Source: Deltaproteobacteria bacterium (lineage in GTDB: Bacteria; Myxococcota; Myxococcia; Myxococcales; 40CM-4-68-19). From it: DNA of 64,000 bases. Location: NCBI GenBank assembly GCA_005879315.1, contig VBLC01000035.1, positions 65,686 through 129,685 of the forward strand, written 5' to 3'. The position numbers were made by a program, and so were the translations under genes. This document shows, piece by piece, positions 1 to 64,000 of this stretch (position 1 is the first letter of the stretch; every line of letters begins with the position of its first letter). The notes under the pieces were generated by a model that searched no databases, was not told the origin of the DNA, and saw nothing but the letters and a program-made list of their open reading frames with translations.

Positions 1-1004
1 AGAGAAAGCTCCTCGGCGCTCACCTCCTCGTCGCGGACGCGGCGGCATTGCCGCAGCGCCTCGCGCACCGCCTCGCGCGCGTTCTGCGGCTGCAAGGTGA
101 GCCCGACGATGGTCAATCCGGGATCGACCGGCGTGTAGCAGCTCGCCTGCACCTCCGAGACGAGCAGCCGATCGCGCTTGAGCGCGCGGTGCAGCCGCGA
201 GGCCTCGCCGTGGCCGAGAATGATGGCGAGCGCGTCCAGCGCCGCCACCTCGTCGTGCAGCATGTGCGGGGCGGGGAAGGCGATGGAGAGATATCCTTCC
301 TTGAGCGGCTCGCTCTTGAGCCGGGCCGCGGGTCGCTCACGGCGCGGTTCGGGCGGCCGCTTCGACGCGGGCTCGAACGGCCCCGGAGGGAAGACGAAGA
401 GCTTCTCCACCAGCCGCAGCACCTCGTCTTCGCGCACGTCGCCGACCACGACGACCACTGCGTTCTCCGGCTTGTACCAGCGCCGGTAGAAACGAAGGAT
501 TCCCTCGCGCGCGAAGCTGCGCACGCTCGCCTCTGTGCCGATGACCGGCTTGCCGTAGGGATGCTTCTGGAAGGCCGCGCTGAACAGCTCGCGCGACAAC
601 TTGCGGGTGGGCGAGTCCTCGCTGCGCTTGATCTCCTCGCAGACCACCTCGATCTCCCGGCGCAGCTCGTCGGGATCGAACGCAGCGCTGGTGACCGCGT
701 CGGCCAGGACCTCCATGCCGGTGGCGAAGAACTGGCTGGCGATGACCACGTGGTAGACGGTCTGGTCGAAGCTGGTCCAGGCGTTGATCTCGCCGCCCGC
801 CGCCTCGATGGTGCGGGCGATCTCGCCCGGGCCGCGCCGCGCGGTCCCCTTGAAGAGCATGTGCTCGTGCAGGTGTGCCAGGCCCGCTTCGTCGGGCAGC
901 TCGTCGGCGCTGCCGACCTTGACCCAGACCTGGAGGGCGGCGACGGGCGCGGCGCGGTTCTCCTCGACCAGGAGGGTGAGGCCGTTCGGCAGGGTATGGC
1001 GCAC
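1..1004 (-). CDS. M16 (pitrilysin/insulinase) family zinc peptidase, N-terminal part; gene runs off the left edge
   Basis: Absent from the ORF track because it has no stop inside the window. My minus-strand translation from GTG at 1004 reads MRHTLPNGLTLLVEENRAAPVAALQVWVKVGSADELPDEAGLAHLHEHMLFKGT..., which contains the inverted HxxEH zinc motif of family M16. Confidence 0.8.
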   Translation of the reverse strand, partial: MRHTLPNGLTLLVEENRAAPVAALQVWVKVGSADELPDEAGLAHLHEHMLFKGTARRGPGEIARTIEAAGGEINAWTSFDQTVYHVVIASQFFATGMEVLADAVTSAAFDPDELRREIEVVCEEIKRSEDSPTRKLSRELFSAAFQKHPYGKPVIGTEASVRSFAREGILRFYRRWYKPENAVVVVVGDVREDEVLRLVEKLFVFPPGPFEPASKRPPEPRRERPAARLKSEPLKEGYLSIAFPAPHMLHDEVAALDALAIILGHGEASRLHRALKRDRLLVSEVQASCYTPVDPGLTIVGLTLQPQNAREAVREALRQCRRVRDEEVSAEELS

Positions 1005-1016
1005 GGCCTCAGCCTA

Positions 1017-1856
1017 TCAGCCCGGCGGCTCTGCGCGGGGCTCTTTTGCGCGCCCTTCGTCCAAGAGAGCGCGAACCAGAGCGTGCGGCGTTTCCAGGTG
1101 CGGCAGGTGGCCGGCATCTTTCAGGAGCACGAAGTCGGCGGCCGGCAGCGCGCGGCGGAAGAAGGCGAGCGACCCCGGCGGCAGCAGGCGATCCCGCGCG
1201 CCCCAGATGAGCCGCAGCGGAATCCGCAGCGCGAGCAGCTCGGCCTCGCGGAGGAAATCCTCCTCGGTGACGGCGTCGAGGACGCCCTGCGCCGCCGGGG
1301 CACGCATGGCCTTGATGACCTCGCCGGGAAAGAGCCGCAGCGCGATGGGTGGGCGGTGGAAGGCCGCTTTCATGTACCGCGTCGCTCCCGCCCGGTCGTG
1401 GGCGGAGACGAGCTGGCGGAAGGGCGCCCACTCTTCGCGCGCGAGCAGCGCGCCGGCGGGATTGATCAACGTCAGGCCCGAGGGCCGCACAACTCCGAGC
1501 AGCGCGAGCCGCAGCGCGATCCAGCCGCCCAGCGAATGGCCGACGAGCAGCGGCGTGCGCAGCGACTGCGCGTAATGGGCGACAGCCGCGGCGAGCGTCG
1601 AGAGGCGCCAGTCCGGCGGCGGGCCAGAGAGGCCGTGCCCCGGCAAGTCGAGCAGGTGCACCTGATGGCGGCGCGCGAGCGGCCCGGCGATCAGCGCCCA
1701 GCCGGCGATCGAGTCGCCCAGCCCATGCAGGAGCAACAGCTCCGGCCCGCGCCCCCGGACTGCGAAGCGCAAGCGGCCCTGCGGAGTGTCGACGAAGCCG
1801 ACTCGCGCGCCGCGCTCCGCGAGGCGGCGCATCACCGCGAGGGCCAGCTTCTGCAT
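1017..1856 (-). CDS. alpha/beta-fold hydrolase
   Basis: 279-aa track ORF. It has LLLLHGLGDS near the N-terminus and the nucleophile elbow GHSLGG. ATG at 1856 lies 3 nt after the upstream stop. Confidence 0.8.
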   Translation of the reverse strand: MQKLALAVMRRLAERGARVGFVDTPQGRLRFAVRGRGPELLLLHGLGDSIAGWALIAGPLARRHQVHLLDLPGHGLSGPPPDWRLSTLAAAVAHYAQSLRTPLLVGHSLGGWIALRLALLGVVRPSGLTLINPAGALLAREEWAPFRQLVSAHDRAGATRYMKAAFHRPPIALRLFPGEVIKAMRAPAAQGVLDAVTEEDFLREAELLALRIPLRLIWGARDRLLPPGSLAFFRRALPAADFVLLKDAGHLPHLETPHALVRALLDEGRAKEPRAEPPG

Positions 1857-1859
1857 CTG

Positions 1860-2072
1860 CTACAGATCGGCGGGCCGCAGCGTGCTGCGGCCGTTCTCCT
1901 TGGCGCGCTGAATGGCTCTCTCCACCGTCTGGCGCACGTGGTCGGAGAGCGCGTTGATGAACTCGTCGGAGGTGCGCATCTCCTTTTCGCGGATGACGTC
2001 CCGCACCTTGCTCTGCACGATCAAGAGGCCGCCCTGCTCCTTCTTCGCTCCACCCTCGGCTTGCTCGCCCAT
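1860..2072 (-). CDS. small histone-fold (HBb/Bd0055-like bacterial histone) candidate, 70 aa
   Basis: C-terminal part of track ORF 1860..2405. ATG at 2072 is preceded by GGAGG 7 nt upstream. Sequence: MGEQAEGGAKKEQGGLLIVQSKVRDVIREKEMRTSDEFINALSDHVRQTVERAIQRAKENGRSTLRPADL. The pattern matches my recollection of singlet bacterial/archaeal histone folds. Confidence 0.6.
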   Translation of the reverse strand: MGEQAEGGAKKEQGGLLIVQSKVRDVIREKEMRTSDEFINALSDHVRQTVERAIQRAKENGRSTLRPADL

Positions 2073-2110
2073 GTATGGCCCTCCGCGCGCGCCTCTGTAA
2101 CAAAGCGGCC

Positions 2111-2971
2111 TCATCCCCGCAAGAAGCGGAGTGCGGCCGTGAAGTCGTCGGGCATCTCCGCGCGCAGCCGCAGCGTGCCGCCTTGAGGGTGGCGGATCTC
2201 GAGCGAGAGGGCGTGCAAGAGCGGCCGGGCGAGGTCGAGGCGGCTGCCGCTCTGGCGAGTGACGAAGAGCGGCCCGCCGTGGCGCGAATCGCCGAGCAGC
2301 GAGCAGCCGAGCTCGCGCAAGTGAATGCGGATCTGGTGCGTACGGCCGGTTGCGGGGAAAGCCGCGAGGAGCGCGGCTTCGGGGAATCGCTCGAGCACCT
2401 TCCATCTGGTGGCGGCGGGCTCGCCGGCGATGGGGGAATCGATCGCCCCTTCCTCGCCGCGCGGCTGGCCGCTCACCAGGGCGCGATATTCCTTGTGCGC
2501 GCGCCGTGAGCGGAACTCCTCGAGCAGCGCCGCCTGCGCTCTTTTGCTGCGGGCGAGGATGGTGACGCCGGTCGTGCCGCGGTCGAGGCGGTGGACGAGC
2601 AGCGCGGGACCGCCGATCAAATCGCTGCAGAGATCGGGCAGGGAGGGGCCGCCCTGGCGATCCTCTTGCGCGCTCACTCCGGCGGGCTTGTCCACCGCGA
2701 CCACGAGCTCGTCGAGGTGGAGGATGCGCTCCTTGCCGAGCTCTGCCGCGGCGGGCTCGCGCAGATCGACCTCCACGCCGTCGCCCGCTCCGACCACGCT
2801 CGCCGGATCGCGCTGCCTTTGCCCGCGCAAGAAGGCCGCTCCGCGGAGGATGGCAGCTCGCGCCGTCTCCTCCGGCACGCCACCGCGCACGGCGATGAAG
2901 CGCGCCAGCTCCGTTCCGGCATCGGCCTGCCGCGCGGTGAGCTTCAGCCGCGCCGGCGCCCGCTTCGGCAC
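2111..2971 (-). CDS. RluA-family pseudouridine synthase (S4-like N-terminus)
   Basis: 286 aa. Motifs: VAVDKPAGV, catalytic HRLDRGTTGV, and HQIRIH near the C-terminus. Confidence 0.85.
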   Translation of the reverse strand: MPKRAPARLKLTARQADAGTELARFIAVRGGVPEETARAAILRGAAFLRGQRQRDPASVVGAGDGVEVDLREPAAAELGKERILHLDELVVAVDKPAGVSAQEDRQGGPSLPDLCSDLIGGPALLVHRLDRGTTGVTILARSKRAQAALLEEFRSRRAHKEYRALVSGQPRGEEGAIDSPIAGEPAATRWKVLERFPEAALLAAFPATGRTHQIRIHLRELGCSLLGDSRHGGPLFVTRQSGSRLDLARPLLHALSLEIRHPQGGTLRLRAEMPDDFTAALRFLRG

Positions 2972-2980
2972 TGCGCTGCC

Positions 2981-3331
2981 TCAGCCCTTCTCGACCACCC
3001 GGACGGGGAATTTCGAGATCGCCGAGCAGACCATCCCCTGCCGCCCGGCGACGACGTCGAAGAACACTCCCCGAGGCGCCAGCGCCACCGCGCCTGGGGC
3101 GAGCGGGATGCGGAGCTCGTTTCCGGCGGCGGTGGTCTCGAGCACGAGCTCGCCGGATCCCTGCACGCAGAGAAAAGCCCGGTCCGCGTCGGGAAGCTTG
3201 TGCCAGCCCATCGCCTGCATCCCTTTGAGATAGACGCCGTCGACGAGAAGCTGGTCGGTCTTCACCGCGTGAAGCACGTTGGGCTTGTCGTCCGTGTAGC
3301 GCGCGTCGGCGATGAGGTTGACCGATTGCAC
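2981..3331 (-). CDS. cupin-domain protein
   Basis: 116 aa, small beta-barrel-like sequence (GWHKLPDADRAFLCVQGSGELVLE...LAPGAVALAPRGVFF). Sits tightly in the operon. Confidence 0.55.
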   Translation of the reverse strand: MQSVNLIADARYTDDKPNVLHAVKTDQLLVDGVYLKGMQAMGWHKLPDADRAFLCVQGSGELVLETTAAGNELRIPLAPGAVALAPRGVFFDVVAGRQGMVCSAISKFPVRVVEKG

Positions 3332-3341
3332 GAGCGAGTCC

Positions 3342-4112
3342 TCAGAACTGCGCCGGCGCGGGCGTGGCCGACTTGTTGTAGAGCAGCTTGGCGATGCCCC
3401 ACCCGACGAGCAGGAAGATGAGCACGATCACCCAGGCGTAATCGCTGCCGTAGACGGTGGGGAAGTGATTGGAGACCATGAAGAGGATGAGGGGGATGCT
3501 CATGTACGTATTGTGCTTGCTGCGCAGCCCGGCCAGCGCCGCCACCGATGGGTCGGGCGCCGGAGCGGTGCCCTTCACCCCGGCGATGATCTTCCGCTGG
3601 TTGGGCCAGATGCGCATCCAGACGTTGGCGAACATGATCGTGCCGAGCGTGCCGCCGGCGTAGATGAAGACGGCGCGGCCGCCCATCAACAGGCTGAAGA
3701 CGAAGAGCACGATGGCGAAGAGGACGAAGGAGATGACCGCGCCGGCCATCTCGTTCTTGAGCTGCTTCCAGAGCACGTCGTAGACGAAGAAAGAGACCAG
3801 CGCGATGAGGAGCGCGACCCCGCCCGAGCCGTAGCTGCTCATGTTGCCGCCCATGGCGTTGCCTGCCCAGTAGACCACCCAGAGGAGCAGCACGCCGGTG
3901 ATCCAGGTGTAGGCCGCGCCCCAGCGGAACCAGTAGAGCGCGCGGGGGATCAGCTCGGGAATGACCTTCTTGCGCGAGTCGGCGTCATAGGTCTTGGCCA
4001 GCTGCGCGTTGACGAAGTTGAAGAACCAGAGATGGCCGATCCACATCACGCCCGCGACCACGTGAATCCAGCGGAAGATGAGGTTGAGCCACTCGGACAC
4101 GTTCGAGTCCAT
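3342..4112 (-). CDS. polytopic membrane protein (COG3748 / urate-oxidase-N-like family, from memory)
   Basis: Real part of track ORF 3342..4724, starting at ATG 4112: MDSNVSEWLNLIFRWIHVVAGVMWIGHLWFFNFVNAQ... It has several hydrophobic helices. The upstream part of the track ORF is R/A-rich noise. Confidence 0.7.
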   Translation of the reverse strand: MDSNVSEWLNLIFRWIHVVAGVMWIGHLWFFNFVNAQLAKTYDADSRKKVIPELIPRALYWFRWGAAYTWITGVLLLWVVYWAGNAMGGNMSSYGSGGVALLIALVSFFVYDVLWKQLKNEMAGAVISFVLFAIVLFVFSLLMGGRAVFIYAGGTLGTIMFANVWMRIWPNQRKIIAGVKGTAPAPDPSVAALAGLRSKHNTYMSIPLILFMVSNHFPTVYGSDYAWVIVLIFLLVGWGIAKLLYNKSATPAPAQF

Positions 4113-4226
4113 CGATCCTCCCCGAGCAGGATTGCGCGCGCACCTTAGCGTTCCGCGATCGCGCCGTCGAGTCTCGGGTTGTGTTCGCGCCGCGCGCGCC
4201 CCAGCTTTGCGCGCAAGGAGGCAGAC

Positions 4227-4826
4227 ATGAGCAAGCGCTACGAGCCGAAGAACTTCCCGAGGCTCAAGGGCCTGTCCGGCATCTCGGACAGCCTGCTGCA
4301 GGACCACTTCAAGCTCTACGAGGGCTACGTCAAGAACGTCAATGAGCTCAATTCCCAGCTCGAGCAGATCCTCAAGGATGGCAAGGCCAAGGGAACCAAC
4401 CCGGCGTTCGCCGAGCTGACCCGCTGGCTGGGATTCGAGTACGGCGGCATGGTGCTGCACGAGCTCTACTTCGCGAACCTCTCGCCGGAGCCCGACCCGC
4501 TGGTGAAGGGCGGCCCGCTCGGCGCGGCGCTGGTCAAGGCTTTCGGCACCGTCGAGGCCTGGCTGGAGGACTTCAAGGCCATCGCCGGCATGCGCGGGGT
4601 GGGCTGGGCCATCTGCTACCAGAATCCGGAGACCAGGGAGGTCTCGAACCACTGGGTGGAGCTGCACAACAGCGGCCATCCGCCGGGGTTCAAGCCCATC
4701 GTGGTGATGGATTGCTGGGAGCACGCCTTCGTCCCCGACTACAAGGTGACCGAGCGGGCCAAGTACATCGACGCGTATTTCCGCAATCTCGACTGGAAGG
4801 CTTGCGAGGCGCGGCTGATCAAGTAG
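4227..4826 (+). CDS. Fe/Mn superoxide dismutase family protein (divergent)
   Basis: ATG 4227 follows AAGGAGG (4215-4221). Candidate metal ligands are present: DHFKLYEGYV (His), MVLHELYF (His), DCWEHAF (Asp, His). The N-terminal motif deviates from the canonical HHxKHH. Confidence 0.8.
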   Translation: MSKRYEPKNFPRLKGLSGISDSLLQDHFKLYEGYVKNVNELNSQLEQILKDGKAKGTNPAFAELTRWLGFEYGGMVLHELYFANLSPEPDPLVKGGPLGAALVKAFGTVEAWLEDFKAIAGMRGVGWAICYQNPETREVSNHWVELHNSGHPPGFKPIVVMDCWEHAFVPDYKVTERAKYIDAYFRNLDWKACEARLIK

Positions 4827-4836
4827 ACGTTGGGGC

Positions 4837-6327
4837 GTGATCCGGGAGCTGCCTGAGCTGCGCGAGGACGCAGCGGGACTTTCGCGCGCGCTGGCGCGGA
4901 ATCGCTACCGCCGCGCAGCCGGGTTGTCCGCGGAGGAGACGCTGCGCGAGATGCTCGCCGCGCACCCGCTCGCTGCCAGCGCGGAGGGCCTGGCGCAGGC
5001 GAGCGAGGCGCTGGCAGAGGCGGAGACCGAGGAGCCGAAGCGGCCGGCGCGCATCGCGCGGCTCTCGGCGCTGCGCGATTTTCTCCTGCGGGCGCGCGCG
5101 GAGGCGCTCGAGCCGGCCGCAGCGGAGGATCTGTGGAGGCTGCCTGCCCGGCCGCTCGTGCGGCCGCCGGGGGATGCCGGGCTGCACGGCGCCCTGCCGG
5201 CGATCGCGGTCGAGCGGGAGCTGTCGATTCTCCGCTCGCGGGAGAGGCGGGCGGAGATGGAGCGCGCGCTGGCCGCGGCGCTGCAGCCGGCCGATGCGGC
5301 GCGAGGCGCGGTCTGGGACGCGGCGCAAGAGGCGCTGGGCGATCTGCCGCCGTTCGCGCTGCATGCGCGAGGCTGGACCACGCAGGGCTCGCCCGAGGTG
5401 GCGGCAGAGCGCGTGCTGCAAGGCACGGACGCGGTCATGTCCGACCTGGGCGGCTGGCTCCTGCAGCGCCATTCCGAAGCGGGCGGCGGCGCCGAACGGC
5501 ACGACGTGCTCCATCTGCTCCACGCCCCTCGCTGCGCGAGCGCCTTTCCCAGAGGCGAGATGATGCGGACCGTGCGGCGCTGGACGGAGATGCTGCGCCT
5601 CGAATTCGCAGCGAAGATCGACGACGAGGTACGGCCGCTGAAGATGTCGGGCGCTTGCGCCGAGGCGATCGATCCTCCCTACGAAGCGCGCGTTTCGCTC
5701 TGGCCAGAGGAGGGGCCGCGCGCGCTGTCGTCGCTGCTCGGCGCGCTCTCGGTTGCCGAGCTGCGCCTCGGGCCGCCCGAAGATGCGCCGCCGGAAGATC
5801 TGTGGCTCTCCGATCCGGCTGTCCCCTGGGCCTGCCGCGCGCTCTTCGCAGGCCTCTTGCGCGAGCCCGACTTCGCCCGCCGCTGCGCCAAAGCCGATCT
5901 CTCGCGGGACGACGAGCGCGCCATCGCCATCGCTGCGGTCATCGACGCGCGGCTCGCCGCTGCGCGCACGCTCTCGTCCTCGAAAGCGCACGAGCTCGGC
6001 CTCGGCGCGCGTGCCGAGCAGTTCCACCGCGACGCGTTCCGGCGCGCCACCGGCGCCGAGCTGCCCGCGGGGCTGGCGCTGCGCGAGCTCGATCCCTGGC
6101 TCGGCTCCTTCGCCGAATTGCGTGGCCGCTCCTTCGCCGCCCGCGCGCGCTTCTTCTTGCGCGAGCAATACGATCAGGACTGGTGGCGCAACCCGCGCGC
6201 TCTCCCGGCGGTGAGGGGGCTCTGGGCGCGCGGCGGCCGGCCCACGCTCGTCGAGCTCTGGGCGGAGATCGGCGGTGAGCCTTCGGTCGAGCCGCTCCTC
6301 GAAGATCTCGCTGAGGCCTGCCGGTAA
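4837..6327 (+). CDS. hypothetical protein (496 aa, helical, Ala/Arg/Leu/Glu-rich)
   Basis: Long ORF with coherent non-repetitive sequence and GC3 bias; GTG start 11 nt after the sod stop. I recognise no motif (no HExxH). Confidence 0.55.
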   Translation: MIRELPELREDAAGLSRALARNRYRRAAGLSAEETLREMLAAHPLAASAEGLAQASEALAEAETEEPKRPARIARLSALRDFLLRARAEALEPAAAEDLWRLPARPLVRPPGDAGLHGALPAIAVERELSILRSRERRAEMERALAAALQPADAARGAVWDAAQEALGDLPPFALHARGWTTQGSPEVAAERVLQGTDAVMSDLGGWLLQRHSEAGGGAERHDVLHLLHAPRCASAFPRGEMMRTVRRWTEMLRLEFAAKIDDEVRPLKMSGACAEAIDPPYEARVSLWPEEGPRALSSLLGALSVAELRLGPPEDAPPEDLWLSDPAVPWACRALFAGLLREPDFARRCAKADLSRDDERAIAIAAVIDARLAAARTLSSSKAHELGLGARAEQFHRDAFRRATGAELPAGLALRELDPWLGSFAELRGRSFAARARFFLREQYDQDWWRNPRALPAVRGLWARGGRPTLVELWAEIGGEPSVEPLLEDLAEACR

Positions 6328-6442
6328 TCGCGCCTGTGGGGTGTTCGTCCCAAAACAGTAATTCCTACGGCGCCCTCCCACACACCCGCTGAATCCACGC
6401 GCCTTTCCCCGCTGGCCGGAACTTTGCTGCACTCAAGATCGG

Positions 6443-7027
6443 ATGATTCGCCTCAGATATCGCTTCGAGTCGCTCGACGTCTACGCACGCCACTTGCGCC
6501 TGGGCGACGGCCTCTATTTGCCGCTGCGTCCGCAGCCCGGCAGTCGCGTCGCCATCGAGGTGAGCTGGCCTGAATCGCCGGACCCCGTTCTCCTCCATGG
6601 CCGCATCCGCAAGCGCACCCGGCATGGCTCCTTCGTCGATCTGCCCCCGACCTGGATGGTCGGTCCACTCGGCGCCTCGCGCGGCGACCGGCGGGTGCCG
6701 TGCGACCTGGTCGCCGAGGTGAAGCCCTTCGACGGCGCTCCCTATCTCTGCCGCGCGCTCGACGTGAGCCAGCGCGGCGTGCGCCTCGCGACCGGGGCCT
6801 TCGACGCCGGACTGATGGGAGACCGCGTGGCGATCACGCTGCTCGTGCCCGACGCGATGGACATTCCCTCGCGCATCGCCTGGTCCGGCGCGCGCGAGGC
6901 AGGTCTGGAGCTGCTCGAGACACCGCCGGCGCTGGTCAGCTTCCTCGCCGCTTGCGATGCGCAGTGGGAGGAGCTGTCGCACGACGCGGGCTGTCTCTGC
7001 AGCCGCACGGAACTGCGAGCAGGTTAG
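6443..7027 (+). CDS. PilZ domain-containing protein (c-di-GMP receptor candidate)
   Basis: 194 aa. RGDRR (RxxxR) is followed by DVSQRG (D/NxSxxG) about 25 residues later. Confidence 0.7.
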   Translation: MIRLRYRFESLDVYARHLRLGDGLYLPLRPQPGSRVAIEVSWPESPDPVLLHGRIRKRTRHGSFVDLPPTWMVGPLGASRGDRRVPCDLVAEVKPFDGAPYLCRALDVSQRGVRLATGAFDAGLMGDRVAITLLVPDAMDIPSRIAWSGAREAGLELLETPPALVSFLAACDAQWEELSHDAGCLCSRTELRAG

Positions 7028-7047
7028 ATCTCTGCCGATCGACCAGC

Positions 7048-7212
7048 CGAGCTCGTGCTCGTGCTCGGTATCGTGCCCGACATTCGAGCTCGTGCTCGTG
7101 CTCGAGGTGGTGCCCGAACATCGAGCTGGTGGCCGAGCTCGTTTTCGTTCTTGCTCCATTGCGAGCACCGGAACGAGCTCGACTAGCGGGAACGCACTCC
7201 AGCACGAGCTCG
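7048..7212. repeat. 37-bp tandem repeat (2 good units + 1 degenerate) and array of five CGAGCTCG palindromes in a convergent intergenic region
   Basis: Units at 7048-7084 and 7085-7121 share their first 20 nt exactly (CGAGCTCGTGCTCGTGCTCG) and about 30 of 37 nt overall. A degenerate unit spans 7122-7160. CGAGCTCG occurs at 7048, 7085, 7134, 7174 and 7205. Confidence 0.85.
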
Positions 7213-7224
7213 AGCACCTCGCGC

Positions 7225-7845
7225 TCATTGAGCGGAATGAAATGAAGGTTTTGCGATTGGCCAGCGCCAGCCGTAGAGGCGCGAGTAGTGCCACCACTCT
7301 TTCGGATTGACGCGAAATCCCGCGGCGCGCATCGCCTCCTCGAGCGCCTCCCGATTCTCGCGCGCTGGCCCGTTCGGGATCGGTGCGTCCGCCGCTGCCT
7401 CAGGCCCGAACGCATCGAAGTCCGTCGGCACCGGCGCTTGCTTGCCCTGCAGCGTCGCGAGGCCGAGATCGACGGATACCCCGCGCTCGTGGAGGCTACC
7501 TCGCGAAGGATCGGCGACCGATCCGGCGTGAGGATGCGCCTTCCACAGCGCCTCGTGCGCCGACGCCGGCCGCCAGCAGTCGCGCGCCACCAGCCGCAGC
7601 TTCCGCTTGCGCAGCGCCTGCGCCGCGAGCGCAAGGCGCGCCGCGACGCTCCTGCGCAAGAGACACTTCGCATCGGGTGGATAGAGCGCCCGCCCGGCGA
7701 TGTTCCGCGGCGAGGCGTAGGCCAGGTCGACGATCAGCCCCGGCACGATCGCCGCGGCGTCGACCAGCGGATCTTCCTTGTCGGGCACTTCAGGCAGGTG
7801 CTGCGGCCCGAAGGTGCGCGCCGCGAGCAGCAGCGCGAGCAGCAT
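7225..7845 (-). CDS. ddpX: D-alanyl-D-alanine dipeptidase (VanX/DdpX, peptidase M15D)
   Basis: 206 aa. Motifs: DLAYASPRNIAG, SLHERGVSVD (SxHxxGxAxD-type zinc site) and EWWHY. Confidence 0.8.
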   Translation of the reverse strand: MLLALLLAARTFGPQHLPEVPDKEDPLVDAAAIVPGLIVDLAYASPRNIAGRALYPPDAKCLLRRSVAARLALAAQALRKRKLRLVARDCWRPASAHEALWKAHPHAGSVADPSRGSLHERGVSVDLGLATLQGKQAPVPTDFDAFGPEAAADAPIPNGPARENREALEEAMRAAGFRVNPKEWWHYSRLYGWRWPIAKPSFHSAQ

Positions 7846-7848
7846 CCG

Positions 7849-8157
7849 TTACTTCAGCCGGCGCAGCGCCCGGATGATCTTGTCCTTCTCCTTGCTGCGC
7901 ACGCGCGGGGCGGCGGTCGTCTTTCCGCTGCGGGCGGCGAGCTTCTCCTTGAGCTCGATCTCCATCGCGAGAAGCTCCGCGCGCGCCTCGGCATTCTCCT
8001 GTCCGCGGCGGGGAAGCGCCTCGCTCCGTCCCAGCCCGGCGCCGGCGCGCATCCGCACCGCCTTCTCCTCGCGCGCGCTCAGCCTCTTGGCGGCCGTGCG
8101 CAAGAGCTCGCGCACCTCCGTGCTGGTGATGGTGCTCGAGGAGGTCTTTTCACCCAT
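7849..8157 (-). CDS. small basic protein with sigma-70 region-4-like segment (102 aa)
   Basis: ATG 8157, TAA stop 3 nt before the ddpX start. LSAREEKAVRMRAGAG resembles the LTxREAKVLRMRFG of RpoD region 4. Good GC3 bias. Confidence 0.5.
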   Translation of the reverse strand: MGEKTSSSTITSTEVRELLRTAAKRLSAREEKAVRMRAGAGLGRSEALPRRGQENAEARAELLAMEIELKEKLAARSGKTTAAPRVRSKEKDKIIRALRRLK

Positions 8158-8192
8158 GTCGCCTCTCCTGGGACGCCGCGGTGTCGGCATGG

Positions 8193-8220
8193 AGCGTATC
8201 CGGGCTTGCGGGGAGATCAA
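8193..8220 (-). promoter_or_regulatory. candidate sigma-70 promoter for the small region-4-like gene
   Basis: Minus strand reads TTGATC (8220-8215), a 16-nt spacer, then TACGCT (8198-8193). It is preceded by the A/T-rich stretch GAAAGAAAATT, unusual in this GC-rich DNA. Confidence 0.3.
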
Positions 8221-8288
8221 ATTTTCTTTCGCGGGCATCCGGAGATGCGCGGATCCGGAACCGGGGAAAGGACCATATCAGGAAGGGC

Positions 8289-9320
8289 TCACCTACCTTC
8301 GCTCTCCTCGTCGCCTTCCTCTTCCGGCTCGGCGGCGCTGGGCGCGCCGGGCGTCGCGCCGGGCTCCTTTCCAAGGAAGCGGAGCGGATCCTTGACCGCA
8401 TGTGGCACGCTCGGCTCCGGTTCCCACTTCGGCGGCTGCAGCCCGGGATTCTTGCCCACGGCTTGCGTGATCAAAACAGAGTGCAGATCGAGCTCGGCAT
8501 TGGGGCCTGCGCCGCTCGAGCCGGCCACCTTGAAGTGACCTTTCAGATCGCAGCCGAGCGGCGCTCCCGTCTCGATGTCGACGAGAATCGTGCCGGAGAT
8601 TGACACCGGCTCCTCCTTCTCCCAGAGCTCGAGCCGCCGCGCGGTGTCCGGATCGGGCGCGTTGCCGGGATATTGCACGGGCGGTAGCTCGCGCTCGTCC
8701 TTCCCGGCGGCGCGCCCTCCCCAGCCGGCCACTCCGTAACGCACGACTCTGCGGCCCTCGGCCACACTCTCGTTGACGACCTTCAACTTGAGACCGCGCC
8801 CCATCCGATCGAAGGTGGGCAAAGCCGACAAAGCCTGCTCGCGGATGCGGCCCACGTCGGTGCGGTCGGTTCGCCGCTTGCGGAAGGGGCCGTAGAGGCT
8901 CTTCACGAAGGCCTCGCCCTTGAGCCAGACCAGCTCGAAGCCCTGGTTGCGATCGTTGGAGAGGCGCACGTCGAAGTCGCCGCCGGGGCCCTGCAGGAGC
9001 GTGGTCTCCTCCGAGAGCGAAACTTCCGAGCCGCCGTCCTTCAATCCCGGTCCGCGGAACCAGGCGAACTGCACGCGCGTCTGCGCCCGGTGGGGACCGA
9101 GCCGCTGCTCGATCTCCGCCTGCGGCATGTGCAGTACCCGGTGCGCGAGCTGCGCGTCTTCCGCTAGCGAGCGCGCGTCGAGCGGTTCCTTCGCCTCGGC
9201 GAGAGTGCCGAGCGGTTCCTCGGGAGAAAAGATCCGCTGCTTGGCAGCCTGGTCCTCGCTCCTCCGGCAGGAGAGCGCAAAGAGAAAAAGGAGGGGAGCG
9301 AGTCGGCGCATGGGACGCAT
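8289..9320 (-). CDS. hypothetical lipoprotein
   Basis: MRPMRRLAPLLFLFALSC is a lipobox-type signal. The acidic C-terminal tail is EPEEEGDEESEGR. No enzymatic motif recognised. Confidence 0.6.
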   Translation of the reverse strand: MRPMRRLAPLLFLFALSCRRSEDQAAKQRIFSPEEPLGTLAEAKEPLDARSLAEDAQLAHRVLHMPQAEIEQRLGPHRAQTRVQFAWFRGPGLKDGGSEVSLSEETTLLQGPGGDFDVRLSNDRNQGFELVWLKGEAFVKSLYGPFRKRRTDRTDVGRIREQALSALPTFDRMGRGLKLKVVNESVAEGRRVVRYGVAGWGGRAAGKDERELPPVQYPGNAPDPDTARRLELWEKEEPVSISGTILVDIETGAPLGCDLKGHFKVAGSSGAGPNAELDLHSVLITQAVGKNPGLQPPKWEPEPSVPHAVKDPLRFLGKEPGATPGAPSAAEPEEEGDEESEGR

Positions 9321-9426
9321 GCACGTACCGCGGACGGATTCGCGGCGCAATGAATTCTGGCCTCAGGCGTCGTCCTCAGGAACTGCTCTTCCCCTGATGC
9401 CCGAAGCCCGAGGTCTGATGCCTCTT

Positions 9427-9966
9427 TCATCCCCAGAGCATCCTCGCGATCACGACGCTCGCGATCAGGCCCGTCAGATCGGCCGAGAGCCCGGCGAGCA
9501 GCGCGTGCCGGTAGCGGACAATGCCTACCGCGCCGCAGTAGACGCTGAGCACGTAGAAAGTGGTCTCGGTCGACCCCTGCAGGATCGACCCGAGCCGGCC
9601 CGCATAAGAGTCCGGCCCCAGGCCGGGCGTGGCGAAGATGTTGCCGAGGAGCCCGAGCGCGCCCGAGCCGGAGAAGGGGCGGACGATCGCCATCGGCAAG
9701 ACTTCCGGCGGCAGCCCCAAGGGACCCGTGACGGGCCCGACCACTTTCGCCAGGGCGTCCATCGCCCCCGCCCCGCGAAAGGCGCCCACTGCCGCGAGGA
9801 TGGCGACGAGAAAAGGGATGATGCGGATGGCGACGTTGAATCCCTCCTTCGCTCCCTCGACGAAGGCTTCGTAGACCTTGACGCCCCGGACCCATCCGTA
9901 GAGGGGGATGCCGACCAGAAGCGCCACGAGGATGAAGCTCGAGGCGATCTCGATCGCGTGCCTCAC
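9427..9966 (-). CDS. nucleoside-recognition (Gate) domain membrane protein, SpmB-like
   Basis: Real C-terminal part of track ORF 9427..10755. GTG 9966 overlaps the upstream stop (GTGA). Hydrophobic sequence IPFLVAILAAVGAFRGAGAMD...FSGSGALG. Confidence 0.7.
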   Translation of the reverse strand: MRHAIEIASSFILVALLVGIPLYGWVRGVKVYEAFVEGAKEGFNVAIRIIPFLVAILAAVGAFRGAGAMDALAKVVGPVTGPLGLPPEVLPMAIVRPFSGSGALGLLGNIFATPGLGPDSYAGRLGSILQGSTETTFYVLSVYCGAVGIVRYRHALLAGLSADLTGLIASVVIARMLWG

Positions 9967-10538
9967 TTCCACACCCGCTCGAGCAATTTCGCCACCGCGA
10001 TGGCGACCGAGAGCGCGCAGAGGGTCGAGGCGAGGGTCGGCAGCAGGATCCCGGCCGGGTCGCTCGAGTGCGCCGAGGCGCGCAGCGCGATGACGGTGGT
10101 GGGGACGAGCTGCAGGCTGGCGGTGTTGATGGCGACGAAGAGAGCCTGGGCGTTCGTGGCGGTGCCCGGATGCGGGTTCAAGGTCTCGAGCTCTTCCATC
10201 GCCTTGATGCCGAAGGGCGTCGCGGCATTTCCCAGGCCGAGGACGTTGGCGGCGATGTTGAGGAGCATGGCGCTGATGGCCGGATGGCCGTCGGGCACGT
10301 CGGGAAAGAGCGGCCGGAAGATGGGCCGCGCCGCCTTGGCCAGCTTCTCCACCAGCCCGGCGCGCTCGGCGATCTTGAGCAGGCCGAGCCAGAGAGCCAT
10401 CACCCCGATGAGGCCGAGGGCGAGCGCGACCGCGTCCGAGGCGCCCCTGAAAGCTCCTTCGCCGACGGACTTGAGGTCGCCGCGAACTGCGCCGGCGATT
10501 GCGGCGGCGACGAAGAGCAAGACGAAGACGATGTTCAT
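9963..10538 (-). CDS. nucleoside-recognition (Gate) domain membrane protein, SpmA-like
   Basis: 191 aa: MNIVFVLLFVAAAIAG...LGLGNAATPFGIKAMEEL. This is the typical SpmA/SpmB pair arrangement. Confidence 0.7.
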   Translation of the reverse strand: MNIVFVLLFVAAAIAGAVRGDLKSVGEGAFRGASDAVALALGLIGVMALWLGLLKIAERAGLVEKLAKAARPIFRPLFPDVPDGHPAISAMLLNIAANVLGLGNAATPFGIKAMEELETLNPHPGTATNAQALFVAINTASLQLVPTTVIALRASAHSSDPAGILLPTLASTLCALSVAIAVAKLLERVWK

Positions 10539-10637
10539 GCCTCAATTGCACTGCCGCGCGGCGCCTTTGCAAGTTTCGGCGAGACACCAGCGCCTTGACC
10601 CGCCGGAAGGCGCGTGCTACTCGCGCGCCCTCCTTCC

Positions 10638-12626
10638 ATGGTCCGTCCGCTCGCACTCGCCGCCGCCGTCTGCCTCGTCGCTTCTTCCGCTCCGGCCGAG
10701 ATCGCGCCTGCGAAGAGCAAGCCGAAGGCGACGAAGAAGGCGCCGAAGAATCCACCCGCGGACGCCGCGCAGCCGACGGCGTCGGCGAAGACCGGCGAAG
10801 GGGGCACGCCTGCCGGGGCGAGCCAGACTGCTGGGGCGGCCGCGTCTCCCGACGTGGCGAAGCCGCCGCCCGTTTTCGATCAGGAGGAGTTCCGCCGCCA
10901 GGTGATGGAGGAAGTCCGCCGCGAGTTGCAGAAGACCAAGGACGAGGTCAAGCAGGAGACGGCCTGGGTGGAGCAGGACAGCCAGGCCCGCGTGCAGGAC
11001 AGCGAGGCCGTCGAGCAGCTCAAGCAGCGGGTCAATCTCTTCCAGCCGCACGGGTACCTGCGCCTGCGCAGCGAGTTCTTCAACAACATGAACCTGGGGC
11101 GCGGAACCGACCCCACGGGCCACACGCTCTTTCTCCAGCCCTTCATCGGCTCGGGCGGCAACAACAGCCAGTCGGACGCCAACTTCCGCTTCCGCTTCGA
11201 GCCCACCCTCGAGGTGAGCGAGGACCTGGCCATCTACGGGCAGCTGGACGTGCTCGACAACATCCTGCTCGGAACCGACCCGGTCTCCGACGTCTACATC
11301 GATCCGAACACGCCGCTCGCCTCCTTCGCCAACACGCGCGGCGCCGGCACGGTCAAGGTCAAGCGCCTCTGGGGCCGCGTCAACACCCAGCTGGGTGAGC
11401 TGGTCTTCGGCCGGATGGGCTACCACTGGGGCCTGGGCATCCTCCACAACGACGGCAACTGCCTCGACTGCGACTACGGCGACACCTACGACCGCATCGC
11501 CTTCGCCCCGCGCGAGATCAAAGGGCACCGCTTCGCGCTCATGTTCGATCTCCTCGACAAGGGCGCGGTCACCACCGGCGAGCACGGGGAATTGGGCCGC
11601 AGCGTCGACATCGACACGCTCGACGACGGCTACCGGCTCGGCCTGGAGATCACCCGGCTCGACAACGCCGAGGAGATCAAGCGCAAGCTCGACGCCGGCC
11701 GGTGGGTGATCAACTACGGCATCCTCGGCGACTACCGCACCCAGGTCTGGGACACGCCCGTGACCACGCCGCCGGCGAACGGCAATCTGCGCTCGAACGT
11801 GGTGCGGCGCGGGGCAAAGCTCTACCAGCCCGACTTCTTCCTCGCGCTCAAGCGCAAGAAGTGGCGCTTCGACGCGGAAGTGGCGATGACCTACGGGAGC
11901 GTCAACACCCACCAGCCGCTCGATTTCGATCCCGCGACGGTGGACCCGCAGCTCGCGGCGCAGCTGATGCAGCCGATCAATTTTCTCCAGTTCGGCGGCG
12001 CGCTGCAGACGGACATCGCGCTCCTCGCTGCCGACGCCTTGCTGGTCGGGCTCGAGTTCGGCGGGGCCTCCGGCGACAAAGGCGCCTACGGCTTCGGCGC
12101 GCGGCCCTGGCGGTCAGGTTCCGGCGCAGTCCAGCCGACCCTCAGCGGCGGAACGCCGTTGCGCGCCGCCGGGCCGGGCGACATCGACGGCACCCATCTC
12201 GACTACTCGAACCTCGACGCCACCCACGGGCGGATGAACAACTTCGTCTTCAACCGCGCCTTCAACGTCGACATGATCCTCTGGCGCAACCTGGTGACCT
12301 CGGTGACGTCGGGCTGGTATCTGAAGCCGTCGATCCGCTACCGGCCCACCGGGCGCAAGACGGGCGGCGGCGACGACACCGGCTTCGAGATCCTGGCGGC
12401 GATCATCTACTCGCAGGCCTGGTATGCGGAGAACACCCCTTCGGCGGCGGCGAGGCCGCTCGGCATCGAGCTGAACGTCGGGATCACCTACGACACCTCC
12501 GACCGGTTCCACGCCGGACTCGCGTACGGCGCGCTCTTGCCCCTGAGCGGCTTGAACAACACCGCCACCGGGCAGGGGGCGTCCCTGGCGCACGCCATCA
12601 GGCTGATCATGGCGATTCCGTTCTGA
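10638..12626 (+). CDS. outer-membrane beta-barrel protein with N-terminal Lys/Pro/Ala-rich and coiled-coil region
   Basis: Signal peptide MVRPLALAAAVCLVASSAPA. Alternating beta-strand pattern, aromatic-rich. The C-terminal ...IRLIMAIPF ends in Phe, as in OMP sorting signals. Confidence 0.7.
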   Translation: MVRPLALAAAVCLVASSAPAEIAPAKSKPKATKKAPKNPPADAAQPTASAKTGEGGTPAGASQTAGAAASPDVAKPPPVFDQEEFRRQVMEEVRRELQKTKDEVKQETAWVEQDSQARVQDSEAVEQLKQRVNLFQPHGYLRLRSEFFNNMNLGRGTDPTGHTLFLQPFIGSGGNNSQSDANFRFRFEPTLEVSEDLAIYGQLDVLDNILLGTDPVSDVYIDPNTPLASFANTRGAGTVKVKRLWGRVNTQLGELVFGRMGYHWGLGILHNDGNCLDCDYGDTYDRIAFAPREIKGHRFALMFDLLDKGAVTTGEHGELGRSVDIDTLDDGYRLGLEITRLDNAEEIKRKLDAGRWVINYGILGDYRTQVWDTPVTTPPANGNLRSNVVRRGAKLYQPDFFLALKRKKWRFDAEVAMTYGSVNTHQPLDFDPATVDPQLAAQLMQPINFLQFGGALQTDIALLAADALLVGLEFGGASGDKGAYGFGARPWRSGSGAVQPTLSGGTPLRAAGPGDIDGTHLDYSNLDATHGRMNNFVFNRAFNVDMILWRNLVTSVTSGWYLKPSIRYRPTGRKTGGGDDTGFEILAAIIYSQAWYAENTPSAAARPLGIELNVGITYDTSDRFHAGLAYGALLPLSGLNNTATGQGASLAHAIRLIMAIPF

Positions 12627-12627
12627 G

Positions 12628-12759
12628 ATGAAACGCGCGGTGCGGGCTCTGATCGCGCTCGCCACCTCGACGCTGGTGGTCTGCGGAATCAAGGGTCCGC
12701 CTCGGCCGCCCGCGCGTGCGGCTCCCGACGCCGGCGTCGCCGACGGGGGCGCGCGGTGA
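12628..12759 (+). CDS. lptM: small lipoprotein, LptM(YifL)/LppL-like (43 aa)
   Basis: Not in the ORF track (too short). ATG at 12628. Sequence: MKRAVRALIALATSTLVVCGIKGPPRPPARAAPDAGVADGGAR. The lipobox is followed by CGIKGP, like E. coli YifL CGLKGP. Its stop overlaps the lysA GTG (GTGA). Confidence 0.55.
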   Translation: MKRAVRALIALATSTLVVCGIKGPPRPPARAAPDAGVADGGAR

Positions 12760-14006
12760 ATCACTTCCAGCGCAAGCGGGGCGAGCTGTGCTGCGAGGAC
12801 GTCCCGCTCGCCGAGCTGGCCGCGGAAGTGGGCACGCCGGCATACGTCTACTCGACCGCGACGCTGCGCCGCCATGCGCGGGTGTTCAAGGCGGCGCTGC
12901 GCGGCCTCGATGTTCTCGCCTGCTTCGCGGTGAAGTCGGCGCCGAACCTGGCGCTGCTCTCGCTGCTCGCCGAGGAGGGATTTGGATTCGACATCGTCTC
13001 CGGCGGCGAGCTCTACCGCGCGCTCAAGGCGGGCGGCGAGGCGGACAAGATCGTCTTCTCGGGCGTGGGCAAGCGCGAGGAGGAGATGGAAGCCGCGCTG
13101 CAGGCGCGGATCCATCAGTTCAACTGCGAGAGCGAAGAGGAGCTGGAGCAGCTCTCCCGCGTCGCCTCGCGCGCGCGCAAGGTGGCGCCCGTCGCGCTGC
13201 GAGTCAATCCCGAGGTGGACGCGCGGACGCATCCGTACGTCGCCACGGCCCTGGCGAGCTCGAAGTTCGGCGTGCCGGCGGGACGGGTGCGCAAGGCCTA
13301 CCGGCTGGCGGCGTCGCTGCCCGGGCTGAAAGTGGTGGGCCTCGCCTGTCACATCGGCTCGCAGATCGACGAGCTGGGGCCCTTCGTCGAGGCGGCGAAG
13401 AAGATGCGCGCGCTGTTTCTCCAGCTTCGCGCCGATGGCCATGACTTGCGCCGCCTCGACATGGGCGGCGGCCTGGGCGTGCCTTACCGCGAGAGGGGCC
13501 GGCAACCGGCCTCGCCGCAGCGGTATGGCGAGGCGCTCGCCCGCGCCCTGTCCGGCCTGGAGGCGACGGTGATCTTCGAGCCGGGCCGGCTCCTGGTGGC
13601 GAATGCCGGCGTGCTCCTCTCCCGCGTGCTCTTGCGCAAGCAGGGCCACGCCGCGCGCAAGTTCGTGGTCGTCGATGCGGGCATGAACGATCTGCTGCGG
13701 CCGGCGCTGTATCAGGCGCACCACGAGCTCGAGCCGGTGGGCCGGCCGCGCCGCGGCGCGGAGGTGGTCGACGTGGTCGGGCCGGTCTGCGAGAGCGCCG
13801 ATGTGCTGGCGAAGCGGCGGCGCCTTCCGCCATTGCAGGCGGGCGACCTGGTGGTGCTGCGGACCGCGGGCGCTTATGGAATGGCGATGGCCTCGCAGTA
13901 CAACGCCCGGCCCCGGCCGGTCGAAGTGCTGGTCGACGGGCGCTCGTGGCGCGTGGTGCGGGCGCGAGAGTCCTACGCCGACCTGGTTCGAGGCGAATCC
14001 GTCTGA
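12756..14006 (+). CDS. lysA: diaminopimelate decarboxylase
   Basis: 416 aa. PAYVYS, FAVKS (PLP lysine), GFGFDIVSGGEL and the C-terminal CESAD...GAYG pattern match group IV PLP decarboxylases. Confidence 0.9.
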   Translation: MNHFQRKRGELCCEDVPLAELAAEVGTPAYVYSTATLRRHARVFKAALRGLDVLACFAVKSAPNLALLSLLAEEGFGFDIVSGGELYRALKAGGEADKIVFSGVGKREEEMEAALQARIHQFNCESEEELEQLSRVASRARKVAPVALRVNPEVDARTHPYVATALASSKFGVPAGRVRKAYRLAASLPGLKVVGLACHIGSQIDELGPFVEAAKKMRALFLQLRADGHDLRRLDMGGGLGVPYRERGRQPASPQRYGEALARALSGLEATVIFEPGRLLVANAGVLLSRVLLRKQGHAARKFVVVDAGMNDLLRPALYQAHHELEPVGRPRRGAEVVDVVGPVCESADVLAKRRRLPPLQAGDLVVLRTAGAYGMAMASQYNARPRPVEVLVDGRSWRVVRARESYADLVRGESV

Positions 14007-14092
14007 GTCTCAGACCCGCGCGCTATACTGTCCACGGGCGGGGCACGGGAGCCCCTTGAACAAGAGGATCTCGCCCGCTGCAGGAGACGAAC

Positions 14093-14977
14093 ATGTCTGA
14101 CTTGCGCGGCTCGATGGTGGCCCTGGTCACCCCCTTCCGGAACGGCGCGCTGGATGAGCCCGCCCTGCGCGCGCTGGTCCAGTGGCAGCTCGCTTCGGGC
14201 ACCGACGGGCTGGTCCCCGGCGGCACTACCGGCGAGGGAGCGACCCTCACCGCCGAAGAAGCCGTTCGCGTCGCGCGCATCTGCGTCGAGGAAGCGCGCG
14301 GCCGCGTCCCGGTCATCGCCGGCTGCGGTACGAACTCGACGCGCGCGACGATCGAGAACGTCCGCCGCGCCAAGGAAGCGGGCGCCGACGCCGCGCTGGT
14401 CGTCACGCCTTACTACAACAAGCCCACGCCCGAAGGCCTCTTCCGCCACTTCGAAGCCGTGGCGAAGCAGGGCGGGCTGCCGGTCGTGATGTACAACGTC
14501 CCGAGCCGCACCTCCCTCGACATGCTGCCCGACACGATCGCGCGCTGCGCTCGCCTGCCGGGGATCGTCGCCGTGAAGGAGGCGAGCGGCAACGCCGTCC
14601 GCGTCGCCGAGATCCGCGCGCTCGGCGTGCCCGACAGCTTCTCCATCCTCGCGGGCGACGACATGTTCACTCTCTCGACGCTGGCCACGGGAGGCCAGGG
14701 CGTCATCAGCGTCGTCGCCAACGTCGCGCCTGCCGATCTGGCCGCGCTCTGCGACGCCTTCTTCGCCGGTGACCTCGGCCGCGCCCGCGCCGCGCAGATC
14801 AAGTTCGCTCCGCTGGTCAAGGCGCTCTTCCTCGAGACCAATCCCCTGCCGGTCAAGCACGCGCTCTTTCGCATGGGCAAGATCGCGCACGAGCTGCGCC
14901 TGCCGCTGGTGCCCATCTCGGAAGCGGCCGCCGCCAAGGTCGACGCGGCGATGCGCGACTACGGAGGGCTGCTGTGA
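14093..14977 (+). CDS. dapA: 4-hydroxy-tetrahydrodipicolinate synthase
   Basis: 294 aa. Motifs: VALVTPF, GGTTGEG, VTPYYNKP, YNVPSRT, VAVKEASG (Schiff-base lysine). Confidence 0.92.
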   Translation: MSDLRGSMVALVTPFRNGALDEPALRALVQWQLASGTDGLVPGGTTGEGATLTAEEAVRVARICVEEARGRVPVIAGCGTNSTRATIENVRRAKEAGADAALVVTPYYNKPTPEGLFRHFEAVAKQGGLPVVMYNVPSRTSLDMLPDTIARCARLPGIVAVKEASGNAVRVAEIRALGVPDSFSILAGDDMFTLSTLATGGQGVISVVANVAPADLAALCDAFFAGDLGRARAAQIKFAPLVKALFLETNPLPVKHALFRMGKIAHELRLPLVPISEAAAAKVDAAMRDYGGLL

Positions 14978-15789
14978 AGCAGATCCGCGCCGTCATCGCC
15001 GGCGTGGCCGGAAAGATGGGCTCGCGCATCCTCGGCGCGCTGCGCGCCGAGGAGGACTTCGCCGTGGTGGGCGCCTTCGAGAGGCCGGAGAGCCCGCAGG
15101 TCGGCCGCGACGCGGGTCTTCTCTCCGGATCCGGACCGCTGGAAGTGACCATCTCCGGATCGATCCAGGGAGCGCTGCAGAAGAAGGCCGACGTCGTCAT
15201 CGACTTCACCGTGCCCGCGGCTTCGCTGCACAACGCCTCGGTCTGCGCCGAGCGCGGGGTCGCGCTGGTGGTGGGCACCACCGGATTCTCGGCGCAAGCG
15301 AAAGCGGAGCTGGCCGGCCACGCCGCGCGCATTCCGCTCCTGGTCGCGCCGAACATGAGCGTGGGGGTCAACGTCCTCTTCCGTCTCGTCGCCGACGCCG
15401 CGCGCGCGCTCGGCCCCGACTACGAAGTCGAGATCGCCGAGATGCACCACCGCGCCAAGCCCGATGCACCCAGCGGCACGGCGCTGCGGCTCGCGGAAGT
15501 GGCCGCCGATGCGCTCGGCCTCGACGCGCAGAGCGCCTCCGTCTACTCGCGGCAGGGCGACATCGGCGCTCGCCAGCCGGGTACCATCGGCGTGCAGTCG
15601 TTGCGCGGCGGTGACGTGGTGGGCGAGCACACCGTCTGGTTTCTCGCCGACGGCGAGCGGCTCGAGCTCATCCATCGCGCCTCCAGCCGGGAGAATTTCG
15701 CGCGCGGCGCCGTCCGCGCGGCGCGGTGGTTGGTGGGACAGAAGCCAGGCCTCTACGACATGCAGGACGTGCTGGGGTTGCGACGATGA
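14974..15789 (+). CDS. dapB: 4-hydroxy-tetrahydrodipicolinate reductase
   Basis: 271 aa. GTG overlaps the dapA stop (GTGA). Motifs: GVAGKMG, APNMSVGVN, EIAEMHHRAKPDAPSGTA. Confidence 0.9.
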   Translation: MKQIRAVIAGVAGKMGSRILGALRAEEDFAVVGAFERPESPQVGRDAGLLSGSGPLEVTISGSIQGALQKKADVVIDFTVPAASLHNASVCAERGVALVVGTTGFSAQAKAELAGHAARIPLLVAPNMSVGVNVLFRLVADAARALGPDYEVEIAEMHHRAKPDAPSGTALRLAEVAADALGLDAQSASVYSRQGDIGARQPGTIGVQSLRGGDVVGEHTVWFLADGERLELIHRASSRENFARGAVRAARWLVGQKPGLYDMQDVLGLRR

Positions 15790-16562
15790 TGCAGATCGCT
15801 CATTACCTGGGCAAGGACGGAGAGATCCTCGAAGGGGTGATCGTGGGCGACGAGATCGAGGAGATCTCCGGCCTCGATCCCATGCTCAAAGGCGGCCGGC
15901 GCGTGGGCGGGAAGCGCAAGCTTTCCCAGGTGCAGCTCATGCCCTGGGGCATGGGGCGCAAGATCGTGCTGGTGGGAAAGAACTACGTCGACCACGCCAA
16001 GGAGCTGGCGAGCGACGTGCCCAAGGAGCCGCTGCTCTCGATGAAGCCGACCACCGGCCTGATCGGGCACGGCCAGGCCATCGTGCTGCCGCCGTCTTCC
16101 GTCTCGAAAGAAGTGCACCACGAGGCGGAGATGGCGGTGATCATCGGCAAGCGGCTGCGGCGCGCATCGGAGGCCGAATGCGCCAAGGCCGTGGCGGGCG
16201 TGACTTGCCTCAACGACGTCACAGCCCGCGATATCCAGCGCGCCGAAGGGCAGTGGACGCGGGCGAAAGGATTCGACACCTTCTGTCCGGTGGGCCCGTG
16301 GGTCTCGGTCGGGCTCGACTGGTCGCACCTGCGCGTCCAATGCCGGGTCAATGGCCAGATCAGGCAGGACGGCAATACCAAGGACCAGGTATTTCCCGTG
16401 CCGCGGCTGCTGGCGTTCATCTGCGCGGGAATGACGCTGGAACCGGGCGACGTCGTCACCACCGGCACGCCTGCCGGGGTCGGGCCGATCAAGGCCGGCG
16501 ATTCGGTGGAGATCGAAGTCGAGGGCGCGGGCGTACTGCGCAACGAGGTCCGCGCAGAGTGA
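15786..16562 (+). CDS. fumarylacetoacetate hydrolase (FAH) family protein
   Basis: ATGA overlap with the dapB stop. Motifs: GKNYVDHAKE, HHEAEMAVIIGK, CLNDVTARD, KGFDTFCPVGPW. Confidence 0.85.
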   Translation: MMQIAHYLGKDGEILEGVIVGDEIEEISGLDPMLKGGRRVGGKRKLSQVQLMPWGMGRKIVLVGKNYVDHAKELASDVPKEPLLSMKPTTGLIGHGQAIVLPPSSVSKEVHHEAEMAVIIGKRLRRASEAECAKAVAGVTCLNDVTARDIQRAEGQWTRAKGFDTFCPVGPWVSVGLDWSHLRVQCRVNGQIRQDGNTKDQVFPVPRLLAFICAGMTLEPGDVVTTGTPAGVGPIKAGDSVEIEVEGAGVLRNEVRAE

Positions 16563-17695
16563 TCCCGCCGCTCAATCCGCTGCTCCTGCGCCTTCCGGCA
16601 TACCTGCAAGAAAAGGCAAATGCGCAGCGCGAGGCGGCGCTCGCGAGCGGCAGGCCTGTCCATGATTTCGGCATTGGAGATCCGCGCGAACCGACGCCGG
16701 CGTTCATTCGCGAAGCATTGCGCAATGCCGTACCGGAAGTCTCGCAATATCCCTCCATCGCCGGCACCTCCGCGCTGCGCAAGGCCATCTCCGGATATCT
16801 GCGGCGCCGATTTGCCCTCGACCTCGATCCCGAGAGGGAAATCCTCCCTTGCGCGGGAGCAAAGGAAGCGCTCTTTCATCTGCCCTTGATCGCTCTGCAT
16901 CCCGAGCGCCCGTTGTGCTGGTATCCCGATCCTGCCTATCCGGTTTATGAGCGGGCGATTCTCTTTGCCGGCGGAACGCCGCGCACGCTGCCGCTGCGCG
17001 CAGAGCGCAATTTCTTGCCGGACCTCGACGCCGTTTCCGCCGCGGAGTGGAAGCGCACTTCGATGGTCTTCGATTGCTATCCCCACAATCCCACCGGGGC
17101 GGGCGCGCCCCGCCCTCATCACGAAAAGCTGCTCGGCCTCGCGCGCGAGCACGGCTTTCTCGTCGTCTGCGACGAGCCGTATGTCGATCTCTACGTCGGC
17201 GCGCCGCCGCATGGAGCGCTGCAGGTCGGGCGCGAGAACCTCGTCGCGGTGCATTCCCTGAGCAAGCGGAGCGGGATGACGGGGTACCGGAGCGGATTCA
17301 TCGCCGGCGACCCGCGCATCCTCCGCGCCTTGCGCGAAGCCCGCGCAAACTTCGGCGTGGCCTCCCAGAGCTTCGTGCAGGCGGCGGCCGTCGCTGCCTG
17401 GAGCGACGACGCGCACGTCGAGGAGCGGCGCAAGATCTTTGCCGCCAAGCGCGCCGTCCTGCTCTCGCACCTGCGCAAGATCGGCCTGTCGGTCGGCGGC
17501 GAAGGCGCCTTCTACCTCTGGGTGCGCGTTCCGCAGGGCGAGACCAGCGAATCCTACGCGGCCCGTCTCGCGGAGCGGAACATCCTGGTCGTGCCGGGCA
17601 CCGCTTTCGGCGCCGAAGGAGCCGGCTTCATCCGGCTGGCGATGGTCCCGACGCTGCCAGATTGCGAGGCGGCGGTGGCGGCCTGGCCGGCCTAG
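16559..17695 (+). CDS. dapC: class I/II aminotransferase, probable N-succinyl-diaminopimelate aminotransferase
   Basis: GTGA overlap with the FAH stop. Motifs: NPTGA and SLSKRSGMTGYRSG (PLP lysine). The function is assigned from its position between dapB and dapD/dapE. Confidence 0.7.
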   Translation: MIPPLNPLLLRLPAYLQEKANAQREAALASGRPVHDFGIGDPREPTPAFIREALRNAVPEVSQYPSIAGTSALRKAISGYLRRRFALDLDPEREILPCAGAKEALFHLPLIALHPERPLCWYPDPAYPVYERAILFAGGTPRTLPLRAERNFLPDLDAVSAAEWKRTSMVFDCYPHNPTGAGAPRPHHEKLLGLAREHGFLVVCDEPYVDLYVGAPPHGALQVGRENLVAVHSLSKRSGMTGYRSGFIAGDPRILRALREARANFGVASQSFVQAAAVAAWSDDAHVEERRKIFAAKRAVLLSHLRKIGLSVGGEGAFYLWVRVPQGETSESYAARLAERNILVVPGTAFGAEGAGFIRLAMVPTLPDCEAAVAAWPA

Positions 17696-17740
17696 CGACC
17701 GACAGGCGCAGATACATCCGTGCTAGCTTGCGCGCCGCAG

Positions 17741-18595
17741 ATGCAGAACCCTGCCGCCGAAGAATTGAGGCTTCCCTCCGCCGACGAACGAGAGCTGAAA
17801 GCGGAGATCGAGGAGGCCCTCGCCGACCGGGCGCTCCTCCAGGGCCGCCACGGCCGGGCGGTGCGCGAGATCGTCTACCGGCTCGACCGCGGCACGCTGC
17901 GGGTGGCGGAGCGCGAGGCGCCCGGGCAGTGGAAGGTGCACGGCTTCATCCAGAACGCCATCAACCTCTACTTCACCCTCGCGCCGCTCGAGACGTACCG
18001 CGCCGGCGACCTGCAGTTCTTCGACAAGATTCCCCCCAAGCAGGACCTCGGCGAGTTCCGCGTCGTCCCGCCCGGCGTGGTCCGCTACGGCGCGCACGTC
18101 GAGAAGGGCGCGGTGGTGATGCCCGGCTACGTCAACATCGGAGCGCGCGTCGGCAGCGGCTCGATGGTGGATACCTGGGCCACCGTCGGCTCCTGCGCGC
18201 AGGTCGGCCGCGGCGTGCACCTCTCGGGCGGCGTCGGACTGGGCGGCGTGCTCGAACCGCCTGGCGCGCGGCCCGTCATCGTCGAGGACGGCGCGTTCAT
18301 CGGCAGCCGCTGCATCGTGGTCGAGGGCGTCATCGTCGAGGAGGAAGCCGTGGTCGGCGCCGGCACCGTCCTCACCGGCTCGACTCCCATCTACGACGTC
18401 ACCGGCAAGGAAGAAAAAATCCACAAGGGGCGCGTGCCGGCGCGCAGCGTGGTCATCCCCGGCATGCGGCCGCGCAGATTTCCCGCCGGCGAATACCTCA
18501 CGCCCTGCGCGCTGATCATCGGCACGCGCAAGGAGAGCACCGACCGCAAGACCTCGCTCAACGCCGCGCTGCGCGACTTCGGGGTCTCCGTCTGA
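17741..18595 (+). CDS. dapD: 2,3,4,5-tetrahydropyridine-2,6-dicarboxylate N-succinyltransferase
   Basis: Left-handed beta-helix hexapeptide repeats (GAVVMPGYVNIGARVGSGSMVDTWATVGSCAQVG...). ATG 17741 preferred over GTG 17720. Confidence 0.85.
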   Translation: MQNPAAEELRLPSADERELKAEIEEALADRALLQGRHGRAVREIVYRLDRGTLRVAEREAPGQWKVHGFIQNAINLYFTLAPLETYRAGDLQFFDKIPPKQDLGEFRVVPPGVVRYGAHVEKGAVVMPGYVNIGARVGSGSMVDTWATVGSCAQVGRGVHLSGGVGLGGVLEPPGARPVIVEDGAFIGSRCIVVEGVIVEEEAVVGAGTVLTGSTPIYDVTGKEEKIHKGRVPARSVVIPGMRPRRFPAGEYLTPCALIIGTRKESTDRKTSLNAALRDFGVSV

Positions 18596-19641
18596 TGGAC
18601 CTGGCCGAGCGGGCGCTCGCGCTCTGCGCCATCCGCAGTCCCGTCGGGGAGGAGGCGGAGATCGCCCGCTACGTCTCCGAAGAGACCGGCGGCGAGCGCA
18701 TCGGCAACGCCGTCGTTCTCGGCAGCGTCACCGGCAAGAAGCCGGCGGTGATCCTCGCCGGGCATCTCGACACCGTGCCGCTGCAGCCCGGCGACTTCCC
18801 CCCGCGGCGCGAAGAAGGCCGCATCTTCGGCCGCGGCGCTTCCGACATGAAGGGCGCCCTGGCGGTGATGATCGAGCTGTGGAAGAGCCTCGATCACAAG
18901 GCGCTGCCGCTGGAATTGGTCGAAGTCTTCTACGACCGCGAGGAGGGGCCCTTCGAGCAGAACGGCCTCGGCCCACTGTTGGAGGCGCGCCCGGATCTGC
19001 ACAAGGCCTCGCTCGCGCTCTGTCTCGAGCCCACCGACCTCGCGCTGCAGGTCGGCTGCTGCGGTTCGATCCACGCCACCCTCACCTTCCTCGGCCGCAG
19101 CGCGCACTCGGCGCGGCCCTGGCAGGGCGACAACGCCATCCACAAGGCGGGCGCGCTCTTGCTTTATCTGCAGTCGCTCACACCGCGCGACGTGCAGGTG
19201 GGCGAGCTGGGCTACCGCGAGGTCATGAGCATCACCCGCATCGAGGGCTTCACCGGCCGCAACGTCGTCCCCGCCCGCTGCGAGATGAACCTCAACTTCC
19301 GCTTCGCTCCCGGCCGCACCGTCGACGACGCGGCCAAGGACGTCGAGGCGCTGGCGCGCCGTTTCGGCGCCGATTGCAAAGTCACCGACCGCGCGCCCGC
19401 CGGCCCGGTCATTCTCGACAATGCCCTCTTGCAGGAGCTGCGCGCCATCACTGCGGCGCCGGTCGAAGCCAAGCAGGCCTGGACCGATGTGGCCCAGCTC
19501 GGCGCGCTGGGGATCCCCGCCGCCAACTTCGGCCCCGGAGAGCAGGTGCAGGCGCACCAGAAGAACGAGAGCTGCAGCGAAGAGGCCCTGCGCCGCGGCT
19601 ACCGCATGCTGGAGCGGTTCCTCAGCGGGGCGGTGACGTGA
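18595..19641 (+). CDS. dapE: succinyl-diaminopimelate desuccinylase (M20 peptidase)
   Basis: TGATG junction with dapD. Motifs: AGHLDTVP, GRGASDMKG, and the dimerisation-domain pattern. Embedded in track ORF 17047..19641. Confidence 0.8.
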   Translation: MDLAERALALCAIRSPVGEEAEIARYVSEETGGERIGNAVVLGSVTGKKPAVILAGHLDTVPLQPGDFPPRREEGRIFGRGASDMKGALAVMIELWKSLDHKALPLELVEVFYDREEGPFEQNGLGPLLEARPDLHKASLALCLEPTDLALQVGCCGSIHATLTFLGRSAHSARPWQGDNAIHKAGALLLYLQSLTPRDVQVGELGYREVMSITRIEGFTGRNVVPARCEMNLNFRFAPGRTVDDAAKDVEALARRFGADCKVTDRAPAGPVILDNALLQELRAITAAPVEAKQAWTDVAQLGALGIPAANFGPGEQVQAHQKNESCSEEALRRGYRMLERFLSGAVT

Positions 19642-20165
19642 TCGAGGCGTTCGTCGCGCTCGGTTCGAATCTGGGCGATCGGCTCGCGAATCTCGGGGCC
19701 GCGGTCGACTGGATCGCTCGCGAGCCGGGGTTGTCGCTGCGCCGCGTCTCGCTCGCCTACCAGACGGAGCCGGTCGGGCCGCCGCAGCCGCGCTATCTCA
19801 ACGCCGCGGCTCAGGTCGGTTCGCTGCTCACGCCGCGGGTCATGCTGCAGCGGCTGCACTTCATCGAGGATGCGCTCGGGCGCGTGCGCCGCGAGCGGTG
19901 GGGCGCGCGACAGGTCGATCTCGATCTGCTCCTCTATGGCGACCGCGTGCTCGAGGGCACGCCCCAGGTCCCGCATCCGCGCATGCACCAGCGCGCCTTC
20001 GTGCTCGTACCGCTGGCGGAGATCGCGCCGCAGGCGGTGCATCCTCTGCTCGAGTCGACCGCCGCGGAGCTGCTCGCCCGGCTGCCGGCGGCGGAGCGCG
20101 CGTCGGTGCGGCCCTATCGTCTCATCCGCAGGCCGCTGCCGGAGCCGGAGGAGGAGCCGAAGTGA
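19638..20165 (+). CDS. folK: 2-amino-4-hydroxy-6-hydroxymethyldihydropteridine diphosphokinase
   Basis: GTG 19638 overlaps the end of dapE. Sequence VIEAFVALGSNLGDR...RWGARQVDLDLLLYG...PHPRMHQRAFVLVPL shows the classic HPPK motifs. Confidence 0.85.
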   Translation: MIEAFVALGSNLGDRLANLGAAVDWIAREPGLSLRRVSLAYQTEPVGPPQPRYLNAAAQVGSLLTPRVMLQRLHFIEDALGRVRRERWGARQVDLDLLLYGDRVLEGTPQVPHPRMHQRAFVLVPLAEIAPQAVHPLLESTAAELLARLPAAERASVRPYRLIRRPLPEPEEEPK

Positions 20166-21394
20166 GGCGACTCGTCTGTCTGGCCGTTGCGCTCGCCGCC
20201 TGCAGGCCCTCGGCCCCGGCTGCTGTCGACGCCGGCGCGATCGATCCCGGCGACTCCAAGGCGCTGCTCGCCGAAGTGGATCGTCTCAAGGACCAGCTCA
20301 AGGACAAGCCGAAGACCTTCGAGGTGCTGAACGCGCTGGGCAACCTCTATTACGAGAACGGGCGCTATCTCGAGGTAGTCGATTCCTTCCGCCAGGCTCT
20401 CGAGCTCGCCGGTCCCGCCGAGGCGCAGGCCGCGGCGCTGAAGAAGCAGGGCGTGCGGCCCGCCGCCGAGCTTCCCGCCGAATGCCGCCGCGCCGGCGCC
20501 GAATATGGCCTGGCGCAGATCGCGGTGGCGGCGGCGAAGATGGATCCCCCCAAAGCGCGCCGCTGCCTCGATTCCGCGCTGGAGATGGCGCTCGCCGCGC
20601 GGGCGCGCCGCGGTAATGCGCTCTACCTCATCGGCAACTCCGACGGCGCGCTGGCGGAGCACAGAAAGGTTCTCGAGCGCTCGCCCGACTATCCCGAGTC
20701 GCTTTTTTTCGTCGGGGCCATCCTGCTCGAGCAAAGCCAGGGCGACAAGGCAAAGCTCGCCGAGGGCAAGAAGCACTGGCAGCGGCTCTTGCAGGTCGCG
20801 CCCGACCATCCTCGCGCGGCGCTGGTGAAAGAGACGCTGCCGAAGGCCGACGAGGTCTTCAAGCCGCAGCTCCCGGCAGGCCATCCGCAGGCTGCGGAAT
20901 TGCCGCCGGGCCACCCAAAAGTAGGCGGCGGCCAGGCCGGTGCGCCGATGGCTCACGCCGGCAACGAGCCCACCGCCGAGGAAGTCCGGAATCTGCAGGA
21001 CGCCGTGCAGAACACCGAGCGCACGCCCGAGCTGGAGAAGGGGCTCGACGAGCTGCTGGCGCAGGGCGAGAAGGCGCTCGACGAGGGCAGGTATCAGGAC
21101 GCGCGCGATGCGGTCGTGCGGGTGATGCCGATGCGGCCCAACGACGCGCGCACCGCGGCCGCGCTGGGCGGGGCGATGCGCGGCCTCGGCCGGCTGGAGA
21201 TGGCGGAGCGCACGCTCTCGACCGCGCTGCGCGCGGATCCGAAACAGCCGCGCGCCCTCTACGAGATGGGCAAGCTCGAGGCGCAGCGAGGAAACAAGGA
21301 GCGCGCGCTGGAGGATTTCCGGACGCTGCGAGCCGCCGACGCCAGGTGGGCCCAGGCGCACAAGGTCGATCAGGAGATCGAACGCCTGCGCTGA
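20162..21394 (+). CDS. TPR-repeat lipoprotein
   Basis: GTGA overlap with the folK stop. Signal VRRLVCLAVALAAC. TPR-like helices (LGNLYYENGRYLEVVDSFRQAL...). Internal P(A/P)GHP repeats. Confidence 0.7.
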   Translation: MRRLVCLAVALAACRPSAPAAVDAGAIDPGDSKALLAEVDRLKDQLKDKPKTFEVLNALGNLYYENGRYLEVVDSFRQALELAGPAEAQAAALKKQGVRPAAELPAECRRAGAEYGLAQIAVAAAKMDPPKARRCLDSALEMALAARARRGNALYLIGNSDGALAEHRKVLERSPDYPESLFFVGAILLEQSQGDKAKLAEGKKHWQRLLQVAPDHPRAALVKETLPKADEVFKPQLPAGHPQAAELPPGHPKVGGGQAGAPMAHAGNEPTAEEVRNLQDAVQNTERTPELEKGLDELLAQGEKALDEGRYQDARDAVVRVMPMRPNDARTAAALGGAMRGLGRLEMAERTLSTALRADPKQPRALYEMGKLEAQRGNKERALEDFRTLRAADARWAQAHKVDQEIERLR

Positions 21395-21502
21395 CCCCGG
21401 GCTGGCGGGCGAGCGGATCGCGCGCGGCGTGCGCAAGCTGGAAAAACGGCAGCAGCGCAGGCCGAAAACCATTGCCGCTCGGCGGCTGGGAGGTCGTCAC
21501 CC

Positions 21503-22096
21503 ATGGACGCGATCGCTTTGCTCACCCGCGACCACCGCGAGGTGAAGCAGCTCTTTGCTCAGTTCGAGAAGCTGACGGAGCGCGCGGCGAAGTCGAAAGA
21601 GAAGCTGGTGCTGAAGATGATCCGCGAGCTGGCCATCCACTCGGCGGTGGAAGAGATGCTCTTCTATCCGGCGGTGCGCTCGGCCGGGCTGAAGGCGGGC
21701 ACGCGCGTCGGCGAGCAAGTGGCCGACTCCATCCTCGAGTCGCTCGAGGAGCACCACATCGTCAAGTGGACGCTCTCGGAGCTGGAGAAGATGGACGCCG
21801 ACGACGAGCGCTTCGACGCCAAGGTCAAGGTGCTGATCGAGAGCGTCAAGCACCACGTGGAGGAGGAGGAAGGCGAGCTCTTCCCCAAGGTGCGCAAGCT
21901 GCTCGAGCCGCAGATGCTGGCGGAGCTCGGCGTGCGGATGGAGAAGGCCAAGAAGCTGGCGCCGACGCGGCCGCACCCGCGCGCGCCCGACATGCCGCCG
22001 GGGAACATCGTGGCCGGCTCGGTGGCGGCCATCATGGACCGCGGCAAGGACTTGATGCGCGACGTGCTCACGCGAGAGAAGCGTCCGCAGGCGTGA
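21503..22096 (+). CDS. hemerythrin (HHE cation-binding) domain protein
   Basis: 197 aa. LLTRDHREVKQLF and HHVEEEEGELFP are the typical His/Glu ligand motifs. GGGAGG lies upstream of the ATG. Confidence 0.8.
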   Translation: MDAIALLTRDHREVKQLFAQFEKLTERAAKSKEKLVLKMIRELAIHSAVEEMLFYPAVRSAGLKAGTRVGEQVADSILESLEEHHIVKWTLSELEKMDADDERFDAKVKVLIESVKHHVEEEEGELFPKVRKLLEPQMLAELGVRMEKAKKLAPTRPHPRAPDMPPGNIVAGSVAAIMDRGKDLMRDVLTREKRPQA

Positions 22097-22097
22097 G

Positions 22098-22571
22098 TCA
22101 GGCCCGCTTCTTGAACGACCATTCGATGGTGAAGTCGGCGATCTGCGAGCCGTCGCGCTGCGTGCCCACCGAGCGCGCCTTGTAGACCACGGGCGCGCCG
22201 GTGCGGACCGCCTGCGCGATTGCGGCGCGCATCTGTGCGCCGTCGGAGAAGACGAAGCGCGCTTCGCTGACCGCCTTCTTGGTGAACTGCGCCGAGAGGC
22301 TGGTGACGAGCGACGAGACGCTCGCGCCGCTCTGCTCGATGAACCAGAGCGCGGCGGCGCCGGTGGACATCTCCGCGGCCATCGCCTGCGCGGCGAAGTA
22401 GGTCGAGCCGAAGGGATTCTGCGTCTTCCAGCCCGCGGGCAGCGAGACTTCGGCGCCGCTCTCGTCCAGGCGGCGGACGCGCAGGCCGGCGAAGGCGGCG
22501 AGCGGCAGCTTCCACCAGAGCCCGGCGCGGCTGGTGAATGGATTGGTGAACATGAAGCGCGTGCGGCTCAC
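22098..22571 (-). CDS. hotdog-fold thioesterase-like protein (DUF4442/YiiD_C-like, from memory)
   Basis: 157 aa. GTGA overlap with the upstream gene. Pattern LRVRRLDESGAEVSLP...NPFGSTYFAAQAMAAEMSTG. Confidence 0.5.
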   Translation of the reverse strand: MSRTRFMFTNPFTSRAGLWWKLPLAAFAGLRVRRLDESGAEVSLPAGWKTQNPFGSTYFAAQAMAAEMSTGAAALWFIEQSGASVSSLVTSLSAQFTKKAVSEARFVFSDGAQMRAAIAQAVRTGAPVVYKARSVGTQRDGSQIADFTIEWSFKKRA

Positions 22572-23368
22572 TTGAGGATTTCGTCGAGCGCGGAATTGAA
22601 CGCCGCTTCATCGTCGAGCATCAGCCAGTGGCTCACGCCGGCGAGGGTCCGCCGTTGCACCCCTGGCAACCGGGAGGCCGCGAAAGGCGCCTCGCCCTCG
22701 GCCTCGATGGCGAACTTCGGCCCGGAATAGCGCGCCGCCTGCTCTGCCAGCGAGGCTTCGACCAGCGCCTGCCGCAGCTCGACGAAGGCGCGCGGGTCGC
22801 ACTTCTCCAGATCCGCCAGCACCTTCTCGCGGGTCTGCGGCTTCGCCTTGGGGCCGAGCATCTCGCCGAACATGGACTTCAATTGCGGCACGCCCAGGTC
22901 GGGCGGCGCGTCGCGAAACCACTTCTTCAGCTCGGGCGAGGCGTCCCTCAGGTCGCCCACGGCATCGACATAGACGAGCCCCGCCACCCGCTCGCCGTGG
23001 TTGGCCGCATAGGTCGAGAGCACGGCGCCCGACATGCTGTGGCCCACCAGCCAGAATTTGTTCAAGCGCACGAGGCCGGCCACGGTCTCGAGGTCGTCGG
23101 CGAGCGAGTCCAGCGTGTATTTCTGCGCGCGGTCGGAGGCGCCGTGGCCGCGCTGGTCGTAGGCGACGACGCGCCGCGAGCCGCGCAGGTGATCGATCTG
23201 CCCGCGCCAGACCTCGGCGCTGCCGCACAGGCCAGGCAGGAAGACGACGGGCACGCCGCCGCTCCCTGCGTCGACGACGCGCAGGCCGTTGATCTTCTCG
23301 GCCGGCGCCGGCTTCGCTCCGGCGCAGCCTGCCGCGATCGCTGCGATCGCCATGATTGCCCACTTCAT
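22568..23368 (-). CDS. secreted/lipoprotein alpha/beta hydrolase
   Basis: 266 aa. Signal MKWAIMAIAAIAAGC. Nucleophile elbow GHSMSG. VVFLPGL oxyanion region. Confidence 0.8.
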   Translation of the reverse strand: MKWAIMAIAAIAAGCAGAKPAPAEKINGLRVVDAGSGGVPVVFLPGLCGSAEVWRGQIDHLRGSRRVVAYDQRGHGASDRAQKYTLDSLADDLETVAGLVRLNKFWLVGHSMSGAVLSTYAANHGERVAGLVYVDAVGDLRDASPELKKWFRDAPPDLGVPQLKSMFGEMLGPKAKPQTREKVLADLEKCDPRAFVELRQALVEASLAEQAARYSGPKFAIEAEGEAPFAASRLPGVQRRTLAGVSHWLMLDDEAAFNSALDEILK

Positions 23369-24057
23369 CGATCGCGCTCCCAGGGCCTGGGCGGCGACTT
23401 CACCCGGCGCAGGTTCGCCTCGCGCTGCTCCTGGAGCGTGCGCCGCTCCTCGGCGGAGAGCGGCGTGGGCGGCCGGCGCAAGGAGGCGAGCAGCTGCACC
23501 CGCGCCACGCCCTCGATCATCTCCATCTTGTCGCAGCCGTCGAAGAGCGCGCGGTGGCCGAAGCCCATCGCCAAGGCGCCGTGGCGCTCCATCAAGACGC
23601 AGTCGGCGTTCTTCAAGAGGGGCCGCACCGCATCCGCCACCAGCGCCGTCCCCGGCGTCGCGTAGCGCGCGGTGGGAACTTCGCCCAGCGCCGTCACCGC
23701 TTCCGGCATGCAGGGCACGAGATCCTCTCCCGCGAGCGTCAGCGCCACCGCGTGCGGCGGATGGGCATGCACCACCGCCAGGCAGTCCTCGCGCTCCTCG
23801 TAGCAGGCGACGTGCAGCTGCATCTCGGAGGACGGCCGCCGCAGCTCGTGCAGTGAATCGCCGGAGAGATCGGTCGCGACCAGCTGGTCCGCGGAGAGAA
23901 AGCCCTTGTTCACTCCGCTCGGCGTGCAGAGCAGCCGCCGCGGCCCCAGCCGGCAGGAGAGATTTCCTTCGCCGCCGTTGATCAGGCCGCGCTGGTAGAG
24001 GCGCCGGCCGATCTCGACCATCGCCTCGCGCGCGGCGCGCTCGCTGGGAAAATCCAT
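23365..24057 (-). CDS. class II aldolase/adducin-family protein
   Basis: 230 aa. Motifs: GGEGNLS, SGV.KG, and HAHPPHAV (zinc histidines). Confidence 0.8.
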   Translation of the reverse strand: MDFPSERAAREAMVEIGRRLYQRGLINGGEGNLSCRLGPRRLLCTPSGVNKGFLSADQLVATDLSGDSLHELRRPSSEMQLHVACYEEREDCLAVVHAHPPHAVALTLAGEDLVPCMPEAVTALGEVPTARYATPGTALVADAVRPLLKNADCVLMERHGALAMGFGHRALFDGCDKMEMIEGVARVQLLASLRRPPTPLSAEERRTLQEQREANLRRVKSPPRPWERDR

Positions 24058-25094
24058 CAGAAGAGCCGCGCAGCGAGGAGGTCCTGCACGTCGAGCAGGC
24101 CCACCGGCCGGCCCTCGCTGTCGACCACCGGCAGCTGGTCGACCTGGCTGCTGCGCAGCATTTCGGCAGCGGTCTGCGCCAGGTCGTCGGGGCCCACCGT
24201 CCGCGGGCTCTTGCCCATGACGGCGCTGACCGGCCTGGTGAAGTCCGTCTCGTCCTGCTGCACCAGGCGCCGCAGGTCGCCGTCGGTGAAGATGCCGATC
24301 AATTTCCCCTGCGCGTCGACCACGCTCGCCGCGCCGGGACGGCCCTCGGTGCGCGTCATCACCGCTGCGGTCTCGCGCAACGAAGCGTTGCCGCGCACCG
24401 TCGGGTTGCGATCGCCGGTGCGCATCACGTCCCGCACGCGCAAGAGCTGCCGGCCGAGCGCGCCGCCGGGATGGAGCGAGGCGAACTGCTCGGGCGAGAA
24501 GCCGCGCTTCTGCTGCACTGCCATGCAGAGAGCATCGCCCAGCGCGAGCAGCGCGACGGTGGAGGCGGTGGGGGCCAGGCCGAGAGGGCAGGCCTCCGGA
24601 ACAGGGCCGATCTCGAGGACCACGTCGGCCGCATCGGCGAGCGGGCTGCGCAGCCCGCTGGTCAGAGCGACGATGGGCGCCCCCAGCCGCCGCAGCGAGG
24701 GGAGCAGCCGCACGAGCTCGTCGGTCTCGCCGCTGTTCGACAGCGCCAGCACCATGTCGCCGGGGACCAGCCGCCCCAGATCGCCGTGCAGCGCTTCCGC
24801 GGGATGCAGATAGAGCGAAGGGGTGCCGGTCGAGGCGAAAGTCGCGGAGATCTTCTGCGCGATGAATCCCGGCTTTCCCATGCCGGTGACCACCACCCGG
24901 CCCTGGCAGGCGAGCACCATCTCCACCGCGCGGGCGAAGGTGCCGTTCAGCCGGCCGACCAGCTGGGCCACGGCCGCGGCCTCGGCGCGCACCACCTCGC
25001 GCGCGTAGCCGACGATGTCCTGCTTGGGATGGGCGACCGACTGGAGCCGTCTTCGGGAAGTTGCCATTCGAGTCGTTGAGCGCGCGTCTACCAC
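24057..25094 (-). CDS. kpsF: arabinose-5-phosphate isomerase (KpsF/GutQ type: SIS + tandem CBS)
   Basis: Motifs: VVVTGMGKPGFIA, SNSGETDE, then two CBS repeats. The start is uncertain (GTG 25094 or ATG 25067). Confidence 0.85.
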   Translation of the reverse strand: MVDARSTTRMATSRRRLQSVAHPKQDIVGYAREVVRAEAAAVAQLVGRLNGTFARAVEMVLACQGRVVVTGMGKPGFIAQKISATFASTGTPSLYLHPAEALHGDLGRLVPGDMVLALSNSGETDELVRLLPSLRRLGAPIVALTSGLRSPLADAADVVLEIGPVPEACPLGLAPTASTVALLALGDALCMAVQQKRGFSPEQFASLHPGGALGRQLLRVRDVMRTGDRNPTVRGNASLRETAAVMTRTEGRPGAASVVDAQGKLIGIFTDGDLRRLVQQDETDFTRPVSAVMGKSPRTVGPDDLAQTAAEMLRSSQVDQLPVVDSEGRPVGLLDVQDLLAARLF

Positions 25095-25117
25095 GTTCCG
25101 AGGCGGCGCGTCATCAC

Positions 25118-25146
25118 TTGACGCAGAGCGCGCCGCGACCTATCTG
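25118..25146 (+). promoter_or_regulatory. candidate sigma-70 promoter of tetR-etfBA
   Basis: TTGACG (25118-25123), 17-nt spacer, TATCTG (25141-25146). Located 27 nt upstream of the tetR ATG. Confidence 0.4.
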
Positions 25147-25162
25147 AATGAGCCCTCATTCA
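25145..25162. promoter_or_regulatory. perfect palindromic operator TGAATGAG-CC-CTCATTCA (FadR-box-like)
   Basis: An 8-2-8 perfect inverted repeat overlapping the -10 element, 10 nt upstream of the TetR start codon. Confidence 0.6.
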
Positions 25163-25172
25163 TCCAGACCCG

Positions 25173-25793
25173 ATGCACAAGGCGACGGCCACCGCTTTCA
25201 GGCAGGACAAGCGCGCGCGCATCCTCGACGCGGCCGTCAAGGTCTTCGCCGGACGCGGTTTTCACAGCGCCACGGTGGCCGAGATCGCCCGGGTGGCGGG
25301 CGTGGCCGACGGCACCATCTACCTCTATTTCAAGAGCAAAGACGATCTTCTCCTCCGCCTCTTCGACGAGAAGATGACCGACCTTCTCGCTCAGTTGCGC
25401 GCCGCGCTGGCGGAAGAGAAATCGGCGCCGGCGCGATTGCGCCGCTTCATCCAGCTGCATCTATCGCTCGTCGAACGCAATCCCGACCTGGCGGCGGTGC
25501 TGATCGTCGAGCTGCGGCAGAGCGCGCAGTTCATCAAGGCCGCCGACCGCGCCAAGCTGGCCGCGTATGTCGACCTGATCGCAGAGGTCGTCAGGGCCGG
25601 GCAGGAAACGGGCGAGCTGTCCGCGGCGATCTCCCCCGCCACGGTGAAGAGGGCCGTCTTCGGGGCCCTCGATGAGCTGGCTCTCGGCTGGCTTCTTTCC
25701 GGCCGGCGGACGAGCTTGAAGAAGACCGCGGCCGAAGTCGCGGAATGGCTGGTGCGCGGGCTTCTGCCCGCGCAGAACGGAGGCAGGTCTTGA
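25173..25793 (+). CDS. TetR/AcrR family transcriptional regulator (FadR-like by context)
   Basis: 206 aa. HTH segment: ILDAAVKVFAGRGFHSATVAEIARVAGVADGTIYLYFKSKDDLL. Directly precedes etfBA. Confidence 0.85.
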   Translation: MHKATATAFRQDKRARILDAAVKVFAGRGFHSATVAEIARVAGVADGTIYLYFKSKDDLLLRLFDEKMTDLLAQLRAALAEEKSAPARLRRFIQLHLSLVERNPDLAAVLIVELRQSAQFIKAADRAKLAAYVDLIAEVVRAGQETGELSAAISPATVKRAVFGALDELALGWLLSGRRTSLKKTAAEVAEWLVRGLLPAQNGGRS

Positions 25794-26590
25794 AGATTCT
25801 CGTCACCGTCAAGCGGGTCGAGGACTACGAGTCCAAGATCAAGGTGAAGCCCGACAATTCCTGGATCGTCACCGAGGGCGTGAACTACCGGGCCAACCCT
25901 TTCGACGAGATCGCCGTCGAGGAGGCGCTGCGGCTGCGCGACGCGAACATGCCCTCGGAAGTCGTCGTGGCCAGCATCGGCAGCGGGGCGGCGCAGGCCG
26001 AGATCCGCTCAGCGCTGGCGATGGGCGCAGACCGCGGCATCCTCGTCAAGCACGACGGATTCGTCGACAGCGACGGCGTGGCACGGCTGCTGGCGAAGCT
26101 CGGCGAGAAGGAGAAGCCCGACCTCGTCTTGATGGGCAAGCAGGCGGTCGACGTCGACGACAACGTCACGGGGCAGCTCCTCGCCGAATATCTCTCCTGG
26201 GGGCAGGTGACCTTCGCCTCGAAGAAAGAGTCTCTGGAGTCGCCCGAGGAGAAGGCGAAGAAGCCGGGCATCCAGCTCGCGGCCGACAAGAAGTCCGCCC
26301 AGGTCGTGCGCGAGGTGGACGGCGGCGTGGAGACGCTGGAAGTGCAGCTGCCGGCGGTGGTGACGGTGGACCTGCGCCTGAACGTCCCGCGCTACGCCTC
26401 GTTGCCCAACATCATGAAGGCGAAGAAGAAGCCGATCGAGGAGCTCACGCCGCAAGCGCTCGGCGTCGACGTCGCCCCCAAGGTCAAAGTCGTCCGCGTC
26501 GAGTCGCCGCCCGCGCGCAAGGCGGGAATCAAGGTCCCCGACGTGGCCTCGCTGGTGAAGAAGCTCCATGAAGAAGCGAAGGTGATCTGA
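25790..26590 (+). CDS. etfB: electron transfer flavoprotein subunit beta
   Basis: TTG 25790 (TTGA overlap with the tetR stop, GGAGG upstream) gives MKILVTVKRVEDYESKIKV... The rest is typical EtfB. Confidence 0.85.
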   Translation: MKILVTVKRVEDYESKIKVKPDNSWIVTEGVNYRANPFDEIAVEEALRLRDANMPSEVVVASIGSGAAQAEIRSALAMGADRGILVKHDGFVDSDGVARLLAKLGEKEKPDLVLMGKQAVDVDDNVTGQLLAEYLSWGQVTFASKKESLESPEEKAKKPGIQLAADKKSAQVVREVDGGVETLEVQLPAVVTVDLRLNVPRYASLPNIMKAKKKPIEELTPQALGVDVAPKVKVVRVESPPARKAGIKVPDVASLVKKLHEEAKVI

Positions 26591-27540
26591 TGGCGACCAT
26601 CCTTTTGATCGCCGAGCAGGCCCACGGGCAGCTGAAGAAGGCGACGCTCAATGCCTTGAGCGCGGCGCAGCAGCTCGCGGAGAAGAGCGGCGGACAAGTG
26701 CAGGCGCTGGTGGTGGGCAATGGCGTCTCGTCGGCCGCCCAGGAGCTGGCGGCCTACGGCGTGCCGGTCCACGCGGTCGACGCCCCCGCTTTCGCGCACG
26801 CGCTGGCGGAAACGCACTCGGCGGCAGTGGCGGCTGCGGCCAAGCAACTCGGGGCGAGCTCGGTGGTGGTCGCGGCCACCGCTTATGGCAAGGACATTGC
26901 TCCGCGGGTGGCGGCCAGGCTCGGCGCCGGTCTCGCTTCCGACGTGCTCGGCGTCGTCAGCCAAAGCCAGTTTCGCCGCGCCATGTGGGCGGGCAATGCC
27001 ATCGCCACGGTGGAAGTGACGACGCCGCTCAAGGTCGTCACCGTCCGCGCGACGGAGTTCCCGGCGGCGCAGAGGGCGCAGGCGCCCGGGGCGTTGCAGC
27101 CGCTCAAGGTCGATGCGCCGGCGGCGAAAACGAAGTTCGTCGAGTTCAACGAAGTGAAGAGCACGCGCCCCGAGCTGACCGATGCCAGCGTCGTCGTCTC
27201 CGGCGGCCGCGGGACGAAGGGCGATTTCAAGCCCATCGAGGCCCTCGCCGACGTGCTCGGGGCGGCGGTCGGGGCTTCGCGCGCGGTGGTCGACGCCGGC
27301 TGGCAGCCGAATGACCTGCAGGTGGGCCAGACCGGCAAGGTCGTGGCCCCCAAGCTCTACATCGCCGCGGGCATCTCCGGGGCCATCCAGCACCTGGCGG
27401 GAATGAAAGGGAGCAAGACGATCGTGGCCGTCAACAAGGACCCCGAGGCGCCCATCTTCCAGGTGGCGGACTACGGCCTCGTGGCCGATCTCTTCAAGGC
27501 GCTGCCCGAGCTCGCCGAGGAATTGAAGAAGCTGAAGTAA
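26590..27540 (+). CDS. etfA: electron transfer flavoprotein subunit alpha
   Basis: 316 aa, TGATG junction with etfB. FAD-binding C-terminus: VVSGGRG...[12 protein letters not shown]...[25 protein letters not shown]. Confidence 0.9.
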
Positions 27541-27550
27541 GCTGATCGCG

Positions 27551-28633
27551 ATGATCTGGCGCGCAGCCTGGCTTCTCTTGCCGCTGGCCTGGGCGCTGCA
27601 TCGATTCGTGCACAGCGATCCGCTCACCTTCCTCGTCGCCTGCGCTTCGCTCGTCCCCCTGGCCAAATCGATGGGCGACGCCACCGATTCCCTCGCCGGC
27701 CGGATGGGCCCCCTTCCGGGCAGCTTGCTCAACGCCACTTTCGGCAATGCGGCCGAGTTGATCTTCGCCATCGCGGCGCTCCGCCACGGACACATCCAGC
27801 TGGTGAAGGGCAGCCTGACCGGCTCGATCCTCGGCAACCTGCTGCTCGTGGCTGGCGCTTCCATCGTGGTCGGCGGCGTGCGTTTCTCGCGGCTGCGCTT
27901 CAATCGGCTGGCCGCTTCCTCCAGCGTCGCCACCCTCTTTCTCGCGGTAGTTGCCATGACGGTGCCCACCTTGCTCTCGACCAGCACGCGAGACTTCAAC
28001 CCCCGCCTGCTCTCGGTGGAGATCTCGGTGGTGCTGATCGCCATGTACGCTCTCTCGCTCTGGTTCGGCTTGCGCACGCACGCGCGGGAGATGGGCCCCT
28101 CCCGCCAGCCGATGCATGCCACGCCCGCCGAGGCGGCGGCCGCCGGAGCGCGCGCAGCCGGCGAAATCTTCCGGGAGCCGATCTGGCGCGCGCTGGTGAT
28201 GCTGGTTCTCGCCGCAGTGGGGACCGCGATCGCCAGCGAGGTCCTGCTCGCGGCGCTGGACGGCGCCCTGCGCGATCTCCATCTGCCCGAGACGTTCGCA
28301 GGCGTGATCATCGTCGCCATCGTCGGCAACGCCGCGGAGCATTCGACTGCGGTCATCTTCGCGCGGCGGGGCGAAATGGACGTCGCGCTGGGCATCGCCT
28401 GGGAGTCGTCCAAGCAGATCGCGCTCTTCGTCGCGCCCGTGCTCGTGCTTCTCGGCCTCTTCATCGGCGCGCCGATGGACCTGGCCTTCACCCGCTTCGA
28501 AGTGATCGCCCTCGGCCTCGCCGTGCTGGCGCTCTCGCTCATCGCGCTCGACGGCGAGACGCACTGGCTGGAAGGCGCGTTTCTCCTCGGCGTCTATGCC
28601 GTGCTCGGCATGGGCTTCTTCTTCATCGGCTGA
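27551..28633 (+). CDS. Ca2+/H+ antiporter (CaCA/CAX family)
   Basis: 360 aa, about 11 TM segments. The two alpha-repeat signatures are GNAAELIFAIAAL and GNAAEHSTAVIFA. Confidence 0.85.
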   Translation: MIWRAAWLLLPLAWALHRFVHSDPLTFLVACASLVPLAKSMGDATDSLAGRMGPLPGSLLNATFGNAAELIFAIAALRHGHIQLVKGSLTGSILGNLLLVAGASIVVGGVRFSRLRFNRLAASSSVATLFLAVVAMTVPTLLSTSTRDFNPRLLSVEISVVLIAMYALSLWFGLRTHAREMGPSRQPMHATPAEAAAAGARAAGEIFREPIWRALVMLVLAAVGTAIASEVLLAALDGALRDLHLPETFAGVIIVAIVGNAAEHSTAVIFARRGEMDVALGIAWESSKQIALFVAPVLVLLGLFIGAPMDLAFTRFEVIALGLAVLALSLIALDGETHWLEGAFLLGVYAVLGMGFFFIG

Positions 28634-29523
28634 TGGCGGACCTCGCGCTCGCCGGCATCATGGCCATCTGGGGGAGCAGCTTCGCCATCCTCCGCTCGCT
28701 CCTGGGGACGGCGCAGGGATCGCCGCTCGCGCTCGTGGCGGTGCGGATGACGCTGGCGTCGGCGCTCCTCACCGTCTATCTCGCGCTCTTCCGGCCGCAG
28801 GATCTCAAGGCCCTCTTGCGCCGCGACCTGCTCCGCGACGGGCTCTTCGCCGGCGCGCTGCTCGGGATCGGCTTTCTCTTGCAGACCGAGGGCCTCTCGC
28901 GTACGACCGCCTCGCGCAGCGGTTTTCTCACCGGCGTCCTGGTCGTGCTGGTGCCGCTGCTCGAGTTCGCTCTTTTTCGCAAGCGTCCCTCGCCGCCGGC
29001 GCTGCTCGGCGTCCTTCTCGCTTTTGCCGGCATCACCGCGCTCTCCGCGCCCTGGACCGACGCCAATGCGCCGACGCTCCTCGGCGACACCCTCACCCTC
29101 GGTTGCGCGGTGGTCTTCGCCGGTCAGATCGTCGCGCTCGGCCGCATCGCTCCGCGCCATCCGGTGCTGCCGCTCCTGCTCCTGCAGCTTGCGACCACCG
29201 GCGCGCTGGCCGCGCTCGCCGGCCCCTTGATCGAAGTGCAGCACCTCTCCGGCGAGCCGAGGCTCTGGCTCGCCCTCGTCTATCTGTCGCTCTTCGCTAC
29301 CCTCCTCGCCTTCGGCGTCCAGACTTGGGCGCAGAAGATTCTGCCGCCCGTGCGGGTGGCGTTGCTCTCATCTCTCGAGCCGGTCTTCGCCGCGCTCTGG
29401 GCCGCGCTTTTCATCGGCGAGCGGCTCACCGGGCGGGAGCTGTTCGGCGGCGCGCTCATCGTGATCGGCGTGGCGGTGGGCGAGGCGGGCGCGGCGCTGC
29501 GCTCGGCGGTGATCAAGGAATGA
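28633..29523 (+). CDS. EamA/DMT-family transporter
   Basis: 296 aa, 10 hydrophobic segments in two EamA-like halves. TGATG junction with the antiporter gene. Confidence 0.75.
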   Translation: MADLALAGIMAIWGSSFAILRSLLGTAQGSPLALVAVRMTLASALLTVYLALFRPQDLKALLRRDLLRDGLFAGALLGIGFLLQTEGLSRTTASRSGFLTGVLVVLVPLLEFALFRKRPSPPALLGVLLAFAGITALSAPWTDANAPTLLGDTLTLGCAVVFAGQIVALGRIAPRHPVLPLLLLQLATTGALAALAGPLIEVQHLSGEPRLWLALVYLSLFATLLAFGVQTWAQKILPPVRVALLSSLEPVFAALWAALFIGERLTGRELFGGALIVIGVAVGEAGAALRSAVIKE

Positions 29524-30509
29524 TGCAGCGGATCGAGCTGCCCGAGGTGGAGCGAGCCGTCCACGGCCTGCGTTTGCGCGGGCACGCGCTCTATCTGCAG
29601 CCGCGGGGCCGGCCGCCCCTGGGATTTCTCGCCCACGCGCGCGGGGCGCGGCCGGTCTTGCCCGAGCGCACGGTGGCGACCGCGGCGACGATCGCTCTTC
29701 TGGAATCGGCACAGCCGCGCGCGCTCCGGCGAGCGGCGCCGCTCTCCGCGTCGTGGGGACAGTCTTTCGCTCTCGGCTCGCTGCGGCTGACGGTCCATCC
29801 CGCCGGCCACGTCCTCGGCAGCGCGCAATTGCGCTGCCAGGCCGACGGGCTCGATCTGGTCTACGCGGCCGACATCGGCGGCGCGGGAACGCGCGCTTCC
29901 TCGACCGCGGAGCCGCGCGAGCAGCTCACCTGCGAGACGCTGGTCATCCGCGCCCTCTACGGCTCGCCCCGCTATGTTTTTGCGCCGCGCGAGGAGCTGC
30001 TCGAGCGCGCCCGCGCTTTCGTGGAGAAGACGCGCAGCGAAGGCCGCACGCCGGTGCTGATCGCCGCCGCGCTGGGCGCCGCGCAGGATCTGGTGAAGCA
30101 CCTCGGCGAGCGCGGCCTGGTGCTGCGGCTCCACGCGGCCGTGTATCGAGCCTGCCAGGTGTACGTCGCGCAAGGCGTGGCGCTGCCCGGATTCGCCCGG
30201 CTCGACGAAGAAGGCGATGCCGTGCTCGTCCCCCCGACCGTGCGCCTCGACCGGCTGCGCCTCGGCGAGACCCGCATTTGCGCGCTCTCCGGCCGCGCCC
30301 TTGACGGTCCTTTGCCGGGCGACGAGGCCATCCCCCTCTCCGATCACGCGGGCTTCGACGAGCTGCTCGAGTACGCGCTGCGCAGCGGCGCTCGCCATGT
30401 GCTCGCCATCGAGGGCCACGCCGACGAGCTCGCGCGCGCACTCCGCGGGAAGGGCGTGCAGGCGATGGCGCTGCGCGAGCACCACCAGCTCGACCTTCCC
30501 GGTATTTGA
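29520..30509 (+). CDS. MBL-fold/beta-CASP-like protein with degenerate metal motif
   Basis: ATGA overlap with the eamA stop. HPAGHVLGSA and LSDHAG motifs are present. The expected HxHxDH position reads LAHARGARP. Confidence 0.55.
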   Translation: MMQRIELPEVERAVHGLRLRGHALYLQPRGRPPLGFLAHARGARPVLPERTVATAATIALLESAQPRALRRAAPLSASWGQSFALGSLRLTVHPAGHVLGSAQLRCQADGLDLVYAADIGGAGTRASSTAEPREQLTCETLVIRALYGSPRYVFAPREELLERARAFVEKTRSEGRTPVLIAAALGAAQDLVKHLGERGLVLRLHAAVYRACQVYVAQGVALPGFARLDEEGDAVLVPPTVRLDRLRLGETRICALSGRALDGPLPGDEAIPLSDHAGFDELLEYALRSGARHVLAIEGHADELARALRGKGVQAMALREHHQLDLPGI

Positions 30510-30627
30510 ACTTACGGAGGATTCCAGCTCTGCTGTAGCCCTCGGTCAGTCGCCTTCTTGACACAGCGGTCGAAGCAAGCGGAAATCCGCCCGCCGACCT
30601 TCGCTCCACTCATCAGGAGGCAGCCCG

Positions 30628-33600
30628 ATGCTGCTCCGCCGTACGACCTCGCTGGCGATAGCCCTGCTCGTCTTCGCCTGCGAGCCCTCGGTGCCCTACA
30701 GCACCGCGAACAATCCTTCCTCTGTGGATTACGCAGGCTTCGATCCCACCGGCAGCCCGCCGTCCTTGCCGCAGCCCAACGACCTGGCACTGACCGATCA
30801 GGCGATCCTCTCGCAGAACCCCACGCAGGCGGCCGTGCTGCAGGCCTTCAAGGCGGCGGGCGGTTTTCCCAACGACCAGGAAGTGCCCATCACCATCGAT
30901 TTCGTCCGCTTCAACATCGACTCGGGCAACGGCGCGATCACCCGCAGCGCGCCGCCGATCGACGTCACGACCATCAACGACAACAGGCTGCTCCTCCTCT
31001 CGATCAGCAACACCGGCGGCTTCACCGCCCTGACGCAATGTTCAGCTCCGGGCCCGAACTGCTACGACGCGCCCAAGGCCGCGGACTATGCGGTCGTGGC
31101 GGAGAAGGACTCCTCCGGCGCCGTCGTCGGCCAGCACGGAACGCTCACGCTGCACAAGTCGCCCAACCCCAAGACTGGATCGCGCCGCTGGGATCCGGGG
31201 CAGTACATCGTCGCCATCCGCGGCGGTCCCTCGGGCGTGCTGGTGACGGGCAGCACCGTCGGGCTCCGGCCGCAGGCCGCCATGTACCTGCTCATCACCT
31301 GCACCCCGACTTGCGCCAACGGCCGCGACCTGACCGATCGGTTCAATCAGGGGCTCATCCCCGGCAACAGCCCCTCGGAGAAGGCGAACAACGCCGCGCA
31401 GCTGGAGATCATCCGCAAGAGTTATCTGGGGCCCTTCGCGGCCATCGACGCCACCGGCAAGTTCAACCATTCCGAGGTCGCCACGCTGGGGACTTTCAAG
31501 ATCGCCGACGTGCACTCGCATGTCGAGACCGACCCCAGCGCCGGCCTCATGCCTCTGCCGAGCGATTTCCTCAGCGGGCCGGACGGACACCTCTCGCCCG
31601 AGGTGTGCGCCTCGAGCGGGCCTTTCGGTCCGCTGGGGCCGGGGCTCTGCACCGTCGACGGCTTCAGCACGACCGCGATGATCCTCTCGCAGACCTCGAG
31701 CACCATCGACGCCTCGACCGTCAACAAGGACACCGTCTTCCTCTACGAGATCAGCGGCACGAGCGCCGTGCGCAAGCTCGACATCGTCGAGGCGCTGACG
31801 ACCGGACACCCGGAGAAGACGCAGTTCGTCGACGAGCCGACGGCCATCGCGCAAACCGTGCCCGGGGCGACGTGCGGCAGCAGCCCGCCCAGCTCGACGC
31901 GGAGCCTTTCCACCGCCATCGGCCTGCAGCCCGCCGTGCCCGCGCGGGTGGGCGCGACGTTCGTGCCCGTTCCGCCGCTCAAGGAAGCGACTACCTACGT
32001 CGTACTGGTCACGGACGGGGTGCAGGACATCAACTGCACGGGGCTCACTCGCAGCACACTGGCCAAGCTCGTGCTGCTCGATCCCAAGCTGCCGCTCTCC
32101 GACGCCAGCGGCAAGTCGCTGGTGGTAGGGCCCACCGACGCCCAGGCGGTGGGCCTCGACAAGATGCGCGCCGGGGTCAACCTCGCCATCGCCACGCTGG
32201 CGGCGGAGAAGTCGGCCATCACCCGCGACCACATCGCCATGGCGTACACCTTCCACACGCAGTCGATCACCGGGACGGCAGTGAGCCTCGGCGCGCTGCC
32301 ATACTCGCCCGCCTGCTCGAGTACGGTGACGAGCAATTGCTTCCCGTCGCAGGCGGTGGCAGCGCTCTCGGTGCCAGTGGCCAGCGCCACCACGCTCTGG
32401 TGCAAGAACGCGCCGAGTTGCGCCAATCAGACGGCGGCCGGCACCGTGAACGACGTCTACGACACCTATGCCGTCGACCGCGCGTCGGTTCCCACCGGCA
32501 ATATCGGGTTCATCATGCAGTCGGTCATCCTCACCCCGAATCTTCTCGACCCGGCAACCGGCGCCTTTCTCTCCGATCCCAGCAAGCTCAGCCTCGAGCC
32601 CATCCCGGTGATCATCTCGGTACCCGGCGTGTCGAGCATTCCGAGCGCGGCGTGCATAGGAGCAGGCGGGACGCCGCCCTGCCTTGCCCCGCTGGCCGTC
32701 TTCCGTCATGGGGTCAACGGCAGCCGGGCTACCATGCTTGCGCTGGCCGACCGGCTGAACAACGCGGGCATCGTGGTGGCTGCCATCGACGCAGCCAAGC
32801 ACGGTGCCCGCAGCTTCTGCCACTCGGTTACGAACGCCGAGTGCGTCAGCGGCTCGAGCTGTCTCGCATGCGACGGCACCAACCCTTACTGCGCGGACAC
32901 GCAAGGCAACAAATTCGACTTCACCCACCAAGGCGACACACCGACCGCCGGGGGCACGCCCGGGAAGTGCTCCGGCGGGACGCTGCAGAACGGCGGCAAC
33001 TTCGTCAATGGCCCTGTGGTGTGTCCCGGCACCGGCTGTCCCACCGCCTTCGCCAACGGCGGCGCGCCCATTGCCTCCGGCAACTACTTCGTCAGCGGAA
33101 ATCTCTTCCGCACCCGTGATTCGCTGCGGCAGGACATCATCGATCAGTCGCAGCTCATCCACGTCCTCGCGGTCAATCCTCAGGCGCCTCCCACGGGCGC
33201 GGACATCTTCAACAAGATGGCTGCTACCGGCGTCATCATCGATCCGACCCGCATCTATTACATCGGCCAATCGCTGGGCGGCATCCAGGGCGACGTCGAC
33301 GTGGCCGCGAATCCGCGCTTCACCAAGGCGCTGTTCAACGTCAGCGGCGAGACGATCGTCGACACCTATACCAACTCGCCAGCGCTCGGGCCGGCGCTCA
33401 ATGCGCTCCTGGCCACGCTCGGGATCACGCCCGGGACGCCGGCCTACCTCCAGTTCGTCAACGTGGCGAAATGGATCCTCGACCCGGCAGACCCGGCGAA
33501 CTTCAGCGACCACCTGACCCGCAACACGCTGCCCAACCTCCTCAAGTCGGGCCTGCCGCCGCCGCTCAATTCCGACCCAATGGTGCCGAAGAAGATCCTC

Positions 33601-33891
33601 GGGCAGATGGCGAGCTGCGACAATACCGTGCCCAATCCTTTCAACTTGCTCCAGTTCGACCACGTCGGTCTGGGCGTCGACACAGGGGGCGCCACCGGCA
33701 CGCTCACCACCTTCGTCAGCGCCGGGACCGTCAGCACGAGCTGTCCGGGCGGGGTTGTGAAGCACGGCTTCCTCGCCGACTGGATCACCTATGGCCAGAG
33801 CGGGAGCAGCATCACGCTGCTGGCACAGGATGACGCCGCCGCCTTCTTCCTAGCCGACACTCATCCGCCGCCACAGCGGGCCGCGCCGTGA
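30628..33891 (+). CDS. large surface lipoprotein with C-terminal alpha/beta-hydrolase lipase domain (VolA/bacterial virulence-factor-lipase-like)
   Basis: 1087 aa. Signal plus lipobox: MLLRRTTSLAIALLVFAC. Nucleophile elbow YYIGQSLGG. Late Asp (CDNTVP) and His (VKHGFL) are triad candidates. Thr/Ser/Pro/Gly-rich with many Cys pairs. Confidence 0.7.
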   Translation: MLLRRTTSLAIALLVFACEPSVPYSTANNPSSVDYAGFDPTGSPPSLPQPNDLALTDQAILSQNPTQAAVLQAFKAAGGFPNDQEVPITIDFVRFNIDSGNGAITRSAPPIDVTTINDNRLLLLSISNTGGFTALTQCSAPGPNCYDAPKAADYAVVAEKDSSGAVVGQHGTLTLHKSPNPKTGSRRWDPGQYIVAIRGGPSGVLVTGSTVGLRPQAAMYLLITCTPTCANGRDLTDRFNQGLIPGNSPSEKANNAAQLEIIRKSYLGPFAAIDATGKFNHSEVATLGTFKIADVHSHVETDPSAGLMPLPSDFLSGPDGHLSPEVCASSGPFGPLGPGLCTVDGFSTTAMILSQTSSTIDASTVNKDTVFLYEISGTSAVRKLDIVEALTTGHPEKTQFVDEPTAIAQTVPGATCGSSPPSSTRSLSTAIGLQPAVPARVGATFVPVPPLKEATTYVVLVTDGVQDINCTGLTRSTLAKLVLLDPKLPLSDASGKSLVVGPTDAQAVGLDKMRAGVNLAIATLAAEKSAITRDHIAMAYTFHTQSITGTAVSLGALPYSPACSSTVTSNCFPSQAVAALSVPVASATTLWCKNAPSCANQTAAGTVNDVYDTYAVDRASVPTGNIGFIMQSVILTPNLLDPATGAFLSDPSKLSLEPIPVIISVPGVSSIPSAACIGAGGTPPCLAPLAVFRHGVNGSRATMLALADRLNNAGIVVAAIDAAKHGARSFCHSVTNAECVSGSSCLACDGTNPYCADTQGNKFDFTHQGDTPTAGGTPGKCSGGTLQNGGNFVNGPVVCPGTGCPTAFANGGAPIASGNYFVSGNLFRTRDSLRQDIIDQSQLIHVLAVNPQAPPTGADIFNKMAATGVIIDPTRIYYIGQSLGGIQGDVDVAANPRFTKALFNVSGETIVDTYTNSPALGPALNALLATLGITPGTPAYLQFVNVAKWILDPADPANFSDHLTRNTLPNLLKSGLPPPLNSDPMVPKKILGQMASCDNTVPNPFNLLQFDHVGLGVDTGGATGTLTTFVSAGTVSTSCPGGVVKHGFLADWITYGQSGSSITLLAQDDAAAFFLADTHPPPQRAAP

Positions 33892-33902
33892 GGGGGACGA
33901 CA

Positions 33903-35150
33903 ATGCGCAAACTCATTCTCGCGATCGCGGCAGCGCTCCCCTCCGCGGCGGTGGCCGGCGGATACATCGTCCCCAACACCAACCCTCGCGATCTCTCCAT
34001 GGCCGGCTCGGCGATGGCGGCGCAGGACAGCGCCGGCGCGGCCTACGCGAATCCTGCCGCGCTCTCCAAGCTGGAGGGGCTCAACGTCACCGGCGGCGTG
34101 AGCCTCATCGACTTCCGCAGCACCTGGACGGACTCGGCTCGCATCGCCGACGGACAGGCGGTGACGATGATCCCCAAGGGCGCCTTCCCCTTCGTCCTCT
34201 TCGCCGGCTACGGGCTCAAGCTGGCCAACGGCATGAAGCTCGGCGTGGGTGGCGGGGTCAACATCCCTGGCGGCGGCTACTCCTTCTGGCCGGGAAACTG
34301 GCCGGGCCGGTACCAGATCGTCACCGTCGACCGGAAGGTCTACGGCATGTACCTCACCTCCGGTCTCCAAATCATGCCGCAGGTCCGCGTCGGCGGCGGG
34401 CTGGTCTACTACCGGACCACCGAGCACCTCATCCAGGGCATCAACTTCCTCGGCTACGACTCGAGCGCGGAGCTGGGTACCTCGGGCGGCGCGGTCAGCT
34501 TCGATCTCTCCACCGAGGTGCAGCCGCTCAAGACAATTCCGCTCACCATCGGCGTCGACTACAAGCACCAGGCCGTCCAGCACCTGAGCGGGCACGGCCA
34601 CTTCGACAATCCGCCGCCGGCGCTGCAGGGCTACGGCGTGGTCGACCAGCCCGCTACCCACGTGCTCACTTATCCCAACCGCCTCGAGGTCGGCGCTTCC
34701 TATCAAGTGATCCCGCAACTCCTGGTGACGGCCCAATGGACCTGGGAGCGCTTCCACGTCTACAAGAGCGACGTCTTCAACGGCGGCCTGGGGTTCAGCC
34801 TCGCGGTCAACCGCGACTACAAGAACGGCTACACGCTGCGGCTGGGAGGCGAGTTCCAGGCGCTCCCGCAGCTCAAGGTGCGCGGCGGCATCCTGCGCGA
34901 CATCTCGCCCGTCCGGCCGGAGACGCTCGACCCCACGCTGCCCGAAGCGAACGTGTGGGCCGGCGCGCTCGGCGTCGGGTACGAGGTCATGCCCGGGCTG
35001 CAGGTCGACGCGGCGTACTTCCACGCCTTCTACGACACCATCACGGCGGCCGGCGCCGATCAGGCTTTCCCCGGCACCTACGACACGCGCGCGAACATCT
35101 GGTCGCTCGCCGTGTCGTGGAAGACGGATCTGCTTCAGCGTAGGAAATAG
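33903..35150 (+). CDS. fadL: long-chain fatty acid outer-membrane transporter (FadL/OMPP1/TodX family)
   Basis: Signal MRKLILAIAAALPSAAVAGG. N-terminal hatch motif: NPRDLSMAGSAMAAQDSAGAAYANPAAL. 14-strand-like pattern. GAGGGGG lies upstream of ATG 33903. Confidence 0.8.
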   Translation: MRKLILAIAAALPSAAVAGGYIVPNTNPRDLSMAGSAMAAQDSAGAAYANPAALSKLEGLNVTGGVSLIDFRSTWTDSARIADGQAVTMIPKGAFPFVLFAGYGLKLANGMKLGVGGGVNIPGGGYSFWPGNWPGRYQIVTVDRKVYGMYLTSGLQIMPQVRVGGGLVYYRTTEHLIQGINFLGYDSSAELGTSGGAVSFDLSTEVQPLKTIPLTIGVDYKHQAVQHLSGHGHFDNPPPALQGYGVVDQPATHVLTYPNRLEVGASYQVIPQLLVTAQWTWERFHVYKSDVFNGGLGFSLAVNRDYKNGYTLRLGGEFQALPQLKVRGGILRDISPVRPETLDPTLPEANVWAGALGVGYEVMPGLQVDAAYFHAFYDTITAAGADQAFPGTYDTRANIWSLAVSWKTDLLQRRK

Positions 35151-36592
35151 CGGTCGCCACTCTCGGCGGCGCGGCCCTCGCGCACGAGCTTGATGAGGTG
35201 CGCGAGCAGGCTGCGCTCGGCGAATGGATACATTTCGGGCGCGACATCGGGATAAGCAGCCGGCAGCAGCTGCGTCGGAGCGGCGGGCTCGCGCGAGAGC
35301 GCGGCGAGCACCCGGCCCTCCCGCTCCAGCCGATGCGCACGATACTGCCGCAACTTCTCCACGCCCGCCGGCACGACCGGGCCGTGCGCCGGGTAGAGCG
35401 TCCCGGGCTTCTGTTCGAGGAGCCGGTCGAGCGAGGCAAGGTAGTCGGCCATGTCTCCCTCGGGCGGATCGATGATGACGGTCCCGGTGCCTGCGACCAG
35501 ATCGCCCGCGATGACCGCGCCGGTCTTCTCCTCGACCAGACAGAGATGGCCGCGCGTATGCCCCGGCAGGTGGAGCATGCGCCAGCCCCGCGGGCCGGCC
35601 TCGAGCCGCTCGCCGTCTTCGATGATGCGGTCGACCTTGAAGTCGAGTCGCGCGGCGGTCTCTTTCGTCGCCGCGATGGGGAGCCCCAGCGCCCGCGCTC
35701 CTCCCACGTGATCGAGGTGGTAATGCGTGAGGATCACGCCCGCTGCCTTGCGCCCGTCGGCGGCCAGCCGCTCCAGCGTCTCGCTCAGGATTCGCTGTTC
35801 CTCGGGCCAGGGCGAGCCCGGGTCCACCACCTGGAGCTGGTCGTCGCCGAGCAGGAAGCAGTTGGTGTGCGTCGCCGGCGGGAGCGTCGGCGTGCGCAAG
35901 GGGACCATGATCACGCCGCGCTGGAGCTCGATGCGCTTCACCACGTAGTCCTCGACCGGCAGCTTCCAGGGCGCGCGCGAAGGATCGAGCAGCCACGGCG
36001 CCGCCTCGCGCGGGCTGGGCGCGAGCGCGAGACTCTTCAGCGTATGCCAGGCCGGCGGATGGAGCAGGGCCGTCCCTTCTTCCCAGAGCCGCAGCGCATC
36101 GGCGGGCGCGATGAACGCGCCGTCGGACAGCTCGCCGGGCCAGATCTCCACTTCCTCTCCCTCAGGCACCTCGACCAGGTAGAAGCGCGCGTCGAAGCGG
36201 ATGGGCATCGCCGGCGGAGTGATCCAGCGCCCGGCGGGCGTGAACTTGCGCGCATCGACGGCGAGCCCGCGCGCGGTGAGAAAATCGCCGAAGGATGCCG
36301 TGCCGTCGAGCAGCGCCTGGCGCAGCGCGCGCTTCTCCTCGCGCGAAACGCCGGCCACGACGAGCACGCCGGTCTCCTCGAACAGCTCGCGCGCCGCCGC
36401 CGCGATGCACGCCGCCTCGGCCTTCTCGAGATGGGCGGCGTTCGAGAGCGGCACCTGCGCATCGCTTTCGTCGACGCCGCCCCCCGGGAACGCATAGAAG
36501 CCGCCGGCGAAACGAAGCTGATCGCCGCGCCGCACCCAGAGCACGTGGCCGTCCTGCCGCAGGAGCACCACCGACGCTGCCGGACGCACCAT
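35135..36592 (-). CDS. Nudix hydrolase - MBL-fold metallo-hydrolase fusion protein
   Basis: Real part of track ORF 35135..37198, from ATG 36592. N-terminal Nudix segment (AFPGGGVDE...AAARELFEETGV). C-terminal MBL segment (ILTHYHLDHVGG, LPGHTRGH). Confidence 0.8.
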   Translation of the reverse strand: MVRPAASVVLLRQDGHVLWVRRGDQLRFAGGFYAFPGGGVDESDAQVPLSNAAHLEKAEAACIAAAARELFEETGVLVVAGVSREEKRALRQALLDGTASFGDFLTARGLAVDARKFTPAGRWITPPAMPIRFDARFYLVEVPEGEEVEIWPGELSDGAFIAPADALRLWEEGTALLHPPAWHTLKSLALAPSPREAAPWLLDPSRAPWKLPVEDYVVKRIELQRGVIMVPLRTPTLPPATHTNCFLLGDDQLQVVDPGSPWPEEQRILSETLERLAADGRKAAGVILTHYHLDHVGGARALGLPIAATKETAARLDFKVDRIIEDGERLEAGPRGWRMLHLPGHTRGHLCLVEEKTGAVIAGDLVAGTGTVIIDPPEGDMADYLASLDRLLEQKPGTLYPAHGPVVPAGVEKLRQYRAHRLEREGRVLAALSREPAAPTQLLPAAYPDVAPEMYPFAERSLLAHLIKLVREGRAAESGDRYFLR

Positions 36593-36646
36593 GGGGCCGC
36601 TCCCTCGCTTGCGCACAGGCTGCCGATCCCTTAAACCGAGGCCGGC

Positions 36647-37324
36647 ATGTTCTACCTCGCGCCGCATCCCGATCTCGACCGGCCGCGACGCGGCAGTCCG
36701 GTGATGTTCACCATTCCCTGGGTGGACAAGTATTTCTCGCGCGTGCGGCCCTGGCACGTGATGATCATCTGGGGTCCCTTCGCCAGCTACATGCTCTACC
36801 TCGCCTCGGCCGAGCTGCGGCCGCTCTCGATCGCCCTCTGGGCGGCCTTCGGCGTCCTCTCCTGGACCCTGCTCGAGTACCTGCTGCACCGCTACGTCTT
36901 TCACTTCGCGCCCGCGGAAAAATCCCAGCTGCAGCGCGATGCCTCCTGGCTCATCCACGGGATCCATCACGATTATCCCTGGGACCGCGACCGCTTGGTG
37001 ATGCCGCCGACCGTCACGGCGATCATCGCGGTGTCGGTCTGGTTCGGCTTCCGCTTTCTCGGAAGCGCCGAGCACGCCTGGTTCGCCGGCCTCGTTCTCG
37101 GCTACGTCTGGTACGACCTGACCCATTACTACCTGCACCACGCGGCGCCGGTGACGGCGCTCGGGAAGTGGCTGCGCCGCTATCACCTGGTGCATCACTT
37201 CCAGACGCCCGACGTCCGCTACGGCATCACCAGCCCGCTCTGGGATTTCGTCTTCCGCACCTATCCTCGGGACAAGTACCAGGGACTGCCCGACGACGAG
37301 GCGCGCATCGAGGCCGGGGCCTGA
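36647..37324 (+). CDS. fatty acid hydroxylase superfamily protein (membrane di-iron)
   Basis: 225 aa. Histidine boxes: HRYVFH, HGIHHDYP, HYYLHH, HLVHH. Confidence 0.8.
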   Translation: MFYLAPHPDLDRPRRGSPVMFTIPWVDKYFSRVRPWHVMIIWGPFASYMLYLASAELRPLSIALWAAFGVLSWTLLEYLLHRYVFHFAPAEKSQLQRDASWLIHGIHHDYPWDRDRLVMPPTVTAIIAVSVWFGFRFLGSAEHAWFAGLVLGYVWYDLTHYYLHHAAPVTALGKWLRRYHLVHHFQTPDVRYGITSPLWDFVFRTYPRDKYQGLPDDEARIEAGA

Positions 37325-37362
37325 AGCTCGGCCTGCTCCTCTGCGCTGCCTGCGCGCCGGTG

Positions 37363-38277
37363 ATGCATGAAGCGCGGATCTCGCGCGAGGAGCCCCAAAG
37401 CGAGCGCGAGATAGAGGCGGCCGGCCGGGTCGCGAACCGCAAGTGCGACTTGCGTTACGGGCTGTTGTTCCCCGGCGTGGGCCAGCTCTGTCTCGGCCGG
37501 AGCGCCGAGGGTTCTTTCCTCGCCGCGCTGGGGGCGGCCGAGCTCGGCACGGCCATCGCGTCGGGCGCGAAGAACGGCTTCGCGCAGCCGGGCGCGAAGG
37601 TGCCGCTGCTGGCTCTCGGCGATCTGCTCACCCTCTCGGTGATGGACACGGCGCTCGAGACGCAGCGGGCGGCGCGGCTGCGGTACGTGCCGCAGGAATC
37701 GCTCGCCGAGCTTTTTCGCGCCCCTTTCTCCGCGGAGGTGATGTCGCGGCCGGCCGTCTGGGGCGGAATCATCGGCGCGCTCGCCGCCGGCCTGTTGGTC
37801 TCGCGCATCGTCGGAGGACCGATCGACACGCAGAACTTCGGCAAGCGCCCGGTGCTGTTCGGCAGAGAGATGAACAGCGCGGTCGGATATCCGCTCGCGG
37901 CGGCGATCGGCGCGGGCGTGTTCGAGCACGTCGCCATCGCCGAAGAGACGGCCTTCCGCGGCCTGCTGCAGTCGGGATGGACGCGGAGGAGCGGCGAAGA
38001 GCGGGGATGGATCTACGGCTCGCTCGCTTTCGGGCTGGTGCACGCGAGCAACATCTTCTTCCTGCCGAGCGACCAGCGGCTGACGTATCTCGCGGTCGGG
38101 GTGCCGTTCATCACGCTGCTCGGGAGCTATCTGGGGCTCGCCTATCGCTGGAGCGACTTCAGCCTCGCCCCGCCGGTCGCCATCCATTTCTGGTACGACT
38201 TTCTCATCGAGGCAGCGGGGTTCGTCGCCAACCCCAAGGACTCGCCGCTCGCCGTGACTTGGGCGGTTCCTTTCTAA
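37363..38277 (+). CDS. CPBP-family intramembrane glutamic endopeptidase (CAAX protease/Abi type)
   Basis: Motifs: EETAFRG, FGLVH, HFWYD. The start is uncertain: ATG 37363, GTG 37360, or CTG 37321 overlapping the upstream TGA. Confidence 0.7.
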   Translation: MHEARISREEPQSEREIEAAGRVANRKCDLRYGLLFPGVGQLCLGRSAEGSFLAALGAAELGTAIASGAKNGFAQPGAKVPLLALGDLLTLSVMDTALETQRAARLRYVPQESLAELFRAPFSAEVMSRPAVWGGIIGALAAGLLVSRIVGGPIDTQNFGKRPVLFGREMNSAVGYPLAAAIGAGVFEHVAIAEETAFRGLLQSGWTRRSGEERGWIYGSLAFGLVHASNIFFLPSDQRLTYLAVGVPFITLLGSYLGLAYRWSDFSLAPPVAIHFWYDFLIEAAGFVANPKDSPLAVTWAVPF

Positions 38278-38297
38278 AAAGCCTAGAGTGCAGCTCG

Positions 38298-39530
38298 GTG
38301 CACATCCGCGATCCCATCCACGGCGCCATCGAGCTCACCGCCGACGAGCGCGCGCTGGTGGACAGCCCGCAGTACCAGCGGCTGCGCAACGTCAAGCAGC
38401 TGGGCTTCGCCGACCTCGCCTTTCCCGGCGCGACGCACACCCGCTATGCGCACGGACTCGGCGCGATGGCGGTCGCCACCAAGGTCTTCGACGCGCTCGC
38501 TCCCAAGCTCGCCCTCGAGCCCGACGACCGCGAGCGCTTCCGCCAGACGCTGCGGCTCGCGGTGCTCTTCCACGACCTGGGCCACGCGCCGCTCTCGCAC
38601 GCCACCGAGAGCATCATGCCGCCCGTCGAGCTCTTGCGCGTGCCCGACTGGGTCTATCCCGAGCCGCCGCGCGCCCGCCGCGCCGACCACGAGGACTACA
38701 CCCTGAAGCTGGTCCTCGACTCGGGCCTCGCCACCGAGATCCGCCGGCGCACGAGCGGCATCGAGCCGGAGCACGTGGCGGCGCTCATCTGCGGCCGCGC
38801 CCCGCCCGGGCCCGATCCATTTCGCAGCCGCGGCCGCGATCTGTTGCCCATCCTCCGCCAGGTCGTCTCCGGCGAGCTGGACGCCGACCGGATGGACTAC
38901 CTCGAGCGCGACTCCTTCTTCACCGGCGTCAATTACGGCAAGTTCGACGGCGACTGGATCATCCAGAACCTCACCGCCATCGAGCGGGAGGGCAAGGTGC
39001 ACCTGGCGCTGCAGCATCGCGCCGTCTTCGCCTTCGAGGATTTCCTCCTCTCGCGCTATCACATGTTTCTCTCCGTCTACTTCCACTACGCCTCGGTGGG
39101 CTACGAGGTTCTCTTGCAACGCTACTGCGAGACCAACTCGGGCGAGTATGCGCTGCCGGCCGATCCCGATCAGTACCTCGCGCACGACGACATCACGCTG
39201 CTCGCCGCGCTGCGCCGCTCGGACAATCCCTGGGCGCGCCGGATCGTGCAGCGGCAGGGCTATCGGCTCCTGGCCGAGAACGCGCCCGAGCTGAAGTCGC
39301 TGCAGGCGAGGCTGCGCGAGGCGGGTATCGACGCCTTCGCCACCGAGAGCCGCGGCGTCCTCTCCCGCTACGGAAAGGAAGCGACGCTCTGGGTGAAGAC
39401 GCCGCAGGGCGAAGTGCCCATCGGCGAGTACACGCCTCTCTACCAGCGCTACTCCGAGGCGGTGACGCTTGCGCGTCTCTACGTAGAGCCCGAGCGCGAG
39501 GACGAGGCGCGCCGCATCCTCGGCCTCTGA
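38298..39530 (+). CDS. HD-domain protein, SAMHD1/EF1143-like dNTP triphosphohydrolase family
   Basis: GTG 38298. Motifs: DPIHGAIEL, FQRLRNVKQLG-type QYQRLRNVKQLG, THTRYAHGLG, LFHDLGHAPLSH, DADRMDYLERD. Confidence 0.8.
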   Translation: MHIRDPIHGAIELTADERALVDSPQYQRLRNVKQLGFADLAFPGATHTRYAHGLGAMAVATKVFDALAPKLALEPDDRERFRQTLRLAVLFHDLGHAPLSHATESIMPPVELLRVPDWVYPEPPRARRADHEDYTLKLVLDSGLATEIRRRTSGIEPEHVAALICGRAPPGPDPFRSRGRDLLPILRQVVSGELDADRMDYLERDSFFTGVNYGKFDGDWIIQNLTAIEREGKVHLALQHRAVFAFEDFLLSRYHMFLSVYFHYASVGYEVLLQRYCETNSGEYALPADPDQYLAHDDITLLAALRRSDNPWARRIVQRQGYRLLAENAPELKSLQARLREAGIDAFATESRGVLSRYGKEATLWVKTPQGEVPIGEYTPLYQRYSEAVTLARLYVEPEREDEARRILGL

Positions 39531-39606
39531 AGTGCGTCCAGAGAGGGTGGGGTAGGGTCTATGGCTCTGCCATTTTGTTGCGCGCGGGTGCTATCATCGA
39601 GCCTCC

Positions 39607-41103
39607 GTGAACAAGCAGCAGCAGCGCCTGGAGAGGCTCGGTGGAATTCTCGAGGTCGCCAAAGCGCTGGTGGCCGAGCGCGATCTCGACCGTCTGCTCA
39701 CCCTCATCGTAGACGCCGCCGCGCGCATCGTCGACGCCGACCGCTGCTCGCTCTTTCTCGTCGACCGCGAGCGCAAGGAGCTGTGGACCAAGGTTGCCCA
39801 GGGCATCTCCATGAAGGAGATCCGCATCCCGATGGATCGCGGCATCGCCGGGGCGGTGGCGACCAGCAACACGCCGGTGAACATCCCCGAGGCCTACGCC
39901 GATCCGCGCTTCAACCAGAACGTCGACAAGCAGACCGGCTACCGCACCAAGAGCATCCTCTGCGTGCCGATGCGCTCGCTGGAGAACGAGGTCGTCGGCG
40001 TCCTGCAGGCGCTCAACCGGCGCGACGGCAAGCCCTTCAGCTCGGAGGATGAGGAGCTCCTCTTCGCGCTCGGCGGGCAGGCGGCAGCGGCGGTCAACAA
40101 CGCCATGCTGCACAACGAGATCGAGCAGCTCTTCGAGGGCTTCGTGCGCGCCAGCGTGGTCGCGATCGAGTCGCGCGACCCGACCACGGCCGGCCATTCG
40201 GGCCGCGTGGCGCGCCTCTCGGTCGGGCTCGGCGACATGCTTCCGCTGGCGGGCAACGCCGCCGGCCGCTGGAAGGGGTCTTCGATCTCCTCGCAGGAGC
40301 GGCAGGAGCTGCGCTACGCGGCTCTCCTGCACGACTTCGGCAAGGTCGGCGTGCGCGAGAACGTGCTGATCAAGGCGAACAAGCTCGAACCCTGGGAGCT
40401 GGAGAACCTGCGCGGCCGCTTCGAGACCATCTTCGTGCAGGAGGAGCTATTGGCCGAGAAGCAGAAAGTGGACGTGCTCCTGCGCCATCCCGCCGACGAG
40501 GGCCGGCATCGAATGGGGGAGATCGAGACGCGCCTCGCCGAACGCAAGAAGGAGCTGACGAACATGTTTGAGTTCGTCATCTCTTGCAATCGGCCGACCA
40601 TCCTCCCCGAGGGAACTTTCGATCGGCTGGGCGAGATCGCGCGCGCGACGTACGTGTCGCCCTTCGCCGGGGAGAAGCGGCCCTTCCTCGCGCAGAACGA
40701 GATCATCAAGCTCTCGGTGCGCAAGGGATCGCTCACCGAGGAGGAGCGGCGCGAGATCGAGTCGCACGTGACGCACACCTATCGCTTCCTCGCCCAGATC
40801 CCCTGGACGAGGACCCTCAAGCGCGTCCCCGACATCGCGTACGGGCACCACGAGAAGCTCACCGGCACGGGATATCCCCGCAGCCTGAAGGAAACCGAGA
40901 TCGCGCTGCCCACGCGGATGATGACCATCAGCGACATCTTCGATGCGCTGACTGCGTCCGACCGCCCCTACAAGCGCGCGGTGCCGAAGGAGAAGGCGTA
41001 CGACATCCTTCTCGACGAGGCCAAGCGGGGCGAGGTGGACCGCGATCTGCTCAACGTCTTCATCGAGGCCGACGTGCCGGGGAAGGCGCCGCAGGAACCG
41101 TGA
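39607..41103 (+). CDS. GAF - HD-GYP domain protein (c-di-GMP phosphodiesterase candidate) with a long insertion in the HD-GYP domain
   Basis: 498 aa. N-terminal GAF domain (CSLFLVD...LCVPM). HD-GYP motifs: LLHDFGKVGV and GHHEKLTGTGYP. Confidence 0.85.
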   Translation: MNKQQQRLERLGGILEVAKALVAERDLDRLLTLIVDAAARIVDADRCSLFLVDRERKELWTKVAQGISMKEIRIPMDRGIAGAVATSNTPVNIPEAYADPRFNQNVDKQTGYRTKSILCVPMRSLENEVVGVLQALNRRDGKPFSSEDEELLFALGGQAAAAVNNAMLHNEIEQLFEGFVRASVVAIESRDPTTAGHSGRVARLSVGLGDMLPLAGNAAGRWKGSSISSQERQELRYAALLHDFGKVGVRENVLIKANKLEPWELENLRGRFETIFVQEELLAEKQKVDVLLRHPADEGRHRMGEIETRLAERKKELTNMFEFVISCNRPTILPEGTFDRLGEIARATYVSPFAGEKRPFLAQNEIIKLSVRKGSLTEEERREIESHVTHTYRFLAQIPWTRTLKRVPDIAYGHHEKLTGTGYPRSLKETEIALPTRMMTISDIFDALTASDRPYKRAVPKEKAYDILLDEAKRGEVDRDLLNVFIEADVPGKAPQEP

Positions 41104-41106
41104 GGT

Positions 41107-41535
41107 CTAGGCAGGCTCCGGCTCTTGCGGTTGCCTCGCGAGCCTGATTGCGAGCCAGGCGGTCGGCAGGGAAAGAATCGCGGCCACGATGCACCAGAAG
41201 CAGTAGGCGCCGAAGCTCGCCATCTCGATCAAGCCGACCAGATTGAGCAGCACCCAGAGCAGCGAGCCGACCGCGAGCGCGGCGGCGCCGGCCTTGCCGC
41301 GCAGATCGGCCAGCGCGCAGAGCACGCCGGCGCAGGCCGCGCCGAGAAGGCCATCGGCCATGCCCAACGGCCAGGCGAAGGAGGCGAGCGCCACCGACTC
41401 ACAGCCGCTGCCGAACAGAGGGCAGGCCAGCCGATCGAGCTTGTGGATCTGGAAGAAGCCCACGTAGAGCATCGCCAGCGCCGATGCGGCGGCGCAGGCG
41501 ACGAGCGCGATCCGCTCGCGGCTCCAGAATGTCAC
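41107..41535 (-). CDS. vitamin K epoxide reductase (VKOR) family membrane protein
   Basis: 142 aa. GTG 41535 overlaps the M28 stop (GTGA). Four hydrophobic helices, loop Cys pair CPLFGSGC followed by SFAWPLG, and an active-site-like CFWC in the last helix. Confidence 0.65.
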   Translation of the reverse strand: MTFWSRERIALVACAAASALAMLYVGFFQIHKLDRLACPLFGSGCESVALASFAWPLGMADGLLGAACAGVLCALADLRGKAGAAALAVGSLLWVLLNLVGLIEMASFGAYCFWCIVAAILSLPTAWLAIRLARQPQEPEPA

Positions 41536-43130
41536 CGCGCCGCCGACTTTCGCGCGGCCTCGAATTCGTCGCCCGGCGTCCAGCGGGGCATCGAGGGCGC
41601 ATCGGCGATGCGCAGTCCGACCGTCAGCTCCAGCTGTGCGTCCTGCACCATGCCGGAGAGGTCCCAGTCGCCGCGATACTCGTCGCTCGGCTGGTGGTAG
41701 TCGTGCATCTCGTAGGCCCGCAGCTGCGCCTCGCCCCAGCCGGGCGGACGGCCGGCGAAAGTCGGCCCGCCCTTGGCGTAGAGCACGGGCACGCCGACGC
41801 GGGCGAAGGGGAATTGATCGGAGCGATAGAAGGCGCCGCGGTCGGGGAAGGGGTCGCCGTGCACCGCCCGGCCCTGCTCGGCGGCGGCGCGCTTGACGAG
41901 GTCGTCGATCGACGACTTGCCCAGCCCGATGACGCCCAGGTCGGTGGTCTTGCCCCATTTGTTGGGGCTGTCGACGTTGATGTCGGCGGCGATGCGGGCT
42001 GCCGGTAGCGGCGGATGCTGCGCCAGCCATTTCGAACCGAGCAGTCCCTGCTCCTCGGCGGTGACGAAGGCGAAGTAGAGCGACCGCTTCGGCTGCGCAA
42101 AAGTGGCCGCCCGCGCGATGGTGAGGATCACTGCGCATCCCGAGGCGTTGTCGAGCGCGCCGTTGTAGATGCCGTCGGTCGCGGGCGGTACCGGAGGCAC
42201 CATCCCGAGATGGTCGTGGTGGGCGGTGAAGAAGACCGCCTCGTCGCGCAGCCGCTGGTCGCTGCCGGGCAGCACGCCGATCACGTTCGCGCTCTGGATC
42301 GTGCGCATGCGGATCGGCATCTCCAGCGACATCGTCGATCCCAGCGCGAGGGGGCGGAAGTCCTTGCTCTGGGCAGACGCCCGCAACTTCTCCAGATCCT
42401 GGCCCGACAGCTGCGCGAGTCGCGCTGCAGCGCCCTCCGAGATCCACGACTGGAACTGCAGGAACTTGTCGTCCGGGGCGGGGGGCAGATCCTGATGCGG
42501 CGTGCTCCACGAGGACACGACGACCTGCCAGGGGTATCCCGCGCTCGCGGTCGTGTGAATCAAGATCGCTCCGGCCGCCCCGTGCGCCGCCGCGGTCAGA
42601 TACTTGTAGTCCCAGCGCCCGTACCAGAGGCGCACGTTCTCGCCCCGGAAGGGCGGGTTGAAATTGAGCAACACGACGACCTTGCCGCGGACGTCGGCGT
42701 CCTTGTAGTCGTCCCATCCGTATTCGGGCGCGACGATCCCGTAGCCGGCGAACACGAGCGGCGCGTCCTGGACGCGCGCATGGTCGATGTGAGCGGACGC
42801 TTCGAAGACCATGTCCGCCTCGAGACCGTTGCCGGCGTGGAGCACGAGCGACTTGTCGCCGGCGCGGAAGGGGATGTCGCCCGGCACCTGGGCGGCAAGC
42901 TCGACGAGCGGCACGGCCTGGTAATAAGTGCCGTTGTCGCCGGCGGGCCGCAGGCCCATCTCCTCCAGCTCGGCGGCGAGGTACTTGATGGCGATTTCCG
43001 AGCCGGGAGTCCCCGGCTTTCTCCCTTGCGTGAGGTCGTCGGAGAGAAAGCGGATGTGCGCCGACAGTTCGGCGGCAGTCACCCGCGACGTCGGCGCGGG
43101 GGCGGCGAGAAGGAGCGCGAGGAGGATCAT
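41532..43130 (-). CDS. M28-family aminopeptidase with PA domain, secreted
   Basis: 532 aa. Signal MILLALLLAAPAP. Motifs: FTAHHDHLG, FVTAEEQGLLGS, DYHQPSD. Confidence 0.8.
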   Translation of the reverse strand: MILLALLLAAPAPTSRVTAAELSAHIRFLSDDLTQGRKPGTPGSEIAIKYLAAELEEMGLRPAGDNGTYYQAVPLVELAAQVPGDIPFRAGDKSLVLHAGNGLEADMVFEASAHIDHARVQDAPLVFAGYGIVAPEYGWDDYKDADVRGKVVVLLNFNPPFRGENVRLWYGRWDYKYLTAAAHGAAGAILIHTTASAGYPWQVVVSSWSTPHQDLPPAPDDKFLQFQSWISEGAAARLAQLSGQDLEKLRASAQSKDFRPLALGSTMSLEMPIRMRTIQSANVIGVLPGSDQRLRDEAVFFTAHHDHLGMVPPVPPATDGIYNGALDNASGCAVILTIARAATFAQPKRSLYFAFVTAEEQGLLGSKWLAQHPPLPAARIAADINVDSPNKWGKTTDLGVIGLGKSSIDDLVKRAAAEQGRAVHGDPFPDRGAFYRSDQFPFARVGVPVLYAKGGPTFAGRPPGWGEAQLRAYEMHDYHQPSDEYRGDWDLSGMVQDAQLELTVGLRIADAPSMPRWTPGDEFEAARKSAAR

Positions 43131-43142
43131 GGGCCCAGCCTT

Positions 43143-43964
43143 TTATCCCGGCTCGGGTCCCGTTGCGATGGGTCGCGACGGGTCGCTGCACCAGTCGCTC
43201 CACGACCCGACATAGAGCCGCGCCGGCGGCAAGCCTGCAATCTCGCGGGCGAGAACATCGTGGCAGGCGGTGACACCGCTGCCGCAGGAGCAGATGACGT
43301 CGTCTCCGTACCTTTTGTACAAATTGTACAAATCGCCGGGCGCGCGGAAACGACCGTCGGTCTCGAGGTTCTTCTGATAGGGAGCGTTGAGCGCTCCCGG
43401 GATGTGCCCGGCGCGGGGATCGAGCGGCTCGGTCTCGCCCCGGTAGCGCTCCGGCGCGCGCGCGTCGAGCAGCACCGACTTCCCGCGCTTCTCCACCTGG
43501 GCTCGGTCGGCCAGCCGCGACTTGTCGAGCCGCAGCTGCCGGAGCGGGGCGGGCTCGACGCGCGGCACCTCCTGCGTCACCGGCAGGCCCGCCTCGAGCC
43601 AGGCCTTGAAGCCTCCGTCGAGCACCGACGCCCTGCCGTGTCCGTGGACGCGCAGCATGAACCAGAGCCGCGCCGCGATCGCCCCACCCGCATCGTCGTA
43701 AACCACTACGTGCGTGTCAGGGAAAACCCCGAGGCGCGAGAGCGTGCCGGCGAACTCCTTCTCACTGGGAAAGGGATGGCGCCCCGGGCCGCCGCGGCGG
43801 GAGAGGTCCTCGTCCAGATCGACGAAGACCGCGCCGGGAATGTGCGACTTCGCGTAGCTGGCCCGGCCGCTCCCGCCCGTCGCCGACCAGCGGGAGTCGA
43901 CGATGCGCACTCCGGGGTGCGCCGAAAGCCAGCGGACATCGACCGTCGCGGCCGTATCCGACAT
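43143..43964 (-). CDS. sseA: thiosulfate/3-mercaptopyruvate sulfurtransferase (tandem rhodanese)
   Basis: ATG 43964 (MSDTAATVDVRWL...). Motifs: GHIPGAV, GHIPGALN, and the active-site loop CGSGVTAC. Confidence 0.85.
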   Translation of the reverse strand: MSDTAATVDVRWLSAHPGVRIVDSRWSATGGSGRASYAKSHIPGAVFVDLDEDLSRRGGPGRHPFPSEKEFAGTLSRLGVFPDTHVVVYDDAGGAIAARLWFMLRVHGHGRASVLDGGFKAWLEAGLPVTQEVPRVEPAPLRQLRLDKSRLADRAQVEKRGKSVLLDARAPERYRGETEPLDPRAGHIPGALNAPYQKNLETDGRFRAPGDLYNLYKRYGDDVICSCGSGVTACHDVLAREIAGLPPARLYVGSWSDWCSDPSRPIATGPEPG

Positions 43965-44017
43965 GGCTCTATTTTTCCCACATCCTTCACTCTTGCACCC
44001 CATGCTATCTTGCACTC

Positions 44018-45199
44018 ATGTCCGAGGTCGAACGTCTGCTCGTCGTGGATGACGAGGCTCCCATCCTCCACGCGCTGCAGCGGACCTTCGAGGCGGCCGG
44101 CTATCAAGTCACGGCCTGCGCCGATCCCGCCGAGGCCCTCGATCGGCTCCGGGAGAAGCCCTACCAGGTTCTCTCCGCCGATTACATGATGCCGGGCATG
44201 ACCGGCGCGGAGTTTCTCGCGCAGGCCAAGGCCCTGCAGCCCGAGACCATCCGGATTCTCGTCACTGCGGCCCACGATTTCTCCGCCGCGGTGGATGCGA
44301 TCAACAACGGCGAGATCTTCCGCATCCTCGCCAAGCCCTGGAACCGCGTCGAGCTGCTCGGAACCGTGCGCCAGGCGTTCGATACCTATGCGCTGCGGGA
44401 AAAGAACCGCCAGCTGACCGCCATCGTCCAGTCGCAGAATGCCGAGCTGGCCATGCTCAACAAAGGGCTGGAGCGGCTGGTGGAGGAGCGCACCACCAAT
44501 CTCCTCGACGGGATGGTGGCGGTGCTCGACTACCGCGACACCGAGACGCAGTGGCACTCGCGCCGCGTCTCGCGCTTCACCCGCCGCATCGCCGAGCAGC
44601 TGGGGGTCAAGGACCCGCTCGAGCTGCGGACCATCGAGATGGGCGCGCTCTTGCACGACATCGGCAAGATCGGCGTGCGCGACGCCGTGCTGCTCAAGCC
44701 CGGACCGCTCGACCAGGACGAATGGACCGAGATGCGCGAGCATCCGCGCCTCGGCTGGGCGCTCTTGCAACGCATCGAGTTCCTCCGCGACGCCAGCGTC
44801 ATCGTGCTGCAGCACCAGGAGCGATACGATGGCGGCGGCTACCCGGCGGGGCTCAAGGCCGAACAGATCGTGCTCGGCGCGCGCCTCTTCGCGGTGGCCG
44901 ACACCTACGACGCGATCACTTCCGACCGCCCCTACCGCAAGGCGCAGTCGCACGACCAGGCGATCACGGAGATGCAGCGCGTGGCCGGCACGCAGCTCGA
45001 TCCGAGGGGCGTCGCCGCCTTCTGCGGCTTGCCCGAGGCGGAATGGCAGGCCATCCGCCGTGACGTCGAGAAGATTTCGCTGCTCGAGCAGGAGTGGGGC
45101 TGGACGCCGCCGAAGCGCATCTTCGAGCAGATCCGCGAGATCGCCTCGCGGCAGAAGCAGCCCATCTCCGACCCGCCGCCTCACGTTTCAGGGAGCTAG
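44018..45199 (+). CDS. response regulator receiver - HD-GYP domain protein (RpfG-like)
   Basis: 393 aa. REC domain (LLVVDDE...SADYMMPGMTG...KPW). HD-GYP motifs: LLHDIGKIGV and HQERYDGGGYP. Confidence 0.9.
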   Translation: MSEVERLLVVDDEAPILHALQRTFEAAGYQVTACADPAEALDRLREKPYQVLSADYMMPGMTGAEFLAQAKALQPETIRILVTAAHDFSAAVDAINNGEIFRILAKPWNRVELLGTVRQAFDTYALREKNRQLTAIVQSQNAELAMLNKGLERLVEERTTNLLDGMVAVLDYRDTETQWHSRRVSRFTRRIAEQLGVKDPLELRTIEMGALLHDIGKIGVRDAVLLKPGPLDQDEWTEMREHPRLGWALLQRIEFLRDASVIVLQHQERYDGGGYPAGLKAEQIVLGARLFAVADTYDAITSDRPYRKAQSHDQAITEMQRVAGTQLDPRGVAAFCGLPEAEWQAIRRDVEKISLLEQEWGWTPPKRIFEQIREIASRQKQPISDPPPHVSGS

Positions 45200-46354
45200 C
45201 AGGAACCAGGCCTTGAGGTAGTCGGTCTCGGGCACGCCGACGAGCGGAGGATGGTCGCGGCCCGCGCCGCGACGCTCGAGCAGCTGCAGCGGCCTCTTCG
45301 CCTCCTGCGCCGCCCAGGCGACGACCTCGCCGAACATTTCCTGCGTGACGCGGCCCGAGCAGGAGCAGGTGACGAGCAGCCCGCCCGGCTGGAGGAGACG
45401 GACGGCGCGATAGTTGATCTCCCGATACGCGCGCAGCGCGCCCTCGAGGCCTTCCTTGCGCTTGGCGAATGCGGGCGGGTCGAGGACGACCGTGTCGAAC
45501 TTGCGCCCCTCTTTGTCGAAGGCGCGCAGCACCTCGAGGGCATTGGCGGCGCGCGCCTCGAGGTTGCGCAAGCCGTTGCGGTCGGCGTTCTCGGCCGTGC
45601 GCTTCACCGCCGCCGCGTCTTGATCGATCGCCACGACGTGCTCCGCCCGTCGCGCGAGCTGCAGGGCGAAGCCGCCGTGATAGCAGAAGGCGTCGAGCGC
45701 CTCGCCCTTGGCCAGCTCGGCGGCGCGCAGATGATTTTCCGCCTGGTCGAGAAAGCCGCCGGTCTTGTGGTCCTCGAGCAGGTCGACGCTCAGCTCGATC
45801 TGTCCCTCGTGATAGGCGGCGACGACCGGCGCCTTTCCCTGGAGAAGCTCGGCCCGCCGGGGCAGCCCCTCGAAGTCGCGGGCGCTGCCGTCGTCGCGCG
45901 CCACGACCGCTTGCGCGCCGGTCACCTCGGCCACGATGCGCGCCAGGCTTTCGCGGCGGACCTCCGCCCATTCGGCGAGGTGCTGCACAGCGGCGGCGCG
46001 GCCGTAGAGGTCGACGAAATAGCCCGGGAGCAGATCGGCCTCGCCGTGCGCCATGCGGAAGGCATCCGCTTGGGGAAAGAGGGCGCGCCGCCGCTCGAGC
46101 GCGCGCTTCAGCCGCAATGCGAGCAGCGCTTCATCGAGCGGCTCGTCCTTGCGCGACAGCACCCGCAGCGCGATCGGGCTCTTCACCGCCCAGAACGCTC
46201 GGGCGATGAAATTGCCGCGCGCATCGACGATGCGCACCTCGGCGCCGCTGGGCAGATCCGGCTCGCCCTGCACGTCGGCCCGGAAGATCCAGGGATGGCC
46301 CGCTCGCGCTCGCGCCGCGCCCTTCTGCCGGACGGTGACGGTGGGCGCGCTCAT
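45188..46354 (-). CDS. rlmI: class I SAM-dependent rRNA (cytosine-C5) methyltransferase, PUA-domain type (RlmI-like)
   Basis: ATG 46354 (MSAPTVTVRQKGAARARAGHPWIF...). Motifs: DAFCYHGGFA and VVLDPPAF. Confidence 0.8.
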   Translation of the reverse strand: MSAPTVTVRQKGAARARAGHPWIFRADVQGEPDLPSGAEVRIVDARGNFIARAFWAVKSPIALRVLSRKDEPLDEALLALRLKRALERRRALFPQADAFRMAHGEADLLPGYFVDLYGRAAAVQHLAEWAEVRRESLARIVAEVTGAQAVVARDDGSARDFEGLPRRAELLQGKAPVVAAYHEGQIELSVDLLEDHKTGGFLDQAENHLRAAELAKGEALDAFCYHGGFALQLARRAEHVVAIDQDAAAVKRTAENADRNGLRNLEARAANALEVLRAFDKEGRKFDTVVLDPPAFAKRKEGLEGALRAYREINYRAVRLLQPGGLLVTCSCSGRVTQEMFGEVVAWAAQEAKRPLQLLERRGAGRDHPPLVGVPETDYLKAWFLLAP

Positions 46355-46413
46355 CGCGGTGTAGGCAAGTCTGTCATGGGCGCGCCTCGCGCGCATGCGG
46401 TAATCTCTCTGCG

Positions 46414-47418
46414 ATGACGCCAGAAGACGGCGCCAGCGCGAAGAAGATCACCCCGCTCGGCGGCTGCACTCCGGAAGAGGCGCGCCGGCTGGCCGAGTCG
46501 CTGGACTCGAACATCTCCCGCGCGCTGCGCGGCAAGCAGGAGATCGTCGAGCTGGCGCTGGCGGCGCTGGCGGCAGGCGGACATCTCCTGCTCGAGGACG
46601 TGCCCGGCGTAGGGAAGACCACGCTGGCGCAGGCGCTGGCGCGCTCGCTCGACCTCGCTTTCGCCCGCGTGCAGTTCACCAGCGATCTGTTGCCCGGCGA
46701 CATCACCGGTGTCTCCATCTACGATCAGTCGCGCGCCTCCTTCCTCTTCAAGCCGGGGCCGATCTTCGCCAACCTGATCCTCGCCGACGAGATCAATCGG
46801 ACCACGCCGCGCACGCAGAGCTGTCTTCTCGAAGCGATGTCCGAAGGCCAGGTCTCGGTCGACGGCGTGGCCCGCCCCTTGCCTGCGCCGTTCATGGTGC
46901 TCGCGACACAGAATCCGCACGAGCACGCCGGAACGTATCCGCTGCCGGAGTCGCAGCTCGATCGATTCCTCTTGCGGCTCTCCGTCGGGTACCCCGCGGC
47001 GGAGGTGGAGCGCGAGCTTCTCCTCGGCGGAGGCACGCACGAGGAGCTGATGCATCTGCGCCCGGTCGCCTCCGCGCAGGATGTGCGGCGCCTGCAGGGA
47101 GCGGCGGCCGGCGTGAAGGTGGCGCGGGAGATCGCCGACTACGTGCTCGCCATCGCCGCGGCGACGCGCAATACGCCGCTCGTCTCCTTGGGCGCCTCGC
47201 CGCGCGGAGCGATCGCGCTGCTCGGGGTGGCGAAGGCGCGCGCTCTCTTGCGCGGCCGCGGCTACGTCGAGCCCGACGACGTCAAGGACCTGTGCGTGCC
47301 GGTCCTCGCCCACCGCATCACGCTGTCGGGGCGCGGGCCAGGCGGCGGCGAGATCGAGCGCCTCTCCGCCGAGCGCGTCGTCCGCGATCTGGTCGAGCAG
47401 GTGCCGGTGCCGGAGTGA
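46414..47418 (+). CDS. MoxR-family AAA+ ATPase
   Basis: 334 aa. Walker A ([10 protein letters not shown]), Walker B (ILADEINR), and VLATQNP. Confidence 0.9.
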
Positions 47419-48377
47419 CTCCGGACTGGAAACGGCGGCTGACCTTCACGCGCGTGGGCCGCTGGTACACCGGGCTCACCATCGGCATCGGCCTCGCCGC
47501 CATCAATACCGGAAACAATTTGCTCTTCCTCGTGCTCGGCCTCCTTCTCGCGAGCATCGCAGTCTCAGGAATCCTCTCCGAACAGAGCCTCAAGGGCGTC
47601 CGTGTCGAGCGGCGCCTGCCCTCGGGCGCGACGGCCGGCGAGCCCGCGCTGATCGGGCTCCTCGCCCGGAACACCAAGCCGCGCGCCCCCTCGTTCTCGC
47701 TGGAATTGCGCGAGAGGGGCGGCGACGTCGAAGGGCGCGGCTTTCTCGTCCTGCTCCCCGCGCAGCAGGCGGCCGAAGCCGCCTACCGCTTCGTTCCCGA
47801 GCGGCGCGGCGTGCATCGTTTCGAGCAGCTGGAGGTGGCCACCCGCGCGCCTTTCGGTCTCTTCGAGAAGTCGCGGCCGCTCGATGCGCCGGCCGAGCTG
47901 ATCGTCTTCCCCCGCCGGGTGGCGCCGCCGCAGCTGCAGGCGCGCTCTTCGGCGCGCGACGGCGAGCGGCCGGAGGACCGCATCGGCGTGGGCTACGAGA
48001 TGCACTCGCTCCGCGACCACCGCGCGGGCGAGGACGCTCGCACCATCCACTGGAAGAGCAGCGCGCGGGCGGGCCGGCTCATCGGCGTGGATCGCGAGCA
48101 GGAGCACCGCAGGCGGGTCTGCGTGCTGCTCGACCATCGACGTCTCTCGGGAGCGATGCTCGAGTCCGCGGTGGAGAAGGCCGCGGCCCTGGTCGAACGG
48201 GAGATGGATGCCGGCGCCGAGGTCTCGCTCGCGCTCTGCGGCGAGGGACTTGCGTCGGGAAGCGGCGAGGCGCACCTGCGCGCTGCGCTGACGATGCTCG
48301 CCTTGGTGCAGCCCGCGCCGCGTGGGCCGGCGCCTGCCCCGGAGTCGGGAGCGGCGGTTCTCGAGGCATCGCCATGA
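47415..48377 (+). CDS. DUF58 domain protein
   Basis: GTGA overlap with the moxR stop. N-terminal TM hairpin with NTGNNLLFLV, and the DxRxIHWKSSAR motif. Confidence 0.8.
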   Translation: MTPDWKRRLTFTRVGRWYTGLTIGIGLAAINTGNNLLFLVLGLLLASIAVSGILSEQSLKGVRVERRLPSGATAGEPALIGLLARNTKPRAPSFSLELRERGGDVEGRGFLVLLPAQQAAEAAYRFVPERRGVHRFEQLEVATRAPFGLFEKSRPLDAPAELIVFPRRVAPPQLQARSSARDGERPEDRIGVGYEMHSLRDHRAGEDARTIHWKSSARAGRLIGVDREQEHRRRVCVLLDHRRLSGAMLESAVEKAAALVEREMDAGAEVSLALCGEGLASGSGEAHLRAALTMLALVQPAPRGPAPAPESGAAVLEASP

Positions 48378-50467
48378 AGCTCTTCGCCGGGAAGGGTGTC
48401 TCGCTGCTGCAGGCGCAACAGCTGGCCGGGTCGCTGGCGGCGCTCTCCGCTTTTGCCGCGTGCGCCGTCTCGGAAGAGCTCGGACTGGCCCTGCTCATCC
48501 TTTTTCCGGCTGCGCTCATCGGCGCGCACTACTGGGGAGGGCGCTTCTACGAGAAGGCGCAGTGGGCCTGGACGGTCCTGGTCGTCTTTGCCTTCCTCGT
48601 CTTCGCCGCGCAGGTGCTCGCCGGACAGCTCGACATCGTGCTGGCCGCGGCCCGCTTCGCTCTCTTGCTCTGCATCCATCGTCTCTGGCATCGGCGCAAC
48701 CAGCGCGACGAGCTGCTCCTGCTTCTGCTCTGTCTGCTCCTGCTCTGCGCCGGCGCTGCCCTCTCCGCACAGCTGCTCTTCGGATTCGCCTTCCTCGCCT
48801 TTTCGGTCACCGCCACCTGGGCCATGGCCTTCACTCACTTGCGCTTCGAGATCGAGTCCGGCCGGGGACCGGCGGGCTCGGCCGCGCTGTTGCAGTCGCG
48901 CCGCATCGCCACCCCTGCGCTGCTCGCGGGGCTGGGCGGGCTCTCGCTGCTCGGCCTGGTCGGATCGGCGCTCATCTTCTTCACCTTCCCCCGCGTGACG
49001 ATCGGCGGGCTGCGGCGCCCTTCGCGCGGCGTGCCGGTGGCGGGGCTGGGCGACCGGATCGACCTCTCCGGTCACGGCACGATCGCCGATGACCCGCGCG
49101 TGGTCCTGCGGGTGCGGCTCGACCCGCCGCCCGATGCGGGGCGCAAGAGCCTGACGGAGCACTGGCGCGCCCGCGCGCTCTCGGTCTGGACCGGGCTGGG
49201 TTGGCGCGCGCTCGAGTCTGGGCTGGCACCGGCGCGCTTCCCCCCGCCGCCGAAGCTGAGCAAGGCACGGCGCCAGCCGCCGCTCGTCGCCGACATCGAA
49301 GCCGTGGCGGGATTCAGCGAAGGAGTGATCCTCACTCCCGAGGGCTGGCCATTGGCCGTCAGCTTCGGCCGGCCGCTCTCGGCGCGAGGGTCCGCGCTGC
49401 GCCTCTATCGCGACGCGGCCGGCGACTTCTTCTACCAGCCGGTCGAAGTCGGCGACTTGCGCTACACGGTGGTGGCGGAGCGGACGACGCCCGAGCTCGA
49501 TCTGCTCCGCGGCCGCGGCGAGAAGTATCCTCCTTGGCTGGCGGCGGATCTGGCGGTACCGGCCGATCTCGATCCGCGCCTGCGCGACCTCTCCAGGCGT
49601 CTGACGGCGGAAAAGGATCCGGCCGACGCCGCGACCGCTGTCGAGCGCTACCTGTCCTCGACCCTGCAGTACAGCCGCGAGCTGGCGGGCGAGCAGAAGG
49701 ACCCCATCGCGCACTTTCTCTTCGAGCGGCGCAAGGGACACTGCGAGCTGTTCTCCAGCGCGATGGTGCTCTTGTTGCGCACCGCCGGCATTCCCGCGCG
49801 CAACGTCACCGGATATTACGGCGGCGAGTGGACCGACGCCGGCTACTACGCGGTGCGGGCCGGCGACGCGCACAGCTGGGTCGAAGTGTATTTCCCGCGC
49901 GCTGGCTGGGTGCTGTTCGATCCCACTCCCGCTGCCGAGCGCGGCAGCCGGCAGGAGGGACTCTGGGCGCGCGCAGTGCTCGCCTGGGATGCGCTGCAGC
50001 AGAAGTGGCGCGCGTTCATCGTCGACTACGACTTGCTCGCGCAGGCGCAGATGGTGAAGCAGATCGGCTCGATGCTCAGCGAGGCAGGCCGCCGGCTCTC
50101 GGGGAAGGGCGCCGGCGCGGCGCAGCTCCGGCTCGTGCTCGGTGGGCTCGTCGCGCTGGTCGTGGCCGCACTGCTCGGGTTTGCCCTCCGGCGGGTGCGC
50201 CTCGGCGGCCGGCGCGGGGCCATGCTCGGGATCGACGAGCGCCGCGCGCTGCAGCTCTGGCGGCGGGCGCGGCGGCGGCTCTCGCGGGCGGGGATCGAGC
50301 TCGGTCCGGCCACGACTCCGCAGGAGGCCGCGGAGAGGGCCCGAGTCGCCGCCGCTCACGAGCTGGTGGCAGCCTACAGCGCCGCTCGTTGGGGTGGCGC
50401 GCGCCTCTCGGCGGAGCAGGCGCGAGCGCTCTTGCGCGGCCTCGACCGGGCGCTCGCCGGCGCGTAA
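48374..50467 (+). CDS. transglutaminase-domain membrane protein (TgpA-like)
   Basis: 697 aa, ATGA overlap with DUF58. N-terminal multi-TM region. Catalytic core GHCELFSSAMVLLLR ... DAHSWVEVYF ... FDPT. Confidence 0.85.
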   Translation: MKLFAGKGVSLLQAQQLAGSLAALSAFAACAVSEELGLALLILFPAALIGAHYWGGRFYEKAQWAWTVLVVFAFLVFAAQVLAGQLDIVLAAARFALLLCIHRLWHRRNQRDELLLLLLCLLLLCAGAALSAQLLFGFAFLAFSVTATWAMAFTHLRFEIESGRGPAGSAALLQSRRIATPALLAGLGGLSLLGLVGSALIFFTFPRVTIGGLRRPSRGVPVAGLGDRIDLSGHGTIADDPRVVLRVRLDPPPDAGRKSLTEHWRARALSVWTGLGWRALESGLAPARFPPPPKLSKARRQPPLVADIEAVAGFSEGVILTPEGWPLAVSFGRPLSARGSALRLYRDAAGDFFYQPVEVGDLRYTVVAERTTPELDLLRGRGEKYPPWLAADLAVPADLDPRLRDLSRRLTAEKDPADAATAVERYLSSTLQYSRELAGEQKDPIAHFLFERRKGHCELFSSAMVLLLRTAGIPARNVTGYYGGEWTDAGYYAVRAGDAHSWVEVYFPRAGWVLFDPTPAAERGSRQEGLWARAVLAWDALQQKWRAFIVDYDLLAQAQMVKQIGSMLSEAGRRLSGKGAGAAQLRLVLGGLVALVVAALLGFALRRVRLGGRRGAMLGIDERRALQLWRRARRRLSRAGIELGPATTPQEAAERARVAAAHELVAAYSAARWGGARLSAEQARALLRGLDRALAGA

Positions 50468-50477
50468 ATTCCCTCTC

Positions 50478-51329
50478 ATGCCCGAGCTGCCCGAAGTCGA
50501 GATCGCCTCGCGCCAGCTGCGCCACTGGCTCCTGGGGAAGCGCATCGCCCGCGCCCGCGCCGAGCGGACACGCGTCATCCGAGGCCAAGGGCCGCAGCGC
50601 TTCGCCGCGCTCGCCGGACACGCGCTCTCGGACATCGAGCGCTTCGGCAAATGGATGCTGCTCTCCTTCGACGGCGGCGAGGGGCTGCTCTCGCATCTGG
50701 GGATGACCGGCAAATGGATCCGGCGCCGGCCGGGCGAGGACGCTTCTTCCCATGTCCGCGCCACGGTGCAGCTCGACGACGGCAGCGCGATCGACTACCG
50801 CGATCCGAGGCTCTTCGGCCGGCTGGTGCGCGGCAAGACGGCGGCGCTGCGGCAGCTTTCGCCGTTGCGGGCGCTGGGACCCGACCCGCTCGAGGAGATC
50901 GACGTCGATCGCCTGCACGACCTGCTCTCGCGCACGCAGCGCTCCCTCAAGGAGGCGCTGATGGACCAGCGCGTCCTCGCTGGCCTGGGGAACATCCTCG
51001 TCTCGGAAGCGCTCCATCGCGCGCGGCTCGATCCGCGGCGGCGGGGGACCTCGCTTTTGCGCGAGGAGACCGAGCGGCTGGCGGACGCGATCCGCGAAGC
51101 GATTCGCGCTTCGCTGGCGGAGGAGGACAGCCCCGAGCCCATCACCTACGTCGAAGAGGGAGGGGAGAACTTCTTTCTCGTCTACGATCGCGCGGGCCAG
51201 CCCTGCTACACCTGCCGGACTCCAATCCAGCGGCTCGTGCAAGGCGGCCGGAGTACCTTCTTCTGTCCCTTCTGCCAGCGCACGGAGAGGAAAGGCGCGC
51301 AGAGGCGGCGCAAGCGGGCGCTCGCCTGA
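50478..51329 (+). CDS. mutM: formamidopyrimidine-DNA glycosylase
   Basis: MPELPEVE N-terminus, LGMTG, H2TH region, and the C-terminal zinc finger CYTCRTPIQ...FFCPFCQ. Confidence 0.9.
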   Translation: MPELPEVEIASRQLRHWLLGKRIARARAERTRVIRGQGPQRFAALAGHALSDIERFGKWMLLSFDGGEGLLSHLGMTGKWIRRRPGEDASSHVRATVQLDDGSAIDYRDPRLFGRLVRGKTAALRQLSPLRALGPDPLEEIDVDRLHDLLSRTQRSLKEALMDQRVLAGLGNILVSEALHRARLDPRRRGTSLLREETERLADAIREAIRASLAEEDSPEPITYVEEGGENFFLVYDRAGQPCYTCRTPIQRLVQGGRSTFFCPFCQRTERKGAQRRRKRALA

Positions 51330-51335
51330 CGGGCG

Positions 51336-52163
51336 TTGCCTCCCTCGCCAGCCGTTCCCAAGTTGCGCAATGTGCTCCTCGCACCTGTCGACGACGTGCG
51401 TGAACTCGCCGCTCATTCGCGGGCGCTGGCCATCTTGCAGGAGGAAGGCCTCGACCCGATGATCGGCGGGGCTTACGCCCTTCGCGTCCACACCGGCATC
51501 TGGCGCGACACCAAAGACCTCGACCTGTTCATCCGCAAGGACGTGGTCGACTCCGCCCTGAAGGCGCTCCGCCGCGCCGGCTACCGGACGGAGTTCACCG
51601 ATCCCTACTGGATCGCCAAGGCCTACAGCGACCCTTACTTCGTCGACCTCATCTTCTCCTCCGGGAACGGCATCGCCATCGTCGACGAGCTCTGGGTCCG
51701 CCGCGCGGGAGTCGCGCGCGTCCTCGATCGCGACGCGCTGGTCGTTCCGCCCGAGGAGATGATCTGGTCCAAGGCCTTCATCCAGGAGCGGGAGCGCTTC
51801 GACGGAGCGGACATCCACCACCTCCTGCGCTGCCAGGGCGCGAGGCTGGATTGGAAGCATTTGCTCATGCGCTTCGAGCAGCACTGGGAAGTGCTCTTCG
51901 CGCACCTGGTGACCTTCCGCTTCGCCTTTCCCGGCGAGAAGGACCAGGTTCCCGCCTGGGTGATGCGCGATCTCGCCGGGCGAGTCGAGGAGGCCGAGGG
52001 GGAGCCCGCGCGCGCCGATCGCATCTGCCGCGGCACGCTGCTCTCGCGCCAGCAGTATCTGCACGAGACGAATGTCGAGGGGTACCGGGACGCCCGCGAG
52101 AAGGAATCTCCCGGCTGGACCGGCGACCGAGCCTTTCCGGTCTCGTACCCTTCGGGCGAGTGA
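51336..52163 (+). CDS. nucleotidyltransferase-fold protein of unknown function
   Basis: GGAYALRVHTGIWRDTKDLDLF fits the G[GS]-x(9-13)-DxD minimal NTase signature. The start is uncertain (TTG 51336 or a downstream GTG). Confidence 0.5.
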   Translation: MPPSPAVPKLRNVLLAPVDDVRELAAHSRALAILQEEGLDPMIGGAYALRVHTGIWRDTKDLDLFIRKDVVDSALKALRRAGYRTEFTDPYWIAKAYSDPYFVDLIFSSGNGIAIVDELWVRRAGVARVLDRDALVVPPEEMIWSKAFIQERERFDGADIHHLLRCQGARLDWKHLLMRFEQHWEVLFAHLVTFRFAFPGEKDQVPAWVMRDLAGRVEEAEGEPARADRICRGTLLSRQQYLHETNVEGYRDAREKESPGWTGDRAFPVSYPSGE

Positions 52164-52169
52164 GGCGAG

Positions 52170-52877
52170 ATGCGCATCGCGGCCGTCGGTGATCTCCATT
52201 GCCGCGCCGATACTCGGCGCAACGTCGCCGTCGCGCTGCGCGGGGTGGACCAGGAAGCGGAAGTGCTTCTCCTCGCCGGCGACTTGACCGACCACGGGAC
52301 GCCCGAGGAGGCCAGCTGGCTGGCGGAGGAGCTCGCGCAGATCAAGATGGAGAAATGCGCGGTGTTGGGGAACCACGACTACGAGGCCGGACAGGAGGCG
52401 GTGGTGCGCAAGGCGCTTCGCGACGCCGGCGTGCACGTCCTCGACGGCGAGCCCTGGGCGGTGAACGACCTCGGCGTCGCGGGCGTCAAGGGTTTCGCCG
52501 GCGGCTTCGAGCACGCGCAGCTGCAGCGCTTCGGCGAGGCTTCGCTCAAGGTCTTCGTCGATACCTGCATCGAGGAAGAGCTCAAGCTGGAAAAGGCGCT
52601 CTTCCAGCTTCGCACTCGCCATCGCATCGCGCTCTTGCACTACGCCCCCTGCCGGCAGACGCTGGAGGGCGAGCCGCTGGAGATCTTTCCCTTCCTCGGC
52701 GCAACCCGCCTGGCCGGTCCGCTCGATCAGCTTCGCCCCAACCTCGCCATCCACGGCCACGCACACCGCGGCGTTCTCCGCGGCGCGACGCTCGGCGGGA
52801 TTCCCGTCTTCAACGTCGCGCTCCCGGTGCTCCGCCGGCTGGAGAAGCCGCTCGGCTACCTCACGATCGATCTCTAG
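52170..52877 (+). CDS. metallophosphoesterase (calcineurin-like)
   Basis: 235 aa. Motifs: AAVGDLH, LLAGDLTDHG, LGNHD, and GHAH near the C-terminus. Confidence 0.8.
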   Translation: MRIAAVGDLHCRADTRRNVAVALRGVDQEAEVLLLAGDLTDHGTPEEASWLAEELAQIKMEKCAVLGNHDYEAGQEAVVRKALRDAGVHVLDGEPWAVNDLGVAGVKGFAGGFEHAQLQRFGEASLKVFVDTCIEEELKLEKALFQLRTRHRIALLHYAPCRQTLEGEPLEIFPFLGATRLAGPLDQLRPNLAIHGHAHRGVLRGATLGGIPVFNVALPVLRRLEKPLGYLTIDL

Positions 52878-53427
52878 TCGGCGCGATCTCCCGGTACAGG
52901 TACGTGAGCCGCAGCTCCCCTCCTTTCACTCTCGCCAGCGCATCGGCCCCGATGCGGACGAATTTCACCGCGGTCTCGGGCAGGCGCGCGCTGACCCACT
53001 TGAGCGTCTGCGCCGCCCAGATGGAAAACATCGGCCTCTTTCGCGCCTTGTCCGCCGCGCGCCAGAACGTCACGTGGGCGTAGAGCCGTGCGGGATGCAG
53101 CTCCCCCGCCGGCGCGTTCTTGAGCTGGAGCACGAGGCAATCCGATCGCTCCTCGTCGATCTGCCACCACCCCTTGAAGGGACCCGCTGGCTGCAGATGC
53201 GCGATGACGTCCGCGCTGTGTTTGCGGTGGAAGAGATAGAGGCGCTGCTCGCCGGGCAGGGACTCCCTTCGCTCGAGCTTCGTCGGATCGCGCAGCAACT
53301 CCTGCGCATCGCCCCGCAGATACCGCCCTCCCGAATGCACCAACCCCGGGTCGCGCCGGTCCAACTCGGCGAGAAGGTCGCGCACGTCGATCTCGGTGAG
53401 AAAGGCCCACAGCTGTCGCGCGGCCAT
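52861..53427 (-). CDS. hypothetical protein (188 aa)
   Basis: Coherent non-repetitive ORF 15 nt downstream of the S8 protease stop, on the same strand. No motif recognised. Confidence 0.5.
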   Translation of the reverse strand: MAARQLWAFLTEIDVRDLLAELDRRDPGLVHSGGRYLRGDAQELLRDPTKLERRESLPGEQRLYLFHRKHSADVIAHLQPAGPFKGWWQIDEERSDCLVLQLKNAPAGELHPARLYAHVTFWRAADKARKRPMFSIWAAQTLKWVSARLPETAVKFVRIGADALARVKGGELRLTYLYREIAPTRDRS

Positions 53428-53442
53428 CGCCGCAGGATGGCA

Positions 53443-55350
53443 TCATTCGATGACCACCGGAATGGCGTCCGTTCGTGCCGGCCCGGCGCCGAGGGTCATC
53501 TCGAAGCGTCCGCGGCGCGCAAACCAGGCGTAGAGATGCGAGCCTGCGACTTGCCTCCCGCCCGGCAACGTCCAGCGGATGGCGGCCGACTCGCCTTCGG
53601 CGGCCTGCAAGGAACAGCCCGCGCCCGCGCGCGCATGCAGTGCGCCGTCTTTCATCTCGCAGCTGCCGGCCGTTACGGCGACGAGCGAATCATCGGGGCG
53701 CGCCTCCACTTGAAGCGTAGGACCCTGGCCGTCGTCATCGACGAAACGGACAGTTCCGACATCGCCAAAAGGCGCGAGCCGATCCCGATCGACGCTGATC
53801 GAGATGCGGGCGGGCGAATCGCCCTCGGCAGGTCCCAGCTTGATCCACTTCCGATCGGCGCTCGCCCTCCATTTGCGAGGCGCTCCGCTCTGGGTGCGGA
53901 TGGAGACGGTTTGGGTAAGGAAGGCGCGGCTCCGGAACGTCAGCGACGCGCGAGACAGAGCCAGTGCCTGTGGGGCCGGCTCGTCCATCTCGAAAGCGTC
54001 GAAGGCCTGGGCGACGTTGAGGCGGCCGTGCTCCGCTCCTTCGAGCAGCGCTCTCGCCACCTGCTCCAGCGATGCCTCCGGGTGCGCTGCCCAGAGCAGC
54101 GCCGCTGCTCCGCTGACATGCGGCGCGGCCATGCTGGTTCCATCGTATCGCTCGTATCGTCCTGGCGCGGTCGTCGAGAGAATTCCTACGCCGGGCGCGA
54201 CGATGCGCGAGCCTCGGTTGGAAAATGTGGCGAGCAGATCGTCCGGCGTGGTCGCGCCGACGGAGAGCACGTTGTCCGCGTCGAGGCCGGCGGGAAAGTC
54301 AGGGCTTCTGCCCGAGCCGTTTCCCGCCGCCGCGACAAAGAGCGCGCCGCGCCTGCCGGCCCTCTCGATCGCTCGCGCCAGCGCCTGGCTTCTTCCACCG
54401 CCACCCCAGGAGGCATTGATGACGCGCGCGCCATGGTCGACCGCGTAGTCGATCGAGCGCGCGAGGTCGTCGCTGCGGCCGCCTCTGGGACCCAGCCCGC
54501 GCACCGCCATGATCGAGACATTCCAGTTGACGCCGACGACGCCGAGATGGTTGTCGCCGGCGGCGCCGATGGTCCCCGAGACGTGCGAGCCATGCCAGCG
54601 CGCCTCGCCCTCGGGGGCAGGAGATGGGTCGCCGTCTCCATCGACGAAGTCGGCGCCGTGCCAGTCATCGACGATGCCGTCGCCATCGTCGTCTTCGCCG
54701 TTGCCCGGAATCTCCTGCGGGTTGGTCCACAAGTTCGACTGCAGATCGGGATGGTCGAGCGCGACGCCGTCGTCGATCACGGCGACCGTGACGCTGCGAT
54801 CGCCCACCGTGCGCGCCCATGCCTGGTTTGCCTCGATCTTCGTCAGCGCCCATTGATCCCGGTGGCGCGGATCGTTCGGCATCCGGCTCGCCTGATAGAT
54901 GTAGACGGGCTCGGCGAACTGGACTCCCGGCGCGCGTTCCAGTTGTTCCGCGGCTTTCGCTGCATCCGTGCCCGGCTCGAGCGGCAAGCGCAGGAGCGGC
55001 GCTTCTCCGTCGGGCGCGAGCGACTCGAGCGCGACGATGGGCGGTCCCTTCTCGGGATCGGCCCGGCCTTCTGGAGGGGCCGCGCCAGGCTCGAGCTGCA
55101 CCAGGATCGAATCGGAGGCATGGATGGCCGGCGACCCGCGCGCGACGCAGCCGGCCGCGGCGATCGCCGCCGCAAGGATGGCAGCGCGACTCGGTTTCTT
55201 GCGCCGCCGCCTCGGCAGCTCGTCTTGCTCGTCCTCGATCTCGTCGAGATCGAAAAGCGGATCGCGCGGCTCGAACCGCGCATCGAGAAAGCGCAGCGGC
55301 CAGAACGGATCGCCCGAGCTCACCGGCAGGTCCGAAAGATTCCGATCCAT
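53443..55350 (-). CDS. S8 (subtilisin) family serine peptidase with internal membrane-anchor/signal segment and C-terminal beta-rich extension
   Basis: Catalytic triad motifs: VAVIDDG (Asp), HGSHVSGTIGA (His), GTSMAAPHVSGAAALL (Ser). ATG 55350 is preceded by GGGGGG. RRRRKKPSRAAILAAAIAAAGC is a hydrophobic anchor. Confidence 0.85.
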   Translation of the reverse strand: MDRNLSDLPVSSGDPFWPLRFLDARFEPRDPLFDLDEIEDEQDELPRRRRKKPSRAAILAAAIAAAGCVARGSPAIHASDSILVQLEPGAAPPEGRADPEKGPPIVALESLAPDGEAPLLRLPLEPGTDAAKAAEQLERAPGVQFAEPVYIYQASRMPNDPRHRDQWALTKIEANQAWARTVGDRSVTVAVIDDGVALDHPDLQSNLWTNPQEIPGNGEDDDGDGIVDDWHGADFVDGDGDPSPAPEGEARWHGSHVSGTIGAAGDNHLGVVGVNWNVSIMAVRGLGPRGGRSDDLARSIDYAVDHGARVINASWGGGGRSQALARAIERAGRRGALFVAAAGNGSGRSPDFPAGLDADNVLSVGATTPDDLLATFSNRGSRIVAPGVGILSTTAPGRYERYDGTSMAAPHVSGAAALLWAAHPEASLEQVARALLEGAEHGRLNVAQAFDAFEMDEPAPQALALSRASLTFRSRAFLTQTVSIRTQSGAPRKWRASADRKWIKLGPAEGDSPARISISVDRDRLAPFGDVGTVRFVDDDGQGPTLQVEARPDDSLVAVTAGSCEMKDGALHARAGAGCSLQAAEGESAAIRWTLPGGRQVAGSHLYAWFARRGRFEMTLGAGPARTDAIPVVIE

Positions 55351-55493
55351 GCAAAAGCCCCCCGAAGATGGACCGCGCTGCGCGGCCGGGCGGGGCAATT
55401 GCACCGGACGTGCCGGCCACGCTCAGAGGGGGGCGCGCTGTTCCGACGGTCCCGGTCCGCGACCCCGGTCGCGAAATGGACCGCCGCCTGCTC

Positions 55494-58059
<2,566 letters not shown>

Positions 58060-58107
58060 GGGGGCGGGAAGATAAGGAAAGCCGCCCCTTTTGTCACTTC
58101 ACCGCGC

Positions 58108-59589
58108 TCAGAACGAAATGAACGTGGCGATGCCCGCCTGGAAGGTGTCGATGGCCTGGATGTGCGTAGCGCCCGGCTGCAGCGCCCAGCGGCGCTGGAA
58201 GTCGACCCGCATGTAGATGGGCCCGAACATCTTGTAGGCCAAAGACGCGGCGAGAAGGGATCGCTCATCGAGCTTGAAGGCGTCGTCGAATCCGCTCTTC
58301 ATGTTCTTGCGCAGGTAGTAGGCCGAGACCTTGAGGAGCTCGAATTTGGGGAGGGTGGCGAAGAAGCCGAGCGAGGCGCCGTTGGGGTCGCCCTGGTAGT
58401 CCTGGTAGAGCCCGCCGATCTGCAGGAAGCCGGCGAAGCCGAAGGCGAGCTCGCCGTAGTAGCCCTTGCGATCGATCGAGGTCGGGTCGATCCCCGGCGC
58501 ATTGTGCGCGTCCGTCGCGGCGATGTATTTGGGTTTGTAGGTGGTCGTTGCGCCCGAGAGGACCGCGTACTGGATGCGGCCCAGGTCGTAGGTCTGGTCG
58601 AAGTACTCGGGGATGTATCCGGGCTGCATCATCCGGTACTCGAGGCGGGCCTGCACGTTGATCTGCAAGACCGGCACGGGCAGGTAGAGATCCGTCAAGA
58701 CGCCGGTGTGCAGGCCGTTTCCGGCGCCGGCGATGCGATTCAAATCGACGTACGGGATGACGCTGATGAGCGAGTTGCGCAAGAGCTCGAACTCAGTGTC
58801 CACGCCTCCGGCATAGATCGCCTGGGAAGCGGCGATGATGGGGTTGCCCTTGCCGTCCTGCGTGAGCGTCCCGTCGGCGTTGTAGGTCAGCGCCCGCGGC
58901 GCCGCGAGGTCGCTGACGAAGGAGACGCCGACGGCCCACCCGCGCAAGAAGGGCGTCTCGCCGAAGGGCCGCAGATACGCGCGCGTGCCCACCAAGGTCG
59001 GATTGGCGACGTAATCGGTCAGGGTCTCGATCCCGAAGTAGGTGCCGTTCAGGTCGAGGGCGAGGCCGACCTTGGGATGGTCGAGGCTCAGGTTGTTGGC
59101 GTAGCGATTGATGAGCGTGCCGTGGCCGAGCGTGGCTCCCCAGAGCTGACCGGCGAGGAAATAGACCGGGTCGCGCTTGTGCCCGTAGCGGACGAAGCGG
59201 ATGAGACGGGCGAAGCTCTGCGGCTCGTCCCAGTCGCGCTTGCGGATGACGCCGCGGTAGGTGATGTCCTCGCGCCGGATGCCGGCCTCGGGCGAAACCA
59301 GAAGGTTCGAGGGAAGCGAGAGGCCGAGTCCCACCGGGCCGAGGCTGAACTCGGTGTTGATCACCGTGCTCATGTAGCTGCCTTCGCCCGCGATGCGCGT
59401 GTACCCGAAGCCGACGAAGGCGCCCTCCCGGCCGCTGAAGATCTGCGAGGGATCGGCGAACGCCTGTCCCACGCCCGCTGCGTTCGGCTGGTTCTGGCCC
59501 GCGACGCCGAGCGGCTCGGGCGGCGGCTCTTGCTGCGCGGCGGCGGCTGTGCTCAGGGCCAGAAGGAGGAGGGCGCTGCGGTAGGACAT
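58108..59589 (-). CDS. outer-membrane beta-barrel protein, function unknown
   Basis: 493 aa. Signal MSYRSALLLLALSTAAAAQ. Alternating strand pattern, C-terminal ...GIATFISF ending in Phe. GGAG lies upstream of the ATG. Confidence 0.65.
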   Translation of the reverse strand: MSYRSALLLLALSTAAAAQQEPPPEPLGVAGQNQPNAAGVGQAFADPSQIFSGREGAFVGFGYTRIAGEGSYMSTVINTEFSLGPVGLGLSLPSNLLVSPEAGIRREDITYRGVIRKRDWDEPQSFARLIRFVRYGHKRDPVYFLAGQLWGATLGHGTLINRYANNLSLDHPKVGLALDLNGTYFGIETLTDYVANPTLVGTRAYLRPFGETPFLRGWAVGVSFVSDLAAPRALTYNADGTLTQDGKGNPIIAASQAIYAGGVDTEFELLRNSLISVIPYVDLNRIAGAGNGLHTGVLTDLYLPVPVLQINVQARLEYRMMQPGYIPEYFDQTYDLGRIQYAVLSGATTTYKPKYIAATDAHNAPGIDPTSIDRKGYYGELAFGFAGFLQIGGLYQDYQGDPNGASLGFFATLPKFELLKVSAYYLRKNMKSGFDDAFKLDERSLLAASLAYKMFGPIYMRVDFQRRWALQPGATHIQAIDTFQAGIATFISF

Positions 59590-59676
59590 TTGGGCTCCAT
59601 TTGCAGGGGCTGCACGACGGTACCCAACACAGATCAGGAGAGCCAGAAACCGGCCGCGGTCACTTCGTGCGCGCGA

Positions 59677-60606
59677 TCACCGCCGGCGCAGGATGAGCGC
59701 GCGGAAGAGCTGGGCGAAACCGCCGGACGCAGTCGCATCGGGCCAGTGCGGCGAGCCCAGAAGGGGCAATTCCAGCGAAAGGAGGCGCGAGAGGAGCGGA
59801 TGGCGGCGGCGCACCTCCTCGGCGGGTGCGGCGAAGACCTCGCAGGAAGTGAAACGGCGCAGGCGCCAGAGGTCGGTGTAGCTCGCACAGCGGACCGAGA
59901 GGTCGGCTCCGAGAAGCTCGTGCAGCGGGAGCTGCTCGACGGCGAGGCCTGCGCCCTCGGCAGCGTCGCGGAGCTGGCGGAAGTCGATCGACCACTCGAG
60001 GTGCTCGCCCTGGCCGAAGGCGGCGAGCAGCCGGATCGGCGCGGGATCGAAGTCCCCGCCGAATTCGCTGAGGACGGCTGCGCCGCCGCTGGAGAGGACG
60101 CGCGCGATCTCGAGGACGAGCTCGATGGCGCCGGCGTTGCGGCCGCGCTCGGCCGGGAGATCGGCCATCATCTCGTTGGCGAGGATGAGGCCGTCGAAGG
60201 ATCTCGTCCTCAAGGGGAGCGCGACCGCGTCGGCGCGCAGGCCTTGCCAGCGGCGGTGGGCGCCGCCCGGTTGCGAAGGCTCGAGCAGCCGTCGTCGCTG
60301 TGCGCGCAGCAGCGCCGGCGAGAGATCGAGCGAGGTCCAGCGCGACTGCGTGAACGGCCCGGCGTCGCCGCGCCAGGCAGCCTCGGCCAGGTGTCCTGCG
60401 CCTCCGCCGATCTCGAGCACGCCGCGTTGTCCCGGCCCGATGCCGCGGCTGCCGATCCCCTGGAGGAGCGCCTCGCCATACCGGCGGCCGCCCAGCGCGG
60501 GATGGGGAAGGCGCAAGAGGTGCGAGATGGTGCACTCCACCTCGTCGAACCGCCGCCGCGCCGGGAGGCGGTCGAGGCGGTGGTGCGCTCGGGTGGCGTC
60601 CTCCAC
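59677..60606 (-). CDS. class I SAM-dependent methyltransferase (architecture reminiscent of DUF185/MidA)
   Basis: Real part of track ORF 59677..61122. Motif I: VLEIGGGAGHL. LILANEMMADLP resembles the NE..DA.P motif of MidA-type enzymes. The start is uncertain (GTG 60606 proposed). Confidence 0.6.
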   Translation of the reverse strand: MEDATRAHHRLDRLPARRRFDEVECTISHLLRLPHPALGGRRYGEALLQGIGSRGIGPGQRGVLEIGGGAGHLAEAAWRGDAGPFTQSRWTSLDLSPALLRAQRRRLLEPSQPGGAHRRWQGLRADAVALPLRTRSFDGLILANEMMADLPAERGRNAGAIELVLEIARVLSSGGAAVLSEFGGDFDPAPIRLLAAFGQGEHLEWSIDFRQLRDAAEGAGLAVEQLPLHELLGADLSVRCASYTDLWRLRRFTSCEVFAAPAEEVRRRHPLLSRLLSLELPLLGSPHWPDATASGGFAQLFRALILRRR

Positions 60607-60647
60607 TCGGCCGGGAGTTGTCGCGCGGCCGAGGGGTGGCGGGCAAG

Positions 60648-61019
60648 TCAGACTGCCGGCGGCGTGATGCGCAGCGTCCCTGAGGATGGCTGCGTGAGCG
60701 TCAGCGGATCGAGCCCCGCCTGCGCCGGGCCGTTCAGGACGCTGCCCGACAGAGTGAACTGCGAGCCGTGGCAGGGGCAGCGGAAGCCGTCGGTTTTGGG
60801 GATCACCGTGCATCCCTGGTGCGGGCAGGCCCCGCTGAGGGCGCTGTAGGCGCCTGCCAGCCGGACGACGATGATCGGATAGGGATAGCCGGCCGCTTTG
60901 CCTTCGACGACGCCGCCATCCTGCTGCAGCGAGGGATAGTCCGCGATGTTGATGGTCACGGCGCCATCCTGCAGCGCGCGATAGGTGCCGTCGCCGGGCA
61001 GGAGCTGCATGCGCACCAC
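60648..61019 (-). CDS. Rieske [2Fe-2S] domain protein (bc/b6f PetA-like cluster motifs)
   Basis: 123-aa track ORF with CPHQGC ... CPCHGSQF. The same frame stays open upstream to 61259 and contains a second Rieske motif pair (see next feature). Confidence 0.75.
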   Translation of the reverse strand: MVRMQLLPGDGTYRALQDGAVTINIADYPSLQQDGGVVEGKAAGYPYPIIVVRLAGAYSALSGACPHQGCTVIPKTDGFRCPCHGSQFTLSGSVLNGPAQAGLDPLTLTQPSSGTLRITPPAV

Positions 61020-61246
61020 GCCGCGGGCGTCGACCGCGGGCTGAAGCGCGGTCAGGTCCTGGTTGGCCGGCGGATTGATGACTCGCCCGTCGCTCGCGAA
61101 GCGCGAGCCGTGGCAAGGGCACTCGACTTCCTCGTCACTCCCGACCCAGGTCAGGTCGCATCCGGCGTGCGGGCAGTCGGCATTGAAGGCGAGATAGCGA
61201 CGGCGGCGCGTTGGGCCAGCTGGCGGCGGGAGAGGTCGTCGGCCAT
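61020..61246 (-). pseudogene. N-terminally truncated extra Rieske module plus out-of-frame Tat-like start
   Basis: In frame with the downstream Rieske ORF: ...RYLAFNADCPHAGCDLTWVGSDEEVECPCHGSRFASDGRV... There is no ATG/GTG/TTG upstream in that frame. ATG 61246 (GGAG 6 nt upstream) opens a different frame, MADDLSRRQLAQRAAVA..., which stops after 31 codons. Confidence 0.5.
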
Positions 61247-61259
61247 TTCGCGCTCCGGG

Positions 61260-61835
61260 CTAGAAGGTCAAGACGGTGAATCCGGCGAAAGTGGCCACCA
61301 GCGCCGTGTAGCCGATGATCTGATGCGCGAGAGCGAAGTCGCGCTGGGAGAGGCGGCCCTCGCGCGATCCGGTGACGATGCCGAGCACCACCTCTGCGGC
61401 CATCGCCGCCGTCGCGGTGGCCATCGCCGCCTTGTGCAGCGTGGCGGTGTCGAGGCGGAGTGGCTTTTCGAGCGGGCTTGGCGCAAAGACCGCGAGGGCG
61501 CCGGTGGCGGCGAAGATGGCGGCGCTGCCGTAGGCGGTCCAGCGGTGCCACTGGTGGAAGTTGCCGGTGTCGCCGCGGCCGCCATACTTGTCCATGTAGT
61601 CGAGCTGCCCGAAGATGACCGCCAGGCTCATGCTGCCGAGCGTGAGAAATCCGCCCAGCTGGTGCAGCTGCAGCATGCGCCGCCGCAGCGAGAGCTTTGC
61701 CTCCAGCTCCTTCTGCCGCTGAAGAGCGGCAGGGTCTGGCGCGGCCTCCTTGGGCAAGAGCTCGAAGTCCTCGGAGGGCGGCTGCTCTTGCGGCGCCCCC
61801 TGCAAAAGCGAGATGGCGAGCGCGAGAGCGAGCAT
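61260..61835 (-). CDS. membrane protein with four helices each carrying a histidine (possible di-heme b-type protein)
   Basis: 191 aa. N-terminal hydrophobic signal-like segment, then helices beginning LHQLGG..., HQWHRW..., LHKAAM..., LAHQIIG... Adjacent to yceI-like and Rieske genes. Confidence 0.6.
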   Translation of the reverse strand: MLALALAISLLQGAPQEQPPSEDFELLPKEAAPDPAALQRQKELEAKLSLRRRMLQLHQLGGFLTLGSMSLAVIFGQLDYMDKYGGRGDTGNFHQWHRWTAYGSAAIFAATGALAVFAPSPLEKPLRLDTATLHKAAMATATAAMAAEVVLGIVTGSREGRLSQRDFALAHQIIGYTALVATFAGFTVLTF

Positions 61836-61860
61836 CAGTTCCTCTGCGCGAGCGGCACTC

Positions 61861-62388
61861 TCACTTCGCCGGCCCGAAGATGAGGTCGCCGCTGATCGTC
61901 ATCCGGTCGTCGACCTTGATGAAGAGGAGCTCGGGGCGCTCGACCTTGAGCGCCTCGAGGCTGACCGGAAAGGAAAAGGTGGCGTGCACGCCGTCCTTTG
62001 CAGGCTCGAGCTTGACGGGCACTTCGATCGGCTGCTTCTCGCCGTTCAGCTCCACGGTGCCTCGCAGCGTAGCCGAGAGCGGAGCGCCGAGAGGCCAGGT
62101 CAGGCCGCTCATCGTGCCCTTGACGGTCGCGTACGGGTGCGCGGCCTCGTGCGTGGCCTCGCGCATGTGCGCGTCGCGGTTCGAGTTGCCGCTGTCGAAT
62201 GAGGCCACTTTGGCGCGCACCTGGACCTTGGTCGATCCGCCCTCCTCGATCAGCGCGCGACCCTCGATCTGCCTGGTGGTGCCGACGACCTCATGCAGCT
62301 TGTGCACCACCGTATAGCGCAGGGCGCCCTCGCGCACCTCGAGCATTTGCCCGGCGGCGAGGAGCAGTGCGAGGGCGAAGGAGGACAT
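61861..62388 (-). CDS. YceI-like (polyisoprenoid-binding) periplasmic protein
   Basis: ATG 62388 (MSSFALALLLAAG...). FDSGNSNRDAHMRE is the hallmark YceI motif. About 175 aa. Confidence 0.75.
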   Translation of the reverse strand: MSSFALALLLAAGQMLEVREGALRYTVVHKLHEVVGTTRQIEGRALIEEGGSTKVQVRAKVASFDSGNSNRDAHMREATHEAAHPYATVKGTMSGLTWPLGAPLSATLRGTVELNGEKQPIEVPVKLEPAKDGVHATFSFPVSLEALKVERPELLFIKVDDRMTISGDLIFGPAK

Positions 62389-62398
62389 TCGACCGATG

Positions 62399-62887
62399 TC
62401 AGAGCAGAAAGCGGATCGCGAAGAGAAAGTCGAGCAGGAAGTGCGGCTCGGGAGCCAGCGCGAGCGCCGGCGCCACTTCCAGGCCGAGCGCGAGCGGCGC
62501 TTGCTTGAGGAGCAACTCCACTCCGAAGGGCGCGCGGGCGCCGGCATAGACGCCGCCCGAGCAGCGGTCGGTCAGGAACCAGGGGCTGCAGGGACTCTCG
62601 AAGGCGCCGACGAACGGCCCGGCCCCCATGTAGACCTCGAGGTCTACGGTGCGGTGGCGCCCGCGGGCTTGCGTCCACAGCCAGTCGAAGCCGAAGCGGA
62701 GGCCCGGGCCGTAGAGAAAGGCGAAATTGATGTCGAAGGCCTGCGTGCTCCCGACGTACTGCTTGAAGGAGAGCCCGAAGGGGTTGCCCACGGTGAAGCC
62801 GAGGGAGGAGCGCGCCGGCCGATCGGCCTGCGTCTCGCGCGCGAGTGCGCCGCTGCTCAGCGCCAGAGCGAGGAGAGCAAATTTCAG
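62399..62887 (-). CDS. small secreted/outer-membrane beta-rich protein, apparent CTG start
   Basis: The track ORF starts at GTG 62791, but the frame is open upstream and encodes a clear signal peptide, KFALLALALSSGALA/RETQA. The only initiation candidate is CTG 62887, overlapping the def stop (CTGA). Confidence 0.5.
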   Translation of the reverse strand: MKFALLALALSSGALARETQADRPARSSLGFTVGNPFGLSFKQYVGSTQAFDINFAFLYGPGLRFGFDWLWTQARGRHRTVDLEVYMGAGPFVGAFESPCSPWFLTDRCSGGVYAGARAPFGVELLLKQAPLALGLEVAPALALAPEPHFLLDFLFAIRFLL

Positions 62888-63486
62888 AGGGCGGTGGCCT
62901 CGCCCTTGCGCTCGGCTTCGCGCTGGGCCTTGTGCTTCTTCAGGCGGCGGCGGATGAGCTCGCGCTTGAGCGCGCTGAGGTGGTCGACGAAGAGCTTGCC
63001 CTGCAGGTGGTCCATCTCGTGCTGCACGCAGACGGAGAGGAGTGTGTTGGTCGCCTCCAGCCGGCGGCGCTTTCCGTCGCGGCCGGTGAACTCGACGACG
63101 ATGTGGCCGAAGCGGGTGACCTCTTCGTACTCGTCAGGGATGGAGAGGCAGCCCTCGGTGTAGACGAACTCGCCCTCGCCCAGCTTGAGGACCGGATCGA
63201 TCAGCCAGAAGAGGCCCTCGCCCTTCTTCTTCGGAGGCTCACTTGCCCGCCGTTGAGTTCCTTCGCCTTCCGACTCCGGCACGTTAGCCCGCTGCTCGAC
63301 GTCGATGGCGATGACGTTCTGCAGGACGCCGATCTGCGGCGCAGCCAGGCCGACGCCGTTGGCGTCGTACATCGTCTCGGCCATGTCATCGCAGAGCTTG
63401 CGTACGGCCGCGTCGACGTCGCCGACGGGCTTGCCCTTCTGCTTCAGGCGCGGGTCGGGCCAGATGATGATCTCGCGCAGTGCCAT
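62884..63486 (-). CDS. def: peptide deformylase
   Basis: 200 aa. Motifs: GVGLAAPQIG, EGCLSIP, HEMDHLQG. It carries a charged insertion between motifs 1 and 2 and a basic C-terminal tail. Confidence 0.9.
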   Translation of the reverse strand: MALREIIIWPDPRLKQKGKPVGDVDAAVRKLCDDMAETMYDANGVGLAAPQIGVLQNVIAIDVEQRANVPESEGEGTQRRASEPPKKKGEGLFWLIDPVLKLGEGEFVYTEGCLSIPDEYEEVTRFGHIVVEFTGRDGKRRRLEATNTLLSVCVQHEMDHLQGKLFVDHLSALKRELIRRRLKKHKAQREAERKGEATAL

Positions 63487-63542
63487 GCTTCTTCCGTTCC
63501 TCCGCCCTTATCTCAGGGGCTCTCGTGCCCCACCCGAGGGGC

Positions 63543-63551
63543 ATTATAACA
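63543..63551 (-). promoter_or_regulatory. extended -10 promoter candidate (TGTTATAAT) upstream of def
   Basis: The minus strand reads TG-T-TATAAT, 57 nt upstream of the def ATG. A perfect TATAAT is conspicuous in this GC-rich DNA. No good -35 element. Confidence 0.4.
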
Positions 63552-63582
63552 TTCGGGTCTGACATCGCTCTGTTCCGCCCGC

Positions 63583-64000
63583 CTACAGCATCGCGACCGG
63601 ATCGACGTCGACGGCCACTTCCACTCCTCGATCCTGATGCTCCTCGAGCAATCTCCGTCCCAGCCGAAGCAGCGGCCCATGGTCCTCCGCGCGCAGCAGC
63701 AGCTGATATCGATGCTTCCCGCGCACTCGCGCGATCGGCGCCGGTGCCGGCCCCAGCACGTCGGCCCGCTCGCCGCGCGCCAGCAGCCTTCGGGCGAGGG
63801 CGGCCAGGCGCTCGGCCGCCGCGCGCACGCGCGGCTCGGAGTTTCCCTGCACGCGCACCGCGGCGAGGCGCGCAAAGGGCGGAAATCGTAGCGCCGCGCG
63901 CCGCTGCATCTCGTCCCGCGAGAAGGCCGCGTAGTCGAGGCTCACCGCCTGCGGCCGGAAGGCCTGCACCAGCACCCGCCCCGGCAATAGCCCGCGTCCC
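63583..64000 (-). CDS. priA: primosomal protein N' (PriA), C-terminal part; gene continues beyond the right edge
   Basis: ...GRGLLPGRVLVQAFRPQ...FSRDEMQRRAALRFPPFARLAAVRV...VRGKHRYQLLL... is the typical PriA C-terminal domain. The classical priA-def order is kept. Confidence 0.8.
   Translation of the reverse strand, partial: GRGLLPGRVLVQAFRPQAVSLDYAAFSRDEMQRRAALRFPPFARLAAVRVQGNSEPRVRAAAERLAALARRLLARGERADVLGPAPAPIARVRGKHRYQLLLRAEDHGPLLRLGRRLLEEHQDRGVEVAVDVDPVAML

Follow-up and report, generated by a model that had tools for sequence, protein, structure and literature searches.

An α3-truncated histone, probably of the face-to-face class, encoded by a small gene of an uncultured soil Myxococcota lineage

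The gene located at 1860..2072 on the minus strand of the window (the whole 64-kb stretch of DNA analysed here) consists of 70 codons and a TAG stop, 71 codons in total, and encodes the protein MGEQAEGGAKKEQGGLLIVQSKVRDVIREKEMRTSDEFINALSDHVRQTVERAIQRAKENGRSTLRPADL (70 aa, 7.85 kDa, pI of approx. 8.2, net charge +1), which is an α3-truncated histone as defined by Schwab et al. 2024 (PMC11390915). Judging from its conserved residues, the protein probably belongs to the face-to-face (FtF) class of these histones and would accordingly form a tetramer and wrap DNA. The identical protein was found at NCBI under TMA29068.1, where it originates from a MAG of a 'Deltaproteobacteria bacterium' and is labelled 'hypothetical protein'. 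The first-pass annotation of this DNA had proposed a bacterial singlet histone fold, homologous to Bd0055/HBb and with the RD-clamp element in L2, and this much is borne out by the matches to solved structures, by the predicted fold and by the structural search described below.

The comparison of the single sequence with PDB entries (177,635 sequences) by phmmer revealed matches to HTkC (9f2c, E = 2.2e-7), HLp (9qt0, E = 2.7e-6) and HBb/Bd0055 (8cmp and 8fvx, E of approx. 6e-6, from 5.7e-6 to 6.5e-6). The next match was the viral histone HmvA with an E-value of 0.25, and no non-histone protein was found below E = 0.2. With a profile of the 27-member family the E-values against PDB were 1.6e-13 for HTkC, 2.6e-11 for HLp and 3e-9 to 3.8e-9 for HBb; the same profile also reached HPhA, HMfA and H4, with marginal E-values (0.1–0.25 for the archaeal histones). 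The pattern of Bd0055 that had been quoted in the first-pass annotation was accurate: 8cmp has the sequence VLVVTSKVKKLIKEKGQMNTSAETIDVLSKAIEQLCLKGVESAKADGRKTVMARD, and its alignment with the window protein shows 40% identity over 55 columns and needs one gap, of one residue, in L1. With a pairwise blastp E-value of 1.8e-11 in addition to the phmmer value of 5.7e-6 against PDB, the similarity to Bd0055 is well beyond chance.

The AlphaFold2 model of a single chain has a mean pLDDT of 79.5, with values of 88–93 over residues 21–70, and contains helices at residues 10–29 and 36–59 followed by a short one-turn helix at 67–69, thus giving an α1-L1-α2-L2 arrangement with a one-turn α3. When this model was searched against PDB with Foldseek, HLp was placed first (E = 6.5e-4, TM of 0.83 normalised by target, rmsd 1.8), followed by HTkC and HBb (rmsd of 1.1–1.8 Å for the three); dozens of histone-fold chains from eukaryotes and archaea come next. 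Furthermore, the RxTxxxxD motif with its Arg-Asp clamp is present as R62-S-T64-LRPA-D69, with D69 retained by 90% or more of the sequences.

Curated family models do not recognise the protein. In a Pfam scan of the protein and its 27 aligned homologues, no model scored above its curated cut-off, the best being DUF5805 with 21.1 bits (cut-off, 28.5), a family for which our literature search retrieved no paper. The NCBIfam model archaea_histone (NF043032) gave 14.4 bits against a cut-off of 50, PF00808 (CBFD_NFYB_HMF) was seen in only 3 of the 27 members with E-values of at least 0.046, and DUF1931 (PF09123), which describes two fused folds of the Aquifex Aq_328 type, did not match this 70-aa singlet. 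CBFD_NFYB_HMF and DUF1931 were the very families that the first-pass annotation had put forward as a check; no histone-fold model passes its cut-off, and this outcome, taken alone, would have led to the wrong rejection of a histone. We do not regard the missing Pfam and NCBIfam matches as an argument against the histone fold, since the direct comparison with solved histones is significant. Membership in the archaeal nucleosomal histone class was also considered and rejected, as the curated cut-offs are not passed and α3 comprises one turn, not approx. 10 residues.

The chain starts with an N-terminal tail of 15 residues (MGEQAEGGAKKEQGG; 2028..2072, minus strand), for which the model has low pLDDT values (47 over residues 1–10 and 61 over residues 11–20). 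The first-pass annotation had spoken of a Lys/Gly tail; with three Glu, two Lys and four Gly its net charge is in fact −1. The tail follows the family pattern M-x-E-x-x-E...KKE, and its net charge is below zero in each of the 27 family members examined. By contrast, bacterial FtF tails are for the most part basic; among neighbouring singlet representatives, 44 out of 64 tails are positive. Helix α1 (residues 16–29, LLIVQSKVRDVIRE; 1986..2027, minus strand) carries the invariant S21-K22 of the 'paired ends of helices' motif, an S-K motif described for bacterial singlet histones (PMC10627809), together with the basic residues R24 and R28. It is followed by loop L1 (residues 30–35, KEMRTS; 1968..1985, minus strand), in which T34 and S35 align with T27 and S28 of HLp, and by the dimerisation helix α2 (residues 36–59; 1896..1967, minus strand) with R56, the counterpart of HTkC R45 and HLp R49, at its C-terminal end. 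The block of residues 56–70, R56-AKE-N60-G-R62-S-T64-LRPA-D69-L70 (1863..1907, minus strand), holds the Arg and Asn tetramerisation residues of the FtF signature, L2 with the R62-D69 clamp, and the one-turn α3.

Two groups of simple α3 histones have been distinguished in the literature, FtF and the 'bacterial dimer' (type HBb; PMC11390915, PMC12701072). Diagnostic of the FtF histones are an Arg and an Asn conserved where α2 ends (HMM positions R48 and N52), upstream of RxTxxxxD, whereas the bacterial-dimer group is without equivalents of R48 and N52, has the motif RKTxxxD and possesses the α1 lysines K11, K13 and K17 (PMC11390915). In the window protein L2 reads R-S-T, and α1 has the basic residues K22, R24 and R28 at positions comparable to those of the three lysines. 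The first-pass annotation had opted for an HBb-like subtype, but the tetramerisation residues R56 and N60, along with the profile affinity of the protein, point to the FtF class represented by HLp and HTkC. Residues R56, N60, R62, T64 and D69 are in register with positions 48, 52, 54, 56 and 61 of the FtF HMM of Schwab et al., and R56, N60, R62 and D69 correspond to R49, N53, R55 and D62 of HLp. In the latter protein, R49, N53 and R55 build the hydrogen-bond network between dimers (PMC12701072); in HTkC, the partner of R45 is the carboxylate at the C-terminus of the facing dimer, and the replacement R45A yields a dimer instead of a tetramer (bioRxiv 10.64898/2025.12.06.692711). R56, N60, R62 and T64 are invariant in 27 out of 27 sequences, as is S63, and D69 is nearly so. 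The C-terminus lies one residue past the clamp Asp/Glu in all 55 relatives recovered from genomes, which fits a role of the terminal carboxylate at the interface. The FtF signature thus implies a DNA-wrapping tetramer rather than a DNA-bending dimer.

The profile affinity was assessed with the 150 nearest among 1,291 cluster representatives (50% identity; E ≤ 1e-3; 1.84 billion proteins), whose sequences contained 186 histone-fold domains, 152 of them with the R...N pair. One profile was built from the R...N domains after removal of relatives at 50% identity or above, and the second one from the HBb/ZZ-type domains. The protein scored 89.4 bits with the FtF profile and 63.1 bits with the HBb/ZZ-type profile, a difference that is partly circular, as the two sets were split by the signature itself and sampled from neighbours of the query. 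The controls gave 82.9 vs 44.4 bits for HLp and, in the opposite direction, 52.7 vs 92.3 bits for HBb (FtF vs HBb/ZZ-type profile in both cases). Percent identity was rejected as a classifier of subtypes, since HBb (40%) lies above HLp (34%); with HTkC at 42%, identities do not separate the two groups. The independent lines of evidence nevertheless agree with one another, and we assign the protein to the FtF type and not to the HBb type.

That the protein is instead an HBb/Bd0055-like 'bacterial dimer', which would stay a dimer and either bend DNA sharply in the manner of HU/IHF or coat it, appears unlikely. The truncated α3 and the RD clamp are the same in both, HBb is matched at E = 5.7e-6 with 40% identity over 55 residues, bacterial dimer histones have been reported in 'Myxococcota_A' (PMC11390915), and part of the HLp interface is altered here (S52 to E59 and T61 to A68). 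However, the equivalents of R48 and N52 that the HBb group is without are invariant here as R56 and N60, the score with the HBb/ZZ-type profile is 26 bits lower than with the FtF profile while HBb itself behaves in the opposite way, the family profile ranks HTkC first, HLp second and HBb third, and L2 reads R-S-T, not RKT as in the dimer group.

Among characterised proteins, HLp of Leptospira perolatii (PDB 9QT0, 9QT1 and 9QT2; PMC12701072) is the best structural match. It is likewise a bacterial, α3-truncated singlet with a short N-terminal tail, and shares with the window protein the R...N...R triad (R49, N53 and R55, equivalent to R56, N60 and R62), the RD clamp, the end one residue past the clamp Asp and the DNA-contacting S-K, K/R, K/R, T and T/S-T residues; the alignment is ungapped over 58 residues, yet the identity is just 34%. 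The two proteins differ at the interface (S52 and T61 in HLp, E59 and A68 here), in the tail, which is net acidic and conserved as such in the family described here, and in the gene context, with SMC and MAP in Leptospira as opposed to rluA and a hydrolase gene in the window. The best sequence match, HTkC of Thermococcus kodakarensis (PDB 9F2C; PMC11390915; 42% identity), has R45 in the place of R56, the RxT...D motif and the truncated α3 in common with our protein; it is, however, archaeal and tail-less, has Glu at the position of N60 and two additional residues in L1, and occurs alongside nucleosomal histones. HBb/Bd0055 of Bdellovibrio bacteriovorus (PDB 8CMP and 8FVX; PMC10627809, PMC11317129) is a member of the same α3-truncated superfamily, with the S-K motif, the RD clamp and a similar size and fold, but has Ser in place of R56, Asp in place of N60 and RKT instead of RST in L2, and acts as a dimer bending or coating DNA. 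The similarity to HMfA, HMfB and HPhA (PF00808) is marginal: these have the histone fold, RxTxxxxD and DNA binding through L1 and L2 in common with the window protein, but their α3 has approx. 10 residues, their α2 is longer and they form open hypernucleosomes via four-helix bundles.

The open reading frame was found exactly at 1860..2072, and the earlier description of a 70-aa gene with a strong Shine-Dalgarno (SD) sequence, lying between rluA and a hydrolase gene, holds in every part. The SD sequence GGAGGG is located at 2079..2084 (minus strand), with a spacing of 7 nt between GGAGG and ATG, and is also seen in orthologues with leaders. Upstream, at 2111..2971 (minus strand), lies a gene for an RluA-family pseudouridine synthase (TIGR00005, 3e-43; PF00849, 5.7e-23), and downstream, at 1017..1856 (minus strand), a gene for an alpha/beta hydrolase (PF12697, 2.5e-26), the ATG of which is 3 nt past the stop of the histone gene. 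The G+C content of the 64-kb window is 69%, and that of the open reading frame at codon positions 1, 2 and 3 is 0.66, 0.39 and 0.90, a coding signature typical of such GC-rich genomes. Elsewhere the window carries ordinary chromosomal genes, among them SOD, lysA, dapA, dapB and dapD-like genes. When all 64 kb were scanned, neither Rfam nor tRNA matches came up, and tblastn within the same 64 kb detected neither a second histone copy nor HU.

Homologues of the protein form 96 clusters at E ≤ 1e-3 (5.8 billion proteins searched), nearly all of 64–71 aa. Their sources are metagenomes of soil and sediment as well as MAGs with the label Myxococcales or Deltaproteobacteria bacterium; the alignment of 27 homologues contains 20 invariant columns. 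The gene is under purifying selection: in comparisons with 20 orthologues dN/dS was 0.13–0.45, and differences at codon positions 3, 1 and 2 numbered 494, 203 and 214, respectively. The locus is syntenic in approx. 30 species of Myxococcales/Deltaproteobacteria represented by MAGs, with the order SOD - Urate_ox_N membrane protein - cupin-like - (histidine kinase) - RluA - histone - (hydrolase) - M16 peptidase - PrmA - RsmE, and the same order is found in contigs whose proteins are just 70–82% identical. The histone gene always adjoins the rluA-like gene; the genes downstream of it vary, and the hydrolase gene is missing in three loci (L001–L003). The retained gene order and the ordinary chromosomal surroundings argue for a vertically inherited chromosomal gene, not for mobile cargo.

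The histone gene seems to have its own conserved promoter of the extended −10 type, as predicted from the aligned upstream regions of orthologues, which share the footprint TTGAAA-N14-TG-N-TA(G/C)A(G/C)N. In the window, the predicted extended −10 element (2094..2102, minus strand) consists of TG (2102..2101), one base and TACAGA (2099..2094), and the footprint TG-n-TA[GC]A occurs in 23 of the 29 orthologous upstream regions. A −35-like TTGCGG (2117..2122, minus strand) falls within the final codons of the rluA-like gene and precedes the −10 hexamer by 17 nt; it is a degenerate version of the TTGAAA seen at this position in 20 of 29 orthologous loci. In 489 kb of sequence (the window and the Myxococcota loci, both strands) the pattern TTGNNN-N14-TG-N-TANANN occurred 23 times, each time just upstream of a histone ATG; in the form TTGAAA-N14-TG-N-TAGAGC, the promoter is present at 23 of 29 loci and at no other place in these 489 kb. 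The scan with a generic sigma-70 consensus had yielded no promoter here, a result superseded by the phylogenetic footprint. The leader predicted for the window is approx. 15 nt long and includes the SD sequence, with a predicted transcription start approx. 7 nt past TACAGA, near position 2087. Ten loci have no SD sequence, and their −10 box ends at a distance of exactly 8 nt from the ATG, which predicts a leaderless mRNA in those cases. A conserved promoter of its own would fit an abundantly expressed nucleoid protein.

After the histone gene no terminator was detected, so that the hydrolase gene, where present, is probably co-transcribed. The only terminator-like match (1873..1892) is on the opposite strand and inside the coding sequence. 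On the coding strand the same palindrome, GGCCGCAG...CTGCGGCC, encodes G-R-S-T-L-R-P and is kept in 21 of 29 orthologues; pairing at third positions was found in 13 out of 29, with approx. 12 expected by chance. As the pairing is at chance level, an RNA element was rejected in favour of a by-product of the conserved peptide.

Given this record, the notion of a chance open reading frame, arising from a GC-rich intergenic region and either spurious or not expressed, is effectively refuted already. It could draw on the 'hypothetical protein' label at NCBI, on the inconsistent labels of the homologues at JGI ('predicted lactoylglutathione lyase' or 'histone H3/H4') and on the failure of every Pfam model to exceed its cut-off. 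Against these stand the 96 homologue clusters with their 20 invariant columns, the low dN/dS with an excess of third-position changes, the conservation of both the SD sequence and the promoter footprint, and a confidently predicted fold homologous to solved structures, and the probability left to such an artefact is next to nil.

By analogy with HLp and HTkC, two chains of the Myxococcota protein would associate through α2 as a head-to-tail histone dimer. The dimer-core residues of HLp (V16, I20, L35, L39, L42, L47 and F63) correspond to V23, I27, L42, V46, V49, I54 and L70. Two such dimers may then close face to face to give a torus-shaped tetramer, in which a salt bridge would link R56 of one dimer to the terminal L70 carboxylate of the other, and N60 would be hydrogen-bonded to R62. 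Two of the six HLp interface residues differ here, namely the S52 to E59 and T61 to A68 replacements noted above. Around this tetramer approx. 60 bp of DNA would be wrapped in a non-specific manner, with putative contacts through S21-K22, R24 and R28 of α1, T34 of L1 and S63-T64 of L2, the latter loop being shaped by the R62-D69 clamp. The DNA contacts of HLp (A13, S14, K15, K17, K21, T27, G29, T56 and T57) align with Q20, S21, K22, R24, R28, T34, D36, S63 and T64; at seven of these nine positions the residue is the same or a conservative replacement, and G29 is Asp (D36) in our protein. The net charge of +1 compares with +2 computed for the aligned fragments of HLp and HTkC; like the acidic tail, the Asp at the G29 position and the two interface replacements, it counts against this model. 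A protein of this kind would be nucleoid-associated and would compact the chromatin of an uncultured soil Myxococcota lineage.

It is also conceivable, with a smaller probability than that of the dimer considered above, that this histone-fold protein functions outside chromatin, e.g. as a protein-protein or RNA-linked adaptor. The gene is invariably placed beside one for an RNA pseudouridine synthase, with PrmA and RsmE in the vicinity, which would suit such a role, as would the near-neutral net charge and the acidic tail; fusions to RRM domains and signal peptides occur in some distant relatives, and Schwab et al. caution that prokaryotic histone-fold proteins need not all be genome organisers (PMC11390915). 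On the other hand, the HLp DNA-contact residues are conserved (S21, K22, R24, R28, T34, S63 and T64), and HLp and HTkC, with a similar net charge (+2), bind DNA (PMC12701072). In addition, the histone gene comes with a promoter footprint of its own, its translation is not coupled to that of rluA, and its downstream neighbours vary to the point that L001–L003 are devoid of the hydrolase gene. A DNA-wrapping histone of the FtF class thus stays the preferred reading.

Spirochaetota, Planctomycetota, Bdellovibrionota and Myxococcota are the phyla in which bacterial FtF histones predominantly occur, for the most part in uncultured organisms (Schwab et al. 2024, PMC11390915; Hu et al. 2025, PMC12701072), and N-terminal tails are common among them (PMC11390915, PMC12701072). 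The suggestion of the first-pass annotation that the gene represents another lineage, distinguished by a short tail, is therefore not upheld: FtF histones had already been reported in Myxococcota, and tails are common there (PMC11390915, PMC12701072). A search of the supplements of PMC11390915 for the exact sequence or for Myxococcota returned nothing. The protein is an uncharacterised addition to a known class, in a phylum where this class has already been reported. Slightly new are the conserved acidic tail, the promoter footprint with its leaderless variants, and a clade invisible to Pfam and NCBIfam. One could go further and regard the Myxococcota FtF clade as a distinct functional variant, in which the acidic tail auto-inhibits or tunes the wrapping, and perhaps also its histone as the main chromatin protein in an uncultured lineage from soil, with a dedicated extended −10 promoter and, in part of the clade, a leaderless mRNA; we consider this extended proposal rather improbable, a little more so than an HBb-like dimer.

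Bacterial histones are a young field, in which HBb as a bending dimer and HLp as a wrapping tetramer are the only ones characterised in depth. The current understanding is not overturned by the gene described here, because both its phylum and its class are in the literature; what it adds is a well-supported FtF-type member from soil Myxococcota. Expression and mutagenesis work could start from the acidic tail, the leaderless variants and the promoter footprint. Furthermore, since the whole clade lies below the Pfam and NCBIfam cut-offs and its members are labelled as 'hypothetical' or mislabelled, bacterial histones will be undercounted in any survey that depends on the gathering thresholds of Pfam.

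The gene for the 70-aa FtF-type (face-to-face) histone (positions 1860-2072 of the window, minus strand) is preceded on the same strand by a conserved extended -10 promoter footprint at positions 2094-2122, which was also found upstream of the histone genes in the related loci L001-L034. The footprint, TTGAAA-N14-TG-N-TAGAGC, occurs 23 times in 489 kb, and all 23 occurrences lie upstream of histone orthologues. The TGA stop codon of the neighbouring rluA-like gene often falls inside its TTGAAA element. In 10 loci (e.g. L008, L013-L017, L019-L021 and L023), the -10 box is located 8 nt from the ATG and a Shine-Dalgarno sequence is absent, an arrangement that predicts leaderless mRNAs; the window and other histone loci have leaders of 15-30 nt carrying GGAGG.

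Within the coding sequence itself, the codons for G-R-S-T-L-R-P contain a perfect 8-bp palindrome, GGCCGCAG-CACG-CTGCGGCC (positions 1872-1891, both strands), which gave a terminator-like hit on the plus strand and is preserved in 21 of 29 orthologues. Since no covariation beyond chance was seen among these 29 histone orthologues, the palindrome is probably a by-product of this conserved peptide in a GC-rich genome.

The neighbourhood upstream of the rluA-like gene (positions 2981-4826 and 4837-7027) is conserved, as observed in L001-L006. It encodes a 116-aa protein (no Pfam match in the window, a weak Cupin_2 match in L004), a membrane protein of the Urate_ox_N family and an Fe/Mn superoxide dismutase, the latter transcribed divergently. 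These are followed by a conserved protein of approximately 495 aa (no Pfam match) and a PilZ-domain protein. Further along, a lysine-biosynthesis cluster (positions 12756-18595; lysA-like decarboxylase, dapA (DHDPS), dapB, an FAA-hydrolase-family gene and a dapD-like succinyltransferase) is the ordinary housekeeping context of the chromosome.

Public annotation of the window histone and its homologues P0002-P0065 is inconsistent: the NCBI label is ‘hypothetical protein’, and JGI assigns ‘predicted lactoylglutathione lyase’ to many homologues and ‘histone H3/H4’ to others. No histone model of Pfam or NCBIfam passes for the family members.

Tandem doublets of approximately 120 aa (P0097-P0099, P0102, P0105, P0115, P0117, P0119 and others) are common among the nearest 50%-identity cluster representatives and consist of two FtF-type folds, each with the R...N...RxT...D signature. 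Such proteins would be pseudodimers, two chains of which could make a torus. The close representatives also include the ZZ-zinc-finger doublets P0138 and P0139, of a kind already described in the literature. Seven further doublet FtF-like histone-fold proteins among the nearest relatives (P0100, P0108, P0124, P0132, P0134, P0179 and P0201) have hydrophobic, signal-peptide-like N-termini and a first fold with a degenerate L2 (GRLRV, RRAEL) followed by Cys; in two of them, a match to the RNA-recognition domain RRM_1 (5e-9 and 3.2e-6) also exceeds the Pfam cut-off. Neither signal peptides nor secretion is mentioned by Schwab et al. 2024 (PMC11390915).

Singlet histones with the FtF signature are also present in Actinomycetota, a phylum not included among the main bacterial hosts of FtF histones as named in PMC11390915 and PMC12701072. 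They were detected in Nitriliruptorales and Nitriliruptoraceae (loci L039-L046, L049, L050, L053, L055 and L056) with a search pattern biased towards the NGRSTL motif, end in ...RAKENGRSTLRPYDL-stop and share 44-50% identity with the window protein. One of the hosts (L049) is a cultured strain, Salsipaludibacter albus AS10, which could be useful for experiments.

Follow-up and report, generated by a model that had tools for sequence, protein, structure and literature searches.

A YceI lipocalin gene adjoining a putative two-heme four-helix membrane protein gene, beside a Rieske pseudogene, in a soil myxobacterium

Within the 64,000-nucleotide stretch of DNA that we have analyzed (the window), a locus from a soil myxobacterium contains what we lean towards reading as a two-gene envelope redox pair, comprising a YceI lipocalin and a b561-like two-heme cytochrome, that forms its functional core now that an ancestral Rieske relay has decayed. 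Pairs of YceI with cytochrome b561 are widespread, and their function, protection of the envelope against lipid peroxidation, has only just been assigned. In the Myxococcota, and in at least some Bacteroidota, the place of the cytochrome is taken by a four-His membrane protein of another, unannotated kind, which points either to very remote homology or to convergent recruitment.

Five reading frames follow def on the minus strand at 59677-62887, just where the original prediction had placed them, and they are separated by gaps of -4 to 41 nt (Table 1). Two of the five are defective, the gene of the small beta-rich protein (small OMP) in its start codon and the Rieske gene by deletion and frameshift.

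Table 1. Positions of the genes and gene remnants discussed, in window coordinates
Feature	Position	Strand	Basis or remark
def	62884-63486	minus	
Small secreted beta-rich protein (small OMP), 162 codons from CTG	62399..62887	minus	signal peptide LKFALLALALSSGALA
YceI-family periplasmic lipocalin, 175 aa	61861..62388	minus	PF04264; signal peptide, motif FDSGNSNRDAH
4-TM protein, 191 aa, putative di-heme b561-like cytochrome	61260..61835	minus	His conservation, AF2 model, weak profile matches
Helix-start His of 4-TM protein	H58 61662-61664; H97 61545-61547; H134 61434-61436; H171 61323-61325	minus	
Remnant 5' end of Rieske gene, ATG 61246 leading into Tat-like MADDLSRRQLAQRAAVA, then out of frame to stop at 61151	61151..61246	minus	aligns with start of intact 270-aa L001 gene
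Deletion junction, ~217 nt absent relative to L001 6625-6847	61199..61204	minus	BLASTN blocks
Rieske pseudogene body, C-terminal part of domain 1 and complete domain 2	60648..61198	minus	PF00355
Rieske motif CPHAGC..CPCH (domain 1)	61110-61175	minus	
Rieske motif CPHQGC..CPCH (domain 2)	60768-60827	minus	
Class I SAM-dependent methyltransferase, 309 aa, GTG start	59677..60606	minus	PF13649, PF08241, PF02636

The YceI protein belongs to PF04264, both by the Pfam gathering threshold (E 6.6e-14, 53 bits against a cut-off of 23.7) and by its similarity to E. coli YceI (BLASTP, E 8e-8). Solved homologues enclose an isoprenoid or a quinone within their beta-barrel (PMC9113575), and by analogy the secreted window protein is predicted to carry an isoprenoid lipid or quinone.

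The adjoining gene encodes the 4-TM protein, a member of an unannotated family of 533 clusters. An N-terminal signal-like helix is followed by a conserved DF.LLP and RR segment and then by four TM helices, with His residues in the motifs LHQLGG (H58), HQWHRW (H94 and H97), LHKAAM (H134) and LAHQIIG (H171). The original prediction depended on conservation of four of these, and this holds. H58, H97, H134 and H171 are each kept in 132-136 of 137 family representatives (median identity 39%) and are invariant across 120 close homologues; no other residues of the family are as well conserved. Glycine lies at i+4 of H58 and H171 (G62 and G175). Conserved His residues in this protein could bind a metal instead of heme. 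In the AF2 model (pLDDT 87.9) each of the four consecutive helices starts with one His, which is the layout required for two bis-His hemes on opposite faces of the membrane. On sequence and model, four conserved His, one for each consecutive helix, would thus provide two bis-His sites, and the protein is probably a two-heme cytochrome.

We compared the protein with known families. The window protein gives no Pfam or NCBIfam match above threshold. Its match to the ferric reductase transmembrane domain (PF01794) spans profile positions 2-120 of 121 with E 0.0075, and the score of 16.8 bits against a cut-off of 28, together with a match in only one of 66 family members, does not place it there. 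Nor does it belong to the prokaryotic cytochrome b561 family (PF01292), to which it has no match at E <= 0.1, while hhalign against E. coli YceJ gives a Prob of 0.2%. Twelve of the 66 relatives match PF01292 at E <= 0.05, the single one scored individually (P0032) reaching 25.7 bits against a cut-off of 30.1. The cytochrome b561 model PF03188 does not match the window protein itself, and gives weak matches in 25 of the 66 at E <= 0.05. The best of these has E 8.3e-6; most fall short of the 23-bit cut-off, the members inspected scoring 15-18 bits. A few members match COX15-CtaA, PepSY_TM or DUF4079 below threshold. By chance about three matches would be expected over all families at this E value (66 x 0.05), and the sub-threshold matches are concentrated on heme-b families. 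The plant CYB561 profile aligns with a Prob of 9.6% in hhalign, and the Arabidopsis CYB561B sequence (PDB 4o6y) with E 4e-4 and a Prob of 34%; in the latter H58 and H97 lie against H118 and H157, which we take to be the heme ligands published as H117 and H156. A Foldseek search of the PDB with the model returned generic helical bundles only, and no significant match to any solved heme protein was found. The family, of about 530 clusters, is defined here and has no current Pfam or NCBIfam model.

The di-heme idea is therefore supported by the His layout in sequence and model and by weak matches of relatives to di-heme families, while the proposed membership of such a family is not seen above threshold: the profile comparison finds b561-like signal among the relatives and the window protein below every cut-off.

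The Rieske gene had been read as one of bc/b6f type. As to type this is correct. PF00355 matches in two stretches (E 3.1e-24), both motifs have the C-x-H...C-x-x-H ligands and disulfide cysteines of the bc1/b6f type, and the best NCBIfam matches of the body are PetC/bc1 Rieske subunits, all far under their cut-offs. The gene is not intact, however, but is a deletion-frameshift pseudogene. The related locus L001 has an intact gene of 270 aa, and the window body is 67% identical to its residues 73-270. The missing ~217 nt, not a multiple of three, put what follows out of frame; the lipobox is gone with them, as is the N-terminal half of Rieske domain 1. The Tat motif is stranded in another frame and the sole in-frame start of the body is GTG 61019, without signal peptide; an intact reading frame with a start and an export or anchor signal was sought here and not found. 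The identical junction occurs in six other assemblies from other samples (L007-L012), with two SNP haplotypes; every other assembly of this population that reaches the Rieske region, six in number, thus shares the pseudogene with the window, and L007 has an additional 7-nt deletion in domain 2. From nine related loci the gene is wholly lost. Because the window copy is a pseudogene the proposed electron path cannot operate in this genome, and loss in many lineages indicates that Rieske is dispensable for whatever the YceI/4-TM pair does. The pseudogene merits flagging, as automated pipelines call nothing or a short ORF there.

The intact relatives are informative about what has been lost. Two complete C.H...C..H motifs are found in all 30 tandem Rieske ORFs that we recovered, as are an RR motif and, after the N-terminal hydrophobic stretch, a Cys that mostly lies in a lipobox-like G/A-C context. 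The AF2 model of the tandem protein (pLDDT 92.9) has PetC3 (5cxm) as its best Foldseek match (E 2e-6, 38% identity). PetC3-type Rieske lipoproteins are known in cyanobacteria (PDB 5cxm; Veit et al. 2016 as cited in PMC12341915). The intact relatives share with them a Tat signal, a lipobox-like Cys and the minimal bc/b6f-type Rieske fold, which the pseudogene in the window does not. They differ from PetC3 in having two Rieske domains per lipoprotein and a gene linked to those of the 4-TM protein and YceI.

We surveyed synteny at 47 loci in 49 species-representative genomes, and linkage of the YceI, 4-TM and Rieske genes is found far beyond the window genome. YceI adjoins the 4-TM gene in 32 of the 47, in two phyla, including Anaeromyxobacter oryzae, two Myxococcus species, Polyangia and a Flavobacteriaceae MAG whose 4-TM protein retains the four His; in the window the two genes have the same orientation and are 25 nt apart. 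The 4-TM gene lacks YceI in context 2 and in L051, L052 and L059. A gene for a Tat-exported tandem-Rieske lipoprotein lies near the 4-TM gene in 24 of the 47 loci, or 25 with the single-domain form in L044, and the linkage occurs in three different gene contexts. Cultured Anaeromyxobacter and Myxococcus are found both among the loci with adjacent YceI and among those with a nearby Rieske gene. PSCyt-like proteins and c-type cytochromes recur near the 4-TM and Rieske genes, and in the def-alaS context the Rieske and PSCyt-like genes are either both present or both absent. A gene for a SOUL heme-binding protein lies directly upstream in one Bacteroidota locus. The methyltransferase and the small OMP are local neighbors only, while the conserved linkage covers YceI, the 4-TM protein and Rieske. 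Co-location by itself does not prove an interaction among these three proteins.

The closest parallel is LcoA (a cytochrome b561) with BcnA (a YceI lipocalin), described as a lipid-peroxidation detoxification system of Burkholderia cenocepacia; protection against lipid peroxidation is the role proposed, its mechanism is itself a proposal only, and natural b561-YceI fusions occur in alpha-proteobacteria (PMC9113575). The earlier view that the module resembles no described complex was therefore too strong, both for this system and for the PetC3-type periplasmic lipoproteins. In LcoA-BcnA and in E. coli yceJ-yceI, whose adjacency is confirmed as had been stated, as in the window, yceI is adjacent to and co-oriented with the gene of a small four-helix membrane protein (a putative cytochrome in our case) whose four conserved His would suit two bis-His hemes, and this linkage recurs in distantly related lineages. 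In contrast to LcoA-BcnA, the window partner is not recognizable as PF01292, has a cleavable-looking signal peptide and carries one His per helix; the gene order varies, and the Myxococcota add the tandem Rieske lipoprotein. In having a single putative heme-ligand His on each of four successive helices, in the pairs 1+3 and 2+4, the window protein is like eukaryotic-type cytochrome b561 (PF03188; CYB561B, PDB 4o6y), although it has four TM helices instead of six, profile-profile Prob values are 10-34%, and its context is bacterial and periplasm-facing with no evidence of an ascorbate site.

These comparisons suggest how the pair might work. The 4-TM partner would be a four-helix two-heme cytochrome of the cytoplasmic membrane, its signal peptide cleaved and both its N-terminal segment and its C-terminus periplasmic. 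H58 and H134 would ligate the heme on the periplasmic side, and H97 and H171 that on the cytoplasmic side. The cytochrome could pass electrons between the quinol pool or the cytoplasm and the periplasm. In doing so it would hold the quinone or lipid bound to YceI, or some other acceptor in the envelope, in the reduced state, as is proposed for LcoA-BcnA. The ancestral module of the Myxococcota may have included a periplasmic electron relay, a lipoprotein exported by the Tat route and bearing two PetC3-like Rieske [2Fe-2S] domains, often with a small PSCyt-like protein or a cytochrome of c type alongside. In the window lineage this relay would have decayed, the PSCyt-like gene being gone and the Rieske gene reduced to a frameshifted deletion remnant.

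Other explanations deserve consideration. The original prediction joins YceI, a 4-TM cytochrome with two hemes and Rieske in a miniature Rieske/cytochrome-b complex that oxidizes quinol. The linkage of 4-TM and tandem-Rieske genes in three contexts, the bc1/b6f-type motifs with their extra disulfide cysteines, the adjoining gene for a candidate membrane b-type cytochrome and the recurrence of other periplasmic redox proteins are all consistent with this. We nevertheless think it unlikely, as the window Rieske gene is a frameshifted remnant lacking a signal peptide and is absent altogether from nine related loci; the Rieske partner, lipid-anchored when intact, is dispensable. Its fold is closest to that of PetC3, which reportedly acts outside the b6f complex. 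In bc1/b6f complexes both hemes are ligated by two helices and a PEWY/Qo site is present, a pattern that the 4-TM protein does not show; no cytochrome b (bc1/b6f) family occurs among the Pfam matches of the window protein and its 66 relatives, so that it was rejected as a cytochrome b partner and a bc-like Q-cycle at the locus is not supported. The 4-TM protein might instead work by itself, either as a superoxide:quinone oxidoreductase like CybB or as a transmembrane reductase of the ferric or ascorbate type, with YceI a mere neighbor. The weak similarity to PF01292, PF03188 and PF01794, the label 'predicted ferric reductase' given to one homologue by JGI and the loci without YceI would fit, but the adjacency of YceI in two phyla and the lack of detectable similarity to YceJ make this too an improbable reading. 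Still less probable is a protein that binds no heme, its four His serving a metal ion or a structural or transport role. Profile comparisons are weak and solved heme proteins give no significant match, but a single His in each helix, at matching depth and with small residues close by, is what bis-His heme sites typically show, the sub-threshold matches fall on heme-b families, and redox proteins, with SOUL in one locus, recur as neighbors.

The proposal that all five genes form one functional operon, in which the methyltransferase would modify a quinone of the pathway or one of its proteins and the small OMP would export or anchor it, has very little to commend it beyond a common strand, short gaps, the failure to find a convincing internal terminator within the run, and a very weak UbiE/MenG-like match of the methyltransferase (E 0.004), which at 16.5 bits falls far short of its cut-off of 158. 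All 18 loci with the methyltransferase are of the def-alaS context and none belongs to either of the other two; it never accompanies the 4-TM-YceI-Rieske operons of Anaeromyxobacter, Myxococcus and Polyangia, nor context 2. It had been called MidA-like, and it does just exceed the cut-off of MidA/Methyltransf_28 (PF02636; 23.9 against 23.3 bits), but over profile positions 22-126 of 249 only, and the generic Methyltransf_25 (PF13649, 29.3 bits) and Methyltransf_11 (PF08241, 27.3 bits) score higher. The small OMP, which matches no Pfam or NCBIfam model, has homologues only in L001 and L031. Its signal peptide starts at a CTG (62887) that shares bases with the def stop codon; no ATG, GTG or TTG precedes the signal peptide, and the first canonical start, GTG 62791, lies inside the mature protein. 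Since the small OMP and the methyltransferase follow the def-alaS neighborhood and not the 4-TM gene, the five-gene module was over-extended. These two and the 493-aa OMP are def-alaS neighbors and not parts of a module, and the methyltransferase is probably outside the redox module.

Turning from the window pair to the relatives, intact genes are found in Anaeromyxobacter oryzae, Myxococcus eversor, Myxococcus qinghaiensis and many soil Myxococcota. There the putative b561-like 4-TM cytochrome, the Tat-exported tandem PetC3-like Rieske lipoprotein, a small PSCyt-like C-x4-6-CH protein and YceI could conceivably constitute an undescribed periplasm-facing electron-transfer chain for envelope redox homeostasis, a 'Rieske/b561' system distinct from bc1/b6f, an idea that we hold tentatively and with some doubt. 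If it were true, the window would have captured such a chain in the middle of being dismantled. The double Rieske lipoprotein of many Myxococcota offers a handle on the periplasmic partners of such cytochromes, and intact modules have cultured hosts in Anaeromyxobacter oryzae and Myxococcus spp.

Genes were placed in the window, which has a GC content of ~68%, by six-frame translation combined with a GC3 frame plot. Together with Pfam searches this confirmed the coordinates and motifs of the original prediction, which had grouped a small OMP, YceI, a four-His membrane protein (the 4-TM protein), a Rieske protein and a MidA-like methyltransferase into one redox module. The methyltransferase contains generic class I domains. 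Its resemblance to MidA is borderline, PF02636 barely reaching threshold and covering under half of its length; comparison of this protein with the PDB gave no informative match. No further copy of the module was found within the window, and a scan of the window for promoters and terminators was uninformative in DNA of 68% GC.

Genes of the def-alaS locus, with positions in the window and the basis of assignment
Feature	Position	Strand	Basis
def	62884-63486	minus	six-frame translation and GC3 frame plot
Secreted beta-rich protein (small OMP), 162 codons	62399-62887	minus	six-frame translation and GC3 frame plot
YceI	61861-62388	minus	Pfam YceI, E 6.6e-14
4-TM protein, 191 aa	61260-61835	minus	six-frame translation and GC3 frame plot
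Two-Rieske-motif region	60648-61256	minus	Pfam Rieske, E 3e-24, two stretches
SAM methyltransferase, 309 aa	59677-60606	minus	Pfam generic class I methyltransferase domains
OMP-like protein, 493 aa	58108-59589	minus	six-frame translation and GC3 frame plot
alaS	after the 493-aa OMP-like gene	minus	six-frame translation and GC3 frame plot

The 4-TM protein is identical to hypothetical protein E6J78_03755 of a soil 'Deltaproteobacteria bacterium' MAG. No Pfam or NCBIfam model matches it above threshold; its sole match, at E 0.0075, is to the ferric-reductase TM domain PF01794, over profile positions 2-120 of 121. In the 90% database its own family numbers 354 clusters, and the 50% library yields 533 representatives at E <= 1e-3. 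The histidines H58, H97, H134 and H171 are invariant in 120 of 120 close homologues, and each is kept in 132-136 of 137 representatives with a median identity to the query of 39%; H94 is not conserved among these 137. The putative role of the four residues in binding heme passes this test of conservation. Further near-invariant positions are R51-R52, G62, G76, F108, A118-P119, G152 and G175. In an AlphaFold2 model (pLDDT 87.9) four long helices follow a short signal-like one, and every conserved histidine stands at the start of its TM segment. Since each helix runs opposite to the one before it, H58 and H134 are predicted at one face of the membrane, with H97 and H171 on the opposite side, and the modeled layout is that required for two putative bis-His hemes. 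The histidines of eukaryotic cytochrome b561 are paired in the same pattern.

Among 66 diverse 4-TM members, 25 match the cytochrome b561 family PF03188 (best E 8.3e-6), 12 match PF01292, four COX15-CtaA, three PepSY_TM and two DUF4079, and other TM families are matched once each; the scores of inspected members, 15-26 bits, lie under the Pfam cut-offs. A profile search of PDB sequences returned only 4o6y (E 1.8), the sequence of which we verified to be identical to that of Arabidopsis CYB561B used in hhalign. In that alignment (E 4e-4, Prob 34%) H58 and H97 fall on H118 and H157, which we take to be the heme ligands published as H117 and H156. Against a plant-only CYB561 profile hhalign gave Prob 9.6%, and an HMM built from the plant-only alignment matched the 4-TM family weakly. 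No similarity to E. coli YceJ was found by hhalign (Prob 0.2%). Because this evidence of homology is weak but consistent, we call the 4-TM protein b561-like in design, and at most a candidate relative of the cytochrome b561 families.

A scan of GTDB species representatives yielded 49 loci, nearly all in Myxococcota, and neighbors of the 4-TM gene were located by tblastn with the neighboring proteins, with counts over 47 loci. YceI adjoins the 4-TM gene in 32 of the 47, and a Rieske gene lies within a few kb in 25. The gene order, another test set out with the original prediction, is likewise conserved beyond the genome of the window. YceI and the four-His membrane protein are the deepest-conserved unit. 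The 4-TM genes lie in three contexts. The def-alaS context is that of the window, with YceI directly before the 4-TM gene; eight such loci have both a 155-aa PSCyt-like gene and a tandem Rieske gene (L023, 24, 28, 29, 30, 34, 41, 43), and nine have neither (L018, 22, 25, 26, 27, 31, 32, 38, 42). The methyltransferase, the 493-aa OMP and a 90-aa protein, p90, are seen only here, and we do not retain the small OMP or the methyltransferase as parts of the module. In most relatives p90 (L001 7441-7713), which has weak similarity to Metal_resist (Spy/CpxP-like; E 0.011), is encoded between the Rieske and methyltransferase genes.

The second context (L003-6, L015, 16, 19-21) comprises a 4-TM paralogue, a convergent 171-aa OMP gene, a 680-aa CxxCH protein, DUF1501, a tandem Rieske, a 243-aa OMP-like protein and a 148-aa PSCyt-like protein. 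The CxxCH protein, of 675-680 aa and with the motif CYACHQSLDP, is encoded with a Tat-signal DUF1501 protein (L003 7525-10892; L005 7244-10554) and has no Pfam match. The 171-aa OMP has no homology to the small OMP of the window. The third context is a compact operon of 4-TM, YceI and tandem Rieske genes, and its hosts are Anaeromyxobacter oryzae (L045), Myxococcus qinghaiensis and M. eversor (L047, L048), and Polyangia MAGs. Among its variants, the Rieske protein of L044 has one domain only, L058 encodes a c-type cytochrome in place of Rieske, and L053, L055 and L056 have no third gene. Divergent from one 4-TM-YceI-Rieske operon is a gene (L050 6401-7639, minus strand) for a lipoprotein with a cytochrome c motif and both PHM/DBH-type copper monooxygenase domains (E ~1e-7 each). 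Eukaryotic cytochrome b561 supplies electrons to copper monooxygenases of this type. A Flavobacteriaceae MAG (L061 961-4786) encodes in a row a SOUL heme-binding protein (E 1e-34), a 4-TM-like protein that keeps all four histidines, and YceI; a DUF6029 OMP and an AhpC/TSA-family protein are encoded on the opposite strand.

All 30 recovered tandem-Rieske ORFs have an RR motif and, past their hydrophobic N-terminal stretch, a cysteine that is mostly part of a lipobox-like G/A-C; both cluster motifs are complete in each. The ~77 clusters of this family bear no annotation beyond 'Rieske Fe-S protein'. The closest structure to its AlphaFold2 model (pLDDT 92.9) is that of the cyanobacterial Rieske lipoprotein PetC3 (5cxm; E 2e-6, 38% identity), which ranks ahead of other single-domain Rieske proteins and of b6f, bc1 and arsenite-oxidase subunits. 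The small secreted PSCyt-like proteins (148-155 aa; L001 5533-6000, L005 12033-12479) have a C-x4-6-C-H motif and weak similarity to PSCyt1 (planctomycete cytochrome c). In two gene contexts their presence strictly follows that of the tandem Rieske (pairwise E 7e-4), and they may serve as its partners with atypical heme c binding. An optional periplasmic relay would consist of the tandem Rieske lipoprotein together with PSCyt-like proteins or cytochromes c. Literature searches on YceI together with Rieske proteins, and on Rieske proteins in tandem or double form, turned up no relevant report. The tandem PetC3-like lipoprotein linked to a b561-like cytochrome in related genomes is a genuinely undescribed accessory.

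In the window, ATG 61246 encodes the Tat-like MADDLSRRQLAQRAAVA followed by out-of-frame reading to a stop, and no start codon for the Rieske frame occurs before GTG 61019. The orthologue in L001, a related locus, is intact: its 270 aa include both Rieske domains in full, together with a Tat motif and the lipobox LAGC. By BLASTN, ~217 nt are missing from the window between blocks matching L001 up to 6625 and from 6847. An assembly artefact as the source of the frameshift was rejected, because the identical junction is shared by six further assemblies (L007-L012), which stem from different samples and projects and carry two SNP haplotypes; the region is a real pseudogene in the population. L007 has an additional 7-nt deletion in Rieske domain 2 (L007 ~4500-4560, equivalent to window ~60790), consistent with ongoing decay, and L008 has a scaffold gap in domain 2, with an N run between two repeated CPCHGS-coding segments. 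The deletion leaves the remnant in the frame of the 4-TM gene past its stop, with only this TAG between them (window 61256-61262), and read-through would yield a 4-TM-Rieske fusion with a periplasmic C-terminus. We found nothing in support of such a fusion, and L007 carries the further deletion; the shared frame, a 1 in 3 chance, is probably coincidence.

The Rieske-dependent electron path originally envisaged cannot function in the window genome, where the gene is a pseudogene. The window captures the putative Rieske relay being lost. Compared with L001, genes for DUF4399, the PSCyt-like protein and p90 are absent from it, as is the 5' part of the Rieske gene. Since some genomes with a Rieske-less def-alaS copy carry the second context elsewhere (OBJ2_061818_050_49, L015 and L031; SMAG_U10014, L016 and L042), redundancy may explain this loss; the window itself carries no copy of the second context.

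The module had been thought to resemble no described complex, but the YceI and 4-TM unit parallels E. coli yceJ-yceI and the cytochrome b561-lipocalin pair LcoA-BcnA of Burkholderia (PMC9113575). Burkholderia mutants of this pair have raised membrane lipid peroxidation, the authors proposed that the b561 cytochrome returns the lipocalin's quinone cargo to its reduced state, and b561 and YceI genes are even fused in alpha-proteobacteria (PMC9113575). By analogy, the b561-like 4-TM cytochrome would re-reduce YceI-carried quinone, and this is the most likely mode of action at the window locus; heme binding, topology, electron direction and physiological role are all inferred. The system is best classed with known YceI/b561 pairs, as a variant in which the Myxococcota 4-TM family, through remote homology or convergence, would stand in for the PF01292 cytochrome.

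The 493-aa protein, which most def-alaS loci encode between the methyltransferase gene and alaS, has a signal peptide and the C-terminal end ...ATFISF, and is probably an outer-membrane beta-barrel. It resembles the Leptospira 'ImpL63' NCBIfam model (E 1.5e-48), but with 166 bits against a cut-off of 1000, and has no homology to the Flavobacteriaceae DUF6029 OMP.

The signal peptide of the small OMP opens at a CTG sharing bases with the def stop codon (CTCTGA; window 62884-62890), and there is no canonical start ahead of a GTG inside the mature protein. The same arrangement is kept in L001 (3955-3965) at only 76% DNA identity, which points to translation from the CTG or to coupling with def by termination and reinitiation. 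The small OMP gene of L031 has an ordinary ATG, 60 nt downstream.

Follow-up and report, generated by a model that had tools for sequence, protein, structure and literature searches.

A probable pseudogene of a double-Rieske Tat lipoprotein gene, interrupted by a 217-nt deletion, in uncultured soil Myxococcota

A frame that encodes two sets of Rieske cluster ligands stays open here with no start codon for its first module, in phase with an upstream membrane protein gene and out of phase with a well-formed start for an exported protein. How such an arrangement arose is the question raised by this locus, which lies on the minus strand of a 64,000-nt stretch of DNA (hereafter the window). A preliminary description of the locus had considered (a) a deletion or frameshift inside the gene of an exported double- or single-Rieske protein, (b) a sequence error, and (c) an ancestral fusion of the four-transmembrane-helix (4-TM) protein and the Rieske protein, broken by a nonsense codon, with only the second module still expressed. 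We conclude that the region is very probably a pseudogene of a double-Rieske Tat lipoprotein gene, broken by a 217-nt deletion.

Two frames downstream of the 4-TM gene

The 4-TM gene (TM191) ends at a TAG (61262-61260, minus strand), and the frame in phase with it runs for 203 codons (61259-60648, minus strand) up to a closing TGA (60650-60648). Pfam Rieske (PF00355) matched two stretches of this frame (E = 3.1e-24), and the C-x-H ... C-x-x-H ligand boxes of the Rieske [2Fe-2S] domain are present in both modules: CPHAGC (61175-61158) and CPCH (61121-61110) in module 1, CPHQGC (60827-60810) and CPCH (60779-60768) in module 2. The DNA of the two CPCHGS regions is the same at 21 of 24 nt (88%). 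Module 2 has the complete beta-sandwich, and module 1 is without the N-terminal strands of the basal subdomain. No ATG, GTG or TTG was found in the frame upstream of GTG 61019, and in a codon-usage scan the coding signal begins at 61196, the first start codon coming only at 61019. A different frame is opened by GGAG, 6 nt and ATG 61246; it comprises 31 codons (MADDLSRRQLAQRAAVAISPSMPTARTPDAT, then a stop) with the twin-arginine motif SRRQLAQ, and is +1 relative to the frame of the 4-TM gene (13 nt between TAG and ATG). The open frame after the TAG, the paired motif sets, the near-identical CPCHGS segments, the start-less, N-terminally short module 1 and the Tat-like peptide in the other frame had been pointed out in the preliminary description, and all of them were present as claimed. 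The features of the region, in the order in which they are read on the minus strand, are as follows.

61260 to 61835, minus strand: intact 191-aa 4-TM gene (TM191), read as an ORF; the identical protein occurs on 9 contigs
61247 to 61259, minus strand: spacer of 13 nt with the Shine-Dalgarno sequence GGAG (61255-61252), from the sequence; the spacer in the related contig L001 is 12 nt, 1 nt shorter
61199 to 61246, minus strand: surviving 5' part of the double-Rieske gene, with the ATG and the first 16 Tat signal codons (MADDLSRRQLAQRAAV); aligns to residues 1-16 of the orthologue P0001
61198 to 61199, no strand: deletion junction, from the alignment to the related contigs L001 and L002
61151 to 61198, minus strand: out-of-frame read-on of the Tat stub over domain 1 DNA, to TGA 61153-61151, from ORF reading
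61020 to 61197, minus strand: remnant of Rieske domain 1 (RYLAFNADCPHAGC...CPCHGSRF...), from frame and Pfam; the cluster-binding half is kept and the N-terminal strands are gone; with respect to the ATG it is in the -1 frame
60648 to 61019, minus strand: complete Rieske domain 2 and its stop TGA (60650-60648), from frame, Pfam and motifs

A promoter and terminator scan of 60400-63000 gave nothing useful.

Intact orthologues and the missing 217 nt

A search with the 203-aa frame as query against 5.8 billion protein clusters brought up a large family whose members are 260-280 aa long. The best match, P0001 (271 aa), is 84% identical to the window frame, and among those clusters no full-length homologue exceeded 84% protein identity. 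P0001 reads MADDLSRRQLVQRVAV-LGAALAGC-...-GRYLAFNADCPHAGC...; against it, the Tat stub of the window corresponds to residues 1-16 and the open frame picks up at residue 89/90. Both the contig that encodes P0001 (L001, ~93% identical to the window in DNA) and L002 carry at this place one protein of 270-271 aa, laid out as Tat signal, lipobox cysteine, Rieske domain 1 and Rieske domain 2. Compared with the single uninterrupted ORF of ~260-280 aa found in the family, the gene in the window consists of a 31-codon stub and a start-less frame of 203 codons. In an alignment of 36 members (A2) the RR pair was nearly invariant (at least 90% of sequences), and the lipobox cysteine (Cys24) and both sets of Cys/His ligands were invariant (36/36). 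P0001 reached 16.3 bits against the Tat signal profile TIGR01409, whose cut-off is 16.7, and in the intact protein the two Rieske domains share 38% identity over 112 residues. On these sequence features, the intact protein is predicted to be a Tat-exported, lipid-anchored periplasmic protein of ~271 aa with two bc/b6f-type Rieske [2Fe-2S] domains.

The window locus is orthologous to that of L001, with which it shares 93% nucleotide identity and collinearity, and the gene order def-YceI-g174-TM191-Rieske2x-MTase-OMP-alaS is also found in L002, L036, L038 and L042-L044. Within the GTDB species representatives, members of the family are limited to metagenome-assembled genomes (MAGs) of uncultured Myxococcales/'Deltaproteobacteria', which frequently carry two paralogues. 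The 64-kb window contains no paralogue of the double-Rieske gene or of g174, and a look-up of cluster members found no paralogue from the same MAG. Two types of locus recur in the relatives.

Type A: def-YceI-g174-TM191-Rieske2x-(g90)-MTase-OMP-alaS
Type B: g174-Rieske2x, without TM191

The orthologous genes are single ORFs of 270-271 aa with the Tat signal in frame. Explanation (a), in the form of an internal deletion in an exported double-Rieske protein, is therefore the right one, the window being short by 217 nt, and the alternative that the upstream motif region is a non-conserved spacer fails: in the orthologues it codes for part of Rieske domain 1 and is conserved. Both L001 (at 2560-2776) and L002 have the 217 nt that the window lacks at 61199|61198. 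They amount to codons 17-88 plus 1 nt (72 codons + 1 nt), the junction shows 1 nt of microhomology, and the segment that module 1 is missing, including its N-terminal strands, is residues 17-88 of P0001. The lipobox (LAGC) falls within the deleted stretch, and the frame of the signal stub is not that of the Rieske remnant. An AF2 model of intact P0001 (pLDDT 91.8, pTM 0.82) places in the deleted part the elements E33-36, E43-47, H52-55, E60-65 and E80-84.

Taken together, these data suggest the following course. A 217-bp deletion with almost no microhomology took away the last part of the signal peptide together with the lipobox and, from domain 1, the first five secondary-structure elements; the frame was also shifted by -1. 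Since the deletion is out of frame, translation from the Shine-Dalgarno sequence and ATG would give a 31-residue junk peptide, and the rest of domain 1 together with domain 2 would be left without an export signal and, ahead of GTG 61019, without a start codon. The Rieske remnant lies in the frame of the 4-TM gene because of the 13-nt spacer and the 217-nt deletion (-1 mod 3), and this shared frame is an arithmetic coincidence.

The coincidence of frames, which is seen in the window and also in L001 and L002, is what speaks for an ancestral 4-TM::Rieske fusion, split by the TAG as a nonsense codon or read through. Yet TM191 ends in a stop at 15 of 15 related loci, and at each of them the Rieske gene begins independently, with a start codon, a Tat (RR) motif and a lipobox that belong to it alone. 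At 13 of the 15 the frames of the two genes differ, with spacers of 7-82 nt, and only L001 and L002 have both genes in one frame. Moreover, a Tat signal and a lipobox are sensible only at a free N-terminus, and type B loci carry the double-Rieske gene without any TM191. We consider a fusion to have practically no chance of being correct, and explanation (c), in so far as it supposes a broken fusion, is refuted by the separate stop and start in all 15 loci. Equally little credence can be given to programmed -1 ribosomal frameshifting that would join the Tat stub to the Rieske frame. The shift needed is indeed -1 and the two frames overlap over 61246-61151, but an X_XXY_YYZ slippery heptamer is absent from this overlap when read by eye, as had been noted before. 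In addition, the orthologues are single-frame and need no shift, and a trans-frame product would still be without the lipobox and the five structural elements of domain 1.

Reality and fixation of the deletion

The window stems from a metagenome-assembled genome (the one that encodes the protein TMA29183.1), and the 217-nt gap could in principle be an artefact of its assembly, the true genome having a clean single ORF. Assemblers do break near the CPCHGS repeats, and the window has an 86-nt deletion in alaS that is absent from a 99.8%-identical scaffold. The evidence on the 217-nt deletion consists of assemblies throughout, and several of them were compared. A scan of JGI metagenome contigs yielded L004 (Ga0066679), 99.6% identical to the window, with different SNPs and an identical junction. 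An exact-protein look-up with the TM191 of the window gave nine contigs, of which six were retrieved (L106-L111). These come from different samples (L106, L107 and L109 from ENA, L108 and L110 from JGI, L111 from Logan) and show 99.3-99.8% identity to the window; several haplotypes can be told apart by their SNPs, and the first three of the gaps listed below are present in every one of the six. The junction at 61199|61198 proved to be the same in eight contigs with identities of 99.3-99.8%, obtained from separate samples and by different assemblers (JGI; ENA, both k141 MEGAHIT-style and scaffold; Logan), each with its own SNPs, and no flanking repeat able to collapse an assembly graph was seen beside it. 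This refutes explanation (b), a sequence error, to which we assign only a very slight probability. As far as assemblies can tell, the 217-nt deletion is real and fixed in the species-level population, and the odd frame relations of the window come from it.

L001 is collinear with window 62687-55773 at ~93% DNA identity, apart from four clean gaps. The more distant L002 has all four segments that are missing from the window, which therefore carries the derived state. The gaps, numbered along L001, and the neighbouring genes are as follows.

62389 to 62397, minus strand: gap 1, L001 291-869, 579 nt replaced by 9 nt; removes a 151-aa DUF4399-like lipoprotein gene and is fixed in the species
61848|61847: gap 2, L001 1411-1908, 498 nt, in-frame; internal to the 174-aa gene g174
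61199|61198: gap 3, L001 2560-2776, 217 nt; in the double-Rieske gene
55830|55829: gap 4, L001 8185-8270, 86 nt; frameshift in alaS
61861 to 62388, minus strand: intact YceI-like gene, the first kept gene of the cluster (Pfam YceI E = 1.4e-13; 94% identical to L001)
61835 to 61858, minus strand: relic of g174, 8 codons (GTG...TGA) of a 174-aa cytochrome-c-like lipoprotein gene, from the alignment to L001

The 498-nt deletion in g174 is common to L106-L111 and has left intact the TGATG overlap with the start of TM191. It removed g174 almost wholly and kept YceI and TM191 with their starts and the translational-coupling overlap. Three deletions are fixed in the same operon, those of the double-Rieske gene, g174 and the DUF4399 gene, with YceI and TM191 left whole and conserved; in what order and when the deletions arose is a matter of inference.

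Gap 4 behaves differently. L106, the sole same-species scaffold over this site, has the 86 nt and an intact alaS of 882 aa, and the other contigs end before the site. The window assembly may hold errors elsewhere, the alaS gap being absent from L106 at 99.8% identity. The pair makes a caution of method: eight assemblies agree on the deletion in the Rieske gene, and the alaS deletion is not common to a 99.8%-identical scaffold.

The whole window was also inspected with a codon-usage/Kadane scan, a GC3 frame plot being too coarse. Convincing frame breaks appeared only at the Rieske gene and alaS, and the idea of clean deletions throughout the window, as expected from a scaffold-gap artefact, was dropped on this ground. 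A codon-usage flag at 62887 was likewise rejected as a deletion, the position being a probable CTG start.

The remnant, the ancestral protein and its partners

Domain 2 is annotated by NCBI (TMA29183.1) and JGI as a 120-aa protein starting at ATG 61010. The remnant could accordingly be partly alive, domain 2 being made from GTG 61019 or ATG 61010 as a cytoplasmic Rieske ferredoxin of 120-123 aa; this would be compatible with the deletion having occurred. In all strains its ORF is open with the ligands preserved, it is called by both annotation pipelines, and its pairwise dN/dS is 0.28, well under 1. Several observations stand against it. No Shine-Dalgarno-like sequence could be made out by eye upstream of GTG 61019 or ATG 61010, and folding of a bc-type domain with disulfide cysteines would have to take place in the cytoplasm, with neither Tat export nor a lipid anchor. 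An open frame is to be expected of a recently inactivated former coding frame at 70% GC, and the low dN/dS comes mostly from the time before the deletion and from the L001 branch. Population SNPs in the module stand at 1 synonymous to 3 nonsynonymous. We regard expression of domain 2 as improbable; the earlier proposal of continued expression of the second module from GTG 61019 has no support, given that no Shine-Dalgarno sequence was made out, that an export signal would be missing from the product and that population SNPs lean toward relaxed constraint.

The figures on selection were compared with those of the neighbouring genes. The dN/dS of the remnant is 0.28 versus 0.10-0.23 in the neighbours, and its lineage-specific amino-acid changes number 14 on the window lineage versus 8 on the L001 lineage. 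Counted over remnant and stub together, population SNPs number 1 synonymous and 4 nonsynonymous, versus 22:11 in the neighbour genes (Fisher p = 0.069). All three tests lean to relaxation and none is significant, so that the remnant may retain some function; the figures fit a recent inactivation of the remnant. Counting against a pseudogene, no ligand of either set has been lost, domain 2 is still complete, and no strain has a stop within the frame.

With regard to known proteins, a structure search with the P0001 model gave as best match Synechocystis PetC3 (PDB 5CXM, E = 1.4e-6), followed, domain by domain, by kuste4569 and the iron-sulfur proteins of b6f/bc1; no solved PDB chain among the matches spans both Rieske domains. 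PetC3 is described, in papers that report on the original work, as a Rieske lipoprotein anchored by its N-terminal cysteine, of unknown function and with an Em of +135 mV (Veit et al. 2016 via PMC12341915, PMC10172866), and it is said there to have Phe where high-potential Rieske proteins carry Tyr (PMC12341915, PMC10172866). From its CPCHGS-x-F motif, the double-Rieske protein would be expected to have a potential closer to this value than to that of bc1 (+300 mV). The double-Rieske family resembles it in having a Tat-type signal and a lipobox cysteine followed by a small bc/b6f-type Rieske domain, in the CPCHGS-x-F motif with Phe in the high-potential Tyr position, and in lacking an adjacent cytochrome b gene. 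The closest relatives outside Myxococcota are single-domain Tat/lipobox Rieske proteins of PetC3 type (146-153 aa). Unlike PetC3, which has one domain and ~130-150 aa, the ancestral protein has two complete Rieske domains per chain; its family is confined to uncultured Myxococcales-type MAGs and linked to g174 and TM191, and the window copy is broken. We therefore describe the ancestral protein as a tandem-duplicated PetC3-like variant and not as a member of the PetC3 type.

Two other groups of Rieske proteins were considered. The PetC/PetA/QcrA subunits of b6f/bc1 share the boxes CPHxGC and CPCHGS with their disulfide cysteines and are the best sequence-profile matches, in NCBIfam as among PDB profiles, although the NCBIfam scores stay under the cut-offs (PetC profiles NF045928, 86.2 bits versus 250, and NF010001, 86.2 versus 154; TIGR01416, 65.7 versus 97.4). 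They differ from the double-Rieske protein, which has a lipobox in place of the N-terminal transmembrane anchor and no cytochrome b or c1/f nearby. AioB, the small subunit of arsenite oxidase, is also a Rieske protein with a Tat signal, and chain 8R3A_B matched over the signal and domain 1 (E = 3.3e-10). The double-Rieske protein is unlike AioB in its score for TIGR02694 (44.4 bits versus a cut-off of 95.65), its two domains and its lipid anchor, and the molybdopterin partner AioA is absent from every locus examined. Full-text phrase searches of open-access literature gave no description of a polypeptide with two Rieske domains, and the double-Rieske Tat lipoprotein family of uncultured Myxococcales appears to be undescribed.

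The gene g174 stands beside the double-Rieske gene, or one gene off, in 20 related loci, and most related genomes have the two together. It encodes a lipoprotein with a Cys-rich N-terminus and a domain weakly like PSCyt1 and the C-terminal cytochrome-c domain of TIGR03806, with C-G-x(6-13)-C-H at the place expected for CxxCH. For TM191 a dN/dS of 0.14 was obtained against L001. The protein, considered as a candidate di-haem membrane cytochrome b, has four invariant histidines, one per helix (H58/H97/H134/H171), and its four-helix model is confident; Pfam hints are weak (Ferric_reduct, E = 0.0075; PF01292 on one homologue), and a PDB fold search gave no significant match, only generic helix bundles. 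Pfam on the neighbours of double-Rieske loci found no cytochrome b or c1/f gene.

These associations suggest that the double-Rieske protein, g174 and TM191 may form a small membrane/periplasmic redox module. Its parts would be a Tat-exported lipoprotein with two Rieske [2Fe-2S] clusters per chain, apparently a tandem-duplicated PetC3-like protein; a PSCyt1-like lipoprotein with C-G-x(6-13)-C-H instead of CxxCH; and, in one of the paralogous locus types, a four-helix membrane protein with four invariant His. The consistency of the gene partners suggests that soil Myxococcales, abundant but uncultured, may run a small redox chain, either from quinone to periplasm or within the periplasm. The joint loss of g174 and the double-Rieske gene is consistent with the two working together, although a single event is no proof, and YceI and the membrane protein may have been kept for use with a paralogous pair encoded at another site. 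It is possible, if somewhat short of an even chance, that the dead gene in the window belonged to a periplasmic electron-transfer module, as yet undescribed, of uncultured soil Myxococcota, in which case the species would be a natural knock-out. The interest of the locus is in this sense indirect: the lost gene points to the double-Rieske family and its partners, and the mechanism of loss is ordinary.

The pseudogene itself is like others produced by internal deletion, with an out-of-frame deletion, loss of the N-terminal targeting signal, a downstream frame that is still open, a 3' part mis-annotated as a short protein, and loss of a linked neighbour gene. The annotation that calls for correction is that of the '120-aa Rieske (2Fe-2S) protein' TMA29183.1 (NCBI, JGI), which is most likely the tail of this pseudogene.

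Internal repeat and annotation of the double-Rieske gene

The double-Rieske gene, which encodes a Tat lipoprotein with two Rieske domains and is broken in the window by a 217-nt deletion, contains an internal repeat at which assemblers break. In L106, a metagenome contig of the same species, the two repeats are separated by a run of undetermined bases, and a second same-species contig, L111, ends at the corresponding place, window position 61103. The second module alone has been annotated as a protein, both by NCBI (TMA29183.1, 'Rieske (2Fe-2S) protein') and by the JGI gene caller; this product is probably the mis-annotated tail of a pseudogene.

L106 8734-8833: gap of 100 N, lying precisely between the first and second TGCCACGGCTCGC (CPCHGS) repeats
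Window 60648-61010: second Rieske module, 120 aa, the annotated protein

Neighbouring genes in the window and in relatives

Many Myxococcales MAGs (loci L026-L058) have a pair of double-Rieske paralogues: one lies in the def...alaS locus together with TM191, a 4-TM protein gene, and the other has g174, a lipoprotein gene of 174 aa, as its sole partner. The g174 gene, which in the majority of related loci adjoins the double-Rieske gene, is reduced in the window to a relic by an in-frame deletion that is fixed in the species. In intact members of this family the N-terminus is rich in Cys, and a PSCyt1/TIGR03806-like domain carries C-G-x(6-13)-C-H at the place where CxxCH is expected. All same-species contigs likewise lack a DUF4399-like lipoprotein gene together with the spacer upstream of it. 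Among the loci compared, this gene was detected in L001 (a contig of a related genome) and in L002 (a more distant relative) only, and not in type-A loci, those of the def-to-alaS arrangement, more distant than these two. In many relatives the double-Rieske gene and the methyltransferase gene are separated by a conserved 90-aa gene, which is absent from L001 as well as from the window.

Window 61835-61858: g174 relic, 8 codons, left by a 498-nt deletion; intact counterpart at L001 1400-1924
Window 62389-62397 versus L001 291-869: clean loss of the DUF4399-like lipoprotein gene (151 aa) and spacer
L002 6856-7128 and type-A loci L031, L034-L038 and L042: 90-aa gene, weak Metal_resist match (E = 0.011)
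Window 61260-61835: TM191

TM191 has four invariant histidines (H58, H97, H134 and H171), one opening each helix, and its structure model confidently shows four helices. It was assigned to no Pfam family and fold comparison against the PDB gave no significant match; TM191 may therefore be an unclassified di-haem cytochrome b.

Reading frames elsewhere in the window

Window 55621-58059, minus strand: alaS ORF, with 86 nt missing at 55829-55830
Window 62399-62890 and L002 3376-3896: small beta-rich protein gene, next after def
Window 43143-44015 and 1017-1859, minus strand: two ORFs with early loss of the codon-usage signal

The 86 nt absent from alaS are present in L001, L002 and L106 (99.8% identical to the window), and alaS of L106 is intact (882 aa). 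In the window the frame is shifted, and the final ~115 codons run on in another frame to 55497. Either this gap is a strain-specific lesion that hit an essential gene, or it is an error in assembling the MAG of the window; two contigs of the same species begin just downstream of this site.

The signal-peptide-like N-terminus of the beta-rich protein, (M)KFALLALALSSGALA, sits upstream of any ATG, GTG or TTG. In the window and in L002 alike, a CTG that overlaps the stop codon of def (CTCTGA) is conserved, which suggests that the gene starts at this codon.

In the ORFs at 43143-44015 and 1017-1859 the codon-usage signal ends well ahead of the stop, by 49 codons in one and by 25 in the other, and these stretches may be frameshifts or low-complexity tails.
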